This document shows positions 1 through 64,000 of a DNA stretch of 64,000 bases, one piece after another. The notes under the pieces are model-generated. The model was given only the letters and a program-made list of their open reading frames with translations. It searched no databases and was not told where the DNA came from. Where the stretch lies: positions 124,001 to 188,000 of the forward strand of contig NZ_MWQY01000004.1 in assembly GCF_002087085.1 (NCBI RefSeq), in the 5' to 3' direction. The stretch's first letter is position 1. Every line of letters begins with the position of its first letter. The translations under genes and the position numbers were made by a program.

Positions 1-147
1 CCGGTAGGTCTCTTCCTCCAGGCTGGTTTCCGGTATCGCTTCGGGTTCAGGTTCTACAGTTTTTGGCGCCGTGGCACAACCGAAGAAAATATAGGCAGCC
101 AGGAGAGAAACAAGAAGCGGGGAGAATATGCGGTGCGTAGCTGACAT
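1..147 (-). CDS. Lipoprotein, N-terminal part only (runs off the window edge)
   Basis: Manual translation from ATG 147 gives MSATHRIFSPLLVSLLAAYIFFGCATAPKTVEPEPE..., a hydrophobic signal plus FFGC lipobox. GAGG RBS upstream; frame open to base 1. Confidence 0.75.
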   Translation of the reverse strand, partial: MSATHRIFSPLLVSLLAAYIFFGCATAPKTVEPEPEAIPETSLEEETYR

Positions 148-237
148 GAAACTCAACCTCTACGTATAGGAAAATCTCCCGGAAACTCTACACGAAAGAG
201 AGGCCCTCCGCAAGAAGATGAAAACCGGCACTTTTTA

Positions 238-289
238 TATCGCGCACGATAAAATCGCACTTGATTCTTATTTGTAATGCAGGTATATT
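238..289 (+). promoter_or_regulatory. Sigma70-type promoter of gpx-ohrR with two tandem MarR/OhrR-type inverted repeats
   Basis: TTGATT(261-266)-N17-TATATT(284-289). Palindromes TATCG-CGCA-CGATA (238-251) and AATC-GCACTT-GATT (253-266), the second overlapping the -35. Confidence 0.6.
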
Positions 290-295
290 ACTCCC

Positions 296-784
296 ATGAA
301 ATCACCATTTTACAGTTTTCAGGCAGAAAGCCTGCAGGGTAAACCGGTATCCTTCGATGAATACGAAGGCAGGGTTGTGCTGGTCGTCAATACCGCAAGC
401 AAATGCGGTTTAACCCCTCAATATGAAGGTCTCGAAACACTCTATAAAAAGTATCGGGATCGGGGACTCGTAATACTTGGATTTCCCTGCAATCAGTTCG
501 GCAATCAGGAACCGGGAAACGAGAACTCGATACAAGAAGGATGTCTGATCAATTACGGAGTCAGCTTTCCCGTATTCAGAAAAATCGACGTAAACGGAAA
601 TGACGCTCATCCGCTTTTCGCCTACCTGACTAAATCCCTTCCGGGAATATTCGGAGGAAAAATCAAGTGGAACTTTACCAAGTTCCTGCTGGATCGAAGG
701 GGTAATCCCGTAAAAAGGTATGCCCCGTCGACAAAACCGGAAAAACTGGAACCTGCAATCAGGATGTTGCTGGATAAGAGCTGA
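296..784 (+). CDS. gpx: Glutathione peroxidase family peroxidase (Cys-type)
   Basis: Motifs VNTASKCGLTPQY, LGFPCNQF, KWNFTKFL. Confidence 0.95.
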   Translation: MKSPFYSFQAESLQGKPVSFDEYEGRVVLVVNTASKCGLTPQYEGLETLYKKYRDRGLVILGFPCNQFGNQEPGNENSIQEGCLINYGVSFPVFRKIDVNGNDAHPLFAYLTKSLPGIFGGKIKWNFTKFLLDRRGNPVKRYAPSTKPEKLEPAIRMLLDKS

Positions 785-802
785 AGAGGCTATACTTGCT
801 GT

Positions 803-1240
803 ATGGCTGATTCTGATGATGTACTGAAACTGGAAAACCAGCTCTGTTTTCCCTTTTACGCGGTCTCCCGGCTCATTACCCGTCATTATCAGCCCCTGCT
901 GGAAAAACTGAACCTGACCTACCCGCAGTACCTGGTTCTTCTGGTACTGTGGGAGCGTCAGTCCTCCAGCGTTACGGAGCTGAGCCGGATTCTTCTGCTC
1001 AACTCAAACACCCTGACCCCCCTGCTCAAACGCCTGGCAGCGCAGGGTTATATCGAGCGCACCCGCAGCGACGAAGATGAACGGAGGGTAATGATCAGTC
1101 TTACAGAAAGGGGCTGGAATCTGCGCAAAGAAGCCCTCGGCATTCCAGAAAAGCTGGTCGCCTCCCTGGAGTATTCAGAGGAAGATCTCATTGCATTGAA
1201 AAAACTGATCGATCCTTTCCTGGAAGCTTTGAAAAAATAG
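803..1240 (+). CDS. ohrR: MarR-family regulator, OhrR-like
   Basis: N-terminal LENQLCF (sensing Cys), LTYPQYLV and winged-helix DERRV; adjacent to the peroxidase. Confidence 0.88.
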   Translation: MADSDDVLKLENQLCFPFYAVSRLITRHYQPLLEKLNLTYPQYLVLLVLWERQSSSVTELSRILLLNSNTLTPLLKRLAAQGYIERTRSDEDERRVMISLTERGWNLRKEALGIPEKLVASLEYSEEDLIALKKLIDPFLEALKK

Positions 1241-1259
1241 AGGGCATCCCTGCAGTTTT

Positions 1260-1628
1260 TTACTCTCGCAGATTTGTTCTCTGATGAAAGATTACCTTCC
1301 ATTCCCCGTTCGTCGACTTCCAGATTGAGCTGCAGTTCGCCTTTGTTCTGCTGTTGTTCTTCGTTTTCACAGCTTCGTACAGCAAAAGGGCCGTATCCTC
1401 GGACAGCATGATCATTTCAGACGCTGTATCCGAGATGTAAAAGACACCGTCAAGTTTTTCCAGCCCGGCCTTGCTTGAATAGGCCTTTCGGCCATGTTCA
1501 TCGATTTCGATACAATTTTCTTCGACAATCCGGTTGATCTGCTCCCTGTCGTTCCGAATACCCTTATTCAATAACAGTTCTTCCCGCGCAATGAGTTCCT
1601 TTTTGCTTATCCCATTAGTATCCGTCAT
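1260..1628 (-). CDS. DUF4440 / NTF2-like protein
   Basis: C-terminal SSIWK...WKVIFHQ is typical of DUF4440; GGAG RBS. Confidence 0.7.
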   Translation of the reverse strand: MTDTNGISKKELIAREELLLNKGIRNDREQINRIVEENCIEIDEHGRKAYSSKAGLEKLDGVFYISDTASEMIMLSEDTALLLYEAVKTKNNSRTKANCSSIWKSTNGEWKVIFHQRTNLRE

Positions 1629-1702
1629 ATAACATGCTCCCGAGGCCCTGAATGTTTCTCCATGATATCAGATTCCCGATATCTTTTCTAATACCCTTCT
1701 GC

Positions 1703-2089
1703 GAGGAGATCCTGAAGTCTGCCAGGGAATATGGACGTCAATGATCGTCGTCGATACCAATGTAATCGCCTGGATGTTTCTCTTATCCCCATACAGAAAA
1801 GCTGCTGAAGAGCTGTACTGCAACGATTCTGACCGGGCGGCTCCCCGGCTCCGGCGCAGTGAGTTTCAGAACGTTCTGACTCATTATGTGCACAAACAGC
1901 TTCTCAGTACGGATGATACTGTCGGTATCTTTACTGCTGCATCGGATGTAACGAAGGGAAGGGGGTTCGGCCTATGTCTGCGAATTTGTGGATACAGCCC
2001 GTTCCCTGGGGGTACCGTTTTACACAGGCCAGCGAAGTCCGGTAAAGGCTTTTCCGGAGACAGCAATAAAAATCGGAATTCCGGATTGA
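1703..2089 (+). pseudogene. vapC: Degraded vapBC locus: antitoxin 3' remnant plus frameshifted PIN toxin
   Basis: ORF from 1741 starts MIVVDTNV (PIN). After ~1965 the PIN C-terminus continues in another frame (SAYVCEFVDTARSLGVPFYTGQRSPVKAFPETAIKIGIPD*, stop 2087-2089). Upstream remnant EEILKSAREYGRQ* overlaps the start as ATGA. Confidence 0.75.
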
Positions 2090-2123
2090 CCAGCCCCCCT
2101 TCCCGCTCTACAGTAATGCAGAG

Positions 2124-4298
2124 ATGATCACCGATTTTCTTACCCAGGACGAACGAGAAAAAGGAGTCCGGCTGCTTCTCTGGCACGCCCTCTTCAACGG
2201 GCTGGGTTACGGTTTTCTTGCAGAGACGATAATTTATCTGCTGGCCCTGCAGTTCAATCCCTCCAACACCCAGCTGGGTTTTATCTCGTCGGCTATTCAT
2301 ATTGCGGGACTCGTACTGCTTTTCGTCCCCCGGCTGACCAACGGCATGAACCTGCGAAAACTCTTTTTCTCCGCCTGGATGTTCCGCGGCGCGGTGAGCT
2401 CCTTTTACGTACTGCTGCTCTTTACCCGGGGGCAGACGGCGGTGGTCCTTATTCTTGGCATCTATGCCCTCTTCTGTATCTCCCGTATTGTCGGGGCCTC
2501 CATGGCCGAGCCGGTGCAGCAGATGGTGGCTTCCACGGAAACCCGGGGGCGCTTTATCGCCCAGATGTTCATCAGCAACCAGTCCGCCCGGCTGGTCAGC
2601 CAGCTCATCAGCTACCTCTTGACCTCCATCGCAATCATGAGCGAATTGAACAGTCTGCTTGTTCTGATAGGCCTTGGAGTAGTAACCAATACGATCTCGG
2701 CCCTTTACCTGCGCAGGATTCCCTACCGGGAAAAGAGCCAGTATCAGAAAGGGAGCAACCTCTACCGGGTACTCCTTCGGACGGTAAAAAACCGGGAGCA
2801 GTTACTGGTGATCTTTATCCGCTGTTTCAGCCTTTCCGCCGCGGTGCTCATCGGTTTTACCACCCCCTTCCTGCGGGTAGTGGTGGGCTACGCCCAGAAC
2901 ATGGTGTTTCTTTATTCCCTGGTAGGTACGGCGGGAATGATTGTAAGCGGCCTGTTCCTGCGGCCCATCGTGGACAATGTGGGGTCCAAGCCCCTTTTGA
3001 TGGCCTCCTTTACCGGTCAAGCGGCCATCTTTATTATCTGGGCCGGCCTCAAGGATGCACCCCTGGGACTTTTTCTGGGCCTGGGATTTTTTACCACCTT
3101 TCTGCAGGCCTCGGTTTTTCAGCTGGTCGCCCGGCTCGTGTATAACGTGATCCCCGAGGAGGACAAGATCAGCTTCATGTCCCTGCTGAACTTTATCACC
3201 GCCGTATTCTCCTTCCTGGCCGGTATTGCAGGAGGTCTCCTCATCGACCTGGCGGCAAAAATCAGCCTTCCCTTCGGCTCCGACTACAGTCTCACCTTTA
3301 CAGCAGGCTCAATATACTGCGCCATAGCCTTCCTGCTGGTATTCAGCCTGCGGGACCAGGGTAGCCTGGGTATGCGGGAAACCGCGAACATCATCTTCTC
3401 GCCCCGGAACTTCAAGACCTTCCTGGATATCTACACCTTCAACCTGACGGCCAATCCGGTAAAGCGGCAGAATATCCTTACCGCGCTGAACTTCTCTCCC
3501 ACACCTCAGGCGGAGCAGGAGCTGCGGCAGATCCTGAACAACCCGATTGCCCCGGAGAAGGACCAGATACTTATTTCCCTCTATACGAACCCCAGACCCC
3601 GGCTCCTGGGGCTCATAATCCGGGAAGCGGAGAACCCGGAATCCGCCCAGCGCTCCAGCGCCATCTTCGCCCTGGGGGCCTACCCGGGAGAAAAGAGCCG
3701 AAACGCCCTGCGCGGGCTCTATCAGTCGGAGGATCCCCGGGTATCCTGCGCCGCGGCCAAGTCCCTGGCCCGGATCGGAAACCCTGTTCATCCCGAAGAG
3801 CTTGAAGGTCGCCTGATCTCCGTCGACCTTCCCACCCGGGCGATGCAGGACCTGATGGTTGCCCTTTCAGTGGCGGGGGAACATGAGCGTTACCTCCGCT
3901 CCCTCTTTCAGCTCTGTCCGGCCTACCGGGGCGATTACCATCTGCAGAGCATCCTGGCCCTCGCCGCAGCCCTGGAGGATTATTCCCCCCGTCTCGACCT
4001 TATCTATTCCCGGGAGAACAACAGAAGCGGCGGCGGGCTGTCCATCATCATCGAAGAGACCCGCCCCTTCAAACCCTTTTTCGATGACCTCCGGACCATT
4101 CAGGAATACTATCGCAACGGTCGGCATGAAGAGCTCCGGGACTGGTGCTGCAGGGTCGTTTCCGACTACACCCTGGACGAGCATCCGGTGGCCCTCTCGA
4201 TGAAATCCGACTCGGGCCATCCCTCTTCTTCGCTGAGTCTTGGGCGCCTGTATTTCACCTTTCAGTTGATGAATCTTCTTCGTCGTCCCGGGAAGTAG
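2124..4298 (+). CDS. MFS-type transporter with C-terminal HEAT-repeat domain
   Basis: About 12 hydrophobic helices in the first ~410 aa, then HEAT-like RSSAIFALG and VSCAAAKSLARIG. Confidence 0.75.
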   Translation: MITDFLTQDEREKGVRLLLWHALFNGLGYGFLAETIIYLLALQFNPSNTQLGFISSAIHIAGLVLLFVPRLTNGMNLRKLFFSAWMFRGAVSSFYVLLLFTRGQTAVVLILGIYALFCISRIVGASMAEPVQQMVASTETRGRFIAQMFISNQSARLVSQLISYLLTSIAIMSELNSLLVLIGLGVVTNTISALYLRRIPYREKSQYQKGSNLYRVLLRTVKNREQLLVIFIRCFSLSAAVLIGFTTPFLRVVVGYAQNMVFLYSLVGTAGMIVSGLFLRPIVDNVGSKPLLMASFTGQAAIFIIWAGLKDAPLGLFLGLGFFTTFLQASVFQLVARLVYNVIPEEDKISFMSLLNFITAVFSFLAGIAGGLLIDLAAKISLPFGSDYSLTFTAGSIYCAIAFLLVFSLRDQGSLGMRETANIIFSPRNFKTFLDIYTFNLTANPVKRQNILTALNFSPTPQAEQELRQILNNPIAPEKDQILISLYTNPRPRLLGLIIREAENPESAQRSSAIFALGAYPGEKSRNALRGLYQSEDPRVSCAAAKSLARIGNPVHPEELEGRLISVDLPTRAMQDLMVALSVAGEHERYLRSLFQLCPAYRGDYHLQSILALAAALEDYSPRLDLIYSRENNRSGGGLSIIIEETRPFKPFFDDLRTIQEYYRNGRHEELRDWCCRVVSDYTLDEHPVALSMKSDSGHPSSSLSLGRLYFTFQLMNLLRRPGK

Positions 4299-4354
4299 TT
4301 TTTCCCTCTGATATATTGCTTGCCTCAAGGGGCCGGCCTTGGTACAATCCGGTC

Positions 4355-6202
4355 ATGAAAAGTCGGGTCAGGCCAGCCTACTACCTTGTTCTTGTTGTGT
4401 ACGCACTTATAATCGGTGGACTTCTGTATCGGGAATTCGGCCAGGCCAGACCTGTCAGCTATTCTCTGGGAGAAATAAGCATATCCGCCCGTCAGACCGC
4501 AGGAGTCCCGGGAAACATTCTTCCTGGACAGGGTGCAGGGTTCCGCTCCCTTACCCTGCGCTACCGCAGCTTTCAACTCTCCATCCCCGAAACGGGCCTT
4601 GCCGTTGAAGTCGATGAGGAGGGCACGGAAATTCCTGCCGCCGTGGCTGACATTGACCGTTCAAGCAGCGAGATTTCAATACGCCTGGTTTCCGGGATTG
4701 AACTCCGGATACGGGAGAACGAAGAGGAAAACAACAGTTACATCCTGAGCCTCGATTTTACAGCCGCCGATGCGGAGAAGCTGCGGGGCATTCGACTCCC
4801 CTGGAGAGGTTCGGAACCGCAGTTTCACAGCGGGCTGCCCATACTCATTGCCTCACCCCCCGGAACATCGGGAGGTACGGTACTGCTGCCTGCTTCGGCC
4901 CGGGTGAATGCGGAGTTCCTCTCCATTCCCCGGAGTGATTCCCTCCAGGAGATCCTGCTCTTCAACGCCCCCGAAGAGGGTTCCCTGATTGAAAGCTGGT
5001 TCCGAATACGGGGAGGTCTCGCCTCGAGAGAAGAAGCCGACCGTGCCCTGAAGGAGTTTTACAACCTCGCCTACAGAGGCTGGGAACGGGACCGCTGGAT
5101 TCCCGGGGCAGGGAGCTGGGAATACGTGGCGGACGCTCCGCCGGAGAGCAGAACTGCCACGGCACTCCTCATGGAATCCCTCTCCAGAGGCAGCTACTTC
5201 TCAACCAGGGAACGCCTTGCCGCGGCCAGTCCCCGGCTCATCGACCATACCAGCGCCCTCTTTCTCGGGTCCGTCGTATCTCCCTTCGAACAGTTCGGTT
5301 CATCCATGGAAGATTTCATGGCGGAAGTCCGGCAGGCGCTGAACAACGGAGACAGTTCGATATTTGACAAAGTCGACAGTCTGAACAGAATTATCCAGGC
5401 GGGAATCGGTTCCGGGGAAGGCATACAGGATGCCCTCTCCCAGCTGGCGGAAACAACGGTCCTTGCCGAACCATCCAGCCCGGCGGAACTGCTCAGGGCC
5501 ATCAGGGCCGCTGAGTTTCTGCTTGAATGGGAAGGGCCGGAACACTCGGGAATCCGCTATCTGATCCGGGAAGAGCTTCTGCCCGGACTCTGTACAACGA
5601 ATTACGGCTACGGCATACACTTCAACGGGACCTCCGACGCCCTGACCGGCGTTCTGGCGGGAAGACTGATGGCCGCAGGCAGTGACGACTTTTCCGCAGC
5701 CCTGGGATACACCCTTCTTGCATCCTTTACCGCCTCCGCCGGGGAGTTCTCCCGGACCCCCGCCGGGATTATACGCAGGGAGTTTTATTACCAGAACTCA
5801 CAGAAACTTCTGGAACCGGAAGCCCTGCCGCGGCTTCAACCCCTGGCGGGAGAACTGCCCTATCAGCCGCGGGCAATCGAACTGGGAACAGACGAAGGAT
5901 GGATGTGGACCACCGCCGCGGATGTGCGTTACCAGGACGGCGGTACAACGAGCATCTTGAGTTTTCGCTTTCCCCAGGGCGGAATACACCACTTTGCCCT
6001 CTACGGGGTAGAACCCTTCGACCAGATCCAGATGCACGGAATTCCCTGGAAGAGCGACCCGGAATTCCAGCGCTACAGCGACGGCTGGGTGTACAATCCC
6101 CGTACGAAAACCCTCTTCTTCAAGATACGGCACCGCTCCGAGAGGCAGGAGATACGGATCCTCCGAAATACCCCTGAAGCGGCTCCTCCGGCTAGGCCTT
6201 GA
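4355..6202 (+). CDS. Membrane-anchored exported hypothetical protein (~615 aa)
   Basis: ATG 4355 (MKSRVRP) follows TTGCCT-N17-TACAAT. One N-terminal TM segment; no recognisable domain. Confidence 0.7.
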   Translation: MKSRVRPAYYLVLVVYALIIGGLLYREFGQARPVSYSLGEISISARQTAGVPGNILPGQGAGFRSLTLRYRSFQLSIPETGLAVEVDEEGTEIPAAVADIDRSSSEISIRLVSGIELRIRENEEENNSYILSLDFTAADAEKLRGIRLPWRGSEPQFHSGLPILIASPPGTSGGTVLLPASARVNAEFLSIPRSDSLQEILLFNAPEEGSLIESWFRIRGGLASREEADRALKEFYNLAYRGWERDRWIPGAGSWEYVADAPPESRTATALLMESLSRGSYFSTRERLAAASPRLIDHTSALFLGSVVSPFEQFGSSMEDFMAEVRQALNNGDSSIFDKVDSLNRIIQAGIGSGEGIQDALSQLAETTVLAEPSSPAELLRAIRAAEFLLEWEGPEHSGIRYLIREELLPGLCTTNYGYGIHFNGTSDALTGVLAGRLMAAGSDDFSAALGYTLLASFTASAGEFSRTPAGIIRREFYYQNSQKLLEPEALPRLQPLAGELPYQPRAIELGTDEGWMWTTAADVRYQDGGTTSILSFRFPQGGIHHFALYGVEPFDQIQMHGIPWKSDPEFQRYSDGWVYNPRTKTLFFKIRHRSERQEIRILRNTPEAAPPARP

Positions 6203-9200
6203 TCCGCTTTAGTACACCCCCGGCAAAGGTGAAACCGCCTCCGAAGGCTGTAAGTCCGTAGTACTCTTCCCGGCGGGAACTATCCTCCAGGATCCTTTCA
6301 ATACAGACCGGGATTGTCGATGACGAGATATTTCCGATTCCATCGATAATGCTGTAAACCTTCTCCGGTTTTGCCCTGAGCTTCTGTCGTACAGCATCAA
6401 TTATCCGCTGGTTTGCCTGGTGGGGAACTACAAGATCGAGCTCATCGGGTCCGATTCCCGCCTCCCTGCAGGCGTCTTTAAGGATGTCCGCCATGGCGGT
6501 AACCGCCTTGCGAAAGACCTCCGGTCCTTCCATGAAAACCGGGTCCTTCAGGTCTGCAGGGATCCTCAGAAGTGATCCGTCTTCCCCACTGGCGGAGAGG
6601 ACCGGCCGCTTTATCTCCAGAACGCCCTTTTCCGACAGCTCATTTCCGCCGACTATCATGGTCGCCGTTGCACCGTCACCGAAAACCGGGGCTGTGGAGG
6701 GATCAGATGTATCCATACGGTCAGAAAGCACATCGGCGGTAACAAGCAGTACTCTGTGGCCGGGTTTCTGTGCCAGGTAGTCGTGGGCTATCTGCAGGCC
6801 GTAGACGTATCCGGAACAGGCGGCGTTTATGTCATAAGCCGGACAGGTACAGTCGGCATTGTACCTGCGGTTCAGTTCATACTGCACCATGGTGGCCAGG
6901 GCCGGAGTGTTCATGACGGGGGTCACGGTGGAACAGATCAGAAGGTCCACCTCCTCGATTCCCATACCCAGATCATCCAGCAGCCGGCTTGCGGCGTCCA
7001 CCGACAGGCTCAGGGCATTCTCCCCCTCCCCGATCCAGTGGCGCTCCCTGATTCCGGTGCGTCGCACTATGTCGTCGGGACTCCAGGTGGGACAGAGCCG
7101 GGAGATTTCTTCGTTGCTCACAACCCGGGAACCCAGGACCCCCCGGACCGCCGTAATGGCCGCCGTTCCCTCCCGGGAAGGTCCGGAAAAGCCGGAAGCT
7201 CCGGTCTTGAGAGACGTGATAACCGGGATTCCAGGTTCCTCCCGGGTAATAGGTTTGATCCTCACTGCTCCCTTTTCCAGGCGGATCTTTGCAATCCCGT
7301 CACCCACATTGGCGGAGTCCCCCTCGGCAACATCGAGGGAGCTCACGACACCGGAAACAGGGCTGGACAGGGTTACCATGGCCTTATCGGCTTCGAGTTC
7401 CGCAATCTCCTGACCTTCGCTGATGGAATCCCCCTCCGCCACGAGCCATTCGATAACCGTTACAACCTCATCGGAAGGACTCGATCCGACGGCTTCCAGG
7501 GTATAGAGTTCTCCGCCGGCCTCTTCCGCCTTGCGCCAGCTGATACTGCCCTCCAGCAGTTCAACGGCGGTCTCCAGTACCCGCTTGTACGACGGCAGGA
7601 CCTCAAGCTGGTTGGCAAAATTGCAGGGAACGTAGGTATCTCCCCGGGTTACCCTCCGCAGCCGGATCGGACGACGGCTTGCCTCCGCCAGGGTACTCAG
7701 AATCTCCGACCCCATACCGGCGGTGTGGGTGTCTTCATGAACGACAATCAGCCGGCCGGTCTTTTCCGCCGAGGAGATGAGCATATCCCTGTCCCAGGGG
7801 GCCAGAGTACGCAGATCGATAACCTCCGCTTCCGCTCCGGCCTCCGCCAAGGCTGCCGCCGCCTTCATGCAGTGGACCACGGTGTTTCCCCATCCCAAGA
7901 GGGTGATGTCCCTGCCCTCCTTGAGGAGCCGGGCTTTACCGGGAGAGGCCAGCAGCCTGGCTGCCGGTCTGGTCGTGGCAAAATCCCTGCTGTTCAGCAG
8001 GTTCTTGGGATAGAAAAAGAGGGTCGGTCTCCCGGATTCGAAGGCGGAGTTCAGAAGGGCCGCTGCATCATCCGCCCGGGAGGGCATAAAGACATCCACC
8101 CCCGGGGTATGGGCGGCTATTCCGTCCATGGACTGGGCGTGAAAGGGTCCCAGGCCCGGCTTGTAGCCCCCGCAGGATATCATCACGATGACCGGGGCCT
8201 GCCAGCCGCCGTCGGTACGCCAATACATGCTTCCCAGCTCGGAGATTATCTGATTAAAGGCTATGGGCAGAAAATCGGCGAACTGCAGAAAGGCCACGGG
8301 ACGCCTTCCCGCCAGGGCCTCGCCGCCGGCAATCCCCACAATGGAGGCCTCAGCCAGGGGAGAATTGCAGACCCGGCCGGGGAAGAGGTCCGTAAGACCC
8401 CGGGTCACCCCGAAGACGTCCCCCTTGGGATCTTCGATGTCCTCTCCGAACAGATAGACCCGTTCGTCGGCCTTCATGCGGGCAGTCAGGACATCCCGCA
8501 GGGTTTCAATCATGGTCCTGGGCTCACCTTCGCTCTCCGACGGCTGACTCTCGTCGACCTCGAGCAGGTGCCGGGGATAGGGTTTTACCGCATCGTGGAC
8601 GGCCTCGGGTTCGGGACCCAGCTGACTCTCCCGGGCGAGGTTCTCCAGCTCCGTTCTGCGGGAGGCTTCAGCCTCCTCCAGTTCCTTCTCGTCCATACCG
8701 GATGAAAGAAGCACATCCCGCAGCTTCCGCACCGGATCCCCGGTCAGCCGTGCCCGGGAAATCTCCTCTTCGCTGCGATAGACCCGCTGGTCGTCGGCGT
8801 TGGTGTGGTTCGAAAGCCGTTCGACCTCCATAATCAGGATTGCCGGTCTCCTGGATTCCCGCATTTCCGCGACGGTCTCCCCAAAAACCTCGTCCGCCGT
8901 CAGCGGGTCCCGGCCGTCGAAACGGCGGATCGGTATACCGTAAAACTCTTCGGCCGGTCCGTCGGGAAGATTGTAGAAGGTCTTTCCCCGTGTGCGGGTG
9001 GATATGGCAAATCCGTTATCCTGAACAAGAAAAAGGACCGGAAGGGTCTCCCGAACCGCCTGGGCCACAGCTTCAAGAACCTCTCCCTGCTGGCTCATGC
9101 CGTCTCCCAGGGAACAAAGGACCACAGGAGCTCCGGGCCTGTCCTTTACGGCCCGGGCGACACCCGCCGCCTGGAGTCCCGAGTTTCCCACGGGTCCCAC

Positions 9201-9545
9201 CAGACTGAGGATATTCAGTGAGGGATCACTCATGTGGGCGTTCATCTGCCTGCCCCGGGAGTGTGAAGCGTCCTTGTTGAAGAGAGAATGAAAGAACATT
9301 ACCGGGGCCATTCCCCGGGCGAGCATCATCGCTTTGTCACGGTAGTGGCAGTGGAGCCAGTCCTCCGGCTTCAGATACTGAGCCAGGGCCGCCCCGGCTT
9401 CGTGCCCTCCCCCGGAGACGTGAAAAAAGGCCTCTCCCCGGTGAGTGTAGCTCTCTTCTATCCGGTCAATTTCCCGGGAAGAGAACATATTCATATAGAG
9501 TTTGAACAGATACTCCTGCCGCTGGGCGCTTATATCGGTCTTCAT
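6192..9545 (-). CDS. Fusion: 2-oxoacid dehydrogenase E1alpha + E1beta + lipoyl domain + beta-ketoacyl-ACP synthase III (FabH-like)
   Basis: ThDP motif GDG...QDN and HTNADD; E1beta GEDI..GDVFGVT and EVIDLRTL; lipoyl EADKA; KASIII AACSG, PHQAN and GNISS. GAGGAG RBS favours the start at 9545. Confidence 0.93.
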   Translation of the reverse strand: MKTDISAQRQEYLFKLYMNMFSSREIDRIEESYTHRGEAFFHVSGGGHEAGAALAQYLKPEDWLHCHYRDKAMMLARGMAPVMFFHSLFNKDASHSRGRQMNAHMSDPSLNILSLVGPVGNSGLQAAGVARAVKDRPGAPVVLCSLGDGMSQQGEVLEAVAQAVRETLPVLFLVQDNGFAISTRTRGKTFYNLPDGPAEEFYGIPIRRFDGRDPLTADEVFGETVAEMRESRRPAILIMEVERLSNHTNADDQRVYRSEEEISRARLTGDPVRKLRDVLLSSGMDEKELEEAEASRRTELENLARESQLGPEPEAVHDAVKPYPRHLLEVDESQPSESEGEPRTMIETLRDVLTARMKADERVYLFGEDIEDPKGDVFGVTRGLTDLFPGRVCNSPLAEASIVGIAGGEALAGRRPVAFLQFADFLPIAFNQIISELGSMYWRTDGGWQAPVIVMISCGGYKPGLGPFHAQSMDGIAAHTPGVDVFMPSRADDAAALLNSAFESGRPTLFFYPKNLLNSRDFATTRPAARLLASPGKARLLKEGRDITLLGWGNTVVHCMKAAAALAEAGAEAEVIDLRTLAPWDRDMLISSAEKTGRLIVVHEDTHTAGMGSEILSTLAEASRRPIRLRRVTRGDTYVPCNFANQLEVLPSYKRVLETAVELLEGSISWRKAEEAGGELYTLEAVGSSPSDEVVTVIEWLVAEGDSISEGQEIAELEADKAMVTLSSPVSGVVSSLDVAEGDSANVGDGIAKIRLEKGAVRIKPITREEPGIPVITSLKTGASGFSGPSREGTAAITAVRGVLGSRVVSNEEISRLCPTWSPDDIVRRTGIRERHWIGEGENALSLSVDAASRLLDDLGMGIEEVDLLICSTVTPVMNTPALATMVQYELNRRYNADCTCPAYDINAACSGYVYGLQIAHDYLAQKPGHRVLLVTADVLSDRMDTSDPSTAPVFGDGATATMIVGGNELSEKGVLEIKRPVLSASGEDGSLLRIPADLKDPVFMEGPEVFRKAVTAMADILKDACREAGIGPDELDLVVPHQANQRIIDAVRQKLRAKPEKVYSIIDGIGNISSSTIPVCIERILEDSSRREEYYGLTAFGGGFTFAGGVLKRIKA

Positions 9546-9699
9546 AGTTAAAAACTCCTCCATTCTCATGTCGGCCGCGGACCGACTGAAGAATTCGGAA
9601 CAGGTTACCAGATCTTTAGATTAATGAAAACACTCCCGGTACGGCCCTTCCCGAAGACCAAACTTGACCTGCTCCGCCGGCCCGGCCTATCATGGAGCC

Positions 9700-11667
9700 A
9701 TGAAAAGAACCCTCTCCGAATACGGTTACCTCCGCGCTGCGGCGGCTGTTCCCCTGGTAAAACCTGGAAATGTAGATTTCAACTGTACAAAAACCCGGAA
9801 TCTGATGGAGGAGGCAGCCCGGGCGGACGTCTCCGTAACGGTCTTTCCCGAGCTCGGAATCACCGCTTACACCTGTGCCGACCTGTTTCAGCAGGATCGT
9901 CTGCTGCATACTGCGGAAGAGGGAGTCAGCGGCCTTATAAACCTGACAAAGTCCCTGAGCGGTGTTTTTGTTCTCGGGGTGCCGGTAAAACGGGACGGGA
10001 GGCTTTTCAACTGCGCCCTGGTAATCGGCGGAGGCAGGCTCCACGGCGTCGTACCCAAAACCATCATTCCCACCTATCGGGAGTTTTATGAGACCCGCTG
10101 GTTTGCAGGCGGCGGTCGTATAGGCGGTCAGGTAGAATACGCCGGACATCGAAGCCCCATGGGCACGGACCTGATCTTCTCTTTCGAGGCCGACGGAGCA
10201 CGGAACCTTAAAGCAAGCTTCGGCGTGGAAATCTGCGAGGACCTCTGGGCACCCGTTCCGCCCAGCTCAGGCCTCTGCAGTGCCGGCGCCCAGATCATCC
10301 TGAATCCCTCCGCCAGCAATGAGCTCGTCGGCAAGGCATCCTACCGTCACGGACTCATTACCCAGCAGTCCGCCCGCTGTCTTTCCGCCTATGTTTACGC
10401 TTCCTCGGGGGTGGGGGAATCCACCACGGATACGGTCTTTGGCGGTCATGCCCTTATTGCAGAAAACGGGGCCATCATTGCCGAGGGCGAACGCTTTAAA
10501 CGGGAAGGGCAGCTCCTCTATTCCGATATCGACCTCGATTTTCTTGACCACGAACGGATCAATTCAAGCACCTTCGCCCAGGGAGCCGACCTGGCAGAAC
10601 GGGAGTACCGACAAATAAACCTGGAACTGAGCACCGCCTCCCCGGAAATCACCAGCCTTGTCCGCACACCGGTACGAAACCCCTTCGTACCGGCGGTCCG
10701 GGAAGATCTTGAGGCCCGCTGCCGCGAGATCTTCGCCATTCAGAGCGCAGGTCTTGCGGGAAGGCTTGCGCATATAGGCTGCACGAGCGTTGTCCTGGGG
10801 CTTTCGGGGGGGCTGGATTCCACCCTGGCACTTCTGGTTACCGTGGAGGCCTTCAGGGAGCTGGGGCTCGATCCTTCGGGGATCCGCACCTTTACCCTTC
10901 CGGGCTTCGGCACAAGTTCCCGTACCCGGACAAATGTGGAGAAACTGACCAGAGCCCTGGGAGTACCCCTGGAAACAGTGGATATAGCCGAAAGCTGTCT
11001 GCTGCAGCTCAAGGACCTTGAGCATTCGGGAAAACCCGAGGACACGGCCTATGAGAATGTCCAGGCCCGGCAGCGGACAATGTTTCTGATGAACAAAGCC
11101 AACATGCTGGGAGCCATCGTGATCGGGACCGGCGATCTTTCGGAACTGGCTCTGGGCTGGTGCACCTACAATGGGGACCATATGTCCATGTACTCGGTAA
11201 ACAGCGGGGTGCCCAAAACCCTGGTCCGGTTTCTGGTTACCTACGCGGCGGACAGCTGGGCCGGAGACGAGGCCGCCGCAGTACTCCACGATATTGTTGA
11301 CACACCCATCTCTCCCGAACTGCTTCCCCCCGACGCGGAAGGAGAGATCTCCCAGAAAACCGAGGATACCATCGGACCCTACGTATTGCACGATTTCTTT
11401 CTGTACCACGCAATACGCTGCGGCGCCTCCCCGAAGAAGGTACTCCTGCTGGCGGATAAGGCCTTTTCCGGAGAATACGAAACCGGCACAATCCTCACCT
11501 GGCTGCGCAGCTTTTACCGCCGCTTCTTTTCCCAGCAGTTCAAGCGATCCTGTCTTCCCGACGGTCCCAAGGTGGGAACCATCTCCCTCTCTCCCCGGGG
11601 TGACTGGCGCATGCCCTCGGATGCTGATGCGGGAATCTGGCTGGACGAACTGGACGCTCTGTCATAA
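9700..11667 (+). CDS. nadE: Glutamine-dependent NAD+ synthetase
   Basis: Nitrilase domain (FPEL, YREFYE, ICEDLW) plus synthetase (SGGLDS, ENVQAR, QFKRSCLPDGPKV). Confidence 0.96.
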   Translation: MKRTLSEYGYLRAAAAVPLVKPGNVDFNCTKTRNLMEEAARADVSVTVFPELGITAYTCADLFQQDRLLHTAEEGVSGLINLTKSLSGVFVLGVPVKRDGRLFNCALVIGGGRLHGVVPKTIIPTYREFYETRWFAGGGRIGGQVEYAGHRSPMGTDLIFSFEADGARNLKASFGVEICEDLWAPVPPSSGLCSAGAQIILNPSASNELVGKASYRHGLITQQSARCLSAYVYASSGVGESTTDTVFGGHALIAENGAIIAEGERFKREGQLLYSDIDLDFLDHERINSSTFAQGADLAEREYRQINLELSTASPEITSLVRTPVRNPFVPAVREDLEARCREIFAIQSAGLAGRLAHIGCTSVVLGLSGGLDSTLALLVTVEAFRELGLDPSGIRTFTLPGFGTSSRTRTNVEKLTRALGVPLETVDIAESCLLQLKDLEHSGKPEDTAYENVQARQRTMFLMNKANMLGAIVIGTGDLSELALGWCTYNGDHMSMYSVNSGVPKTLVRFLVTYAADSWAGDEAAAVLHDIVDTPISPELLPPDAEGEISQKTEDTIGPYVLHDFFLYHAIRCGASPKKVLLLADKAFSGEYETGTILTWLRSFYRRFFSQQFKRSCLPDGPKVGTISLSPRGDWRMPSDADAGIWLDELDALS

Positions 11668-11693
11668 CAGAAGGCGGGATCAGCTACAGCGTA

Positions 11694-11739
11694 TTGACCG
11701 CCCAATCCGAAAGGCGTATTATTGAGACTGATTTTCAAT
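11694..11739 (+). promoter_or_regulatory. Promoter with Fur/PerR-like box upstream of the NifX-Mrp pair
   Basis: TTGACC-N17-TATTAT (11717-11722), with the box ATTGAGACTGATTTTCAAT at 11721-11739. Confidence 0.6.
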
Positions 11740-11752
11740 CAAGGAACGAACC

Positions 11753-12094
11753 ATGAAATATGCAATTGCAGCCGATGGCAGCCAGATGGCCGGACACTTC
11801 GGCCACGCCCCTTCTTTTATTGTCGTTGATATTCGGAATGGAAAAACAGTATCCCGCCAGGAGTTTCCCAGCCCTCCCCATGCACCGGGAAGGATCCCCG
11901 CCTTCGTCAAGGAACTCGGGGCCGGCTGTGTTGTGGTCGGCGGAATCGGCGGTCAGGCAAAAGCCCTCTTTTCACAGCAGGGAATCGAACAGATCTGCGG
12001 AATAACCGGAAGTATCGATGATGTTATCGCCGCCCTGGAAGCCGGCACCCTCGAGGATGGCGGTGATCTCTGCGACCATTCCCACGGGCATTAG
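11753..12094 (+). CDS. NifB/NifX-family Fe-Mo/Fe-S cluster-binding protein
   Basis: HFGHAPSF, VVVGGIG and a His-rich CDHSHGH tail. Confidence 0.88.
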   Translation: MKYAIAADGSQMAGHFGHAPSFIVVDIRNGKTVSRQEFPSPPHAPGRIPAFVKELGAGCVVVGGIGGQAKALFSQQGIEQICGITGSIDDVIAALEAGTLEDGGDLCDHSHGH

Positions 12095-12106
12095 GAAAAG
12101 GTCTGT

Positions 12107-12943
12107 ATGGAACAGGTAAACAGGATCGCCGAACAGGCGGAAGAGACCCGTCTTCTGCGGGACAACATGAGCAGGGTCAAAAATATCATCATGGTTATGA
12201 GCGGCAAGGGAGGAGTCGGGAAAAGCACCGTCGCGGTAAACCTGGCCCTGGGGCTCGCCAAAATGGGAAAGAGCACCGGCATCCTGGATATCGATATCCA
12301 CGGACCGAATGTTCCGAAGATGCTGGGAGTCGACGATCAGCAGCTCTTTTCTTCCGATGAGAAGCGGATCATACCTCTGGAGAGCAGCCCGAACCTGAAG
12401 GTCGTAAGCCTTGCCCTGGCGGGTTACGAACCGGAACGGCCGATTATCTGGCGGGGGCCCATCAAGATGAACGTCATCAAGCAGTTCCTGAAGGACGTTG
12501 AATGGGGCGAGCTGGATTACCTGGTAATCGACACTCCGCCGGGGACCGGGGATGAACCCCTCTCCATCTGTCAGCTTCTGCCGGACATGGCGGGAACCAT
12601 AATCGTAACCACTCCCCAGGAGGTTGCGAACCTGGATGCCATGAAAAGCGTCTCTTTTGCCCGGGAACTCAAGGTTCCGATTATCGGAATAATCGAAAAC
12701 ATGAGCGGCTTCGTTTGTCCGAACTGCGGCAGCGTAAGCGATATCTTCGGCAAGGGGGGAGGCAAGGCCATCGCTGAACGTTTCAAGGAAAACTTCCTGG
12801 GAGAACTGCCCCTGGACCCCCGGATCATGCAGGGGGGCGATTCCGGGCGGGGTTTTATCAGCGACAGCGAAGGACCCGCAGGCCAGGCCATGACGGCGAT
12901 TATAGAAAAGATTATCGCCGGGGTAGATACAAAGTCAGCCTAA
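12107..12943 (+). CDS. mrp: Mrp/NBP35 (ApbC) Fe-S cluster carrier ATPase
   Basis: GKGGVGKST, DIDIHGP, DTPPGTGD, ENMSGFVCPNC. Confidence 0.94.
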   Translation: MEQVNRIAEQAEETRLLRDNMSRVKNIIMVMSGKGGVGKSTVAVNLALGLAKMGKSTGILDIDIHGPNVPKMLGVDDQQLFSSDEKRIIPLESSPNLKVVSLALAGYEPERPIIWRGPIKMNVIKQFLKDVEWGELDYLVIDTPPGTGDEPLSICQLLPDMAGTIIVTTPQEVANLDAMKSVSFARELKVPIIGIIENMSGFVCPNCGSVSDIFGKGGGKAIAERFKENFLGELPLDPRIMQGGDSGRGFISDSEGPAGQAMTAIIEKIIAGVDTKSA

Positions 12944-13827
12944 ATTTTCTGATGTTCTCCGGGAACCGCGGCAATGCCGATCCACTCAGGAGAGGGTTTT
13001 AAGGGGGTTCCGGCCAGATCGGCCCACATGGCCTCCACTTCAAAACCCTCCGTCCTGAGGTATTCCCTGATCTCCCCCCGTTCAAACCATCGATGCCACA
13101 GGTTGCAGCTTCGCACAGTGCCGTCTTCAGTTACAATCAGGTAACGGTTCAGGTGCACCGACTTATCCGCGTAGCGGTGTTTTATCTCAAAAACCAGGTT
13201 TTTATCTCGGCTCCAGAAACCGTCCCGCAGCATGGTGTACCAGGCCCGTTCATCGGGATGAGGCAGATACATCTCGGTAAATACATCAAAAAGAAAGACC
13301 CCCCCCGGGCTCAAGGCCCTGCGGATATTCGCAAGGAGTCTTTTACGGGAGGCGGGATCCAGAACGCAGAAATCGCCGAAGATCATCACAATGATCTCGA
13401 AACTGTTCTCCCCGGCCTTCCATTCCCGGTAATCCATATTGAGATAGGTAATCTCCCGGCGCTTCTTTCGCGCATCGTCCCGGGCATAGCCGATGCTTAC
13501 GGGAGAATAGTCAATCCCCGTAACCCGATAACCCGCGTCATGAAAACCCGAGGCATACAGCCCGGGTCCGCAGCCCAGATCCAGAAGCCGGGGATGGTTT
13601 TCCGGGGGATATTTCTCGCTGATGAACTTCAGAGTCTTTTCGATGGTCTCCGCCCTGCGGGAAGCATCATCGGAATGGGGATCGAGATGGGCCTCCAGTA
13701 CATGGGAGGAGATATATGGATCCGTCCAGAAGACAAAATCCCCGGGCTCATAGAGCCTGGGCTTCTTTTCCAGCCGGTGCAGCAGGGAGAGATCGAGCTT
13801 TCCGTTTCGTATAATTCTAGCGGGCAT
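12940..13827 (-). CDS. Class I SAM-dependent methyltransferase
   Basis: LLDLGCGPG and LSPGGVFLFD. Confidence 0.9.
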   Translation of the reverse strand: MPARIIRNGKLDLSLLHRLEKKPRLYEPGDFVFWTDPYISSHVLEAHLDPHSDDASRRAETIEKTLKFISEKYPPENHPRLLDLGCGPGLYASGFHDAGYRVTGIDYSPVSIGYARDDARKKRREITYLNMDYREWKAGENSFEIIVMIFGDFCVLDPASRKRLLANIRRALSPGGVFLFDVFTEMYLPHPDERAWYTMLRDGFWSRDKNLVFEIKHRYADKSVHLNRYLIVTEDGTVRSCNLWHRWFERGEIREYLRTEGFEVEAMWADLAGTPLKPSPEWIGIAAVPGEHQKI

Positions 13828-13845
13828 AACAGGCGAAAGTGTAGC

Positions 13846-16203
13846 ATGAAACCATGGGATTCGGATATTCTATCCACGGTGATTCAGAACAACCGGGGCA
13901 GATGTTACATCCTCACCGAAGAGAGCCGGGATACTCCTGCAGGGGTGGAAATCAGGCTCCACTGCATAGACGACACAGGGCCGCTTCTCCTTCGCTTTCT
14001 CCGCCAACGTCCCCTCTTTTTTCTGCGCCGCAGCGACCGGACTGAGTCCCCGGCCTTTAACCGTCGGGCCCTGGATCTGCAATCTTTTTCCGGGGAAGCC
14101 CTGGATGGACTGTATTTCAAGAGCCTGGGGGATTTCTACACCCTGCGCCGGGAGCTGCGCCGGGGAGGGCACAGTCCCATGGAGTCGGATATACGGCCGG
14201 AGGAACGCTTCCTGATGGAACGTTTTATCCACCGGGGAATCGATTTTCAGGGGACTCTACAGAACGGCGGCGGATTTCGCAGCGTCACAAATGCGAGGAT
14301 ACGACCTGCGGAATACAGGCCCCGGTTTTCCATTCTCTCCCTGGATATCGAAACCAGTCCTGCAGGAGAGGTGTACTGCCTTGGCTGTCACTTCAGCGAC
14401 CGGAGAGGCCGGGAATCCGGGGTAGTACACATGGTCGATCCCGCAGGCGTTTCAGAATCGGAGAACCGGGATTACCGTATTCTCTGTTCCCCCGACGAAG
14501 CCGGAATGCTGAGAAAGTCTCTGGACTGGATTCGCCGTGCCGACCCGGACCTGATTATCGGCTGGAATGTGATCGGTTTTGATCTGGAGATTCTGACCAA
14601 ACGCTGCGCCCGTTTCGGAATTCCCTTCAGCCTCGGCCGGGACGGCGGGGGGGTACGCAGCTTCCAGAAGCAGTCGGGAATGCGCTCTGCGGAAATCAGC
14701 GGACGTATCGTCCTCGACGGCCCCCAAATCCTGCGGGGAGGTTTCCATCGCTTCGAGAACTACAGCCTCGAAACCGTGGCCAACACCCTCCTGGGGACGG
14801 GAAAAACCATCAGCCCGGAGGAGGACAAACTCGGCGAAATCCAGCGCCTCTTTTCCGACGACAAGTCTTCCCTTGCCCGCTACAACTTCGAAGACTGCCG
14901 CCTGGTGAGCCGTATATTTGCAGCCACCGGGATTCTGGAGCAGTATGTAACCCGCAGCCTGGTGACCGGTCTGCGCCTGGACAAGGTAAGCATGTCCGTG
15001 GCGGCCTTTGATTTTTTCTACCTTCCCAGACTGCACCGGGAAGGTTATGCCGCAGTGGACATCGCGGACATCAATATGGCTGAACACGCCGCCGGAGGTC
15101 ACGTCTTTACCAGCCAGCCGGGTCGTTACAGCCACGTTGTGGTCCTGGATTTCCGCAGCCTCTACCCGTCCATCATCCGGACCTTCAATATCGATCCCCT
15201 GGCCCGCCTGACCGCAGACGAGGATCCCGGGCCTACCCCGGCGGGAATCTTTTTCAACCGCCGGCGAAGCATACTGCCGGAGCACATCGGAGGTCTGCTT
15301 GAGCGCAGGGCGGAGGCGAAAAGATCGGGAGACGAGGCCCTGAGCCAGGCGGTCAAGATCCTTATGAACAGCTTTTACGGTGTAATGGGCACCCCGGGCT
15401 GCCGCTTTTACCATCCTGACCTGCCCACGGCGATTACCGGAAGCGGACAGTGGGTGCTGAAGACGACGGCCGCACAGCTTACGGAAGAAGGTTACACGGT
15501 CCTGTACGGGGACACGGATTCAGTGTTTGTGCAGCTCAGGGAAAAGGAAACAGACGACGCGGAAAAAGCCGCCCTGCGGATTGTATCGAGGATCAACTCG
15601 TTTTTCTCCGAAAGGATATCCCGGGAGTTCGGGGCCCGGTCACACCTGGAACTGGAGTTTGAAAAGCACTATGATCTCTTTTTTCTGCCCCCCATGCGGA
15701 GCAGCGGCGAAGGAGCCCGAAAGCGCTATGTCGGACGGATTGCAGACAGCGGAGAAATCGAGTTTCGCGGAATGGAGTCAGTCCGATCCGACTGGACCGA
15801 ACTTGCCAGAGCTTTTCAGCGGGAACTTTTCCGGCGTTATTTTAACGAAGAGGAAATTCCTGAATGGCTTCGTCAGACAGTGGCGGAGATACAGGGGGGC
15901 AGACGGGACCATGAGCTGGTCTACCGCAGGAGACTGACCAAACAGGCCGCGGGGTATACTAAAAACGTGCCGCCCCATGTGCGGGCCGCCCGGCTGCTCG
16001 ATCCCTCGGGAAGGAGAAACGTCCGCAGCATTGACTACCTCATGACCCCTGAAGGACCGATACCCCTTCAACACAGGCCGACACAGATTGACTACGCCCA
16101 TTACATCGAAAAACAGATCAAACCGATTGCCGACGGGGTGCTGCCTTTTCTGAATACGAGTTTTGACGAGATTATTGAAGGCAGGCAGCTGGAACTCTTC
16201 TGA
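13846..16203 (+). CDS. polB: DNA polymerase II (family B)
   Basis: Exonuclease DIET, GWNVIGFD, YNFED; polymerase DFRSLYPS, KILMNSFYG, YGDTDS; C-terminal clamp motif QLELF. Start moved to ATG 13846. Confidence 0.95.
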   Translation: MKPWDSDILSTVIQNNRGRCYILTEESRDTPAGVEIRLHCIDDTGPLLLRFLRQRPLFFLRRSDRTESPAFNRRALDLQSFSGEALDGLYFKSLGDFYTLRRELRRGGHSPMESDIRPEERFLMERFIHRGIDFQGTLQNGGGFRSVTNARIRPAEYRPRFSILSLDIETSPAGEVYCLGCHFSDRRGRESGVVHMVDPAGVSESENRDYRILCSPDEAGMLRKSLDWIRRADPDLIIGWNVIGFDLEILTKRCARFGIPFSLGRDGGGVRSFQKQSGMRSAEISGRIVLDGPQILRGGFHRFENYSLETVANTLLGTGKTISPEEDKLGEIQRLFSDDKSSLARYNFEDCRLVSRIFAATGILEQYVTRSLVTGLRLDKVSMSVAAFDFFYLPRLHREGYAAVDIADINMAEHAAGGHVFTSQPGRYSHVVVLDFRSLYPSIIRTFNIDPLARLTADEDPGPTPAGIFFNRRRSILPEHIGGLLERRAEAKRSGDEALSQAVKILMNSFYGVMGTPGCRFYHPDLPTAITGSGQWVLKTTAAQLTEEGYTVLYGDTDSVFVQLREKETDDAEKAALRIVSRINSFFSERISREFGARSHLELEFEKHYDLFFLPPMRSSGEGARKRYVGRIADSGEIEFRGMESVRSDWTELARAFQRELFRRYFNEEEIPEWLRQTVAEIQGGRRDHELVYRRRLTKQAAGYTKNVPPHVRAARLLDPSGRRNVRSIDYLMTPEGPIPLQHRPTQIDYAHYIEKQIKPIADGVLPFLNTSFDEIIEGRQLELF

Positions 16204-16208
16204 ACGTC

Positions 16209-17453
16209 TCAACCGGCCTCGGCCACAACAACCCGGTTCTTTCCTTTCTGCTTTGACTGATACATGGCCTCGTCGGCCACCGCGATAAGGTCCTTGTTGC
16301 CCCCTGAAGCGATCAGGGAGGTGGAGGCAATTCCGATACTGAGCCCGCTGAACCCTTCGGGTACGCCGGGGATCTGGAGTCGCAGGCCTTCACAATATTC
16401 CCGGATGATCTTTTCACCCAGGTCCCGTGCGACGTTCCGTCCGCACTGTTTCAGGAGAACGATAAACTCGTCGCCCCCGTACCGGGCGGGGATATCCGAA
16501 CGCCTGACATTGGCACGGACAATGCTGCCAATCATTTTCAGCACCCGGTCGCCCACGGTATGACCATAGCGGTCATTCACACCTTTGAAATTATCGGCGT
16601 CGATAAAAAGGATGCTGTGTTCCTGGGGACTTCGGGCCCAGGACTCCGCCTCAATCTCCAGAATGGAATTGAAGAACTCCCGTGAAAACAGACCGGTCAG
16701 GGGATCATACTTAAGACGGTGACGTAAAACCTCGTTTTCATCAGTCTGACGCTGCATCTCCCTTGCATTCTTTTCCACCATGGAGCCGAGATGCAGCCCA
16801 ACGGTAATTACCATGGCCACGGGTCCCACCCAGGGGGTACTGACCGAAATCAGCACTTTCATGGCAACCAGAGCATCCACGATAATTGACGCCAGCCAGA
16901 TGCTGAGTCCGGTGATGATAAGCCGATACTGGCGCCACAACTGCTCCTCGGTAAAGAGTCGGCGGCAGAACCAGCCAAGGGAGAATAGAACAGAGCTCAG
17001 GGAGACCAGGGAGAAGAGAGGAAACACGGGGCCCTTGACCACGGAGGTAAAACCCCGCTGGTGAACGACAATGTTTCCGGTGGTCATCAGCGATGGGTCT
17101 CCCCAGAGAATGAACAGAAAAATCAGGGAACCAAGACCGATTACCAGTTGCACAAAGAGACGGCGAATATCCAGCAGGGATTCGAGAAACAGCTCAAGGG
17201 CCAGGGGAGTCAGGATAAGCCCGCTTACACAGATGCGAAACCAGAAGAGTATCCAGGAGTGTTCCGATCCCGATGTGTAAAGAGCAAATCCGATCAGGTA
17301 AGGCAGAAATACTGCCTGGAGAATCAAATAGCGAATATGAACCCGGTTATGGGAAACAAAAACAAGAAAGGCGGCGGAAAAAACCAGGAAGGTCAGCACC
17401 ACAGCTGCCCCGACCCCCGCGCCTATACTGGTAAGATGTACTGTCAACCACAT
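16209..17453 (-). CDS. Membrane diguanylate cyclase (~7 TM + GGDEF)
   Basis: DPLTGL, DADNFK, RRSD I-site, RYGGDEF. Confidence 0.92.
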   Translation of the reverse strand: MWLTVHLTSIGAGVGAAVVLTFLVFSAAFLVFVSHNRVHIRYLILQAVFLPYLIGFALYTSGSEHSWILFWFRICVSGLILTPLALELFLESLLDIRRLFVQLVIGLGSLIFLFILWGDPSLMTTGNIVVHQRGFTSVVKGPVFPLFSLVSLSSVLFSLGWFCRRLFTEEQLWRQYRLIITGLSIWLASIIVDALVAMKVLISVSTPWVGPVAMVITVGLHLGSMVEKNAREMQRQTDENEVLRHRLKYDPLTGLFSREFFNSILEIEAESWARSPQEHSILFIDADNFKGVNDRYGHTVGDRVLKMIGSIVRANVRRSDIPARYGGDEFIVLLKQCGRNVARDLGEKIIREYCEGLRLQIPGVPEGFSGLSIGIASTSLIASGGNKDLIAVADEAMYQSKQKGKNRVVVAEAG

Positions 17454-17543
17454 ATTGAAATCCTGATCACTTTAGTATTATCGACAACTTAGCACAGAGT
17501 ATACACCTGCCTTCTCATAATGAAAAGGGTTGAAATTCAGAGA

Positions 17544-17774
17544 CTATTCCGTCAGGGATTCCCGGTAGGCCGCCAGCAGGGACTCCGCCTGCCGGAGGAA
17601 CTCTTCGGGAACCTCGGCGTAGCCCCAGCCGTTCTGGAGCTGAAATATTCCGGTGTACACCGAGGAATCATTGGATATCACGGCACAGGGGATTCCTTCC
17701 TGTGCCAGGATATCCGCGAAACGGGCAGCTTCGATATCGTTTGCCAGCCCGATCCGCGGTTTCTTTTTCTTCAC
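17544..17774 (-). CDS. Small DUF2007-like protein
   Basis: NDIEA...LAQEGIP...VPEE pattern. Confidence 0.65.
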   Translation of the reverse strand: MKKKKPRIGLANDIEAARFADILAQEGIPCAVISNDSSVYTGIFQLQNGWGYAEVPEEFLRQAESLLAAYRESLTE

Positions 17775-17782
17775 AGACGTCC

Positions 17783-19138
17783 CTACTCAACCAGCAGAAT
17801 CTGCACGTCGCAGACATTGGTGTTGGTGGGGCCTGTCATCAGAAGCCCCCCGGTTTTCTTCAGAAAGTGGTACGAGTCGCTGTTATTGATATACTCCGCG
17901 GGATCGAGATCTGCATCCTGCATGGCTTTCATGATTCCGCTGTGGGCGACTCCCCCCGCCGCATCGGTGGGGCCGTCATTCCCGTCTGTGCCGCCGGATA
18001 AAAATACGACCTTCTCTAGCCCCTCGGGATCATCCAGGAATTCCATCAGGAAGGCCAGGGCCATCTCCTGATTCCGTCCACCCTTGCCCTTTCCCTTCAG
18101 GGTCACCGTGGTCTCCCCTCCTGCGATGATACAGGCGGGCTTTTTAAAATTAAGCCGGTTCAGGGAGAGGTCTTTGGCCATGCCGGAGAAGAGCTTCGCG
18201 ATTTCCCGGGCCTCGCCGGTCAGCTGGGAAGTCAGAATGACCGGGGCGTAGCCGAGTTTCTCCGCCTCCTCGGAAGCAGCATAGAGGGCCGAGATATTGG
18301 TTCCGATAAGAACATTCCTGACGGTCCTGAAGATTTCATCCCCTTCACCGGGAGTCTCCTGGACCTTGCCGGCGACTCCGTCGGCAATAATACGGGACAC
18401 CGACTCGGGGAGTTTTTCTTCCAGGTTATACTTGCGGAAAATGTTCCGGGCATCCCTGTAGGTGGTGGGATCCGGTACGGTGGGGCCGGAGGCGATGGAG
18501 GTCAGGGGATCTCCGATAACATCCGAGAGGATCAGGCTGACCATGGTAGCCGGTGCGGCAAAGCCGGCGAGACGTCCGCCCTGAACGGCGGAGAGGTGCT
18601 TGCGGATGACGTTGATCTCCTGGATAACGGCACCACAGGCCAGAAGCAGCCCTGTAACCGCCTGAATATCGTCCAGGCTGATGGCATAGGCCTCGTCCTG
18701 GTAGGGAGCAGTCAGCAGGGCCGATCCGCCGCCGGAAATAAGGTTCAGGATAAGGGTCTTTTCATCGGCGTCGGAACAGATCTTTCCGATTCTTTTTGCA
18801 GCCTCCACGCAGCGCTCGTCCGGCATGGGATGGGCGGCCTCTATAAGATCGACATACTGAAGTTTTTCGGTATGCCCCTCCTTTACTGCCACCAGTCCGG
18901 AACTGATACGGTCTCCCAGAACAGCTTCCAGTCCCAGGGCCATCTTGGCGCTGGCCTTACCCGCACCCACGACAACAATGCTGGAATATCGGGAAAGATC
19001 GTACTCAGCGGTGTCGGTCTCGGTCCGGATAACGAGCCTGTTCCCTTCGACGCTCACCAGCTCCTTGAGCATCAGGGCCGGGTCGACCCTCTTCAGGGCT
19101 GCTGAAAAAATGGTGTTGGCATGATCAGTCTTTTTCAT
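17783..19138 (-). CDS. Glycerate 2-kinase (MOFRL family)
   Basis: GAGKAS, ISGGGSAL, GGETTV, GGRNQE, GTDGNDG, TGPTNTNV. Confidence 0.93.
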   Translation of the reverse strand: MKKTDHANTIFSAALKRVDPALMLKELVSVEGNRLVIRTETDTAEYDLSRYSSIVVVGAGKASAKMALGLEAVLGDRISSGLVAVKEGHTEKLQYVDLIEAAHPMPDERCVEAAKRIGKICSDADEKTLILNLISGGGSALLTAPYQDEAYAISLDDIQAVTGLLLACGAVIQEINVIRKHLSAVQGGRLAGFAAPATMVSLILSDVIGDPLTSIASGPTVPDPTTYRDARNIFRKYNLEEKLPESVSRIIADGVAGKVQETPGEGDEIFRTVRNVLIGTNISALYAASEEAEKLGYAPVILTSQLTGEAREIAKLFSGMAKDLSLNRLNFKKPACIIAGGETTVTLKGKGKGGRNQEMALAFLMEFLDDPEGLEKVVFLSGGTDGNDGPTDAAGGVAHSGIMKAMQDADLDPAEYINNSDSYHFLKKTGGLLMTGPTNTNVCDVQILLVE

Positions 19139-19790
19139 GGTGTTTCCTTTCCTCATCTCTGCACATCTGCAGGTTTTTTTGTATCAGCGGAAGATCGGAA
19201 TACTCCAGGGCCGCCTGGAATTCCTCCGCCGCCCGGGGATAGTCCTTCTCATAATTCATGTAGATCGACCCCAGATTGTTCCGGGTCATAAAGTTTGTAG
19301 GATCCAGTTCGGCGGATTTGCGGTAGGATTCCGCAGCAGCCGGGGAATCGCCTTTCTGCAGGGCTTTGTTGCCCTCGTTGAACAGCCGGATTCCTTCCAT
19401 GGCATCGGCAAAGCTCGCTTCGTTCCCGCAGATTTCCAGCCTCTTCTCCAGGAAGCTGCGGTCCTCCTTCGAAGGCGCGCCCTCCTCCAGGGCCTTGCGG
19501 TACCATCCGGCAGCCTCCGCCGCCTTGCCCCACAGATAGAAGGAGTCCCCCAGGGCGCGATACCGGGGATATACCCCGCCAAAACGGTCCACCTCATCGA
19601 GGAGCAGTTTGACGGCCTCCCCGTGTTTTCCCAGGGCAAGCTTAACGAGTGCAAGGTTATGGCGCATACCGACCTTGTTGGGATCGGCCTCCAGAAGCCG
19701 GAGGAAACTGCTTTCCGCTTTATCGTATTTTCCGCTTACAAAATAGTTGAAGGCTTTACGCTGATGCCACTTGTAGAAGAGCATTCCCAT
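19125..19790 (-). CDS. Tetratricopeptide-repeat protein
   Basis: Repeated TPR-type helices (HNLALV, ALGDSF, NNLGSIY). Confidence 0.8.
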   Translation of the reverse strand: MGMLFYKWHQRKAFNYFVSGKYDKAESSFLRLLEADPNKVGMRHNLALVKLALGKHGEAVKLLLDEVDRFGGVYPRYRALGDSFYLWGKAAEAAGWYRKALEEGAPSKEDRSFLEKRLEICGNEASFADAMEGIRLFNEGNKALQKGDSPAAAESYRKSAELDPTNFMTRNNLGSIYMNYEKDYPRAAEEFQAALEYSDLPLIQKNLQMCRDEERKHHEKD

Positions 19791-19884
19791 GATGCCAGTG
19801 TACAGGAATATACGGATGATTGCTACACCGGGGAAGTTTACCCGTCGCTTGTATCTGCCATCTTTTTCGTGTATCACTTGTTCC

Positions 19885-20541
19885 ATGAGTTTTACGGGAA
19901 TAATCTTTGATCTTGACGGGACCCTGTTGAACACCATCGACGACCTGGCGGACAGCTGCAACCGCCAGCTGGAAAAATACGGTTTCCCGACCCACCCGGC
20001 GGAGGCCTACCGCTACTTCGTGGGTAACGGTGTGGTAAAACTGGTTGAACGAGCCCTCCCCGATTCCAGGGAAGCGCATTCAATCCTGAATACGTTTATC
20101 AGGGATTTCCGGGCGGATTACAAGGAGCACTGTTTCGATAAAACCCGACCCTACCCGGGGATCCTTGAGCTTCTTGAAAGACTGCGCCGGGACGGTATGA
20201 TTCTCGCGGTACTGTCGAACAAACCGGACGCCGAGACAAAAAAGGTTGTCCGCTACTTCTTTCCGAAGGAGCAGTTTCACTGTGCCGCGGGACACAAGGA
20301 AGAGTTTGATGTAAAACCCGATCCCGCGGGGGTACGGGCCATTCTGAAAAAACTGGATCTGAAACCCGAAGATACAGCTTTTGTGGGAGACACCTGGATA
20401 GATATGCAGACGGCGGTCAACTCCGGATGCTTTCCCGTGGGAATCCTCTGGGGATTCCGGGATCGTAAGGAGCTCGAAGAGGCCGGGGCCCGGCGTATCG
20501 CAGCAACCGCCGAAGAGCTCTACTCCATCCTGAGAAGTTAA
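19885..20541 (+). CDS. HAD-family hydrolase (phosphoglycolate phosphatase-like)
   Basis: FDLDGTL, SNK, KPDP, VGDTWID. Confidence 0.9.
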   Translation: MSFTGIIFDLDGTLLNTIDDLADSCNRQLEKYGFPTHPAEAYRYFVGNGVVKLVERALPDSREAHSILNTFIRDFRADYKEHCFDKTRPYPGILELLERLRRDGMILAVLSNKPDAETKKVVRYFFPKEQFHCAAGHKEEFDVKPDPAGVRAILKKLDLKPEDTAFVGDTWIDMQTAVNSGCFPVGILWGFRDRKELEEAGARRIAATAEELYSILRS

Positions 20542-20547
20542 GCCCGC

Positions 20548-21237
20548 TTAGAGAACGATAATATCCCCCACCCCTGTACGGTGATCACTCAGTTCTCTTC
20601 CGATCTCTCCGGAACAGTGGGTGGCGATAATCCGTTTGTAGCCGATCTCCTTCAGCTGATCCATGGTTTTCCGGATCTGATCCCTGTCCATGTTCACCAG
20701 ATGCATCCCTCCAAGAAGGGTATACAGATCATCCCCGGCATAAGTCGAGGCCACCTCCTGTGCTATTTTGAGGATTCCCGGGTGAGCACAGCCGGTGATC
20801 AGGCTCGTCCCTCTGGCACTGCGCACAACAATGCCCTGCTCCATCATCAGGTCGCCCTTGTATTCTGTGGTAAAGGTTCCCGTCGTCCTGACCGGACCGA
20901 TGTCCAGAGCCTCAGGACACAGGATAACCTCTGCCTTCCCCAGAGCTTCCTTGTCGGGGAAGATATCCTGTGCCCCGGCGGGCAGATAGACGGACAGCCC
21001 GGGGCGCAGATCCAGCAGGGTCTTTAATCCCCCCGTATGGTCCCAGTGGGGATGGGAGACAATGACCGCTTCGATCTCTTCCAGGCTTATTTCCATCTCT
21101 TTAAGGTTTTTTACCATGGCGGGACCGGCCTCACCGGTATCGAAGAGAATCTTTCCGTCAACCAGACAACTGAAGCCCCAGCCTGATTCGAGGGAGGATC
21201 GCACCGTCTGATTGTCATACAGGATATGTACTGTCAT
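20548..21237 (-). CDS. MBL-fold metallo-hydrolase
   Basis: GWGFS, FDTG, SHPHWDHTGG, TGCAHPG, GGMH, THCSG. Confidence 0.9.
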   Translation of the reverse strand: MTVHILYDNQTVRSSLESGWGFSCLVDGKILFDTGEAGPAMVKNLKEMEISLEEIEAVIVSHPHWDHTGGLKTLLDLRPGLSVYLPAGAQDIFPDKEALGKAEVILCPEALDIGPVRTTGTFTTEYKGDLMMEQGIVVRSARGTSLITGCAHPGILKIAQEVASTYAGDDLYTLLGGMHLVNMDRDQIRKTMDQLKEIGYKRIIATHCSGEIGRELSDHRTGVGDIIVL

Positions 21238-21313
21238 GGGCAACTCCGGGGAAAGAAATGAACTGGCAGGTAGCATTGTACCCCGGAATTATCCGCTTCA
21301 CAAGCTGAAGAAA

Positions 21314-21625
21314 CTATGATTCCTTCTGCCCCTGCTCGTCCATCTCCTGCAGGACCCTGCGGGTCTCCGCCAGTTCCTCCTCCAGAAGATCCGCACGGCG
21401 GCGCAAAAACTCCGCCTGATCATCCCCGGTAACCGGACCCCAGGCGTACGCGGCGCCCCAGGCGGCTCCCCGGCCCCGGCCCATACCCCGGGCAAAGCCG
21501 CGGCCTCCCCGAAAAAAACCTCGTCCCGCAAATCTTCCCCGGGAGTATCCGGTTCCGCAGTATCCCATCCCCCAGCCGCTCATGGGTCCCATTCCGGCAG
21601 GCCCTGTTCCGTCAAATCCAGGCAT
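21314..21625 (-). CDS. DUF5320-family Gly/Arg-rich protein
   Basis: MPGFDGTGPAGMGPMSGWGMGYC start, RGG-rich middle, coiled-coil end. Confidence 0.88.
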   Translation of the reverse strand: MPGFDGTGPAGMGPMSGWGMGYCGTGYSRGRFAGRGFFRGGRGFARGMGRGRGAAWGAAYAWGPVTGDDQAEFLRRRADLLEEELAETRRVLQEMDEQGQKES

Positions 21626-21644
21626 ACCATACCTCCTATTCTCT

Positions 21645-21689
21645 ATTGATTTTCATTATCAATATAGACAAAAACAGTTTCCCTGTCAA
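21645..21689 (-). promoter_or_regulatory. Promoter with Fur-like box upstream of DUF5320
   Basis: Minus strand TTGACA-N17-TATATT, overlapped by ATTGATAATGAAAATCAAT (21663-21645). Confidence 0.65.
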
Positions 21690-21700
21690 GAAAATTATAC

Positions 21701-21762
21701 TTGACTTATTTTGTCTGATTTTCTATATTGTTCAATATAAGATAGTTTGATATTAAACTATC
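21701..21762 (+). promoter_or_regulatory. marR-wrbA promoter with two palindromic operators
   Basis: TTGACT-N17-TATATT; TATATTG-TT-CAATATA (21724-21739) and GATAGTTT-N6-AAACTATC (21741-21762). Confidence 0.7.
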
Positions 21763-21773
21763 GAGGGAGTTGC

Positions 21774-22274
21774 ATGGCACAGGCAGAAAAAGATATGTAC
21801 CTGGACACCTTTACCAAGTTTTCCAGGGCCCACACTTCCGTGCTCAACTATCTCTCCGGCCCGCCGGCACTGCCGGAGGATATGACGATAACCCAGTTCG
21901 GCGTCCTTGAGGTCCTGCTGCACAAAGGCCCCCTGACCCACCGGGAAATCGCCGCCAAAATTCTCAAGAGCCGGGGGAATCTGACCATGGTAATCGATCA
22001 CCTGGAACGGGACGGCCTCGTAGAACGCCTTCCCGTTGCAGGGGACCGTCGTTCAAGGCGCGTAGCCCTCACCCCCAGGGGTGAAAAACGAATCAAAACC
22101 GTGTTTCCCCTTCAGGCAGAAGCAATCCGTTCGGTTTTCGGCAACCTGGCCGACCAGGAGGTAATACTCCTGGGACAGCTTTGCAGGAAGCTGGGCCTGA
22201 GCCTTGCGGCCGAAAACCGGAGCAGGAAAGCTGAAGGGAAAAAACCAGAGACCGCATCAGGAGGTGCACAATGA
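21774..22274 (+). CDS. MarR-family regulator (MhqR-like)
   Basis: TITQFGVLEVLLHKGPL, GNLTMVID, DRRS. Confidence 0.9.
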   Translation: MAQAEKDMYLDTFTKFSRAHTSVLNYLSGPPALPEDMTITQFGVLEVLLHKGPLTHREIAAKILKSRGNLTMVIDHLERDGLVERLPVAGDRRSRRVALTPRGEKRIKTVFPLQAEAIRSVFGNLADQEVILLGQLCRKLGLSLAAENRSRKAEGKKPETASGGAQ

Positions 22275-22885
22275 AGGTCAACATTTTATTCTATTCCATG
22301 TACGGCCACATGTTTCAGATGGTCAAAGCCGCCAAAGAGGGGGCGGACAAGGTAACGGGAGTCGAGAGCCGAATCCTGAGAATACCGGAAACCCTCCCCG
22401 AAAATATCCTCGAGGCCATGGGTGCCCTGGAGGCCCAGAAACAGTTTGCCGACATTCCCGAAGCGACCATGGACGACCTGGCGGAGGCCGACGGTCTGAT
22501 CCTCGGTATTCCCACCCGCTACGGACGGATGAGCGCCCAGTGGGCCAACTTCCTCGATCAGTCCGGGCAGCTGTGGCTCAAGGGTACCCTGATCGATAAA
22601 CCCGTGGCCCTTATGTCCTCTTCGGCGACCCAGCACGGCGGGCAGGAATCCACCCTTATAAGCACAGCCGCCTCGCTTATGCACCACGGAATGCTGGTGG
22701 TGGGACTCCCCTACTCCTATCAGGGACAGATGGGGGTCGATGAGATCACCGGGGGCAGTCCCTACGGAGCCAGCACGATTACCGGGGGACAGGGAGAACG
22801 CCTGCCCAGTGAACGGGAGCTGGAGGGGGCACGTTTCCAGGGAGAGCGTCTGGCGATGATAGCCAGCAGACTTTCCACCAAATAG
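22271..22885 (+). CDS. wrbA: NAD(P)H:quinone oxidoreductase WrbA
   Basis: YSMYGH, PTRYG, TQHGGQE, GGSPYGA. Confidence 0.95.
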   Translation: MKVNILFYSMYGHMFQMVKAAKEGADKVTGVESRILRIPETLPENILEAMGALEAQKQFADIPEATMDDLAEADGLILGIPTRYGRMSAQWANFLDQSGQLWLKGTLIDKPVALMSSSATQHGGQESTLISTAASLMHHGMLVVGLPYSYQGQMGVDEITGGSPYGASTITGGQGERLPSERELEGARFQGERLAMIASRLSTK

Positions 22886-22895
22886 ACCAGTTTAC

Positions 22896-22928
22896 CGGGG
22901 GGCGGGGATTGCCCCCGCCCCCGTTTTC
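22896..22928 (+). terminator. Intrinsic terminator after wrbA
   Basis: GC stem GGGGGCGGGG / CCCCGCCCCC followed by GTTTT. Confidence 0.7.
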
Positions 22929-22944
22929 ATGTTTCAGTATATCC

Positions 22945-23496
22945 ATGAAATCTCCAGAATTTGAAACCATCCCTGTAAAAGGTCCCCAGGAGACCAGTTC
23001 AAACTGTTTTATCTGCGGGGTAAACAATCCCGCCGGGGTAAAGGCACGCTTCTACGAACTGGAAAGCGGCGAAGCCGCGGCGGTCTTCTCCGTGCCGGAG
23101 ACCCATAACGGGTATCCCGGAAGGGTCCACGGCGGCGTTACCGGGGCCATTCTCGACGAACTTGTCGGACGATCCATAACCAGTCTGGAACCCGGGACCT
23201 GGGGCGTAACCGTGGAGCTTAACGTACGCTACCGTAAACCGATCCCGACTGAAACCCCCTTAAGCGCCCGTGGAAGGGTCAGCCTGAACGAAAAAAGACG
23301 GTTTCGGGGTACCGGAGAGCTCTACCTGCCCGACGGTACCGTTGCCGCGACCTGTGAGGGAACCTACGTAAAACTTCCCCTGGAACGCATAGCCTCGGAA
23401 ACCGGCGGCGACCCCCACTCCCTGGCGGAGGAGGGCTGGATGAAGCGTAATTCAAGCGACGATCCCGAGGCGCTCCGCTTTCCCAGGATAAAATAG
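22945..23496 (+). CDS. PaaI-family (hotdog) thioesterase
   Basis: CFICG..NPAG, GYPGRVHGG, ILDE, TVELNVRYRKP. Confidence 0.88.
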   Translation: MKSPEFETIPVKGPQETSSNCFICGVNNPAGVKARFYELESGEAAAVFSVPETHNGYPGRVHGGVTGAILDELVGRSITSLEPGTWGVTVELNVRYRKPIPTETPLSARGRVSLNEKRRFRGTGELYLPDGTVAATCEGTYVKLPLERIASETGGDPHSLAEEGWMKRNSSDDPEALRFPRIK

Positions 23497-23507
23497 GTAC
23501 TACGATA

Positions 23508-24944
23508 ATGGTCCTTATGACGGTGCCCCGGAGTAAGTCTGCCCTGCATGTAATACTTAGTCTCTCCCTCTTTTTCGGTTGGCTCCTATCCTTTCCCTTC
23601 CATGGACCTGTGCTGAATATCTACAGTGAGGCCCGGGGGTTTAACCCGGGTTATCTATCTACACTCTTTATTGCCTTTCACGGTGGAGGGATTCTCCTTA
23701 GCGGCTTCGTTGCCGGCACAACACGTTCCTGGCGGCATTTAATCCGGCCGGCGGGAATCATTACTCTCGTGGCCGCAGCAGCTATTCTCGCCGTACCACC
23801 GGACGTCGCGCCTTTTCTTTTCGCCCTTTCGGGCGCGTCGTCAGGAGTATTTATTGTAGCCTGGAGTGTTCCCTTTTCACTGCAGGTATCACCGGCATTT
23901 CGAATACAGGTCATGGCGGCGATCATTGCAGTTGCCAATATTGTGTACATTGCAGTCAAGTTGAGTCTGATTTTTTCCATGCCCGGTTTGGGAAACACCA
24001 TCAGCATGGTTTCCTTGATTGCCGCAACGGCAGTAGTTTTGCTGTTGAACACAGCTCCCGGGGATACAACGAAACAGACCAGTTCTCCCGTCAAGCTGCC
24101 GGCCGTGTTGATTGGGATACTCTGCGCTACGATCTTTCTGTTATATATAAACGGAGGATTCATGTACCTGGTACTGTATCCTTCATCCCCGGAATCCCTG
24201 ACCTGGCTTCCAATATTCCGGGACCTTGTCTACCTTTCAACTCTAATTACAATGGCCATTTCGGGCGCCAGAATAGACCGCATGGTTCCGGTTTATTTAT
24301 CTGCATCCCTGATGATTCTTGCTTTCGCGTTTTATTCCCTCTTCGGCTCCTCAACAGTTGGGTGGATAAGCGCGGAGGTTCTGTGCCAATCGTCCATGGC
24401 CCTGCTGGATCTTTTTCTCTGGACAGTTCTGGGGGATATCGCCTTTACCTACAAACGTCCATATACAGTCTTCGGTTGGGGGCTATCGGCCAATGTGGCT
24501 GGTATCCTGGCTGGAGGTTTTATTGGTGGACTCCTTATCCGATTAAACGAGAATCCGGAGCTCATTATTGCCGTATCCACCGGGACAAGCGTTTCTCTCA
24601 CCTTTCTGCTGATACCCTTGCTTGCTGCGAGACTGCTTGTAGACCTGCTGGAGAAGATCAATCTGATGCAGATGGAGTCACATAGAGAAGCCGGCGAGAA
24701 CACCGGGATCCGGGTACCCCCGGCACACAGCATACCGGGTTTTGTAGAGCTAAGCCCCAGAGAAACAGAGATAGCCGGACTTATATTACGCAGTAAGAAC
24801 AATCAGGAAATTGCTGACAAACTCTTTATCTCCGAGAACACCGTAAAAGTCCATTTGAAAAACATCTACCGAAAACTATCGGTGGCCGGGAAGAACGAGT
24901 TCTTAGCTCTGGTTGTATCGGCCTACGAAAACAGCCGAGGTTAA
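23508..24944 (+). CDS. Multi-pass membrane protein with C-terminal LuxR HTH
   Basis: About 12 hydrophobic segments, then LSPRETEI...NQEIADKLFISENTVKVHLKNIYRKL. Confidence 0.88.
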   Translation: MVLMTVPRSKSALHVILSLSLFFGWLLSFPFHGPVLNIYSEARGFNPGYLSTLFIAFHGGGILLSGFVAGTTRSWRHLIRPAGIITLVAAAAILAVPPDVAPFLFALSGASSGVFIVAWSVPFSLQVSPAFRIQVMAAIIAVANIVYIAVKLSLIFSMPGLGNTISMVSLIAATAVVLLLNTAPGDTTKQTSSPVKLPAVLIGILCATIFLLYINGGFMYLVLYPSSPESLTWLPIFRDLVYLSTLITMAISGARIDRMVPVYLSASLMILAFAFYSLFGSSTVGWISAEVLCQSSMALLDLFLWTVLGDIAFTYKRPYTVFGWGLSANVAGILAGGFIGGLLIRLNENPELIIAVSTGTSVSLTFLLIPLLAARLLVDLLEKINLMQMESHREAGENTGIRVPPAHSIPGFVELSPRETEIAGLILRSKNNQEIADKLFISENTVKVHLKNIYRKLSVAGKNEFLALVVSAYENSRG

Positions 24945-24954
24945 GAAACACCCC

Positions 24955-26289
24955 TCAGCCCACAACGCTCCATTTTTTAATAATCTCCAGAGCAGGCTTG
25001 TTCCGCACACTGGAGGCTTTGTGAAAAGAGGAATCACCATGACGATACATGGTGTCTCCCCGGTTACGCCACCAGAATCCCCAGCTCCAGACCTCGTCCA
25101 CCCAGGCGAGACTTTGAATAGACTGGAAAAAGGCCTCGTACATCTCTGCCTGGATAAGAAGGTCCTGGGCGACATCCGGATTGCTGTGGTCCGCCGGTTC
25201 GAACCAGAGCTGCCGCGGAGCCCCGGAACAGCTCATGAAGGGATTGAGGTAGATAACGGGGACTGAAGGAGTACCGACTGCAGAACCGGTAAATGCTTCG
25301 GCCGTGGTATCGTGAAAATCCGCAAAAGAAGCTGCAAGCGAAGAAATATCCGGATTCTCGGCGTCCATAATCTCCGCCCAGGGAACAACTACCGCCACGT
25401 CAAGATCTTCCACGGGGAACTGCTCCAGTTCGTGGTACAATGACCCTTCCAGGCTGCCTGTTACAACCCCGGCGTAGGCGATATCCCCGGAATAAACAGC
25501 TTTCACTGCTCCAATCAGGGCCCGCCATCTGTCTGCATTGGCATCTCGTACTGCCCCGGCAAGCTGCTTCCCAATGATCAGCATGCTTATGCCTGCCTCT
25601 TCGGCAACAACAGCCTGATCAAGCACAAAGGCGGTGTAAGCGTTGAACCAGTTGTCCCAGTACTTATATGCAAAGTCTGTTGGCGATGCGCTGGCAACTG
25701 CGTCACCGGTGGTATTCAGGAATGCAATAAAATCATCTATAAACCAGCGGTACTCGTTCCAGTCCCAGCCATCCGCACCTGGACCTGCCAGGTAGGCCAG
25801 ATCATAATTCAGTTCCAGCCCCAGTACAAAATCCAAGCCCCGCCCAGCGGCTTCGGCAGCCATGGCCCGGATTTCCGCGGATGTGGCACTGCGAAAACCG
25901 TATGCATCGCCGCTGCCGAGATAATCGAAAACAGGGGGAGTATCCGCCGTACCCTGGTCCCGGTAGCTTGCCCAGTTAAAATAGATCAGCCGCTGAGCCC
26001 CGCTACGCTACACACTGTTAAAAGTTGTCTCAAGACAATCCTGGTAGATAAAGTCGGCGTAGAAGTCCATAAGGGTATGGCCTGTGTGAAGCTTCCTGGT
26101 AATATCGGCAGGCTGAGTGTAATCACTGCCCGCAAAGATCGCCTGATACTCTTCCGGCAATTCATACACCAGGTCCTGTTCCGAGATGCGGCTGATCCCA
26201 TCGTCTCCGGAGGAACTGCACCCGGAAAAAGCAAGCGCCAGCGTCAGGGCGACTGTGGGCAGTATACATAAAGCAAACGATTTTCTCAT
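24955..26289 (-). pseudogene. Lipoprotein with GH113-like TIM barrel, interrupted by one in-frame TAG
   Basis: ORFs 26008-26289 and 24955-25863 are in the same frame, and the 48 codons between them are open. The only break is TAG 26010-26008. FSGC lipobox; QAEMYEA, WGFWW and NKPA resemble GH113/GTA-TIM ends. Confidence 0.7.
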
Positions 26290-26469
26290 TCATCCCTCCA
26301 AGCGCAGCGGCTATACTTTTTATATGACTTTCTTAGATGAACTTTATTGTTCAGTACATTGAAGCCATGATACCCCGGGTTCTGGCACAGCGATATAACC
26401 CGAAAGGAGTATTTTCGCCGGTATCAGGACATTTGACACAGACTCAGCCGGGGCATACAATTCCAGCAT

Positions 26470-27522
26470 ATGGATACATCCCCGGCTGAAAATAACTTCC
26501 GCACATATATCGACGAACATGAACTGGCCCTTTCGGATCAGATCATCACGCTTCTCTGGCGGGACCACCCTGAGTATGACAGGATCTTTGATGAGAAAGG
26601 CAAGGGGAAGTGCGCCCAGGATATCCGCTATCATCTGAAGTATCTTGCCGCCGCCGTGGACGCCGAATCTCCCGCCCTCTTTCTGCGTTATCTGGAGTGG
26701 GTAAAGAGCCTCTTCGCCTCCCTGAACATTCCCCGGGACACCTTTTTAGAGACCCTGAAGACAATGAAGGAGGTTCTCGGAGATCAGAGCAGCATCGCCC
26801 TGAACTACCTTGACGAAGGACTGAAGGCCTACCCGGAGCTCCCGGACAGGCATGACTCCTTTATTACCCCGGAAAATCCCCTCTCCGGGGTGGCCGGAAA
26901 CTACATCCAGGCCCTGCTCAAACGGGACAGGGAAGGCGCCATGAAGATCATCATGCAGGAGATGGAAGCGGGACGGGACATCCGGGAGATGTACGAGTAC
27001 GTATTCCAGGTAAGCCAGCGGGAGATCGGCCGTCTCTGGCAGACCGGAAGCGTCAGCGTGGCCCAGGAACACTACTGCACCGGAGCGACCCAGCTTATCA
27101 TGAGCCGCCTCTATCCCTATGTATTCAACCACGAGAAAAACGGACTCACTTTTATCGGAACCAGCGTGGGGGATGAGCTTCATGAACTTGGAATCCGCAT
27201 GGTCAGCGACTTCTTTGAACTCGACGGCTGGGATACGATTTTTCTGGGCGCCAACACACCTGCGAAGGACATACTGCGGTGCATCATGGATGAGCAGGCA
27301 AAGGTCATCGGAATTTCCGTGACCATAACCTACCACCTTCACAAAGTCCGGGAGATTATAGATTCCATCGCCGAAAACCCTGAGCTAAAGGGGGTCAGGA
27401 TCCTTGTGGGGGGCTACCCCTTCAATGAGGACCGTGAATTGTGGCGCAGGATAGGAGCTCACGGCTACGGGACTGATGCCAGAGACGCGATACGCACCGC
27501 ACGCCGGCTTGTGGGGATATAG
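26470..27522 (+). CDS. Globin-like domain + cobalamin-binding domain sensor (photocobilin-like)
   Basis: N-terminal KGKCAQDIRYHLKYL; W190-x9-E200H201; ELH238ELG; IGIS and LVGG Rossmann B12 motifs. Confidence 0.85.
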   Translation: MDTSPAENNFRTYIDEHELALSDQIITLLWRDHPEYDRIFDEKGKGKCAQDIRYHLKYLAAAVDAESPALFLRYLEWVKSLFASLNIPRDTFLETLKTMKEVLGDQSSIALNYLDEGLKAYPELPDRHDSFITPENPLSGVAGNYIQALLKRDREGAMKIIMQEMEAGRDIREMYEYVFQVSQREIGRLWQTGSVSVAQEHYCTGATQLIMSRLYPYVFNHEKNGLTFIGTSVGDELHELGIRMVSDFFELDGWDTIFLGANTPAKDILRCIMDEQAKVIGISVTITYHLHKVREIIDSIAENPELKGVRILVGGYPFNEDRELWRRIGAHGYGTDARDAIRTARRLVGI

Positions 27523-27524
27523 GT

Positions 27525-28733
27525 ATGAAACAGAAGATCTTCCACGGTTTCGCGGTTCTGTGTGATCAGGACGGCCGTATAGAGCTCATCCTGCGGAATG
27601 ATTTGAAGAACATACTGAATCCCCGGCCCGGGGCACCCCTGAGCACCCTGATCGACGAAGCGGACCTTCCCGATTATTACACCTTTTTATACCGGCTAAA
27701 GAATGAAACCGTGCTCTATGACTGGCAGCTGAAAATCGATTCTGCCACGGAGCCGGGGGAGCTCTACTTTACGGGAGGAAGCTTTGACGGGCGGATATTC
27801 ATTATCGCCTCCTCCCTGACAACGGAAGCAGCGGAGTTCATTGACGAACTGGGACGCATCAACAATGAGCAGGCCGACATGCTCCGACGGGCAATAAAAA
27901 AAGAGAACCGCGATGATCAGGAAGTTTTCCGCGACTTTGCCAGGGTGAATAATGAGCTGACCAATCTTCAGCGGGAACTGCACAAAAAAAACCATGAGCT
28001 GACAAGAACCCTGCAGGAGAGAGACAGGTTTATCGGCATGGCCGCCCACGACCTGCGCAGTCCCTTAAGCGGAATCTCCGGGCTCTGCGGCCTGCTGCTG
28101 GACGGCCGGATGGGAGAACTCAGCACGGACCAGCAGGAGATTATCCAGACCATATGCGAAAGCTCAGAGTACATGGTCCAGATGGTGAACGACATGCTGG
28201 ACCTGGCGGCCATCGAGTCCGGTACCCTGCAGCTCAACATCAGGAAAACGGACCTGGTGAAGATAATCCGGGACAGCTTCAGCATTAACAGGCAGATCGC
28301 CGAGCAGAAGGAGATCTGCCTCACGATAAAGACGGAGCAGGATTCGATCCCGCTGGAAATCGACGGAGTAAAAATCAGGCAGGTGGCGGACAACCTGATT
28401 TCCAACGCCATCAAGTTCTCCCATCCCGGGACCGCCGTACAGGTCGGGGTTATGCAGACCGGGGATCACGCCGAGGTCAGCGTCCGGGACCAGGGACAGG
28501 GGATTCCCGCAGAAGAGCTGCCGAAACTCTTTACTCCCTACTCACGAGTCAAGGTCTCCTCCACCGCCGGAGAAAAAAGCACCGGATTAGGCCTGGCAAT
28601 ATCCCAGCGTATAATCCGGGGACACCGGGGAACACTGAAGGTTGAGAGCGAGGTCGGGAAAGGCTCGATCTTTCGCTTCAGCCTGCCGCTTAAACCGGCG
28701 GATGGGGAAAATACCCCTCAGGCCTCTTCATAA
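27525..28733 (+). CDS. Cytoplasmic sensor histidine kinase
   Basis: AHDLRSPL, NLISNAIKFS, DQGQGI, GLGLAI; no TM segments; starts 2 bp after the upstream stop. Confidence 0.93.
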   Translation: MKQKIFHGFAVLCDQDGRIELILRNDLKNILNPRPGAPLSTLIDEADLPDYYTFLYRLKNETVLYDWQLKIDSATEPGELYFTGGSFDGRIFIIASSLTTEAAEFIDELGRINNEQADMLRRAIKKENRDDQEVFRDFARVNNELTNLQRELHKKNHELTRTLQERDRFIGMAAHDLRSPLSGISGLCGLLLDGRMGELSTDQQEIIQTICESSEYMVQMVNDMLDLAAIESGTLQLNIRKTDLVKIIRDSFSINRQIAEQKEICLTIKTEQDSIPLEIDGVKIRQVADNLISNAIKFSHPGTAVQVGVMQTGDHAEVSVRDQGQGIPAEELPKLFTPYSRVKVSSTAGEKSTGLGLAISQRIIRGHRGTLKVESEVGKGSIFRFSLPLKPADGENTPQASS

Positions 28734-29962
28734 TCCACGGGACATTCCAGTCGGCGGAGAAAAAAGAGCGAGACCAGTGCCGCTCCGGCCGCTGTGACAA
28801 AGACGACAGGATAGCCGAGGGCGGCGATGAGGGAACCCAGCAGAATGGGAACCACAACAATTGAGAGGTTCAGGGTCCCGATGATTCCCGCATAGAGCAC
28901 CCGGTTCTCCTCGGTTGAGAGTTCAACCGTAACGGCGTCCCGGCTTACGGTACGGGCGCTGACCACAGCCCCTAGAAAAAAGAAGAGCACAAGATAAAAG
29001 GGCATGGGAAGAAACCAGGCTGTTCCCAGAGCCGCCAGGGGAAGTACAAAGGAAAACCCCGACCATATCCGGAGCATGGCCCTGAATCCTCCCCGGCGCA
29101 CCACCCGGGGCCAGAGCAGGCTCGATGCCACCATACCGCTGATCTGGAAGAACATGAGGTTCCCCGCCAGGGCGGGATCCAGGCTGTAGCGGAGCTTTGC
29201 CAGGGCTATGTAAAAGGGAATAAGAGCGACATGGATCCCGACGGAATTGAGATAGAAGAGATACGTCCGGAGGTTGGGGTCCTTTTTCAGGACCCCGGGC
29301 AGGGATTTCAGGGTCCTGAGGTATCCCCGGGCCCTGTTTCGCCTGTCCGCAGGGACTTCATGAAGCAGCCAGAACCCGATACTGGCAAAGAGCAGAACTG
29401 CTCCGGCGGTAAAAAAGAGGATCCCGTAGCTGACAGGATAACTGGTCGCAGCAAGCACCTGCCGTGCTATAAGCGCGGAGACCAGGATACCGACGCTGGA
29501 GATGATCTGTTTTCTGGTAAAGAAACGCCTTCGTAATTCGGTGGAAAAACTTTTCCCTATCAGATCCACGTAGGAAACACTGGCGAAGGCACCGCTGACA
29601 TTGAAAAGCAGAAGCTCCGCGTAGACAATCGCCAGCCCCTGCAGCACGCTGAGACGTTGTATGGAAAGCATGGTAAAGGCGATCAGAACCAGCGAGATGA
29701 TCCGCAAGGTGATGCCCAGCAGCAGCCAGGGTTTCTTCCGGGACCTTCCGTGGAGAAACCCGGAGAAATTCAGCTGAGCTATAAGGGGGACGCCGATCAT
29801 TATGGCGCCGGCAATGCCGACCTGGAGTTCCCCACCCCCGATCTGGAGAATCATGGCCGGAATTACCGTATTCACCTCGGTAAAGGTAATGGTTATGGAG
29901 AGAAAAACCGCGTGCCAGAGAAAACCGAAGTAGTTTCTTTTTTCCAAGGGTAGATCGGACAT
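28718..29962 (-). CDS. MFS transporter
   Basis: About 12 TM segments over 414 aa. Confidence 0.85.
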   Translation of the reverse strand: MSDLPLEKRNYFGFLWHAVFLSITITFTEVNTVIPAMILQIGGGELQVGIAGAIMIGVPLIAQLNFSGFLHGRSRKKPWLLLGITLRIISLVLIAFTMLSIQRLSVLQGLAIVYAELLLFNVSGAFASVSYVDLIGKSFSTELRRRFFTRKQIISSVGILVSALIARQVLAATSYPVSYGILFFTAGAVLLFASIGFWLLHEVPADRRNRARGYLRTLKSLPGVLKKDPNLRTYLFYLNSVGIHVALIPFYIALAKLRYSLDPALAGNLMFFQISGMVASSLLWPRVVRRGGFRAMLRIWSGFSFVLPLAALGTAWFLPMPFYLVLFFFLGAVVSARTVSRDAVTVELSTEENRVLYAGIIGTLNLSIVVVPILLGSLIAALGYPVVFVTAAGAALVSLFFLRRLECPVDYEEA

Positions 29963-30012
29963 ACAGGGATACTACTCAGGAGAAGGGTCTAAGACAAGAG
30001 AATTTCACTATA

Positions 30013-30054
30013 TTGACTATGTTATATAGTTATTTTATTATGTGCATATGCACA
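30013..30054 (+). promoter_or_regulatory. Promoter and perfect 14-bp palindrome at the DUF134 start
   Basis: TTGACT-N17-TATTAT (30036-30041); TGTGCATATGCACA (30041-30054) contains the ATG at 30048. Confidence 0.7.
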
Positions 30055-30374
30055 ATTCAGAAATCCCCGGAAGCAGGAAACCCGGAGCGCCCAGGAAGAC
30101 CCGCCGATACCGGCCCATTGGAGAGCTGCGCCGTTTCAAACCCGCCGGGATTCCCGGATCCGAACTGAAGCGGCAGATCCTCCACATAGATGAGTTCGAA
30201 GCCATGCGGCTCTGTGACCTGGAGAATCTGAGCCAGATCGAAGCCGCCGAAACCATGGAGGTGAGCCGCGGTACCGTACAAAGGCTGCTTCTGTCCGGAC
30301 GGGCAAAGGTGGCGGGGGCAATTCTCCGGGGAGAGATGATCATACTCGATGAAGGAGAAGAGAATGACGAATGA
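30048..30374 (+). CDS. DUF134 family HTH protein (putative regulator)
   Basis: FKPAGIP, DEFEAMRLCDLENLSQIEAAETMEVSRGTVQRLL. Confidence 0.9.
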   Translation: MHNSEIPGSRKPGAPRKTRRYRPIGELRRFKPAGIPGSELKRQILHIDEFEAMRLCDLENLSQIEAAETMEVSRGTVQRLLLSGRAKVAGAILRGEMIILDEGEENDE

Positions 30375-31740
30375 ACACTTTGAACTGCTTGTAATCGGCG
30401 GGGGGCCCGCCGCGATAACCATGGCCAAGGAGCTGGGGTCCCGGGTCCGGATGGGGGTAATCCGGCGGGAGGCCCACTCCATGATCTACTGCGCCATGCC
30501 CTACGCCGTGGAAGGGCTGCTGCAGCCGGAAAAGACCCTGAAGGCTGATACACTGGTTACCGAGACCGGGGCGCAACTGATCCGGGACACCGTTACAGAC
30601 GTCGATTTTGAAAAAAAGAGCGTCACCACCCAGGCGGGAAACAGCTATACCTGGGATAAGCTGGTAATCGCCACAGGCGCGGAACCGGTACTGCCACCCC
30701 TGAAGGGGCATGAGCTGGAGGGCGTAAGCACCTTCAAGAAGGAAGAGGATATGTTCAAGGTCGCTTCCATGGTGGAAGAGGGCATGGAAAACGCTGTGGT
30801 TATCGGGGCGGGAGCCATCGGCGTGGAACTCGCCCAGGCCCTGGCAGCCCGCGGGGTAGATACCGTTCTGGCGGATATGGCGGATTCGGTTCTTCCCAAC
30901 CTCGCCGATCCGGAAATGACCGCCCCCGCAGCGGAGGAGCTGCAGAGGCTGGGGATCCGTCTCAAGCTGGGACGCAAAGCCCTGGAACTGAGGGCCCGTG
31001 AGGATAAGCCTGCCCTGATCGGCGGGGTTGTATTCGACGACGGCAGTATCGAGAAAGCCGACCTGGTCGTTTTTGCCGTCGGGATGCGCCCGGAGGTCTC
31101 CCTCTTCGAAGGCAGCGGCCTTGAAATAGCCCGGGACGGGATTATCGTGGACAGCCGAATGCGTACCAGCATCGAAGATGTCTACGCTGTCGGAGACTGT
31201 GTCTCCTTTACCAGCGCCATTACCGGTGAACCCGCCGGGGGAAAACTGGCGACCAACGCGGTTCCCATGGGTCGCATTCTGGCAGCCAACCTGAAGGGTG
31301 AGGACCGGGAGTATCCGGGCTTTATTAACGGTGCGGCAACCAAGGCGGGGGAACTCTTTATCGGCGGAACAGGCATGAAGGAAGAAGAGGCAAAAGGGCA
31401 TTTTCAGGTTCTATGCGGCTACTCCGAATTTACCACCACCTTTCCCATAATGCCGGGGGCAAAAAAGGCTCGCCTCAAGCTGCTGGCGGACCGTGAAAGC
31501 GGAAGGATCATCGGAGGCCAGATTGTGAGCGGACAGCCGGTTACCGACAAGGTCGACCAGATAAGCATGGCCATCCAGTTTGGCCTGAAGGTTGAGGATC
31601 TTCTGAATTTCAGCTATTCCAGTCAGCCCTGGCAGTCTTTTTATCCCGCCCATAACCTGCTGGTAAAGGCTGCGGAGGAACTTTCCATCCAGTTGAGCGG
31701 GCCGGACAGAAAACCAGCTGTCCTGGTCGAGGCTCGGTAA
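30364..31740 (+). CDS. FAD-dependent pyridine nucleotide-disulfide oxidoreductase (CoA-disulfide reductase / NADH oxidase type)
   Basis: IGGGPA, single-Cys YCAMPY, IATGA, GAGAIGVE, YAVGDC. Confidence 0.9.
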   Translation: MTNEHFELLVIGGGPAAITMAKELGSRVRMGVIRREAHSMIYCAMPYAVEGLLQPEKTLKADTLVTETGAQLIRDTVTDVDFEKKSVTTQAGNSYTWDKLVIATGAEPVLPPLKGHELEGVSTFKKEEDMFKVASMVEEGMENAVVIGAGAIGVELAQALAARGVDTVLADMADSVLPNLADPEMTAPAAEELQRLGIRLKLGRKALELRAREDKPALIGGVVFDDGSIEKADLVVFAVGMRPEVSLFEGSGLEIARDGIIVDSRMRTSIEDVYAVGDCVSFTSAITGEPAGGKLATNAVPMGRILAANLKGEDREYPGFINGAATKAGELFIGGTGMKEEEAKGHFQVLCGYSEFTTTFPIMPGAKKARLKLLADRESGRIIGGQIVSGQPVTDKVDQISMAIQFGLKVEDLLNFSYSSQPWQSFYPAHNLLVKAAEELSIQLSGPDRKPAVLVEAR

Positions 31741-32204
31741 TGGAAAAGCAGTACCTGGTTGCCTGCGGTACCGATTCGGAAGACGGCAGCTTCTTTACAA
31801 AGAATCATTTTGGAGAATCCCGCTGGTATGATATCTGGCGGGTATCTCCATCAGGAGCAGCGGAGAAGATCGACCGCATCCCGAATCCCGCATCCCAGGC
31901 GAATGAGGAAAGCCATGAGCATGGACATGATGAAAAGAAACCGGGAAAGATTGCCCCGGTGCTCAAGAAAAAAGGGGTCAGCGTTATCATGGGCCGCAGT
32001 ATCGGCGCCAACGTGGTCAGGATGCGGCGAAAGTTTGTGGTCGTTGTAAGCCGCAGCGAGAAAACAGACGAGGCTCTCGCGGAGCTCCGGAAGCGCCTTT
32101 CTGAGGTACAGGAGCTCCTGGATGCCGGTGAAGAGCGGGGTCACATGATACTCCGGCGGCCCGGAACCAAAGACCCGGACAGTCAGAAGGAGAGATCCAC
32201 GTAG
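31740..32204 (+). CDS. NifB/NifX-family protein
   Basis: HFGES, His-rich HEHGH loop, IGAN. Confidence 0.78.
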   Translation: MEKQYLVACGTDSEDGSFFTKNHFGESRWYDIWRVSPSGAAEKIDRIPNPASQANEESHEHGHDEKKPGKIAPVLKKKGVSVIMGRSIGANVVRMRRKFVVVVSRSEKTDEALAELRKRLSEVQELLDAGEERGHMILRRPGTKDPDSQKERST

Positions 32205-32899
32205 AGGGGCAGATGATCCGACGCCCGCCGTGCGAGTCTGCTCATGTGGGCCCGGGTTTCCTGCCGCCTGAGCTTTCCGCTCATCCAGATACGGTCCAGG
32301 GGCAGAAGGGGAAAGCGGGACGGGAAGCTGCGTTTTGCAACATGTTTTGAGAAAAGCCGGTCAAGACTGCGCAGAAAGGGATTCAAGAGGCGCCACTCGT
32401 TGAGGTCCCCCATGAATACCACCGCATCTTTCGAGGGCCTGGTATAGCGCCGGATCGCCTGAACAAGCAGCCGCCCCTGACCTTTCCGTACCCGTTTTCG
32501 CAGATCCAGGTGAGTCACCACAACCCAGAGCTGCTCCCCTCCGAGGTCTACCCTGGCAAAGATTGCCCGCCGGGCCTCCGGGCGTATCATCCTTCCCGGG
32601 TATCCGGCACTTTCCTCGAGGTCCACATCCAGGCATTCGACAAGCGGATATCGGGAGAAGAGGGCGTTGCCGAAATCTCCCCGGGAATCCTTCAGGGTTT
32701 TTCCAAAAACAAGATGGTAATCCGGATAGGCCCTTCGCAGAAGCTCCAGAAGCTCCGTACCGGTGCCGGTATTGCTGCGGACCTCCTGCATGCCGAGGAT
32801 ATCCGGCCCTGTCTCCCGAATCACTTCCAGGATCCGCTCCGGGTCGTAACGGCCGTCGGTACCGACACAACCGTGAAGGTTATAGGTCATAACACGCAT
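32183..32899 (-). CDS. Endonuclease/exonuclease/phosphatase family (YbhP-like)
   Basis: TYNLH, MQEV, GNAL, GDLNEW, LDRI, SDHLP. Confidence 0.92.
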   Translation of the reverse strand: MRVMTYNLHGCVGTDGRYDPERILEVIRETGPDILGMQEVRSNTGTGTELLELLRRAYPDYHLVFGKTLKDSRGDFGNALFSRYPLVECLDVDLEESAGYPGRMIRPEARRAIFARVDLGGEQLWVVVTHLDLRKRVRKGQGRLLVQAIRRYTRPSKDAVVFMGDLNEWRLLNPFLRSLDRLFSKHVAKRSFPSRFPLLPLDRIWMSGKLRRQETRAHMSRLARRASDHLPLYVDLSF

Positions 32900-32900
32900 G

Positions 32901-35003
32901 CTAGGTCTTAATCCCTGAGATTTTGCGCACCAGGGAGACGATACCCGTCATGATGGCGAAATAGGCGGCCAGAAGCAGAACAAACATGAGAATGTTCATC
33001 CAGCCGGGATCTGTAAAAACCTTCCTGATGGTCTCGCCGAAAACGGTAAAGGCGATAATTCCGGGCATGAGGCCGATGAGAGAACCCAGCAAAAACTGGG
33101 AGGGACGGAACCCCAGCATGCCGGTAACCAGGTTCACCACGAGAAAGGGCCCGGAGGGCACCATGCGGGAGATGGCCACCGCCCAGAGACCGTAGGGGCG
33201 GATCTTTTCGAACTGCTTCTTTACATGACGGACGGCCCTGAAGCGGTCGAACCAGGGGTTTGTGTGCAGGACAAGCCCCAGGGCGTAAAAAATAGCGGCC
33301 CCCGAAAACACCCCCAGGGTGGAATAGAGAATTCCGAACCAGGGGCCGTGGAGTGCGGCAAAGGAGACGATGGGAACCGTGATGGAAACAAAGACCAGCA
33401 TGCTGAGCCAGAAGGAGACTATCGTCAGCAGGGCAGCCAGGCCAGGCCTGGTTTCGTTGAGCTCCCGGACCTTCCCGAGGATCTGCTGAATATCCACATC
33501 CGTACGGGAGATAAAAAAGACTGCCCCCAGAACGACGGTGGTCAGCAGCATCAGGCCCCAGATTTTCCTGGTCCGGGCAATGATGCCCCTGGGCTCATCC
33601 TTTGTCATGGTATGCAATGCCTCCTCCGGCCGGGGTGCTCCCTTCATGTCGAAGTAATCCAGCAGCTCCTCGGGGACCGAACCGGGGGGTAGCAGTTCCC
33701 CGGGCTCCTGAAGACCGTCCCAGGATCTGCTCCGTTCTCTGAAAGCCGACAAGCGGGAACCCCGGTGCTGCCGGACCATTTCCCGCCACTCTTCCGGGCT
33801 CAAGCCGCAGTGCTGGGCGAGGATGCGAGCCTCCAGTTGTGCGACACACCCGGGGTCGTCCGTCTCCTGCGCGTCCATGAGGATGTTTACCTCGTTATCG
33901 AAACCGAAGGAGCGCTGGTTGATGTTCCCGGATCCCAGGGTCAGAAATCGGCTGTCGGTAATCATCAGCTTGGAATGGACCTTGACCGGGGTCGCGGGAT
34001 CATCGGGAGAAACGGGATTGAAAAATCCCAGACGACCGTGACGGTCGTTCTCCCTCAGCTTCGCGATGTGCATGGAGGCATTGACCCCCATGGTCATCCT
34101 GCCCAGCAGATCCGGGAGTTCCCGGCTCATGAGGATAATCAGCTCCGGTCCCTCCTTTTCACGGAGCCTTCGGGCCAGAAGATCGGTGATCTCGTCGCTG
34201 GAGAAATACTGGTTCTCGATGAAGATGAACTCCCGTGCCTCCCTGAGCATGTCCAGGTAAACCTGCCGTATCTGCCGGAGGTCCGGGACATCAGCGTCCG
34301 GGGATGATCGGGTAAGGGAGATCATGATTCGGGCATTTTCGACATCCACAGGAATCCCTTCAGGCCAGAGAGAAGGAGGTTCAGCATCAGTGGAATGATC
34401 GAGGGAGAACTCCTCCTGTGCCAGGGAGAGGAGCTCCCCCACCGCGGGTCCGGACATGACAGCATGGGTGTCGTGATAGGGGCCGTAGGCCTCCCCCTCC
34501 GGATTCACCCGGGCAGGGCTCTTCGCGGGATGCTCCGGGCTGTCCCAGCGCTCCCGGGTAAGGTCGATTCCTCCGATAAAGGCCAGGGCATCGTCCAGAA
34601 TAACGAACTTCTCGTGCCGGGAAGCGAAAGCCGATTTCGCTGGAAGGTGGTGGAGATCCATGTTCGGCGCCTCATGTACTTCCTTCCTGAATTTATGGGT
34701 AATGTGCTGGTCCGCCGCAAAGAGGGAGGGGGGCTTCCATATACACAGGTCTATCCACATAGAAGGGTTTTCCCGGGCAATGGAGAGGAGGAGATCCCCC
34801 AGCTCCGGTCCCGAGGGACCCGTATCCCTGTCCCGCCTGAGGCGAATGCGGTCGTCAAAGCTCCAGCCGACGATGAGTATCCTCTTTTGGGTCTTCGGAA
34901 GAACCTCCGCCAGGGCGGAGTAGTAATCCCGACTGGAGGTAAAAAAGGAGAGCCGGGATGCAATTGATGTGCTTGTATAGTGACGGTCTTGTGTAAAAAT
35001 CAT
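32901..35003 (-). CDS. Phospholipase D (two HKD motifs) fused to VTT/DedA membrane domain
   Basis: HEKFVILD and HSKLMITD; C-terminal SRMVPSGPF...GLMPG DedA/SNARE-associated motif. Confidence 0.9.
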   Translation of the reverse strand: MIFTQDRHYTSTSIASRLSFFTSSRDYYSALAEVLPKTQKRILIVGWSFDDRIRLRRDRDTGPSGPELGDLLLSIARENPSMWIDLCIWKPPSLFAADQHITHKFRKEVHEAPNMDLHHLPAKSAFASRHEKFVILDDALAFIGGIDLTRERWDSPEHPAKSPARVNPEGEAYGPYHDTHAVMSGPAVGELLSLAQEEFSLDHSTDAEPPSLWPEGIPVDVENARIMISLTRSSPDADVPDLRQIRQVYLDMLREAREFIFIENQYFSSDEITDLLARRLREKEGPELIILMSRELPDLLGRMTMGVNASMHIAKLRENDRHGRLGFFNPVSPDDPATPVKVHSKLMITDSRFLTLGSGNINQRSFGFDNEVNILMDAQETDDPGCVAQLEARILAQHCGLSPEEWREMVRQHRGSRLSAFRERSRSWDGLQEPGELLPPGSVPEELLDYFDMKGAPRPEEALHTMTKDEPRGIIARTRKIWGLMLLTTVVLGAVFFISRTDVDIQQILGKVRELNETRPGLAALLTIVSFWLSMLVFVSITVPIVSFAALHGPWFGILYSTLGVFSGAAIFYALGLVLHTNPWFDRFRAVRHVKKQFEKIRPYGLWAVAISRMVPSGPFLVVNLVTGMLGFRPSQFLLGSLIGLMPGIIAFTVFGETIRKVFTDPGWMNILMFVLLLAAYFAIMTGIVSLVRKISGIKT

Positions 35004-37495
35004 TCCTTTTTAAAGTAATACACAAAGACCCGGACAACAACAAGGATGATCAGCAGAGCACCCAGCAGCAGGGGAAACCAGTCCCCCAGGCGGGCGTAGA
35101 GGGTCATTCCGGGAGGGGCTTCAGGGATTTCCGCTAAAAGCCGGCCCTCTTCAAAAAACCCGAGGCTACCCAGGACCCGTCCCCAGGGGTCAGCTGCCAG
35201 GGTGAGCCCGGAGGTGGTGGCCCGGACCAGGGGCACCCTGTTCTCCACCGCCCGAAAGAGCCCGTTGACGCCGTGCTGCATCCCCTCCACCGGGGACAGG
35301 GACCAGTAGTCGTTGCTTACATTGACGATGAGCCGGGCCCCCTCCGCCACAAAGCGGCGTACATGAGCGGGCATGATGTCCTCGAAGCAGATGGGGGTGG
35401 TAAAGGGCGCCCTGGGGTGCCGGTGAAGCAGGTACTCGCTGCCGGGGGTCCAGTCGGTGACGTCGAACTTGTCCAGCTGCTCGTAGACCGCGGGGAGTTC
35501 CTCCTTGAAGGGGAAGTACTCGGTAAAAGGGACCAGCTTTATCTTGTGGTAGATGCTCCCGATCTCTCCCTCCGGGCTGATCAGATAGGTGGAGTTGTGG
35601 CTGATTTCCGGGTAATCCGTATCCCCCTCCTCCGGAAGTCTGGTGTGGTCGGAGCTTCCCGTCACGAGCCAGGTGTCCCAGGAATCCACGGCGGAGAGCA
35701 TCCTTTCGGCGAGTTTCCTCCTCCCTCGCCCCTCGTTACCCCGGCGCATCCAGAAGCGGATATCCGGCACGAAGGCGGTCTCCGGCCAGGCGACCAGGTC
35801 CACCGTTCTACCCTCCTCCGCGGCCCGGGCAAGACCGTCCTCGCTCAAGGAAAGGAGGGCGTCCAGGCTCTCGGCGTAGTCGTGCTTTCGGGGGTCCCGG
35901 TTATGCTGTACGAGCAGCACGGTAATGCTCTCCTCCGGCTTCGGCGCCAGAGCAAGGGTAAGAGCTCCGAAGCTGAGGGGAAGCAGAACCAGGGCAGCAG
36001 CACCGACGAGCAGCGGACGACGGCGCTCCCCGACAGTGAGCAGCTCCGCAATTGCCGCGTTGAAGGCTACGACCAGCCAGCTTACGCCCCAGACCCCGGT
36101 CAGGGAAGCGACCTGGATGAAGAGCGTCCAGGGATAGAGGGCCGTACCCAGCATGCCCCAGGGATAGGCCAGGAATCCCATGCCCCGGAGCCAGTCGAAG
36201 ACTATCCAGGATGAGGAGACTGTGAGAATCCAGCCGCGGCCGGGACGCCGCAGGAGCCACACAAGCAGGGGAAGAAAAATGAGCCACTGGGCCAGGGAGA
36301 GGAGCACCGTAAAGGGAAGGGAGACGTATGAGTAGGTTGAGTGCCAGAAGTTGACCAGCATTACCTGCAGGGAGGCGAAAGCCATGACCGAGGTCGCCGC
36401 CCCTCCCCGGGAAGCCCTTCGGCAGAACAGAAAGAGGGGTATCAGCGTGACGAAGCTCAAAACCGGGACTCCCTGGAGCCGGAATAGGGATGGAAGGGCC
36501 AGGGTGTAGAGCAGGCCGGAAAGCCAGCCCGCGAGGAGCCCGGGGGTATGATGCATGAAGCTTTCTACCGCGGCAGGGATAGAAGCGGAAATCCCGTCGG
36601 AAGGCGGATTGGAGCGGATAGCCCGGTCCTGCAGCGTTTTTTTGTCGGCAAAAAAACGCTGCAGGGAGCCGCCCGGAAAAAGATAGAGAGTTAGATTCAG
36701 CAGGATAAGGGGCAGAAAGCGCAGGGCCGCCTCGAGCTGCTGACTGGCGGTGTCGGCGGCCATTTTGAGGTCCCCTCCGTGGGCCACGAAGCGCTGAACG
36801 TAATCCATGTTGGCATTGCGGGCGAAGAAGAAGGCGAAAAGGTAGAGGGTGGAGCCGAGGATGATCAGACCCTGGTTGAAGAGACCCGCGGGACGGCGCA
36901 GCAGGAGCAGAAGGGCCAGAAGGAGCTCGAGGGCCAGGAAGAGAAAGAAGCTGTAGTCGAAGGGGGTAAGACCCGGAACAGGGATATCGAAGGCTTCGGC
37001 GAACTCAGGCCCCTCCAGGGATTCCATAAGAGCGGAAAGGTTCGAAGCCCTGAAACTTTCGGAGGAGATGGGCTCGCCCCCGACGGTGTCGTAAAGCCAC
37101 AGATAGAGGGCAAGCTCTCCCTCCCAGGCGGAAAGAACCGGCTGCACCAGACGCAGTACACCCAGCTCCCGGGCGAGCTCCATGGCGGACTCCCGGCTGT
37201 CGATATCCGCGAGGCTGCGGCCGGAGGGCATCAGGTACTCCTCCACCAGGGCCTGGGGTTTGACACTGGAGGATCCGGCGGTGGCGAAGGCCACCTCGAT
37301 GGATCGGGTAAGTTCCTCCATCTGACCATCGTTCAAGGCTGCCCCGCCCCGGGAGAAGGGTGCGACCATCAGGCTGGGGGTGCGGGTCAGGCTGATGGGA
37401 CCGTAAAAGGCGAGGAGCGCCTCTGCCAGGGCAAAAAGAAGGAGAATCAGGGAAAGCGCGGGTCTGAACAGGTTTTTAGCGGCAGGACTCGTCAT
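35000..37495 (-). CDS. lnt: Apolipoprotein N-acyltransferase with ~310-aa N-terminal extension
   Basis: Catalytic WPE, YHKIKLVPFTE, ICFED; RAVEN; C-terminal TLYARLGDW. Confidence 0.9.
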   Translation of the reverse strand: MTSPAAKNLFRPALSLILLLFALAEALLAFYGPISLTRTPSLMVAPFSRGGAALNDGQMEELTRSIEVAFATAGSSSVKPQALVEEYLMPSGRSLADIDSRESAMELARELGVLRLVQPVLSAWEGELALYLWLYDTVGGEPISSESFRASNLSALMESLEGPEFAEAFDIPVPGLTPFDYSFFLFLALELLLALLLLLRRPAGLFNQGLIILGSTLYLFAFFFARNANMDYVQRFVAHGGDLKMAADTASQQLEAALRFLPLILLNLTLYLFPGGSLQRFFADKKTLQDRAIRSNPPSDGISASIPAAVESFMHHTPGLLAGWLSGLLYTLALPSLFRLQGVPVLSFVTLIPLFLFCRRASRGGAATSVMAFASLQVMLVNFWHSTYSYVSLPFTVLLSLAQWLIFLPLLVWLLRRPGRGWILTVSSSWIVFDWLRGMGFLAYPWGMLGTALYPWTLFIQVASLTGVWGVSWLVVAFNAAIAELLTVGERRRPLLVGAAALVLLPLSFGALTLALAPKPEESITVLLVQHNRDPRKHDYAESLDALLSLSEDGLARAAEEGRTVDLVAWPETAFVPDIRFWMRRGNEGRGRRKLAERMLSAVDSWDTWLVTGSSDHTRLPEEGDTDYPEISHNSTYLISPEGEIGSIYHKIKLVPFTEYFPFKEELPAVYEQLDKFDVTDWTPGSEYLLHRHPRAPFTTPICFEDIMPAHVRRFVAEGARLIVNVSNDYWSLSPVEGMQHGVNGLFRAVENRVPLVRATTSGLTLAADPWGRVLGSLGFFEEGRLLAEIPEAPPGMTLYARLGDWFPLLLGALLIILVVVRVFVYYFKKE

Positions 37496-37523
37496 TGACC
37501 GTTAGACTCACACGAGGCCGCAG

Positions 37524-37961
37524 TTAAATATCCAGGAGCCCGTCTTCTACAAGCTGCTGCTGGATCTCCTGGCCGATCCTCATTCCCCAGGCCTGACCGG
37601 CGGCCATGGACTCCTGGGAGATCGCGGGCATCTCCTGAATAAGTTTTTTTCCCGTGGGGGTCTCGTAGAAGCTGATGATGTCCGTAATCTCTTCATGGGT
37701 AAAGTGTTTGTCGTAAATCGGGACTATAAGGTCTATCATATCTGCCGGGTTGACCCTGGCCATGAACTGGTCCCAGTAGTCTTCGGGAATCTCCGGCAGG
37801 ATCTGTTTGAACTGGACTATCATATTCTGCATGACCTGGATGCCCATATTGGCGGAACCGGTCATCTCCATGAGACGGACAATATCCTCTTCCTTGGACT
37901 GCCCGAAGAGGGAGGCAAAGGAAAGAAGGGAAAACAGCAAAATCGCGATACTCTTTTTCAT
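37524..37961 (-). CDS. DUF2059 exported protein
   Basis: Signal peptide; YDKHFTHEEI..IISFYETPTGKK. Confidence 0.85.
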   Translation of the reverse strand: MKKSIAILLFSLLSFASLFGQSKEEDIVRLMEMTGSANMGIQVMQNMIVQFKQILPEIPEDYWDQFMARVNPADMIDLIVPIYDKHFTHEEITDIISFYETPTGKKLIQEMPAISQESMAAGQAWGMRIGQEIQQQLVEDGLLDI

Positions 37962-38246
37962 TAAATAACTCCTGGAAAGGAGCTTGCCCGGGAATGCGGG
38001 AAAGAATCAAGGCCAGTGTTCAGAATCGTGGGGATGAGTTGAGGACAATCCTTCTGCTAATCAGGATTTACGGGAAATTTCTTTAATTTTCCTGATTTTT
38101 TCCTGTTTACCGGAAATTCAGCGGGTTGAAGGATATCCATCCCCACGATTCTGAACACTACAAAAATGGAAAGACTGATTCCGAATTTGCTGCGTTTATG
38201 GAATTAGTGTTTCCACTTCGGCAGTGTTTGCGGTATACTTTACACT

Positions 38247-39410
38247 ATGAGATATATCGAACGCCAGGTTCCAGAAGAAAATGCGGAGGGAAGCTACTTT
38301 TTATTCGGTCCCCGGGGTACCGGGAAATCCCTCTGGCTGAAGCACCGTTACCCGCAGGCTGTATTTATAGATCTACTCATGCCTGATACCCGCAGACAAC
38401 TCGAGGCCCGACCCGAAAGGCTTCGCGAGATTGTAGAGGCTGCGGGAAAAAACAGAATATTTATAATCGATGAGGTCCAGAAGGTTCCGGAGATCCTCAG
38501 TCTGGTACATCTTTTACTGGAGGAAAACAAACAGCGGCAATTCATTCTCACAGGATCGAGCTCAAGAAAACTAAAACGCGAAGGGGTTGATCTGCTTGCC
38601 GGACGGGCAACCCTAAGGAGTTTTCATCCCTTTTTACTGAGCGAACTGGGGGCTGAATATGATGCGGAAAAGGCACTGCAAACAGGTCTTATTCCTCTTG
38701 TCGTCGACAGCCCCCATCCCGGAGAGGTACTGCGCAGTTATATCGACCTCTATTTAAAGGAGGAGATACAGCAGGAAGGGCTGGTCAGAAATCTCGGGGC
38801 CTTTGCCCGGGTACTGGAGACCTTGAGTTTCTCCCATGCATCGGTACTGAACCAGTCGGAAGTAGCCCGGGAAGCAGAAGTTGAACGAAAAACAGTATCC
38901 GGGTATATCGAGATAGTAGAGCAGATGATGCTCTCCTGCAGGCTGCCTGTTTTTTCCAAAAGAGCCAAGCGTCAGCTGATCAAACATGAGAAGTTCTATT
39001 TCTTTGACGCCGGCGTATTTCGTGAATTGCGGCCCAAGGGGCCCCTGGATCGGACTGCCGAAATAGACGGACTGGCGCTGGAAGGATTGGTAATGCAGCA
39101 TCTGTATGCCTGGGCGGATTACTCCCGTCGGGACTGCCGAATCTACTACTGGCGGACCAAATCGGGAACTGAGGTGGATTTTGTCCTTTACGGTCAGGAT
39201 ACCTTTGCAGCGATGGAAGTAAAGAATTCCCGACAGGTGCACAGTAAGGATCTTAAAAGCTTGAAGGCATTTACAGAGGATTATCCGGAAGCTCAGCCTC
39301 TTCTGCTGTACCGAGGAAAGGAAAACCTGAAAATTGACGGCATCGTGTGTATCCCCTGGAACAGTTTTCTGGAGAACCTCAGGGTCGGAAGTCCCCTGTT
39401 TCAGGTGTAG
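38247..39410 (+). CDS. AAA_14 ATPase with DUF4143 C-terminal domain
   Basis: GPRGTGKS, IDEVQK, LTGSS, KFYFFDAG, EVDFV...EVK. Confidence 0.9.
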   Translation: MRYIERQVPEENAEGSYFLFGPRGTGKSLWLKHRYPQAVFIDLLMPDTRRQLEARPERLREIVEAAGKNRIFIIDEVQKVPEILSLVHLLLEENKQRQFILTGSSSRKLKREGVDLLAGRATLRSFHPFLLSELGAEYDAEKALQTGLIPLVVDSPHPGEVLRSYIDLYLKEEIQQEGLVRNLGAFARVLETLSFSHASVLNQSEVAREAEVERKTVSGYIEIVEQMMLSCRLPVFSKRAKRQLIKHEKFYFFDAGVFRELRPKGPLDRTAEIDGLALEGLVMQHLYAWADYSRRDCRIYYWRTKSGTEVDFVLYGQDTFAAMEVKNSRQVHSKDLKSLKAFTEDYPEAQPLLLYRGKENLKIDGIVCIPWNSFLENLRVGSPLFQV

Positions 39411-39425
39411 AAGTGTACAGGTATT

Positions 39426-39881
39426 TTAAACCACGCTGTTTTCCAAAAGCAGAACGGAGTTATCAAAGTCTGTGTTCTGTACGGATGCAGCCAGGGCCCG
39501 ATCAAAGGTAACCAAAGTCCCTCTCCTGTTTTTTGCCAGGAGTATGAGGTGGGCATCGCTAACCTGCCTGTGCCCCTGCAGCATGGAGGCAGGCAGCTTA
39601 GAAAAGGCCGAAACCGGCACATCGTCGGACCAGAACCGGTGAGACGGATGAGCTGAATATCTTTCCAGTATATTCAGAGCCTCCTCCGGGGATACCGCTT
39701 CGTCGATAATACGCGGATTGGAAGATATTCTGACGAAAGCCAGCTGTGTCAGAGGAGATGTCGCCCAGAATTCACCATTCTGAACGATAGTTTCAGCAAA
39801 CCAGGAATGGGCAACACCGTGGTGGAGATGGTTTGGCCATGCCAGGGCAATCAACACATTTACATCGGGCAGGAAGATCAC
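39426..39881 (-). CDS. vapC: VapC PIN-domain toxin
   Basis: PDVNVLIAL, DAHL, TFDR; overlaps the antitoxin stop. Confidence 0.9.
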   Translation of the reverse strand: MIFLPDVNVLIALAWPNHLHHGVAHSWFAETIVQNGEFWATSPLTQLAFVRISSNPRIIDEAVSPEEALNILERYSAHPSHRFWSDDVPVSAFSKLPASMLQGHRQVSDAHLILLAKNRRGTLVTFDRALAASVQNTDFDNSVLLLENSVV

Positions 39882-40102
39882 ACCTCATCCTCGAAAGAAG
39901 CCACATCCTCGGGGGTTATTCGCCGGGAATCCTCAGCCACCGAGAAAACCGGCAGACCGTTTTTCAGGGAGTATTCCACCTTTGAACCCAGTCCTCGCCG
40001 CATTAAAACGGAGACCGCCTGCCCCAGGGAAATCCCCTGCTCCCTGGCAATACTGCGGGCGACCTTTACAAGGTCATCGTCTATATTTATGGTGGTTCTC
40101 AT
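39878..40102 (-). CDS. vapB: VapB-type ribbon-helix-helix antitoxin
   Basis: MRTTINIDDDL...SLGQAVS..NGLPVF, immediately upstream of vapC. Confidence 0.85.
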   Translation of the reverse strand: MRTTINIDDDLVKVARSIAREQGISLGQAVSVLMRRGLGSKVEYSLKNGLPVFSVAEDSRRITPEDVASFEDEV

Positions 40103-40236
40103 ACATAAAAAAATAAGAGCTTGATGCTCTGATGTCAAGATGCCGACACATCATTAATGTTGGATTCATATACACGGAGGAAGCGCTTCTCTTCCTGAGA
40201 CACGGCAAAAATACAAGGTTTTCAAAGGCGCTATTA

Positions 40237-40265
40237 TTGACAAAAACCCGTGTTTCCCATAGAAT
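40237..40265 (+). promoter_or_regulatory. Sigma70 promoter of tRNA-Leu
   Basis: TTGACA-N17-TAGAAT, 14 bp upstream of the tRNA. Confidence 0.75.
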
Positions 40266-40279
40266 CCGCCTTACTGAAT

Positions 40280-40363
40280 GCCCAGATGGCGGAATTGGTA
40301 GACGCGCTAGATTCAGGTTCTAGTCCGGGTTACCGGGTGGAGGTTCAAGTCCTCTTCTGGGCA
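40280..40363 (+). tRNA. tRNA-Leu(CAG)
   Basis: Acceptor GCCCAGA/TCTGGGC-A; D-loop GGAATTGGTAGAC; anticodon arm CTAGA-TTCAGGT-TCTAG; long variable arm; T-loop TTCAAGT; CCA not encoded. Confidence 0.96.
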
Positions 40364-40730
40364 AAAAAGACCGATGACCTTTAGGTTGTCGGTCTTTTTT
40401 TGTGCACAGAGAGGGGACTTGAACCTCCGAGTGAGCGCGGCGCGATGAGCGCCGGAAGTCCGGCAGGGATGCCGGACGCCAGCGAACGAAGGCGGGGTGT
40501 AAGGAGCCGGTACGATACCGGCGACTGAAACCTTCAAGTCCTCTTCTGGGCAAAAAAGACCGATGAACTTTAGGTTGTCGGTCTTTTTTTGTGCATAGAG
40601 AGGGGACTTGAACCTCCGAGTGAGCGCGGCGCGAGTAGCGCCGGAAGCGAGGCACGATGCCGGACGCCAGCGAACGAGGGCGGGGTGCAAGGAGGAATCA
40701 GGATGATTCCGACTGAAACCTTCAAGTCCT
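40344..40730. repeat. Tandem repeat of ~189-bp tRNA-3'-end-derived units (two full copies plus a 10-bp stub)
   Basis: TTCAAGTCCT at 40344, 40533 and 40721; units nearly identical apart from internal hairpins. Confidence 0.92.
40363..40401 (+). terminator. Bidirectional-type intrinsic terminator after the tRNA (duplicated at ~40552-40590)
   Basis: AAAAAAGACCGA...TCGGTCTTTTTTT. Confidence 0.8.
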
Positions 40731-40747
40731 ATTTTCAGACAACACCA

Positions 40748-42340
40748 TTATATTCTGACCACGTCTTGCTTCATATCGGATCTCCAGATCGTAGCCCGAT
40801 TCTTACCGCCTGACTTGGAGGCATACATGGCCTTATCAGCCCTGTCGAGTATATCCTCCAGGGTGGTCTCGTCGCTGCCGTCATACACGATTATTCCTAT
40901 GCTCAGAGTCACCGACATCTCCGCACCGCTATTGATCCGCGGCGGTATGGCCGATACGTATCTCCTTGCCAGCTCAAGGGCGTGGGTCTCATCGGTTTGA
41001 AAGGGCATGACAACAAATTCGTCTCCTCCGTAGCGGGCAACGACGTCTCCGCCGCGAGACAGTTCAACAAGAGTACCGGCGGTTTTCCTGAGCACGTCAT
41101 CTCCAGCTAAATGACCCATATTGTCGTTCACAGCTTTGAAATTGTCCAGATCGATCAGGATCATGGAGAAGGGAGAACCGTTTCTCTGAGAACGGACGAA
41201 TTCCCTCCTCGCCTGCTCGAAGAAGCTCCAGCGGTTTAACAGTCCCGTCAGAGCATCGGTGCCGGCAATCTCTTTGAGCTGCTCATAGGCATCAGACAGC
41301 TTCTTCTCGGTATCCTTTTGCGCGGTTATGTCGTGAAAATGCAGGATTAGCCCTTCGCCCATGTTGCCGGGAGAAACCAGAGGAGCAGAGCTGATCTCAT
41401 ATAAACGGCCGTTCAGCCGCATCTCGACAGATCCTGTGCGGTCTTTCGTGATCAGCTCACCTGCCCTTTCCGTCAGGCCTTCGAGGGATTTGCCGATGGC
41501 TTTCAGATGGGTGACGGAAAAGATCCTCTCCGCTTCCGGATTGAGGTCCAGTATCTTCTTTGAGCTGTCCAGGACCAGAACACCGCTCTTCATATTTTGG
41601 AAGACCGAATGATAGGCCACGGGAACCACATCGAAAAAGCGGTACCTTAAGATGCCCAGACCTATGAGCAGCGCGCTCAGCGCAAAGAAAAGAGATGATG
41701 GATCATAGGGTGTTATCAAATTAATTCCCATCAGGTAGAGGAGGTTCGGAACCGTGGGGAGAATGGCTGCCGTCAGAAGCAGAGAAATCCGGTACTTGTA
41801 ATGCTTGGGAAAGCGTACCATGGCCCGGATCAGAAGAATACTGCTGGAGACAATGACTGCATAGGCGTAAATAGCCCAGATCCAGAAAAGGGGACCGTAT
41901 CGGCGAGCCAAAACCCACAGTCCATTTACCTGTACAAGCTCCAACGATGTATAGAACCAGGGGTGCCAGGAAAAGGTCATCACTCCCAAAAACGAGACTG
42001 ATGGAATCACGAGTAAAAAGACCTTGAGCTTCCTCCCGATTAAATGTCCGCAATTACCGTAGACCAGGACGAAGTAGGACCAGGACATCGTCGTTCCCAT
42101 GACCCCCAAATAGGATAATCTCAATAGAATCTGCTTCGCTGTGATATCTGCAAAGAATTTCAGCAGTCCGTCGCATCCTGCCCACAAGGCGACAAAAAGC
42201 AGGGTTATTTTCCATATCCGACTGCCGTGAAAGGGAGGGAATTTGTTTGTGATGACAGCCAATGCGAGAGACAGAAGACTTGCAGAGAAATAAACTATTT
42301 GGAGATAATGGAACTGAAAAACCATGGTTAATTTTAGCAT
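40748..42340 (-). CDS. Diguanylate cyclase with 7TM (HisKA_7TM-like) and PAS domains
   Basis: 7 TM segments, PAS-like GVLVLD...LNPEAERIF, DALTGL, RGGD I-site, RYGGDEF. Confidence 0.92.
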   Translation of the reverse strand: MLKLTMVFQFHYLQIVYFSASLLSLALAVITNKFPPFHGSRIWKITLLFVALWAGCDGLLKFFADITAKQILLRLSYLGVMGTTMSWSYFVLVYGNCGHLIGRKLKVFLLVIPSVSFLGVMTFSWHPWFYTSLELVQVNGLWVLARRYGPLFWIWAIYAYAVIVSSSILLIRAMVRFPKHYKYRISLLLTAAILPTVPNLLYLMGINLITPYDPSSLFFALSALLIGLGILRYRFFDVVPVAYHSVFQNMKSGVLVLDSSKKILDLNPEAERIFSVTHLKAIGKSLEGLTERAGELITKDRTGSVEMRLNGRLYEISSAPLVSPGNMGEGLILHFHDITAQKDTEKKLSDAYEQLKEIAGTDALTGLLNRWSFFEQARREFVRSQRNGSPFSMILIDLDNFKAVNDNMGHLAGDDVLRKTAGTLVELSRGGDVVARYGGDEFVVMPFQTDETHALELARRYVSAIPPRINSGAEMSVTLSIGIIVYDGSDETTLEDILDRADKAMYASKSGGKNRATIWRSDMKQDVVRI

Positions 42341-42418
42341 GGAAATCTGATATTTGAAAGTTGACTTATTATCGCCAGAATCGACGTCTTAACCAGAAAA
42401 GTCCGGAAGGTTAATTAT

Positions 42419-43120
42419 CTATACACTGCTGCTAATTGTACTTCTGAGCCCATCCAGCTCTATTTTTCTGGTATAATGCAAATGTTTTTTCAGTCTCTCA
42501 AGGGCCAGCGTCGTGTCACCGTCCTGTATTGCTTCGGCAATCGACTGGTGCTCAAGAGCCAGTTGCTCTATGGTAGCCGGATCCCAGTATTTTTTACGGT
42601 AATCATCCTGATGAAAAAGCTGGTTTATAATCTGGCTAAAGGAGTCAAGCAGCTTGTTTCCGCTCGAATTGAGCATAGTAGCATGGAATTCCATATCCGC
42701 TTCATCCGCAACTCTTGGATCATTTTTATTATCAAGCATTTTTTGTACGCAGGATTCAAGCGCAACAATTCCTGACGGAGTTATCCTTTTTACCACAAGC
42801 GGTATAACTGCCAGCTCTATCACAATTCGCGCTTCGATAGATTCATACAAATTGAAGTTGGATACCTGATAATTGAACTTTATAGTGTTGGTTATGGCAT
42901 CTGTGTCCAACTTATTGATAAATGTTCCCCTGCGGGGTGTTTTGGTAATAATACCCTGCTGAGATAGACCGTTGAGCACGTTTCTCACTCTGTACCTTGT
43001 TACCTGGAAATGTTCCGCAAGCTTTTCTTCGGTTTCCACCTTGCTTCCGGGACCATTTGCATGCTCCAGGATGTATGTCTTGATTTTCTCTTCCAGGTTC
43101 TGAATATCAGTCTTAGCCAT
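42419..43120 (-). CDS. GntR/FadR-family regulator
   Basis: TEEKLAEHFQVTR...RRGTF wHTH; FCD domain ADMEFH, EHQSI. Confidence 0.9.
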   Translation of the reverse strand: MAKTDIQNLEEKIKTYILEHANGPGSKVETEEKLAEHFQVTRYRVRNVLNGLSQQGIITKTPRRGTFINKLDTDAITNTIKFNYQVSNFNLYESIEARIVIELAVIPLVVKRITPSGIVALESCVQKMLDNKNDPRVADEADMEFHATMLNSSGNKLLDSFSQIINQLFHQDDYRKKYWDPATIEQLALEHQSIAEAIQDGDTTLALERLKKHLHYTRKIELDGLRSTISSSV

Positions 43121-43131
43121 ACGATTCCGCT

Positions 43132-44649
43132 TCAAATGTCATGGGGATGCAATCCATCATCCCCTCCAGCATACAATAAAAGCAGTTGTTTTGCATACTT
43201 ACTGTAGGCTGTAAACGTCTTTTCGTAGTTTTCCCCGTTTTCGGCCTCGGGTACGTAAGTTGTTCCGTCAAAAACGCCCGATTTTTTCCCACGCCCCAGA
43301 GTATGCAGACCATACAAAGCAGCACCATAGGATGAATCGATATCTTTCATTGCCAGGAGTTTCCTGTCCATAAGCGTACTGAGAATCTGCATGAGCACTT
43401 TGTCAGAACCTCCACCACCCACTACACCAATCGTTGCAGGCAACTTATCGCCATCGCCGAGAGCAAGCAGCGCATCGTATAACGAACAGGCGACCCCTTC
43501 TAAAACAGCCCTTGCAAAATGTGCCTTTCCGTGACGGAACGACACACCCGAGAATGTTCCCCTCAAGTCCGAATTCCAGTAGGGAGTCCGCTCACCGGAC
43601 AGGTAGGGATGAAATATAAGTCCCTCACATCCAGGAGGAGCCTGATCCGCCAGGTTATCGAAAGCGACATATCCCTCCGGAGTTCGGGGGAATCCCTCCG
43701 TTTCCACTGCCCATGTTATGGAGGAACCAGCAGAATTCGTCCCCGCCTGAGAGTACCAGAGATCGTCAATAAGATATGGATAAGTCAGCAGCCCGCCGAC
43801 CGGATTCGGTGTTTGCTTGATAACATGAATTCCCCCGGCAGTTCCTATCCGTATAACATAGTCCCCTGGTTTACGAGCACCTGCTCCATAGGTTTCCATG
43901 GCACTGTCCAGAGCTCCACATAAAACAGGGATTCCGGAAGGCAACCCGAGCAGTCGTGCTCCATTCTTGTTTAATGTTCCAGAAATTTCACCCGCCGGGA
44001 GAATCTCCGGCAGCAGTGAAATATCCAGTGATGCCATCGCTGCAAGTTCTTCAGACCAGGTTCCAGTTCCTGCATTGCAGAGCATGGAAGAAACTGCTGT
44101 AGAGAAATCACTAGTCCAATTTCCCGTAAGATGATATACAAGAAAATCCTTTGAAAAACTAACATGGCGTATTCTCCCCCATATTTCCGGGTGATGCCTC
44201 TTTATCCACAGAAAATGGGGTAATGTCCACGTAGTTGAAACCTGGTTATTTGTCTGAGTAAAAATCAGGTTTCCCTTCAGCCGATTGAGTTCCTCAACCT
44301 CCCGTGCAGACCGTTGGTCGCTCCAGATAATAGCGCGCCGAAGGCTTTTTCCAACATTGTCAGCAAGCACTCCAATGTGTGCAGCGCTGGTTGGAACAAT
44401 AGCGGCAATAGCATGTGGATCTATATCACAGAAACTCAGCATTCTTCCTGACGCTTCAGATACAGCAACAAGCCAATCTTCAGGATTTTGTTCGGCCCAT
44501 CCTGGTTTTTCTGAATAGGTGTCGTATCCGGCAGAGGCTGTAGCTGCAACTGAACCTGAAGCATCGACAACAGATAATTTACAGGAGCTCGTGCCCAAAT
44601 CAATGCTTAGAACGTACTCAGTACTTTTCATAACCGTCTCATTCTTCAA
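43132..44649 (-). CDS. FGGY carbohydrate kinase (xylulokinase-like)
   Basis: IDLGTSSCK, EQNPEDW, IWSDQRS, PYLSGERTP, RAVLEGVA. Confidence 0.92.
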   Translation of the reverse strand: MKNETVMKSTEYVLSIDLGTSSCKLSVVDASGSVAATASAGYDTYSEKPGWAEQNPEDWLVAVSEASGRMLSFCDIDPHAIAAIVPTSAAHIGVLADNVGKSLRRAIIWSDQRSAREVEELNRLKGNLIFTQTNNQVSTTWTLPHFLWIKRHHPEIWGRIRHVSFSKDFLVYHLTGNWTSDFSTAVSSMLCNAGTGTWSEELAAMASLDISLLPEILPAGEISGTLNKNGARLLGLPSGIPVLCGALDSAMETYGAGARKPGDYVIRIGTAGGIHVIKQTPNPVGGLLTYPYLIDDLWYSQAGTNSAGSSITWAVETEGFPRTPEGYVAFDNLADQAPPGCEGLIFHPYLSGERTPYWNSDLRGTFSGVSFRHGKAHFARAVLEGVACSLYDALLALGDGDKLPATIGVVGGGGSDKVLMQILSTLMDRKLLAMKDIDSSYGAALYGLHTLGRGKKSGVFDGTTYVPEAENGENYEKTFTAYSKYAKQLLLLYAGGDDGLHPHDI

Positions 44650-45388
44650 TGAATTCCCGCTGGTACTCTTTGAGTGCGTTGTTCATCAGGCCCATATCAT
44701 GAGACAGAAGGAAGAAATCCATCCCCGCAGCTCTCCACTTTTTCATATCCTGAGGGGAACCTACACTAAGTCCTATTGCAACATTATTTTTTTTTGCAAT
44801 TGCACTTACTCTGCTTACCACAGAATCAAACTCTGATTCAGTATTCGACATCATCATTGAATACCTCAGATCCCCACCGCCAACAAGACAACCGGTTATT
44901 CCCGGAACAGAGAGAATTTCCTCGGCCTTTTCTGCGGACGATACTGTTTCAATCATTAATATCACATTTATATTTTCGTTTATCATTTCATAGTAATCGT
45001 CTCCATAGAACACAGCCGCGGGGCTACTCTTGGAACGTTTACCTAACGGAGCATAATATGCTGACTCAACTGCCCGGATAGCTTCTTGCCGGCTTTCGAT
45101 CATTGGCACAATAATTCCAGTTGCTCCAGCATCCAGCAGGTTATTAATGGACCCAGGGCTGTTTTCAGCAACCCTGCCGAAGGGTGCAGGACCGTTTGAG
45201 CGGGCGAGACTGCGGATCGCACCTGTTGCACTCTCCTTATCAAAATGGCTGTGCTGCAGATCGACCATTGCAAAGTCAAAGCGTGATCGTCCAACCATTT
45301 CTGCTATCCGAACGCTTCCAAGACATACGCCAAAACCAATGACAGGTTTCTCCCCCGCCAACTTCAATCCTCGAACTGTTTCATTCAT
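44639..45388 (-). CDS. HpcH/HpaI class II aldolase family
   Basis: VDLQHS, LDAGATGIIVPMI, LMIET. Confidence 0.88.
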   Translation of the reverse strand: MNETVRGLKLAGEKPVIGFGVCLGSVRIAEMVGRSRFDFAMVDLQHSHFDKESATGAIRSLARSNGPAPFGRVAENSPGSINNLLDAGATGIIVPMIESRQEAIRAVESAYYAPLGKRSKSSPAAVFYGDDYYEMINENINVILMIETVSSAEKAEEILSVPGITGCLVGGGDLRYSMMMSNTESEFDSVVSRVSAIAKKNNVAIGLSVGSPQDMKKWRAAGMDFFLLSHDMGLMNNALKEYQREFIEE

Positions 45389-45418
45389 AGTGGGTACGAA
45401 TCTCCTTTCCCTGTTATC

Positions 45419-46711
45419 TCATCCGAAAAGTGCATTTGGGATTGCGAGCACGCTTTGCGGTATAGCAATTATCAATGCAAGAGCAATAAACAACACAACT
45501 ATCATCGGCCACAGCTCCCTGAGAGTAGATTCATAGTTGAGCTTTTTAATCCCGCAAACAGTCATAAGCACGACTCCGACTGGCGGGGTAGTATTACCGA
45601 TCATTGCATTTATTACAATAATCACACCAAAGTGAATCGGGTCCATTCCTGACGCAACAACAAGAGGAAGAACCATAGGAACAAACAACATGATATTTAC
45701 CGTTGGATCAGAAAGGGCACCCAGCAAAATGAATAACAAATTTATACTGAGTATGATCAAAAATTTATTATCCCCTGCAAAAGTTGTCATAAAATGAAAA
45801 ATATAATCCTGAAGATTTTCAGCAGTCATTACAAAACTGAAGACCTTCGCCGCTGGAAGAACCAGCAGGATCGAACCGCAGGTAATTACAACGCTTTTCA
45901 AACTTTGAATAAATTCGTCAAACTGCATGGTCCTGTACAGAAAAACTCCCAAAATCAGTGAATATACCACAGCTATTGCTGAGGCCTCTGTCGTTGTAAC
46001 AATCCCGAGGTAAATCCCGCCAAGCAGTATCACCGGTGTAAACAATGGAAGAATACCCTGGATGAATGCAACCAACAGATCCTGCAGATATTTCCTGACA
46101 TTTTCAATTTTACGTTTCGGGTAATGTCGTCTGAACGAAACCAAGAAAACATAGAGCATCAGTACAAGCCCGATGATAACGCCGGGGATTAATCCACCGA
46201 AAAACAGACGCCCTACAGATACATTGGCAACCATTGCATAAACAACCATAGGAATACTGGGAGGAATTATTGGCCCTACTGTTGATGATGCAATTGTAAT
46301 CGCCGCGCTGAATTCTTTATCGAAGCCTTCCTCCACCATGGCCTCATAGTTCAGGTTGCCTATTCCACCAACATCCGCTACTGCTGATCCGGACATGCCT
46401 GCGAACAGGATACTGGTTGCAATATTTACATGCCCCAAACCTCCCGGAATATATCCGACAAGCGCCTTACAGAAATTAAATATCCTGTCCGCAACTGAGG
46501 TTCTATTCATGATCTCAGCGGTTAGAATAAACATCGGTATAGCAATCAACACGAAATTATCAAGTCCGGAGAACATCTGCATTGCCATAAAGCCAAGATC
46601 CATCCCTTTCAATCCGATATAAACGAAAGAAGAAGTTATCATCGCAATACTGATAGGCATGCCAAAAAGAAAAAGGATAAAAAAGGTAAAAATAAACACA
46701 ATAAGCAGCAT
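45419..46711 (-). CDS. dctM: TRAP transporter large permease
   Basis: AIPMFIL, GMSGSAVAD, IIPPSIP, TPPVG. Confidence 0.95.
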   Translation of the reverse strand: MLLIVFIFTFFILFLFGMPISIAMITSSFVYIGLKGMDLGFMAMQMFSGLDNFVLIAIPMFILTAEIMNRTSVADRIFNFCKALVGYIPGGLGHVNIATSILFAGMSGSAVADVGGIGNLNYEAMVEEGFDKEFSAAITIASSTVGPIIPPSIPMVVYAMVANVSVGRLFFGGLIPGVIIGLVLMLYVFLVSFRRHYPKRKIENVRKYLQDLLVAFIQGILPLFTPVILLGGIYLGIVTTTEASAIAVVYSLILGVFLYRTMQFDEFIQSLKSVVITCGSILLVLPAAKVFSFVMTAENLQDYIFHFMTTFAGDNKFLIILSINLLFILLGALSDPTVNIMLFVPMVLPLVVASGMDPIHFGVIIVINAMIGNTTPPVGVVLMTVCGIKKLNYESTLRELWPMIVVLFIALALIIAIPQSVLAIPNALFG

Positions 46712-46722
46712 ATCTTTCTCCG

Positions 46723-47256
46723 TTAGCTTTTAAGCATTTGTTTTGAAGTTTTCCGGCTGCTCATATCTTCATGAATGCGATTAAAGTCCAGGAAAATATT
46801 GCTTATTACATGAAGAGCCATAAGGGAAAAAGCTATTGGAATGATCAGATAGACATACTTGAGCGGAACCCTGAGCATGTTTGATCTTCTGAGATTCTTT
46901 AAGATGCCAAAGGACGGTGCAATATACCATAGAAAAACAAGCAGCATTATTACATTCATTATCAGATGAACTATATTCCTGACTCGTTTGGGCAAACGTT
47001 GTTCAATCGCTGTCACACGGACATGGTTATCTTCTCCCATTACATAAGCGGAAGCGAGGAAGCTCATCCAGATAAAAAGGTAATTACTGAGTTCATCAGA
47101 CCATGCAAATGGTTTGAACAGAACATAGCGAAAAATAATATTCAGTACGATCACCGTCAGCATGACTGCAAGGCAGAACATGCCGGCAAAAAGTTCTATT
47201 TTCTGCAACAGGCGTGAAATCTTCAACGACAGCTGCAAAATGCTCTTTTGCGTCAT
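46723..47256 (-). CDS. dctQ: TRAP transporter small permease
   Basis: 4 TM segments, WSDELS..IW, HVRV. Confidence 0.93.
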   Translation of the reverse strand: MTQKSILQLSLKISRLLQKIELFAGMFCLAVMLTVIVLNIIFRYVLFKPFAWSDELSNYLFIWMSFLASAYVMGEDNHVRVTAIEQRLPKRVRNIVHLIMNVIMLLVFLWYIAPSFGILKNLRRSNMLRVPLKYVYLIIPIAFSLMALHVISNIFLDFNRIHEDMSSRKTSKQMLKS

Positions 47257-47328
47257 TTTTTCTCCAGTTCTTTGATATATGGTTCCTCCCGCCCTTCATG
47301 GACGGGAAGAACATCAATAAATCAGGCC

Positions 47329-48327
47329 TTAGTCGGGAATGGACTGAATATTATTGTACAGGTCTACCCACTCGGGATTCCTTTCCAGAACAAGGGGAAC
47401 CCTGTCCATAAAAGGTCTGGTATCGATATCATCGATGATGGTCATGCCATAGGATTCCACCTGATCCATCAGGGCATTCTCATTATTCTGTACAATCTCA
47501 TCTATCCGGTTTGCTTCAAAGGTGAATACCTCTTCTATGATTTTCTGCTCTTCCGGAGATAGAGAGTTCCAGGTCGATTCAGCCATAATGGTTCCCGCTA
47601 CTGCAAGCATATGCCTGGTCAGCATGAGATACTTCTGGACTTCATAGAATTTCATGGTAACAATTTGCGTGAGCGGATTTTCCTGGGCGTCGACCACTCC
47701 CGTCTGCAACCCCATATACACATCACCGATGGGCAGAGAGGTTCCGACAGCATTAAAAATAGTGGCGATCTCGTTATAGGGAGGAAAGTTTACAACCCGC
47801 AATTTAAGCCTGTTGAAGTCATCAAGCTTAACCAGAGGCTTGTTTCCGGTTACATTCCTGAATCCAAAGTTATAATGATCAAGCTGTTTAACCCCAACAG
47901 CCTCTCCAATCTCTTTCTTCAGGTTTTTATAAAGCTGACTTTCTTTGAAGTTATTCCAGTGAGCGTAACTCCTGAACACGTATGGTCCAAGAAGAACACC
48001 GGATTTCGGCAGATATTCCGAAGCACTGTCCAACGGTGCCATATCCAGCTGTCCCATGATAACAGCCTGAACAGCATCGTTATAATTTGCATATGTACCG
48101 TTCGGGTATATATTAAGCTCCAGTCGTCCTCCCGATTTCTCCTTCAGCAGATCATTAGCTTCCAGCAGTGCAACATGCACAGGATGATCTGTAGCGAAAA
48201 CATGTGCATACGACAGAACACGTTTTTCGGTACCACCACTTTCACCTTCACCCCCGGCATAGAGTGTCCCTGCAATAAGAAAACATACCAATACTAAACC
48301 CAGAATCCTCGTGTTTGGATTTCTCAT
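47329..48327 (-). CDS. dctP: TRAP transporter substrate-binding protein
   Basis: GFRN, LKLRV (carboxylate-binding Arg), LQTGVVDAQENP. Confidence 0.94.
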   Translation of the reverse strand: MRNPNTRILGLVLVCFLIAGTLYAGGEGESGGTEKRVLSYAHVFATDHPVHVALLEANDLLKEKSGGRLELNIYPNGTYANYNDAVQAVIMGQLDMAPLDSASEYLPKSGVLLGPYVFRSYAHWNNFKESQLYKNLKKEIGEAVGVKQLDHYNFGFRNVTGNKPLVKLDDFNRLKLRVVNFPPYNEIATIFNAVGTSLPIGDVYMGLQTGVVDAQENPLTQIVTMKFYEVQKYLMLTRHMLAVAGTIMAESTWNSLSPEEQKIIEEVFTFEANRIDEIVQNNENALMDQVESYGMTIIDDIDTRPFMDRVPLVLERNPEWVDLYNNIQSIPD

Positions 48328-48368
48328 AAAACCTCCTGAATAGTCTATGGATATCAGCTGATGAGAAA

Positions 48369-48397
48369 ATCATAAAACATACAACCTAATTTGTCAA
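48369..48397 (-). promoter_or_regulatory. Promoter of the TRAP operon
   Basis: Minus strand TTGACA-N17-TATGAT; the spacer contains GTTGTATG, a possible GntR half-site. Confidence 0.6.
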
Positions 48398-48874
48398 CAA
48401 ATAAAAAATATCCTTATATTCTTGATATATAATAAGATATAAATCTTATGTATTTATTTAACATATATATACAATGTAAATAAGTATTTTTCTCTCTTAA
48501 TTGTCGACATTTATCTGAATATTTTCCGATAAACAAATCTTTGAGGACTTTTTGCCCGATGAGACCAGCCTGTGCATCTCGAATAACATAGCCGTTCAAT
48601 CGTGACAACAGGTTTATTCGGCTGAGATATAACCATCCTAAAATATGAAAACTGTCCTTATGAAATCAACGTGACGCTGCGCGTTCTACAAGCTACAGAG
48701 AACAGGCCTGCGATTCAGTAAGTGATTTGAAAAATCACATATCCTTTCCTGAGTACTCACCGGCCAACTACCCTACCGGAAAGAAAATTCTGTGAGATGA
48801 AGGTTCATGGAAATCATGGTTGATGTTCAACACGGTAATTCGCTTCCGGGCTGTTTTATCTTCGGACAAACCCT

Positions 48875-49477
48875 TTACCCGTTCCCATCCCCTGAAAAAA
48901 GATACAAAAGTTCTCCGTATCCTTCCTGCTCCAGCCTGTTTACAGGGATAAACTCAAGGGATGCTGAATTGATGCAGTAACGGAGCCCCGCGGGCTGCGG
49001 CCCGTCGGTAAAAACGTGCCCCAGATGTGAATCAGCATAAAAACTGCGGACCTCTACCCTTCTCATTCCGTAGGAGGTGTCGATATGTTCGACAATATTC
49101 CCCCCGGCGATGGGCTTCGTAAAACTGGGCCAACCGGTACCCGAATCATACTTGTCCGTCGAACTGAAAAGAGGCTCCCCGGATACTACATCCACGTAGA
49201 TGCCTTCCTCGTGATTGTCCCAGTACTCGTTCCTGTACGGCGGCTCCGTACCGTTGCGCCGGGCAACATCAAACTGCATCCCGGTAAGCTCCTTCATTAA
49301 TTCCTCATCCCCGGGCCTGACGTAGGCATCCCCGGCTGTTCCCGAAGGAGGCAGAACATCACCTGCAGCAGGGGCCATCATGGGCTGCTCCCCGGTCTCC
49401 TGTTTTCCCGCCGCCAGGGCAGGAAAAAACGCGGCAGCGGCAATAATGCCGGCAAGAATATATATTCGCATGTTCAT
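48875..49477 (-). CDS. msrB: Exported peptide-methionine (R)-S-oxide reductase
   Basis: [29 protein letters not shown]-terminal signal peptide. Confidence 0.95.
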
Positions 49478-49489
49478 GTCATACTCCTT

Positions 49490-51202
49490 TTACCCGAAGG
49501 TAAACGCATAAAATCTGAAATCACCATCAGCCTCAAGCCGCAGCAGCCGCTCTTCGGCTTCGTCAAACCCGGCCAGCCGGTAAAGACCGCTTTCAGCGGG
49601 TTCAATAACAGTCTTTTCATCGGCATCCACACTGACGCGCACACGTCCCCCCCGGGTAAGGGGTTCGATTACCACATAGATCTCCTTTGAGTAGAACCCG
49701 AGCTCAATCGCACCCTGCCCGCTGATCTGTATCGAGTCGGCCCGGATAAGCCATTCCCCCTCCAGGGCCCATTCGCCGTTTTCCGGAACCCGGTCAATTG
49801 AGTAGCCCATGGGCTCATTCCTTTTGAGCAGAGCTTCGGAGAGAAAGCCCTCTGCACGGCGGTACCCCAGATAGGTTTCTGCTGTTCTGCTGTGAAGGCC
49901 TTCCCAGGCCGATGCTTCTGCAGTTTTTTCAGGTGTTTTTCCGGCTTCTGCAAGGAGACTCCGGATAACCTTTTCAGAGTTTTCATACTCGCCTTCGCCA
50001 AAATGAAAATATCTGATGACTCCTTCCGCATCGATAAAGAAATGGGCCGGCCAATAGCGGTTATTATAGGCCCTCCACTGTCTGAAATCATTATCGAGAA
50101 CAACCGGCCAGCGTATACTCAGGTCCTTCATTGCCCGGGCCACATTCTCAGGATCACGTTCGAAGGCAAACTCGGGGGAATGAACACCTATAATCTCAAA
50201 TCCCTGATCCGCGTAGGCCTCATACCAGGCGCGCAGGTAGGGCATTGTCCGCACACAGTTTACGCAGCTGTAGGTCCAGAAATCCACGAGAACAACCTTT
50301 CCCCTGAGATCCTCCATCTTCAGGGGCCGGCTGTTGAACCATTCTCCCTGGGTAACGATTTCCGGCGCATTGCCAAAATTCTCGAGAATACCCTTCTCCG
50401 GCCGATTTTCCAGGCTCAAAGGTTTCGATGCACCCTCCGTTTCCGTATTCCCGTTTCTATTGCCGGAACGGCTGTCCAGCTCCCGCCGAATGAAAGCGGC
50501 GTCCTCGAAAAAGGTAAGACCGCTGCCGTAATCCGGAAAAACATCCAGGACCATGGTCTGAAACCGCCGGTCCGCACCCATGGCGATGGATATCCCGGCG
50601 ACGATCATTACGATGCCGAAAATCCTCTGAATCCTGCCGGTGTTCGCCACCAGCTTCGGAACGCGGTTCAGAAGCCTGCGTCCTCCGAGCATGACGCCGA
50701 ACATCGGGACCGCAGTTCCGGCGGAATAGGCAAGCACGATTACGACTGAACCGCCGTCCACCTGCTGACTCACCGCAAGACTGATTACCGAAGCCATTAT
50801 CGGTCCGACGCAGGGCGTCCACAGCAGCCCGAGACTTCCCCCCACCATCAGCCCCCCGCCGAATCCGCTGTGCTGCCTGCCCTGCTTCCTGCTGCCTGCT
50901 CTCGATACCAGACGTTCAAAACGCTGCTGCAGCTGCGGAACGACAAGGACGGCGCCGAAGCTCAGTATCACGATTACCGCGACGATTCTCAGGGCATCCG
51001 GCGGAACCTTCAGTGCCTGAACCAGGCTTGACAGCAGAAGCGTAAACAGGCTGAAGCTGATTACGAACCCGGCGACAACGCCCAGGGGCCTGCTTTTTCC
51101 GCCGATACTGCCTGACAGGACAATCGGGAGAACCGGAAGTATGCACGGCGATAATATCGTGACAATGCCCGACAGAAAGGCGAAAAAAGCGAGTACCATC
51201 AT
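49490..51202 (-). CDS. dipZ: CcdA + thioredoxin fusion (DipZ-type)
   Basis: SPCILP and TPCVGP in the TM domain; DFWTYSCVNC thioredoxin domain; C-terminal YAFTFG. Confidence 0.92.
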   Translation of the reverse strand: MMVLAFFAFLSGIVTILSPCILPVLPIVLSGSIGGKSRPLGVVAGFVISFSLFTLLLSSLVQALKVPPDALRIVAVIVILSFGAVLVVPQLQQRFERLVSRAGSRKQGRQHSGFGGGLMVGGSLGLLWTPCVGPIMASVISLAVSQQVDGGSVVIVLAYSAGTAVPMFGVMLGGRRLLNRVPKLVANTGRIQRIFGIVMIVAGISIAMGADRRFQTMVLDVFPDYGSGLTFFEDAAFIRRELDSRSGNRNGNTETEGASKPLSLENRPEKGILENFGNAPEIVTQGEWFNSRPLKMEDLRGKVVLVDFWTYSCVNCVRTMPYLRAWYEAYADQGFEIIGVHSPEFAFERDPENVARAMKDLSIRWPVVLDNDFRQWRAYNNRYWPAHFFIDAEGVIRYFHFGEGEYENSEKVIRSLLAEAGKTPEKTAEASAWEGLHSRTAETYLGYRRAEGFLSEALLKRNEPMGYSIDRVPENGEWALEGEWLIRADSIQISGQGAIELGFYSKEIYVVIEPLTRGGRVRVSVDADEKTVIEPAESGLYRLAGFDEAEERLLRLEADGDFRFYAFTFG

Positions 51203-51204
51203 CT

Positions 51205-51645
51205 TTACATTACCTTAACCTTGTTCAGAAACTCGCCTGTCCCGCCGCCGTTCCACTTGGTAACAGCCTTTCCCTCAGAATCAATCTGTACAAAGGTATG
51301 CTGATAGGTGACCCCGTACTTCTCCTGGAGATCATCCGAGCTGTCATAGTCCACATAAACCAGGTAGTAATCCCTGATCTCGACCTCATTCGCCTCGAAG
51401 TCCCTCACCGCCCCCTTGCAGCTGGGACACCAGCTCGCGTTGAAAAAAAGCACCGTCGGCTTTTCGGCGGCAAGCTCCCGGGCATGATCCAGGGATCTGA
51501 AATCAACAATCGCATTGACCTCCGGCATTTCCATGGCTTCCATCATACCTCCTTCCATCACATCGACGGATTCGGACTGTCCTCCGCTGAATGCCGGAAA
51601 GGATACGATCAAGAGTACAAACGCAATTACTGTAAACACTCTCAT
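51205..51645 (-). CDS. Exported thioredoxin-family protein
   Basis: FNASWCPSC, YGVTYQHTFV; signal peptide; Met-rich linker. Confidence 0.9.
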   Translation of the reverse strand: MRVFTVIAFVLLIVSFPAFSGGQSESVDVMEGGMMEAMEMPEVNAIVDFRSLDHARELAAEKPTVLFFNASWCPSCKGAVRDFEANEVEIRDYYLVYVDYDSSDDLQEKYGVTYQHTFVQIDSEGKAVTKWNGGGTGEFLNKVKVM

Positions 51646-51680
51646 CTGTTTACCTCCTGCTTTCGAAGGTACGACCTGAA

Positions 51681-51697
51681 TGTCACAGAAGTGTCAC
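51681..51697 (-). promoter_or_regulatory. OmpR-family direct-repeat box upstream of trx-dipZ-msrB
   Basis: TGTCAC-N5-TGTCAC (11-bp period). Confidence 0.55.
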
Positions 51698-51736
51698 GGA
51701 AAAAGAAACTGTTTATAAAATGAAGTGCCCTGAGGC

Positions 51737-53191
51737 TTAAAGAGGAAGGGATATGATAAAAACGGCCCCGCCGCTTCCGGGACTTTCCGCAGTAATGCTG
51801 CCGCCGTGCAGCTCTGCAACCTCCCGGGCTATGGCCAGTCCGAGGCCGGTTCCTTCAGAATCGCGACTCCGGCTTTTATCAGACCTGTAGAAGCGTTCGA
51901 ATATCCGCGGAAGGTCCTCTTTGCTTATGCCGGGTCCGGTATCGGCGACGGATATCACCAGTCCGTTGGCTGAAGTTTCAAGATTGATGCTTACGGAACC
52001 TCCCCCGGGGGTATAGTTTACAGCATTCTCGATTATGTTCGTGAGCATTCTTTCAATAAGACCGATGTCTGCGGTCAGAGAGGGAATATCCGCTGCGGGA
52101 TTATAACTTACATCGAGCTGCTTCGCATTAAAGCGCGGCTGCAGTTTCAGAACCACATCCTGAATGAGTTCCGCCACGGAGAAAGTTATTTTCTGAAGGC
52201 TCACCTGCCGGGCTTCGAGCTTGGCAAGCTCAAACAAGCCCTCCACAAGCTTCTGGAAACCCGCAACGTTCCTCAGCCCGACCTCGATAAGATCCCGCCG
52301 CTCATCCCCGGACAGGGACGACTCTTTCAAAAGCAGGGTTTCCAGAGAACCCCGTATCGAGGTCAGAGGGCTGCGCAAATCATGGGAAATATTGGCTATC
52401 AGCTCACCGCGAAGCCTTTCCGCCTCCCGGAGCTGCCGTATACCTTCTACGATTGATTCCGCCATATCGTTGAACGCATAACCCAGGGCGGAAATCTCGT
52501 CGTCACCCCGCATGCTGACGCGATGCTGCAGCCTGCCATGCCGGAACGCAGTAACCGCTTCGCTGAGCCGCCTGAGCCGGCGCGTCAGGATAAAGAACAG
52601 GCTGAGCCCGACAACAGCGGTCGCTGCAAGCGCAACGATGAAGGTTATAAGACCCGAGCGCATATAATAACTGTTCCGCAGCATCTCCAGGGAGCTGTCG
52701 TAACTGCTTCCCCGCAGTATAACGTAGACCCAGCCTTCTTTGCCGTTGATGATAAGGGGTGCGGCGGAAAAGGGTTTTTTTACCTTATCGTTGCGCGGGT
52801 CATCTCCCAGGATACGCTTAAAGCCTTCGCTTTCGACAAAGCTCCGAACAGGTTCAAGATCTACATTCAGATATGTAATCTCCTCTTCAATTTCGGAAAA
52901 ATAGCAGAGTATATTACCCTCATGATTGAGCAGATAGATCTCGACGGAGGGATTCATTACCATCATGTAGTGAATCGCCTCTTTGATATCTTCTTCGGTA
53001 AAATCCTCTGCAGTAAAGGGTTCCAGCTCAAGGGCTATATTCGCCGCATATCCGCGGTTCAGCTTCTGTTCCACCTCACCGAAGAGGAGTCGGGACGCCT
53101 CAAAGGCTATATACAGGCTGGTCGCCCCCAGGAGAAGAATCATCGCAAGAAAGAGAAGCGAGATTCTGGCATAGAAGGATTTCAGGAGCAT
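51737..53191 (-). CDS. Sensor histidine kinase (HAMP, HisKA)
   Basis: 2 TM segments, [24 protein letters not shown]. Confidence 0.94.
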
Positions 53192-53931
53192 TATTCCACC
53201 TCTGATGCTTCAGCAAAGCGGTATCCCACGCCCCAGACAGTCAACAGGTACTCAGGATGAGAAGGATCGCTTTCGATCTTGTTTCTGAGTCTGTTTATAT
53301 GGGTGTTGACCGTATGCTCATATCCCTCGAAATTATATTCCCAGACCAGATTGAGCAGATCGGTTCTGCTGTAGGCTCTGCCCGGATTTCTCGCAAAGAG
53401 ACTGAGGAGTTCGAATTCCTTGACAGTGAGCTCCAGAGGATTCTGTCGCATTCTGCACCTGCGTTTGACAAAATCAATTTCCAGCTCTCCGATTTTCAGG
53501 ATCCCGGGACTGCCTGCCGAAACTGACTCTTCCGCCGAAAGTCCACCCCGTTTCACCCTCCGGAGGAGCGCCTTTACCCTCGCTGTCAGCTCGGGAATAC
53601 TGAAGGGCTTTGTCACATAGTCATCAGCTCCGAGCTCAAGACCGAGAACCCGGTCGATCTCCTCCGCCCGGGCCGTCAGCATCATTATCGGAGTATGTGC
53701 GTCTGTTTCTCTGATCCTGCGGCAGACGGATATACCGTCAAGTCCCGGGAGCATTATATCGAGAATAACCAGATCCCATCCGCCGGCACGGACCTCTTCA
53801 AGGCCCGTATTGCCGTCGTGGATCTGAGTCGCCTCCAATCCGGCATCCTTCAGGTTCAGGGCAACGATACCCGCTATTTCTCTGTCATCCTCGATTATCA
53901 GAATCCTTCCGGAGGATCCTCCGCTGTTCAT
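53191..53931 (-). CDS. OmpR-family response regulator
   Basis: IEDD, LDIMLP, GADDYVTKPF, TVWGVGY; start at ATG 53931 with GGAG RBS. Confidence 0.94.
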   Translation of the reverse strand: MNSGGSSGRILIIEDDREIAGIVALNLKDAGLEATQIHDGNTGLEEVRAGGWDLVILDIMLPGLDGISVCRRIRETDAHTPIMMLTARAEEIDRVLGLELGADDYVTKPFSIPELTARVKALLRRVKRGGLSAEESVSAGSPGILKIGELEIDFVKRRCRMRQNPLELTVKEFELLSLFARNPGRAYSRTDLLNLVWEYNFEGYEHTVNTHINRLRNKIESDPSHPEYLLTVWGVGYRFAEASEVE

Positions 53932-54104
53932 GCGCTTTCTCCGGTCTAAAATATACGCCCACAAGGGGATAAGGGGAAATTTTCTTAAGGGGAGTCCGGT
54001 TTCTGCGGACTTGATGCAGCTCATCCGTCAAGAGAAAGAAATGCAAATTTTCTCTTTCAATCGGCCCGGGAAAGGCGTACAGTAAGATACTCCCTGGAGC
54101 CGGA

Positions 54105-55811
54105 ATGAAGCGAAGAGCCTATTTTACGCGTTTATTGTTATCGTTTTTTATTATCAGCATTATTCCTCTGGTTGCCGCGGGTATTGCGTTTTATGCGGCG
54201 AGCCTGAGGATCGTCAACAATGCCAACAGCCAGAGAGGTGTTGACGCCATCTCCATAGCAGCGGAGACAATCGAACAACGTCTCGACCTTTACCGCCACA
54301 TCGCGTATACCCTCTCCAAACGTCCCCAGGTGAGCTCGGCTTTTACAGCTGACAAGGAAAAAAAGGATTCAACATGGCTGAAGGGCCTGTATCGCGTACT
54401 CTATGGAGAGATTGCCGGTCATCTGTATGATGTTTCGGTACATCTTATTGCCGCGGACGGCAGCTCGGCATATTCCACTCATCAGCTGCCGGCGCACTAT
54501 GATCTCTCCAATTACGTCAATCAGGACGGCATCTTCTCCGAAGAACGACCCGACCCTGACCGGACGTATCTTTATTTTTACCCCTTTATATCCGAAAAGG
54601 GGGATCGGGTCGCCTGCTCTTTCTTCAGGGAACTGGAAAACGGCTACCTGATTCTGGATATTCTTGCAGCACCACTTTTCAGCGAAGCGGAACAGAGAGT
54701 ATTTGACAGCATGATTCTGGCAGAGACCGAACAACTGCAGGCTGTAGATTTTTATCGCGCCGAGAGGGACGGAACCTTCGACCATTTTGAGGAGCTGCGC
54801 TATCTTCTGGAAGAGGGGGCGGACCGATACAACGAAGGCAGGGCGATCATCCGGGATAATGTGCTGCTGATCGTAAAAAAGATTCCGGGGAGTTCGCTTA
54901 TCCTGCTGGGCAGTATGTCCTCCGACCGCTTTCGTTTTGCCTTGTCCGCTCTCTGGAAGTTCGGCTCGTGGATACTGATCGGCATCTCAGTCCTGGTGGT
55001 ACTGCTTGCCTATTATATCAGCAGGGATATAGGCGGCCCGGTCCATGATCTTGCCTCCGCCATGGAACATCTATCAGACGGCATACCTCCCAGGGTGTCA
55101 GAAACCGGACGGAATGATGAACTCGGGTATCTCGTCATCAGCTATAACCGGATGGTAGGGAGGCTTGAGGAGCTTCTGGAACGAACCCGCGAGGAGGCAC
55201 TGGCATTACGCATTGCCGAACGTAAAGCTCTGCAGGCCCAGGTCCACCCCCATTTTCTTTTCAACACTCTGGGTACGATTAAATCAATAGCGAAACTGCG
55301 GCAGGTTCCTGAAATTGTAGATATTACCACCGCTCTTGGGAAAATGCTCCGGGCAGCAGCAGGCGACGGTATTGATCTTGTACCCTTTTCCACCACCGTT
55401 GAACTTTTACAAAGCTATATTGCCATTCAGTACTATCGTTTTGGAGACAGACTTCAGGTCAGCTTTAATGTTGATGATTCAGTTCTATCCTTTCTCGTGC
55501 CGCGTTTAATCCTGCAGCCCCTGGTTGAAAATGCAGTTATTCACAGCCTGGAGGCTTCTCCCGGCCCGGTTCATATTACCATTACCGCACAACGCCGGGG
55601 AATCGGAATGGATGTACGCATTACGGACGATGGACCGGGAATTGCTCCCGAACGCCTGGATGAAATCATGAAAAACGGTATCAGGGTGGGAATATCCAAC
55701 GTCAAGCGCCGCATGGAGCTGTTATATCAGGGGGAAGGACATTTCTCCATTACAAGTACAGTGGGCACAGGAACAGAGGTTTACCTTTTCTTCCCCGGGG
55801 AACAGGCATGA
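54105..55811 (+). CDS. YesM/LytS-type sensor histidine kinase
   Basis: LQAQVHPHFLFNTL, QPLVENA, HAMP. Confidence 0.93.
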   Translation: MKRRAYFTRLLLSFFIISIIPLVAAGIAFYAASLRIVNNANSQRGVDAISIAAETIEQRLDLYRHIAYTLSKRPQVSSAFTADKEKKDSTWLKGLYRVLYGEIAGHLYDVSVHLIAADGSSAYSTHQLPAHYDLSNYVNQDGIFSEERPDPDRTYLYFYPFISEKGDRVACSFFRELENGYLILDILAAPLFSEAEQRVFDSMILAETEQLQAVDFYRAERDGTFDHFEELRYLLEEGADRYNEGRAIIRDNVLLIVKKIPGSSLILLGSMSSDRFRFALSALWKFGSWILIGISVLVVLLAYYISRDIGGPVHDLASAMEHLSDGIPPRVSETGRNDELGYLVISYNRMVGRLEELLERTREEALALRIAERKALQAQVHPHFLFNTLGTIKSIAKLRQVPEIVDITTALGKMLRAAAGDGIDLVPFSTTVELLQSYIAIQYYRFGDRLQVSFNVDDSVLSFLVPRLILQPLVENAVIHSLEASPGPVHITITAQRRGIGMDVRITDDGPGIAPERLDEIMKNGIRVGISNVKRRMELLYQGEGHFSITSTVGTGTEVYLFFPGEQA

Positions 55812-56575
55812 ATACGGTACTTCTTATCGAAGACGAAATTTATCTGTTAAAAGAACTGGCCGACACCTTTCCCTGGGACCGGCACGGATTCCAGCTTGTC
55901 GGTGCAGTCGCCTCGATTGAGGAGGCCCTTGAAGTATACGAAAAAAGACGTCCCGATCTTATCGTGACGGATATCAGGCTTCCAGGCGGAAGCGGTCTCG
56001 ATATCGTCAGGACGTGCAGTCCCCGTGCCGCCATTATTATTACCGGGCATGACCAGTTTGATTATGCCCGTTCGGCCCTCCGGCTGGGAGTCGATGATTT
56101 CCTGTTGAAGCCGATCGACGACAGCGAGCTGGAGGAAGCCCTGCGTCGGGTAAAGTTGAGGCTGGCGGGTAAAAAATCGGACAGCTCTGCCCGGTTGCAG
56201 CCGGATACGGAAGAAAGCCGGGACAGCCGTGAGCGCCATGTTATCGCCGCTGAAGATTTCATCAGAAGGAGATACCGGGAGGATATTTCACTGGCCGAAG
56301 CGGCACAGGAGCTGGAACTGAGCGAAAGTTATCTTTCACGAACAATAAAGGAATTTCGCAATCAGACTTTTGTGGAAATGATGACCTCTTACCGCCTGAA
56401 ACTCTCCCTCGCACTTCTCCGGGACCAACGTTTACGGGTGGGAGAAATCGCCCGCAGCTGCGGATTTCAGGACCAGAGCTATTTTGCCCGGACCTTCAGA
56501 CGCTACTACGGGGTTTCTCCCAGTCGCTACCGCTCAAGCCTGAAGATGAATCCCCTGCTCGACAAAGAACCCTGA
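55808..56575 (+). CDS. YesN-type response regulator (REC + AraC)
   Basis: IEDE, TDIRLP, LLKP; AraC GFQDQSYFARTFRR. Confidence 0.93.
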   Translation: MNTVLLIEDEIYLLKELADTFPWDRHGFQLVGAVASIEEALEVYEKRRPDLIVTDIRLPGGSGLDIVRTCSPRAAIIITGHDQFDYARSALRLGVDDFLLKPIDDSELEEALRRVKLRLAGKKSDSSARLQPDTEESRDSRERHVIAAEDFIRRRYREDISLAEAAQELELSESYLSRTIKEFRNQTFVEMMTSYRLKLSLALLRDQRLRVGEIARSCGFQDQSYFARTFRRYYGVSPSRYRSSLKMNPLLDKEP

Positions 56576-57133
56576 GAGATTCTCGTGGTCCGTATAGCAG
56601 TGAGCGGCAATGCCCACCTCCCGTGCAGCATGTACATTTTCTGCACGATCATCGATAAAGAGCTCTTTTCCTGAGTAGGTGTTCAGCTCCTTTTCCCGGC
56701 TGATGATATACCGGAAAAACTCCGGATCAGGTTTCGCCAGATGAATACAATGGCTCGCATAAACGGCATGGAAATGATCATAATCTCCCCGTTCCATATG
56801 GATTTTATAATGCGAATCGATGGTGTTGGTTCCGCATACCACACGGTGCCCGGCCTGCCGCAACTGACGGAGAAACGAGATCATCTGGGGGTCTTCTTCA
56901 GGATGAAACAGACTGGCAAGATAATCCTCATGTCCGTTCACCCCGAGCTCCCGACTGAAACGCTCCCAGAACTCTTCTGTGGTGATATGTCCGGTGGTGA
57001 GACCGAGAAAATCATCCTGCAGAACGTCCTTAAGATACTCCAGCGAGATCCCTGTTTTCCCGGCGAAGGCCGGAAGAATATCCACCGAACGATATACGAC
57101 GTTCCCCATATCAAAGATAATCAGCATCGACAC
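56534..57133 (-). CDS. HAD phosphatase (YihX-like)
   Basis: FDMGNV, GTNT, KPDP, FIDD..EN; start GTG 57133 or ATG 57127. Confidence 0.88.
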   Translation of the reverse strand: MSMLIIFDMGNVVYRSVDILPAFAGKTGISLEYLKDVLQDDFLGLTTGHITTEEFWERFSRELGVNGHEDYLASLFHPEEDPQMISFLRQLRQAGHRVVCGTNTIDSHYKIHMERGDYDHFHAVYASHCIHLAKPDPEFFRYIISREKELNTYSGKELFIDDRAENVHAAREVGIAAHCYTDHENLSGFFVEQGIHLQA

Positions 57134-57976
57134 TTACCCCTTTCTGCTCGAATAGACTGCAGCACCGCTTACAAAGTACTTGCTCAATGCGAAAAAGAGA
57201 ACGAACATCGGGATGCTTGCAAGCAGGTTTACCGCCATCATCGCACCCTCATCGGTGTGCATTTCGGCGGTAAACTTTACGATATACAAGGGAATCGTTT
57301 TCATTTGCTCTGTCTGAGCGACCAGCAAAGGCCAGAGAAGATTATCCCACTGTGATCGGAAGGCGAGTATGGCCAGGGTTGCAATTGCAGGTCCTGTATT
57401 GGGAAGAATGATGGAACGGTATATGGCAAACTCGCTCATGCCGTCGACGCGGGCAGCATCGATAAACTCGTCAGGAAAGGTAATCAGGTACTGCCGCATC
57501 ATGAAAACGCCGAAGGCATTGACCAAAAAGGGTAAAATAAGTCCCTGATAACTGTTCTGCAGGCCCAGTTTTGTTACCACCATATACAGGGGAATCATTA
57601 TAGCTTCAAAGGGAATCATCATGGTCGCCATAATCATCAGAAACAGAAGGTCCCGTCCGCGATAGGAGAATTTTGAGAGACTGTATCCTGTCAGGCTGCT
57701 GATAAGAACCGTTGTGAAACTGACGACGGAAGCAACAATCAGGCTGTTGAGCAGATTGCGAATAAAGATATATGTGCCGTCATTGCCTGCTACTGCCTTG
57801 ACAAAATTCTCGGAATGAATCCCCCTGGGAATCCATCGGTAGGGCATCTTGACGATATCGGATGCCGGCATGAAACTTGCACTTATCATGAAGATCATCG
57901 GTGCCATAATAAAGACCAGAGCACCGAGAAGAAAAATCCAGATTATGATCCTTTGAATCGGGATGCTCTGCTTCAT
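57134..57976 (-). CDS. Carbohydrate ABC transporter permease (MalG-like)
   Basis: EAA motif DAARVDG; WDNLLWP. Confidence 0.93.
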   Translation of the reverse strand: MKQSIPIQRIIIWIFLLGALVFIMAPMIFMISASFMPASDIVKMPYRWIPRGIHSENFVKAVAGNDGTYIFIRNLLNSLIVASVVSFTTVLISSLTGYSLSKFSYRGRDLLFLMIMATMMIPFEAIMIPLYMVVTKLGLQNSYQGLILPFLVNAFGVFMMRQYLITFPDEFIDAARVDGMSEFAIYRSIILPNTGPAIATLAILAFRSQWDNLLWPLLVAQTEQMKTIPLYIVKFTAEMHTDEGAMMAVNLLASIPMFVLFFALSKYFVSGAAVYSSRKG

Positions 57977-58884
57977 CAGTAGGTCACCTCATCGCTTTTT
58001 GTCGTTTTGAACTGAAGCCAGGTAAAAAAGAGCATGATAACGAAGAGGATAATACTCATGGCACTGGCGCGTCCTATACGATGATCACGGATTCCCGTGT
58101 TATAGATATTCATCGTAATAACATTGATCGGGCCCTGGGGAGCCCCTGACTGTGTAAAGAGATACTGGGTGCTGAAGGTTTTCAGACACTGCAGCATGGA
58201 CATGATCGAGACAAGGACGACCGTCGGCCTGAGTAGCGGCAGAGTTATTTTCCAGAAGGATTGCCAGTTTCCGGATCCGTCTATGCGGGCGGCCTCGTAC
58301 AGAGTCACCGGGATGGATGCGATCCCTGCAATAAAAATAATGATGAAGTAGCCGACATATTTCCAGAAATACACCAGCATCGTGGCAAACTGAACCATGC
58401 ATGAATTTGAAAACCAGTTATGATCTACTCCGGGAGTCATGAGAATGGCGTTGACCCACTGGTTTGCCAGCCCCCGGGGATCAAAAATAAGGAGCCATAT
58501 CGCCGCCGCAACCACCGAGGAGAGAACTGCCGGGCTATAGTACGCCAGCTGCAGGAATTTCCGGCCCCGTTTTACCTGGGATATAAATACCGCAAGAAGC
58601 AGGCTTACTATCAGGAGAGGAACAAAGGTTCCGAGAGTAAACACAGCTGTTGCACGAATGGAATTCCAGAAATCAGCCGACGTTAAAAGATACGTATAGT
58701 TCTCCAGGCCGATAAACATCGGAGGCTTGAGGCTTAGAACCTTCTTTCTGAAAAGGCTTGTAAAAAGCGCATTAAAAATAGGGTAAAAATTAAAAAGAGA
58801 AAAAAACAGCAGGGCCGGTAGAACAAACAGCATTCCCCAGCGGTCCTGATGGTGTTTCAGGCTCGATTTCTTTTGTCGGCTCAT
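57976..58884 (-). CDS. Carbohydrate ABC transporter permease (MalF-like)
   Basis: FIGLENY, YEAARIDG, ITLPLLRP. Confidence 0.93.
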   Translation of the reverse strand: MSRQKKSSLKHHQDRWGMLFVLPALLFFSLFNFYPIFNALFTSLFRKKVLSLKPPMFIGLENYTYLLTSADFWNSIRATAVFTLGTFVPLLIVSLLLAVFISQVKRGRKFLQLAYYSPAVLSSVVAAAIWLLIFDPRGLANQWVNAILMTPGVDHNWFSNSCMVQFATMLVYFWKYVGYFIIIFIAGIASIPVTLYEAARIDGSGNWQSFWKITLPLLRPTVVLVSIMSMLQCLKTFSTQYLFTQSGAPQGPINVITMNIYNTGIRDHRIGRASAMSIILFVIMLFFTWLQFKTTKSDEVTY

Positions 58885-58920
58885 GACACATTAACTCCGC
58901 GTGCAGTAAGACAGATACAC

Positions 58921-58946
58921 GGAGTCCCCATTAAGCCGGGGACTCC
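58921..58946 (-). other. Intercistronic stem-loop after the substrate-binding protein gene
   Basis: GGAGTCCCC-N8-GGGGACTCC, a perfect 9-bp stem. Confidence 0.65.
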
Positions 58947-58962
58947 ATAGTTCGCAAACAGA

Positions 58963-60261
58963 CTACTCTTCGTCGAGCAGTTCCTGGGCTTCCGCTTTAA
59001 GGGTCGCATAGGCTTTTTCGCTGGAAACACCACTGAGCATTACAGACTCGACGGCCTGCTTGATGAGTTCCTGCATTTTTGCGCTGTTTTCTCCGTAGTA
59101 GACGATATGACCATTTTCCATATCATCCCGGAAAACATCGGAATAGGGCATGTTCTTGAAGGTATCTGACTCCATCAGCTTTTTTGTAGGCTGAATGATG
59201 TTCACGGTGGTAAGGTACTCCTCACCATGGCTGAGCATGTAGCCGATGAACTTCCAGGCAGCCTGCTGGCGCCGTTCTGATGTCTGGCCATTTACCATGT
59301 AATAGTGCCCGTAGTAGCAGGCAGCTGCCTTCTGCTTAGCGTCTTCAAACTGCGGGAAGGGTACAACCATCCACTCACCGCTGTTGTAGAAATCTTCGTT
59401 GTCGGCCTTGATCCGTCCCTGCTGGTACAATCCCGTCAGCGCCATGGCGATATCATTATTATCGTAGTTGAAGAGCTTCCGCGCATTCTTGTAGGTAGGA
59501 CTGCCGAGGTTGCGTCCGTTGGGGCCCCAGGCCTTCATATAGTCGAGAAAGGATATCCAGGCTTCTTCTCCGACAATGGCGGTTTTGCCGTCTTTACTGA
59601 TAAGCTCTCCGCCGAGCTGCTCGACCATGGGTACCATGGATACCAGATAATAGGGATAGCGAAAGTCAAAACCCCGGCGGGTGATAATGTCCCCGTCACG
59701 AATAATAATCTTTTCGGAAATATCCGCCATTTCTTCCCAGGTTCTGGGATAGTCGGTTTCCGGATCGAGTCCTGCATCCCGGAAAACACGCTTGTTTATA
59801 TAGATGCTCCAGTTTGTCAGCTCCAGGGGAAGACCGTAGAGTTTTCCGTCCATTACAACCGGATCGAGTACCTTGGGGATATAGGCATTCTTGAGTTCAT
59901 CGATACTTTTGTAGCCCACAGCCCTGGCATCAACCGCTGCCACACGACCATTGGCAATATATGCGTATTCGTCTTCGATGGACATGTTAAAGATATCCGG
60001 TCCCTGATTCGCGGCAAAAGCCGTAAGAACCAGCTCCTGAATCTTTGTCGAAGAATGGGTTACCCGCTTGACGGTGATACCGGGATTTTCAGCTTCGAAC
60101 TCCTGGATGTAACGCTCTTCGATGGCAGTCCGATTGGGATCTTCGTGAGTCCAGAATTCCAGTTCAATCGGCCCTTCTTCCTTCTGCTCCTGGCCACCGG
60201 CGGCAAAAAGGCTGGTTGCCACAAGAGAAAGTGAAAGCAGTAAAAACAGTGCTTTCTTCAT
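58963..60261 (-). CDS. Carbohydrate ABC transporter substrate-binding protein
   Basis: Signal peptide, GPDIF, DGKLYGLP, YINK, P.TWEE. Confidence 0.92.
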   Translation of the reverse strand: MKKALFLLLSLSLVATSLFAAGGQEQKEEGPIELEFWTHEDPNRTAIEERYIQEFEAENPGITVKRVTHSSTKIQELVLTAFAANQGPDIFNMSIEDEYAYIANGRVAAVDARAVGYKSIDELKNAYIPKVLDPVVMDGKLYGLPLELTNWSIYINKRVFRDAGLDPETDYPRTWEEMADISEKIIIRDGDIITRRGFDFRYPYYLVSMVPMVEQLGGELISKDGKTAIVGEEAWISFLDYMKAWGPNGRNLGSPTYKNARKLFNYDNNDIAMALTGLYQQGRIKADNEDFYNSGEWMVVPFPQFEDAKQKAAACYYGHYYMVNGQTSERRQQAAWKFIGYMLSHGEEYLTTVNIIQPTKKLMESDTFKNMPYSDVFRDDMENGHIVYYGENSAKMQELIKQAVESVMLSGVSSEKAYATLKAEAQELLDEE

Positions 60262-60300
60262 CAGATATTCCTCCTATTTATTAAGGCGTATGATAATAAG

Positions 60301-60363
60301 ATTGTATCCGGCCTGTTTACACGCGGGCAAGCGGAGGATTTTGCCTTATTTGTAAGGATTTTG
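60301..60363 (-). promoter_or_regulatory. ABC operon promoter with upstream direct repeat (candidate YesN/AraC site)
   Basis: TTGCCC-N18-TACAAT on the minus strand; CAAAATCCT twice (60335-60343 and 60355-60363). Confidence 0.55.
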
Positions 60364-60428
60364 ATCTTTCAGTGTCTCTGATGAATGAAGGTACACGAGC
60401 TTCGACCCCGGGATGGATCTAAATATAA

Positions 60429-61943
60429 TCACAGTATACTGGAATCACCTTTTTCTATGCTGCGTTCCTTTCTCTTTGCCTTATACATCGCAGAATCGGC
60501 ATTTTTAAGGAGTGTTTCAATTTCACTGCTTTCATCAGGATACACACTGACTCCGGCACTGACGCTTACTGGTATCTCCTTCATCCCAATGAATAATGGC
60601 TTCTTAATTTCAGCGATCAGTCTTTTTGTTACTTCCATTATTTGCTGCTTTGAAGATAAATCGGTCAGGGCCACCACGAATTCATCGCCCCCCATTCTGG
60701 CTTTCAGGTCTTTGTCTTTCAGACTGTTTTCAATCCGGAAGGCAATACTCTTCAGGACCTCATCGCCGGTGTCGTGCCCGAAATTGTCATTTATCTCCTT
60801 GAACTTATCGATATCAATAAAGACAAGACCGATATTCCTGCCGGCAGAATCAGCTTTATTTGTCAGTTTATTGAATTCTTCTTCAAAATATTTCCTGTTT
60901 GCCAACCCGGTTAATTTATCGTGATGGGCCTGATACTCAAAATTCCTTATCAAATAGACTACAACAGCAATAAAGCTGCCGAACAGCACGGTCATTAAAA
61001 TGATATTGGCCAAAAACAGATTCCAGTGCTGCGTCATTTCTTTTTGCACAACCTGATCATTATAGATAATACCAACCACATAGGAATTCCAGCCATCTTC
61101 AGATTCAGTACTGCTGATCAGCGCCGGAAAAAAGCGGTAACTGTGCTGTATTCCTTCTATGCTTCTGGTGTCCCGCTGCATGGCGTTCTGTATAACCACC
61201 TGTCTGGCAAGTTCTTCTTCAAACTCGGGGACATCCGGGTTCAAATAGGGCCGTTTGCTGTTTCTCAGTTTGGCAACACCATAATGAAGGGGCTCAACGC
61301 TGTAAAAACCGATGTCTTCAACCATCTCATATTGTTCAGTTAAGGACGCCGCATCCTTAAAAAGATTAAGACTCTGAAAGGAAGGATATTTATCCTCAAT
61401 ACTCACACTGAGTTCAAACAGATACTGATTGTCCGGGCTCGGCATATAGCTGTATTTTTTGATTTCTCCTGCCTGGGTCGAAAGATCGATCCTGTCAACC
61501 TCAAATTCATTCCCGGCCATTCTTTCCCTGACAACAGCAGCAAAACTGCCGAATTTCGAGAAATCGAGGCCGAGGTCCTCTTCATAGGTGGTCTTTATTA
61601 TCTTTAAATCTTTATCGACAATATAAATATCATACCCGACAAAACGTTTCTGCAGCTCGGCCAAATCCCAGTCCATAACATCGGGGTTCTCTGTATATTT
61701 CAGGACCATCTGTTCCGAGTATTCTCTCATTTCCTGATTCAACTGCTGCTCGGCAATCTTGTAGGCATTATCGATATAGCTTACGGTCTGCAGAATATTC
61801 TTCTCCACCAGCTGCTGCTGGCTGCGGTACTTGTCTTCTACTACCCGGAGGATATTTTTATACTGAGTCGAAAAAATATAGATCATTACCAGGGCAAGTG
61901 AGACGATTAGTATATACTTGAACCTGCTTAAGAATTTGTCCAA
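60429..61943 (-). CDS. Diguanylate cyclase with extracytoplasmic sensor domain
   Basis: 2 TM segments, DKLTGLANR, DIDKFK, RMGGDEF; lacks the RxxD I-site (KDKD). Confidence 0.9.
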   Translation of the reverse strand: MDKFLSRFKYILIVSLALVMIYIFSTQYKNILRVVEDKYRSQQQLVEKNILQTVSYIDNAYKIAEQQLNQEMREYSEQMVLKYTENPDVMDWDLAELQKRFVGYDIYIVDKDLKIIKTTYEEDLGLDFSKFGSFAAVVRERMAGNEFEVDRIDLSTQAGEIKKYSYMPSPDNQYLFELSVSIEDKYPSFQSLNLFKDAASLTEQYEMVEDIGFYSVEPLHYGVAKLRNSKRPYLNPDVPEFEEELARQVVIQNAMQRDTRSIEGIQHSYRFFPALISSTESEDGWNSYVVGIIYNDQVVQKEMTQHWNLFLANIILMTVLFGSFIAVVVYLIRNFEYQAHHDKLTGLANRKYFEEEFNKLTNKADSAGRNIGLVFIDIDKFKEINDNFGHDTGDEVLKSIAFRIENSLKDKDLKARMGGDEFVVALTDLSSKQQIMEVTKRLIAEIKKPLFIGMKEIPVSVSAGVSVYPDESSEIETLLKNADSAMYKAKRKERSIEKGDSSIL

Positions 61944-62128
61944 TCTGCTCTCTCCAAAAAACCGTTAGCGTTGAGGGTTTTGCAATGATAGGAAAAATTA
62001 TCCTGACAATCAATGACCTAATTAGAAGAATTTGACAAATTATGGAGAGAAGGGCCGGGCAGGATGGACGCCAGCCAAACTGAACAGATACAAGATAGAC
62101 GGGGACCATTAAAAAACGGTGAAAATGC

Positions 62129-62659
62129 TTACCTCACTTTCAGTGCACCAGTCACCTCGCCGCCTTCCTGTAGACTGAAGGAGGATTTATATTCGTCCCT
62201 GGCAAAGTAGATATCTCCGTCAACCTTTCCGTCATATATGTGAAATTTATTCGCCTCCACATATACATCTCCTGCAAAGGTTCCCCCCTGTATCCGGGTG
62301 TTTTCACTGCGCACTGTGAGTTTTGGCGCTGTCAGCGTATACCGGGCGGTTACATTTCGGTTCTCATCCTGTGCATACAGGGCGATTTTCCGGTAGATCT
62401 CATCCCTGCGGGTAAACTGCCCTTCCACCAGAATTTCCTGATCCGTCGTAATGTCCTGGGTTATTGCTATTATCCAGGTTCCGTTTTTTCCTGCCGCCTT
62501 GAGGAATCCCTGGGCAGTATCAACAATCGAAGCGGCGCTTACTGCATCTGCTTCAATCGATTTTTCAGCCGCCTCCGGAGAGACTTTCCGACTGCAGCCT
62601 GTGACGATAATTATTACAAGCAGAATCAGCCCCATGGCGGATACCTGTTTTCGTTTCAT
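62129..62659 (-). CDS. Lipoprotein of unknown function (beta-rich)
   Basis: VTGC lipobox; DAVSAAS; repeated GD(V/I)Y beta motifs; GGAGG RBS. Confidence 0.75.
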   Translation of the reverse strand: MKRKQVSAMGLILLVIIIVTGCSRKVSPEAAEKSIEADAVSAASIVDTAQGFLKAAGKNGTWIIAITQDITTDQEILVEGQFTRRDEIYRKIALYAQDENRNVTARYTLTAPKLTVRSENTRIQGGTFAGDVYVEANKFHIYDGKVDGDIYFARDEYKSSFSLQEGGEVTGALKVR

Positions 62660-62864
62660 TACGCACCTCCAGTAAAGTATGTTCTTTTTCCTGACTTATT
62701 CTATCATCTATTATCGCAATTTATCAATGCCATCAACATACTGTTTCACAGGCTTTTACCAGCGTACCCCCGTTTCATTCAGCTGCAATTTGCTTCGTCC
62801 GGTACAATTTTGTAGCTTTATTCATGTACTTAAAGGAATGATTTTGAAGCAGGGGAGAGAAGCA

Positions 62865-63272
62865 ATGAGTTACTACATGTCTATAACTTTGCAACAGCCG
62901 TTCGATCAATGCCTGGAAAGGGTCACTGGAGCCCTGCAGGCCGAGGGATTCGGAGTGCTTACCCATATTGACGTAAAGGAAACGATGAAAAAAAAGCTGG
63001 ATGTGGATTTCCGCAACTACCACATTCTCGGAGCCTGTAATCCGCCCTTTGCCCATAAAGCGCTTGTAGCCGAAGACAAGATCGGAACAATGCTTCCCTG
63101 CAATGTTATTGTACAGGAAACTGCTCCCGGAACAGTCGAGGTGGCAGCGGTTGACCCGGTCAGTTCCATGCAGGCCGTCCATAACGAGGCACTTCAGCCC
63201 GTTGCCGAAGAGATCCGCGGCAGACTTAAGCGTATGATCGACTCGCTGCAGAGCGGAAAGGGCACGCCGTGA
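62865..63272 (+). CDS. DUF302 family protein
   Basis: GFGVLTHID, ILGACNP, MLPCNV. Confidence 0.9.
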   Translation: MSYYMSITLQQPFDQCLERVTGALQAEGFGVLTHIDVKETMKKKLDVDFRNYHILGACNPPFAHKALVAEDKIGTMLPCNVIVQETAPGTVEVAAVDPVSSMQAVHNEALQPVAEEIRGRLKRMIDSLQSGKGTP

Positions 63273-63520
63273 TGCACGGCTGGGGCTGGAACACCGGAAT
63301 AGGCGGCTGGGGACCGGGGGGAGACGTCTTTACCCTCCTCCTTCTGGCTGCCCTGATTATAGGAGGAGTGTATCTGTTTCGCCGCCACCCGAAACAAGGG
63401 GGAGAGGACGAATCCCGGAAGGCGAAACCAAGTGCTGAGGAAGAACTGAAAAAGCGATACGCCAGGGGCGAGATCGACAGGGAAGAGTACCAACGCATAA
63501 AGAACGATCTTGAGGATTAA
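63269..63520 (+). CDS. SHOCT-domain membrane protein
   Basis: One TM segment plus LKKRYARGEIDREEY. Confidence 0.85.
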   Translation: MMHGWGWNTGIGGWGPGGDVFTLLLLAALIIGGVYLFRRHPKQGGEDESRKAKPSAEEELKKRYARGEIDREEYQRIKNDLED

Positions 63521-63591
63521 GCCTGACGGAAAGTGTGTTTCATCTGTTCCGGATACCGACAGCTCTGCGGTGTCCCTGTGAGCGGAGGATT

Positions 63592-64000
63592 TCAGGCTTC
63601 CCGGCTGGTTTGAATCACATTCTTCAGCACCCGGTCTGACATTGTGCTGACCGGGCATACCCGGCACCATGTACGGGGACGGTACAGAAGAGCAAGCAGG
63701 GTGCCCACAAGAAATGACGTGGTCATCATGGAATAGATCCGGTATGAAAAATGAAGCAGTGCCGGCGGTAAGACCGGCTGGCTTAACAGCTGAGGCATGG
63801 CGAAGGGTATTTCGAAGATTATGAGAATCCGCACACGGTCAATGGGCGCCATGTTTCCGGCAGCAACCATCATGGTTGAGGCGGCTATAAAAAAGAGGTT
63901 CATACAGAAGTAACTCAGAACGAGGTCTCTGGTCTTCCTTTCCAAAAGGAAACCGGGAGTTTTAGCGGTATCACCCGTTTTCCTGAACAGATCAAAGAAT
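63592..64000 (-). CDS. 4Fe-4S-binding membrane protein (Fer4_5/NapH-like), C-terminal part only
   Basis: RPRTWCRVCP motif after TM helices; frame open to the window end. Confidence 0.7.
   Translation of the reverse strand, partial: FFDLFRKTGDTAKTPGFLLERKTRDLVLSYFCMNLFFIAASTMMVAAGNMAPIDRVRILIIFEIPFAMPQLLSQPVLPPALLHFSYRIYSMMTTSFLVGTLLALLYRPRTWCRVCPVSTMSDRVLKNVIQTSREA

Follow-up and report, generated by a model that had tools for sequence, protein, structure and literature searches.

A single-chain E1–lipoyl–KASIII protein that probably starts chains directly from 2-oxoacids

The 64,000-nt stretch of DNA analysed here (the window) carries on its minus strand a long open frame for a four-domain protein, whose features are collected in Table 1; residues are numbered from the ATG at 9569. 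A sequence-only reading of this DNA had described a single uninterrupted ORF starting at 9545. No internal stop was found in the 1125 codons, and the start at 9545 is indeed the likelier one, because a Shine-Dalgarno-like GGAGGAG lies upstream of it and because the database copy, P0001, is 1117 aa long. Six Pfam domains, all above their cut-offs, were recovered: E1_dh (residues 27–321), Transket_pyr (352–526), Transketolase_C (544–656), Biotin_lipoyl (702–762), ACP_syn_III (912–975) and ACP_syn_III_C (1034–1121), in agreement with the earlier description of E1alpha, E1beta, a lipoyl domain and KASIII on one chain. The AF2 model of the whole protein had a pLDDT of 85.4 and a pTM of 0.67. A check for assembly artefact showed the fusion to be real, since contigs from two other studies spanned positions 5900–9900 whole (run X3, 54,615 nt, 41 substitutions, 0 indels; run X5, 4,248 nt, 39 substitutions, 0 indels); in run X2, from a third study, the same interval was covered by two overlapping contigs.

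Table 1. Features of the locus, with positions in the window.
Feature	Position	Strand	Basis or remark
Longest open frame, four-domain protein	6192..9569	(-)	1125 aa + TAG stop 6192-6194; ORF listing
Shine-Dalgarno-like GGAGGAG	9555-9561	(-)	9 nt ahead of ATG at 9545; from sequence
Likely start ATG, Met9	9543-9545	(-)	gives 1117-aa product
E1alpha module, residues 9-345	8535..9545	(-)	Pfam E1_dh 2e-36
ThDP motif G155-D156-G157 ... N185	9015-9107	(-)	GDG codons 9099-9107; Asn185 codon 9015-9017
E1alpha His255 codon	8805-8807	(-)	within H-T-N-A-D-D..Y-R
E1beta module, residues 346-680	7530..8534	(-)	Pfam Transket_pyr + Transketolase_C
E1beta Glu407 codon	8349-8351	(-)	
E1beta His477 codon	8139-8141	(-)	
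Single lipoyl domain, residues 688-770	7260..7508	(-)	Pfam Biotin_lipoyl 3.1e-17
Lys729 codon	7383-7385	(-)	within E-A-D-K-A
Lipoyl-KASIII linker, residues 771-802	7164..7259	(-)	alignments + AF2 model
Linker motif K772-P-x-T-R-E-E-P-G-x-P-V-I784	7218-7256	(-)	conserved
KASIII/FabH domain, residues 803-1125	6195..7163	(-)	PRK09352; alignment to E. coli FabH
Asp833 codon	7071-7073	(-)	E. coli Trp32 position
Thr888 codon	6906-6908	(-)	E. coli Phe87 position
Cys918 codon	6816-6818	(-)	triad
Pro957 codon	6699-6701	(-)	E. coli Arg151 position
His1050 codon	6420-6422	(-)	triad
Arg1055 codon	6405-6407	(-)	E. coli Arg249 position
Asn1080 codon	6330-6332	(-)	triad
Flavoprotein disulfide reductase relative	30349-31740		only one in window

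The GDG...N sequence is the ThDP motif of E1 enzymes, whose catalysis is served by a His of the alpha part and a His and a Glu of the beta part. All of these are present, together with three Pfam domains (E1_dh, 126 bits vs a cut-off of 22; Transket_pyr, 83.8 vs 27; Transketolase_C, 108.3 vs 25.9), placing the N-terminal part with the heterotetramer-type E1s. Among solved structures E1alpha was closest to 1um9_A (4.4e-36) and human BCKDH alpha (2.5e-27), with both of which its motifs align, and E1beta to 1um9_B (1.1e-55; TM-score of the model 0.91).

The lipoyl domain scored 62.6 bits (Pfam cut-off 22.1) and bears its Lys in a turn of the D/T/S-K-A type, and the codon earlier proposed for its lipoyl lysine proved to be that of Lys729, which was invariant in alignment A1. 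The tether between E1beta and the lipoyl domain (W678 to G695) measured 14–17 residues in 120 close relatives. The linker that follows is variable in length after its conserved motif, in which E777, G780 and P782 were invariant in alignment A1 and looser across phyla; the AF2 model gave it a strand at 781–785 and a pLDDT below 50 at 792–800. Three BPL_LplA_LipB matches were found in the genome.

The C-terminal domain passed the NCBIfam model PRK09352 (256.2 bits vs a cut-off of 249) and failed the fabH model TIGR00747 (225.9 vs 292.1 bits), below whose cut-off the fused copies of 18 other genomes also fell. It was about 30% identical to the FabH of its own genome, and its model gave TM-scores of 0.90–0.93 against solved FabHs. 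The Cys-His-Asn triad, earlier read as intact, is present and was kept in 120/120 close relatives and in 62/62 multi-phylum fusions, as in the latter were Asn185, His255, Glu407, His477 and Lys729. Arg249 of FabH is an ACP-docking residue, and its position was Arg in 120/120 close relatives and 59/62 multi-phylum members. The basic residues of the funnel are named in general terms in PMC3734052 (in part).

In FabH the adenine of CoA is stacked between Trp32 and Arg151 and bonded to Thr28 (PMC4606726, in part). In this protein Thr28, Trp32 and Arg151 correspond to Thr, Asp and Pro. Trp was found at position 32 in 0/120 close relatives and 0/62 multi-phylum fusions, Arg at position 151 in 0/120 and 1/62, and Thr at position 28 in 38/120 and 5/62, whereas all three residues were kept in 22/22 stand-alone FabHs (20 from the same phylum, four of these from fusion-bearing genomes, plus that of the genome itself and that of E. 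coli); Trp and Arg also occupy positions 32 and 151 in the five top-ranking solved FabHs. Two FabH residues that touch the pantetheine arm, Arg36 and Asn247 (PMC4606726, in part), have their positions kept in the fused KASIII. This comparison shows that the fused KASIII does not hold CoA as FabH does, although use of a pantetheine thioester would still be compatible with it.

Profile searches agreed with the earlier statement that the protein has no E2 core and that neither E2 nor E3 lies nearby. Within the protein there was no match to an E2 core (2-oxoacid_dh, PF00198) or to E3_binding (PF02817) at E ≤ 0.01, so that it carries neither the E2 core nor the peripheral-subunit-binding domain that mark a 2-oxoacid dehydrogenase complex; no E2 gene was found in the 64-kb window, or conserved nearby in 68 loci, and no true E3 (lipoamide dehydrogenase) in the window. 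The one flavoprotein disulfide reductase relative there had its best scores, still below cut-off, with the models for CoA-disulfide reductase and NADH oxidase. Elsewhere the genome has three stand-alone E2 cores (contigs C79, C56 and C2) and two true lipoamide dehydrogenases above cut-off (contigs C79 and C2), so an E3 is available to act in trans, as had been predicted. Each of five other fusion-bearing genomes tested had at least one E2 core.

All six Pfam domains were present in every one of the best 120 database relatives (54–100% identity), and 35 of the 150 representatives listed (clusters at 50% identity) aligned over residues ~20–1120 in one stretch. The taxonomic range of the architecture, which the sequence-only reading had proposed to check, extends by record title over at least six phyla: an unbroken ORF of >1050 aa was found at 61/67 genome loci, the loci falling to Spirochaetes (20), Planctomycetota (16), Verrucomicrobia/Kiritimatiellales/Lentisphaeria (14), Pseudomonadota (12), Sumerlaeota (2), Actinomycetota (2) and an unclassified record (1). 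Occurrence was patchy: the 401 genomes sampled from the phylum gave eight intact copies and one genome whose copies are broken, and in Rhizobium there were three isolates. Ordinary FabH was present alongside the fusion in 17/19 carrier genomes checked (one of the two FabH-less carriers is a 1.8-Mb metagenome genome that comes without a completeness figure), indicating that the fusion is rarely the sole initiator and that its product may go elsewhere than into bulk fatty acids. In G345 (99% complete) the fusion was the only KASIII found, and it adjoins a FabD/FabG/FabZ/KS/ACP-like operon without FabH. No conserved neighbours were seen (the best neighbour cluster occurred in 7/68 loci), and no recurrent partners among 88 adjacent same-strand ORFs; as to a dedicated ACP next door, a PP-binding match was obtained for 1/88 adjacent ORFs (1.2e-06, locus L065).

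Other domains can stand at the place of the KASIII. A Pfam scan of 24 length variants found 12 E1–lipoyl proteins in which the lipoyl domain is followed by an E2 core; one of these, P0149, was 54% identical to the query over residues 22–784, and a literature description of single-chain E1alpha–E1beta–lipoyl–E2 core proteins was not found. P0148 has a thioesterase after the lipoyl domain, and in P0212 and P0182 an ACP, or ACP-KS...C-A, is added after the E2 core. No peripheral-subunit-binding domain was detected in the scanned variants at E ≤ 1e-5. The presence of an E2 core in cis at the same place argues for an acyl-accepting role of the C-terminal domain. P0127 extends E1–lipoyl–KASIII by a KR domain (3.7e-60) and, more weakly, by a PP-binding (ACP) match (3.6e-06, with no separately significant stretch), as would be required for a 3-oxoacyl-ACP product.

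The protein is almost certainly a functional multidomain enzyme and, having lost the CoA adenine contacts and joined decarboxylase, lipoyl domain and KASIII on one chain, it probably starts chains directly from 2-oxoacids. The best explanation, and in our judgement a probable one, is a self-contained 2-oxoacid : malonyl-ACP initiation enzyme, in which a self-loaded lipoyl arm would deliver its acyl group to the KASIII Cys for condensation with malonyl-ACP, with E3 acting in trans. To judge from family membership and kept residues, the fused E1alpha–E1beta would bind ThDP and decarboxylate the 2-oxoacid, and would then reductively acylate Lys729, held at the E1beta end by a short tether of fixed length; that the arm is acylated by the same protein is very likely. 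The acyl-dihydrolipoyl arm would enter KASIII where acyl-CoA normally inserts its pantetheine arm, and thioester exchange would move the acyl group onto Cys918, a new step whose direct course the comparative evidence makes reasonably probable. His1050 and Asn1080 would decarboxylate malonyl-ACP docked at the Arg1055 patch, yielding 3-oxoacyl-ACP, and a free E3 encoded elsewhere, genes for which are present, would reoxidise the arm with NAD+. The net reaction would be 2-oxoacid + malonyl-ACP + NAD+ -> 3-oxoacyl-ACP + 2 CO2 + NADH, without CoA, and in most carriers would amount to a second, primer-specific entry to type II fatty-acid synthesis beside ordinary FabH. That FabH takes the place of the E2 core and accepts acyl groups from the lipoyl arm free of CoA had been put forward in the sequence-only reading; comparative evidence of four independent kinds now supports it, namely the E2-core position, the lost adenine contacts, the kept condensing machinery and the extension of P0127.

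A primer bigger than acetyl is probable, and it may have a branched chain. Phe87 limits E. coli FabH to acetyl, and a Thr in the M. tuberculosis enzyme widens the pocket (PMC12625853 and PMC3734052, both in part). The Phe87 position was Thr/Ser in 120/120 close relatives and Thr/Ser/Cys/Ala in 62/62 multi-phylum members. Only two features point to a branched chain, namely the Thr/Ser at this position and the closeness of the E1 part to the branched-chain E1s of T. thermophilus and human, its best solved relatives; the NCBIfam E1 equivalogs all scored below cut-off (for example TIGR03181, 166 vs 411). The carriers include, by record title, Rhizobium, Devosia and Neisseriaceae, groups in which, to our knowledge, iso or anteiso fatty acids are not a known feature, and this was counted against a branched-chain substrate, which we propose only tentatively.

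The same chemistry could supply a secondary metabolite or a specialised lipid, or work with a dedicated carrier protein, rather than serve bulk membrane fatty acids. The frequency of ordinary FabH among carriers and the patchy distribution both favour such a product, as do the relatives of the E1–lipoyl scaffold that load PKS/NRPS lines (P0182, P0212), occasional lipid-modifying neighbours (a fatty-acid hydroxylase at L056, SDRs at L076 and L080, an acyltransferase at L085) and the weak PP-binding ORF at L065, which misses the 1e-06 cut. However, the loci shared no conserved adjoining biosynthetic cluster or dedicated ACP, and the only KASIII of G345 is the fusion, next to a single fab-like operon, so that we consider a specialised destination unlikely.

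A different reading keeps KASIII as an ordinary FabH: an E2 in trans would unload the lipoyl arm to free acyl-CoA, which KASIII would use, and the fusion would merely co-localise the two activities. E2 cores are encoded elsewhere in this genome and in the five other carriers, and the pantetheine-contacting positions are kept, but the adenine positions hold Trp in 0/182 and Arg in 1/182 fused domains, against 22/22 stand-alone FabHs; moreover, the protein has no peripheral-subunit-binding domain for E2 docking, an E2 gene is not a conserved neighbour, and sister proteins bear their E2 core in cis at the very place of the KASIII. Such a detour through acyl-CoA is accordingly quite improbable. 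Nor do we give much chance to a KASIII of purely acyltransferase function, in which the thiolase fold would substitute for E2 and carry the acyl group from the lipoyl arm via Cys918 to holo-ACP or another thiol with no condensation. FabH does have a weak acyl-CoA:ACP transacylase side activity, and the E2 cores and thioesterase of the sisters occupy the same place, but acyl transfer can do without the KASIII His and Asn, which malonyl decarboxylation requires, and both His1050 and Asn1080 are kept throughout the 62 and 120 relatives. A precedent for transfer exists in QncN/QncL/QncM, which moves a lipoyl-bound unit to ACP (PMC6335953, in part), yet the ketoreductase after KASIII in P0127 is sensible only with a 3-oxo product. 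An assembly artefact, chimera or decaying pseudogene, suggested by two broken copies in one sampled genome (G332) and a shortened ORF at locus L083, has next to no probability and is refuted by the stop-free open frame, by the whole, indel-free gene in independent contigs and by the same architecture, with invariant catalytic residues, in the best 120/120 relatives and across phyla.

The proposed direct loading of KASIII from a lipoyl arm can be set against known systems. In Bacillus, Staphylococcus and Micrococcus the branched-chain 2-oxoacid dehydrogenase complex supplies FabH with acyl-CoA primers (PMC5857589, in part). The fusion shares with that complex (E1alpha2beta2, E2, E3) and FabH the E1 family, the lipoyl arm, the condensing enzyme family and probably the flow from 2-oxoacid to fatty-acid primer, but has everything on one chain without E2 core or peripheral-subunit-binding domain and, with the adenine contacts gone from its KASIII, probably skips free acyl-CoA. 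From FabH/KASIII itself (E. coli 1hn9, S. aureus 1zow), with which it has in common the fold, the triad, the Arg249 position and membership of PRK09352, it departs in its TIGR00747 score, in the family-wide loss of the Thr28/Trp32/Arg151 contacts and in the change of Phe87 to Thr/Ser. QncN/QncL/QncM (and SclQ1-4) consist of a ThDP enzyme and a Pyr-TK_C–lipoyl–acyltransferase protein that delivers a C2 unit to ACP (PMC6335953, in part). There, too, an E1beta-like part is fused to a lipoyl and an acyl-acceptor domain, and a ThDP/lipoyl module loads a biosynthetic line instead of making acyl-CoA, but that system starts from a ketose phosphate and uses an E2-type acyltransferase as acceptor and an ACP as receiver, whereas in the fusion the acceptor is a condensing enzyme, with neither a PF00198 match after the lipoyl domain nor a conserved dedicated ACP beside the gene. 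The E1alpha–E1beta–lipoyl–E2 core proteins (P0149, P0179 and others) share the scaffold through the lipoyl end and likewise lack a peripheral-subunit-binding domain, but end in an E2 core (PF00198) where the fusion has KASIII. Lipoyl and catalytic domains are also re-partnered on one chain in the E1beta of Zymomonas mobilis, which has an N-terminal lipoyl domain, and in actinobacterial OdhA, an E2 core fused to E1o, but neither has a condensing enzyme joined to it. Literature searches found no biochemistry of an E1–lipoyl–FabH single chain, as had been stated of the four-domain architecture, and it seems that nobody has tested such a route.

On balance we favour, by a modest degree, the broader view in which a ketosynthase is given its acyl group by a lipoyl arm instead of by phosphopantetheine, which would make the protein a CoA-free 2-oxoacid : malonyl-ACP decarboxylating condensing enzyme from a modular family that swaps acceptors. 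If so, a single E1alpha–E1beta–lipoyl acyl generator would have been combined with exchangeable acceptors (KASIII, E2 core, thioesterase, or an E2–ACP heading PKS/NRPS lines). Oku and Kaneda reportedly proposed in 1988 that 2-oxoacids prime branched-chain fatty-acid synthesis without free acyl-CoA, and the fusion would give that proposal a physical form. Fatty-acid synthesis would then also have a third entry route, the other two being acyl-CoA-dependent FabH and malonyl-ACP decarboxylation.

The gene lies on the minus strand at 6192–9569 as a single open frame, 1125 codons long and closed by TAG, and residues are counted here from the ATG at 9569. The third ATG, at 9545, which the sequence-only reading had taken as the start, is likely correct, since GGAGGAG stands 9 nt upstream of it (9555–9561) and an identical database protein (P0001) has 1117 aa. 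The four-part fusion in one frame described in that reading was confirmed by the open frame together with the Pfam domains, and a codon check found every motif and codon it had named in place. All six Pfam domains, listed in the table, score above their own cut-offs; neither an E2 core (PF00198) nor an E3-binding domain is among the Pfam matches. Against NCBIfam, residues 802–1121 narrowly pass the FabH subfamily model PRK09352 (256.2, cut-off 249), the KASIII part scores below the cut-off of TIGR00747 (225.9 against 292.1), and the protein falls far below the cut-off of every E1 equivalog. In an AlphaFold2 model made from a 36-sequence alignment (mean pLDDT 85.4, pTM 0.67), the KASIII part matched solved FabHs with TM-scores of 0.90–0.93 and the E1beta part matched 1um9_B with 0.91. 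Promoter and terminator predictions in 5900–9900 showed no excess over shuffled sequence (2 versus 1.3 and 3 versus 3.5, respectively), and six short contigs (35–273 nt) of an RNA library (X17), a small share of words, fell on the gene, a weak hint of expression from a library that may contain DNA.

Domains of the fusion protein (residues from the ATG at 9569) and the two stretches considered in genome G345
Feature	Location	Detail	Basis
E1_dh	residues 27-321		Pfam
Transket_pyr	residues 352-526		Pfam
Transketolase_C	residues 544-656		Pfam
Biotin_lipoyl	residues 702-762		Pfam
ACP_syn_III	residues 912-975		Pfam
ACP_syn_III_C	residues 1034-1121		Pfam
G345 stretches	L108:9576-12941 and L109:5866-11327	low GC, 30-35% in the two stretches	

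An assembly artefact, which would have undone the sequence-only reading, is dismissed by public runs from other studies: single contigs of X3 (54,615 nt) and X5 (4,248 nt) cover 5900–9900 in one piece with 41 and 39 substitutions, respectively, and no indels, and in X2, from a third study, two overlapping contigs cover it. Among 8000 scored candidates, 1370 database proteins were related at E ≤ 0.001. The best 120 of these 1370 all contain the same six Pfam families (54–100% identity, 1096–1229 aa), and their named sources are mostly Spirochaetia, including Spirochaeta thermophila; of the 150 best matches listed from 1.84 billion 50%-identity representatives, 35 align in a single stretch from about 20 to 1120. 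A genome scan with an alignment of fusion relatives, using one genome per species, returned 602 stretches encoding a relative, of which 67 loci were kept. An unbroken ORF of >1050 aa was present in 61/67; in five of the other six a contig end truncates the frame, and the sixth (L083) has a shorter ORF. By record title the 67 loci belong to Spirochaetes (20), Planctomycetota (16), Verrucomicrobia, Kiritimatiellales and Lentisphaeria (14 together), Pseudomonadota (12, among them three Rhizobium isolates, Devosia, Cysteiniphilum litorale, Neisseriaceae and Methylococcaceae), Sumerlaeota (2) and Actinomycetota (2), with one unclassified. The family is thus large and spans at least six phyla, which answers the question of taxonomic range raised earlier.

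Within the window's own phylum the distribution is patchy, the E1beta–lipoyl–KASIII junction lying inside one long frame in 8/401 sampled genomes. One genome (G332) holds two junction copies interrupted by a frame change or TGA (C1:814392-815650 and 1147349-1148326), probably decaying. A full-length copy with 55% identity (P0099), filed under Marinobacter halodurans, sits on an 11.8-kb contig and reflects gene transfer, unless the contig is foreign to the assembly. Cultured carriers, by source name or record title, include Spirochaeta thermophila, Tautonia sp. JC769 and the three Rhizobium isolates. Relatives are currently annotated as ‘beta-ketoacyl-ACP synthase 3’ or ‘2-oxoisovalerate dehydrogenase E1 component’, and Atlas clusters of the fusion bear only the names of Pfam domains.

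Residues were counted in 120 close relatives and in 62 full-length members from several phyla. In all 62 of the latter the ThDP-site Asn185, His255, beta Glu407, beta His477 and lipoyl Lys729 were invariant, as were Cys918, His1050 and Asn1080 of KASIII; the His255 motif, H-T-N-A-D-D..Y-R, aligns with H-S-x-S/A-D-D..Y-R of the Thermus thermophilus and human branched-chain E1alpha. Arg occupies the position equivalent to E. coli Arg249 in 120/120 close and 59/62 multi-phylum members. According to passages of PMC4606726, FabH stacks the CoA adenine between Trp32 and Arg151, with a bond from Thr28, and holds the pantetheine arm by Arg36 and two Asn. Trp32 was absent from all 120 close relatives (Asp 108, Glu 9, Gly 3) and all 62 multi-phylum members, Arg151 was kept in 0/120 and 1/62, and Thr28 in 38/120 and 5/62, against 22/22 at each position in stand-alone FabHs (20 from the same phylum, including four of fusion-bearing genomes, the genome's own, and that of E. 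coli). The five best solved FabHs also have Trp and Arg at the first two positions. Judged by these residues, the fused KASIII thus appears to keep what is needed for acylation, ACP binding and condensation and to lose the contacts to the nucleotide end of CoA. Asn210 was dropped as a candidate lost contact, its position varying among the 22 stand-alone FabHs too.

The position of Phe87, which in the excerpts of PMC12625853 and PMC3734052 closes the E. coli FabH pocket around acetyl and as Thr opens that of the M. tuberculosis enzyme, is Thr or Ser in 120/120 close relatives and Phe in 0/62 multi-phylum members; the 22 stand-alone FabHs have Phe (16), Tyr (4) or Ser (2). The predicted enlargement of the KASIII pocket argues for a primer bigger than acetyl. 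By homology, the substrate class of the fused E1 may be that of the branched-chain E1s, to which it is nearest (1um9_A 4.4e-36, human BCKDH alpha 2.5e-27, human PDH alpha about 1e-22). Two solved M. tuberculosis FabH structures, PDB 2aj9 and 2ahb, are by title the mutants W42A/R161A and R46A/R161A. At an offset of +10 we take W42, R161 and R46 to be the Trp32, Arg151 and Arg36 positions, and the kinetics of such mutants could calibrate the effect of losing these residues.

The most likely reading, which we hold to be reasonably probable, is that a 2-oxoacid would pass by way of the protein's own lipoyl arm to the KASIII Cys and into 3-oxoacyl-ACP, with E3 acting in trans. E1 would decarboxylate the 2-oxoacid and acylate the lipoate on Lys729, the acyl-dihydrolipoyl arm would hand its acyl group to Cys918, malonyl-ACP would be decarboxylated by His1050 and Asn1080 to give 3-oxoacyl-ACP, and free E3 would reoxidise the arm. 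The basis for the first and last of these steps is what is established for 2-oxoacid dehydrogenases, and for the condensation what is established for FabH; what we infer anew is the transfer from lipoyl arm to Cys918. The earlier proposal, that KASIII in the place of the E2 core takes the acyl group directly from the arm without free acyl-CoA, appears supported by the comparative evidence.

Part of that evidence comes from 24 length variants taken from the representative search and scanned with Pfam. In 12/24 an E2 core (PF00198) directly follows the lipoyl domain; one of these, P0149, shares 54% identity with the fusion over residues 22–784, on a par with many KASIII-bearing proteins of other phyla. 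In P0148 a thioesterase domain takes the place of KASIII; P0212 has an E2 core followed by ACP, and P0182 (2895 aa) an E2 core followed by ACP-KS-methyltransferase-C-A, a PKS/NRPS line. The occurrence of KASIII, E2 core and thioesterase at the same place suggests that the C-terminal domain is interchangeable and accepts the acyl group carried by the lipoyl arm. P0127 (1942 aa) continues from E1-lipoyl-KASIII into KR and a weak PP-binding (ACP) match, an extension, with its probable ACP, that a 3-oxoacyl-ACP product would call for. In P0142 the E1-lipoyl scaffold is followed by a C-terminal stretch of ~240 aa without domain assignment; P0162, P0175 and P0176 seem to lack a third domain after E1-lipoyl, and P0216, P0235, P0245, P0251, P0259 and P0177, shorter matches that start inside domains, look like gene fragments. 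P0254 (1196 aa), in which CHASE2 and an adenylate/guanylate cyclase domain come after E1_dh, Transket_pyr and an incomplete Transketolase_C, represents an unusual sensor fusion or, alternatively, a chimeric gene call. No peripheral-subunit-binding domain was found in the 24 variants at E ≤ 1e-5, and no published description of such single-chain E1alpha-E1beta-lipoyl forms was found. In a tree of the E1 part of 66 chosen sequences, P0149, P0148 and P0142 group with the fusion's subgroup (SH-like support 0.896); the outgroup is non-monophyletic, and because support at inner nodes is low (0.67, 0.46) the tree was not used to infer in which direction domains were exchanged.

Linker lengths fit a lipoyl domain kept close to E1 with KASIII on a longer leash. 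Between Trp678, which is invariant and closes E1beta, and Gly695 at the lipoyl start there are 14–17 residues in 120/120 close relatives and 15–26 in the 62 multi-phylum members, and the stretch from lipoyl domain to KASIII measures 46–143 residues, with a conserved K-P-x-T-R-E-E-P-G-x-P-V-I that forms a short strand in the model, followed by a variable, low-confidence part.

The genomic surroundings offered no conserved partner. An NAD synthetase gene (9664–11667) diverges from the fusion gene, and a 685-aa ORF (4145–6202, plus strand) without a match in Pfam or NCBIfam converges with it, overlapping its stop by 11 nt; this ORF is one of two long overlapping ORFs at 2124–6202 on the plus strand, the other (724 aa) having MFS and HEAT matches. 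In ORF clustering over 68 loci the commonest neighbour cluster was present in only 7, and Pfam found no recurrent family in 88 adjacent same-strand ORFs and 40 further neighbours, among which lipid genes are scattered (two SDRs, a weak PP-binding ORF, a fatty-acid hydroxylase, a PlsC-type acyltransferase). Any further need of the protein must therefore be met by housekeeping functions. Besides a true PDH cluster that includes E3, the window's genome has two E1alphabeta+E2 clusters, one with a second true lipoamide dehydrogenase, as well as three BPL/LplA/LipB-family genes and one stand-alone FabH. Identity of the fused parts to the genome's other E1s (27–33% only) and to its stand-alone FabH (~30%) is low, which marks the fusion as an old lineage rather than a recent local one. 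Ruling out an E2 in trans by its absence fails, E2 cores being present in 5/5 other carriers tested.

Other genes came to light alongside. At three planctomycete loci (L044:5401-7836, L052:1444-3885, L059:181-1401) the gene immediately upstream, in the same orientation, encodes a large protein with a C-terminal AhpC/redoxin domain; the closeness of a thiol peroxidase to a dihydrolipoyl-producing enzyme may merit attention. A weak ACP_syn_III_C match 14 kb past the window end (G000:C34:202228-203364) belongs to a chalcone-synthase-like (type III PKS-like) ORF whose frame is 379 aa long. Within 26470–28733 a histidine kinase is immediately preceded by a protein with B12-binding, B12-binding_2 and, weakly, a phycobilisome-protein domain; the two could form a cobalamin-based sensor pair.

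One genome seems to link the fusion to ordinary fatty-acid synthesis. In G345 (leptospira-like, 2.2 Mb, 99% complete) the fusion is the only KASIII detected, and the single compact fab-like operon (FabD-, FabL-, FabG- and FabZ-like genes, KS, ACP, PPTase) contains no FabH. Co-occurrence with a stand-alone fabH, a check put forward with the sequence-only reading, held in 17/19 carriers and failed in 2/19. The ordinary FabH in those 17 speaks against the fusion as a general sole initiator; usually it is a second entry, presumably for a different primer.

Among known systems, branched-chain 2-oxoacid dehydrogenase feeds FabH, as a portion of PMC5857589 describes, and by the proposed mechanism the fusion would work likewise. 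Unlike a 2-oxoacid dehydrogenase complex it has neither E2 core nor binding domain, and unlike FabH proper it scores below the TIGR00747 cut-off and has no CoA adenine site. Of the systems described, the one closest in logic is QncN/QncL/QncM, where, in the extract of PMC6335953, an E1beta-like, lipoyl and E2-like fusion gives a ThDP-derived unit to ACP; the acceptor there is an acyltransferase, whereas in the fusion it is a ketosynthase. A search of main texts in the full-text literature, with subscription journals mostly outside its scope, found no paper on an E1-lipoyl-KASIII protein. The fusion is both widespread and different from the known systems that it resembles.

Textbook initiation of type II fatty-acid synthesis requires an acyl-CoA primer. 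The swappable C-terminal domain (KASIII, E2 or thioesterase) provides a natural control set, and the fusion is a compact tool, encoded by one gene, by which engineered hosts could be given branched or odd primers. If the proposed reading is true, a ketosynthase taking its acyl group directly from a lipoyl arm would newly pair two of the best-studied enzyme systems in acyl transfer, primer supply would be uncoupled from the CoA pool, and membrane-lipid composition would be tied straight to the 2-oxoacid, and hence amino-acid, pool.
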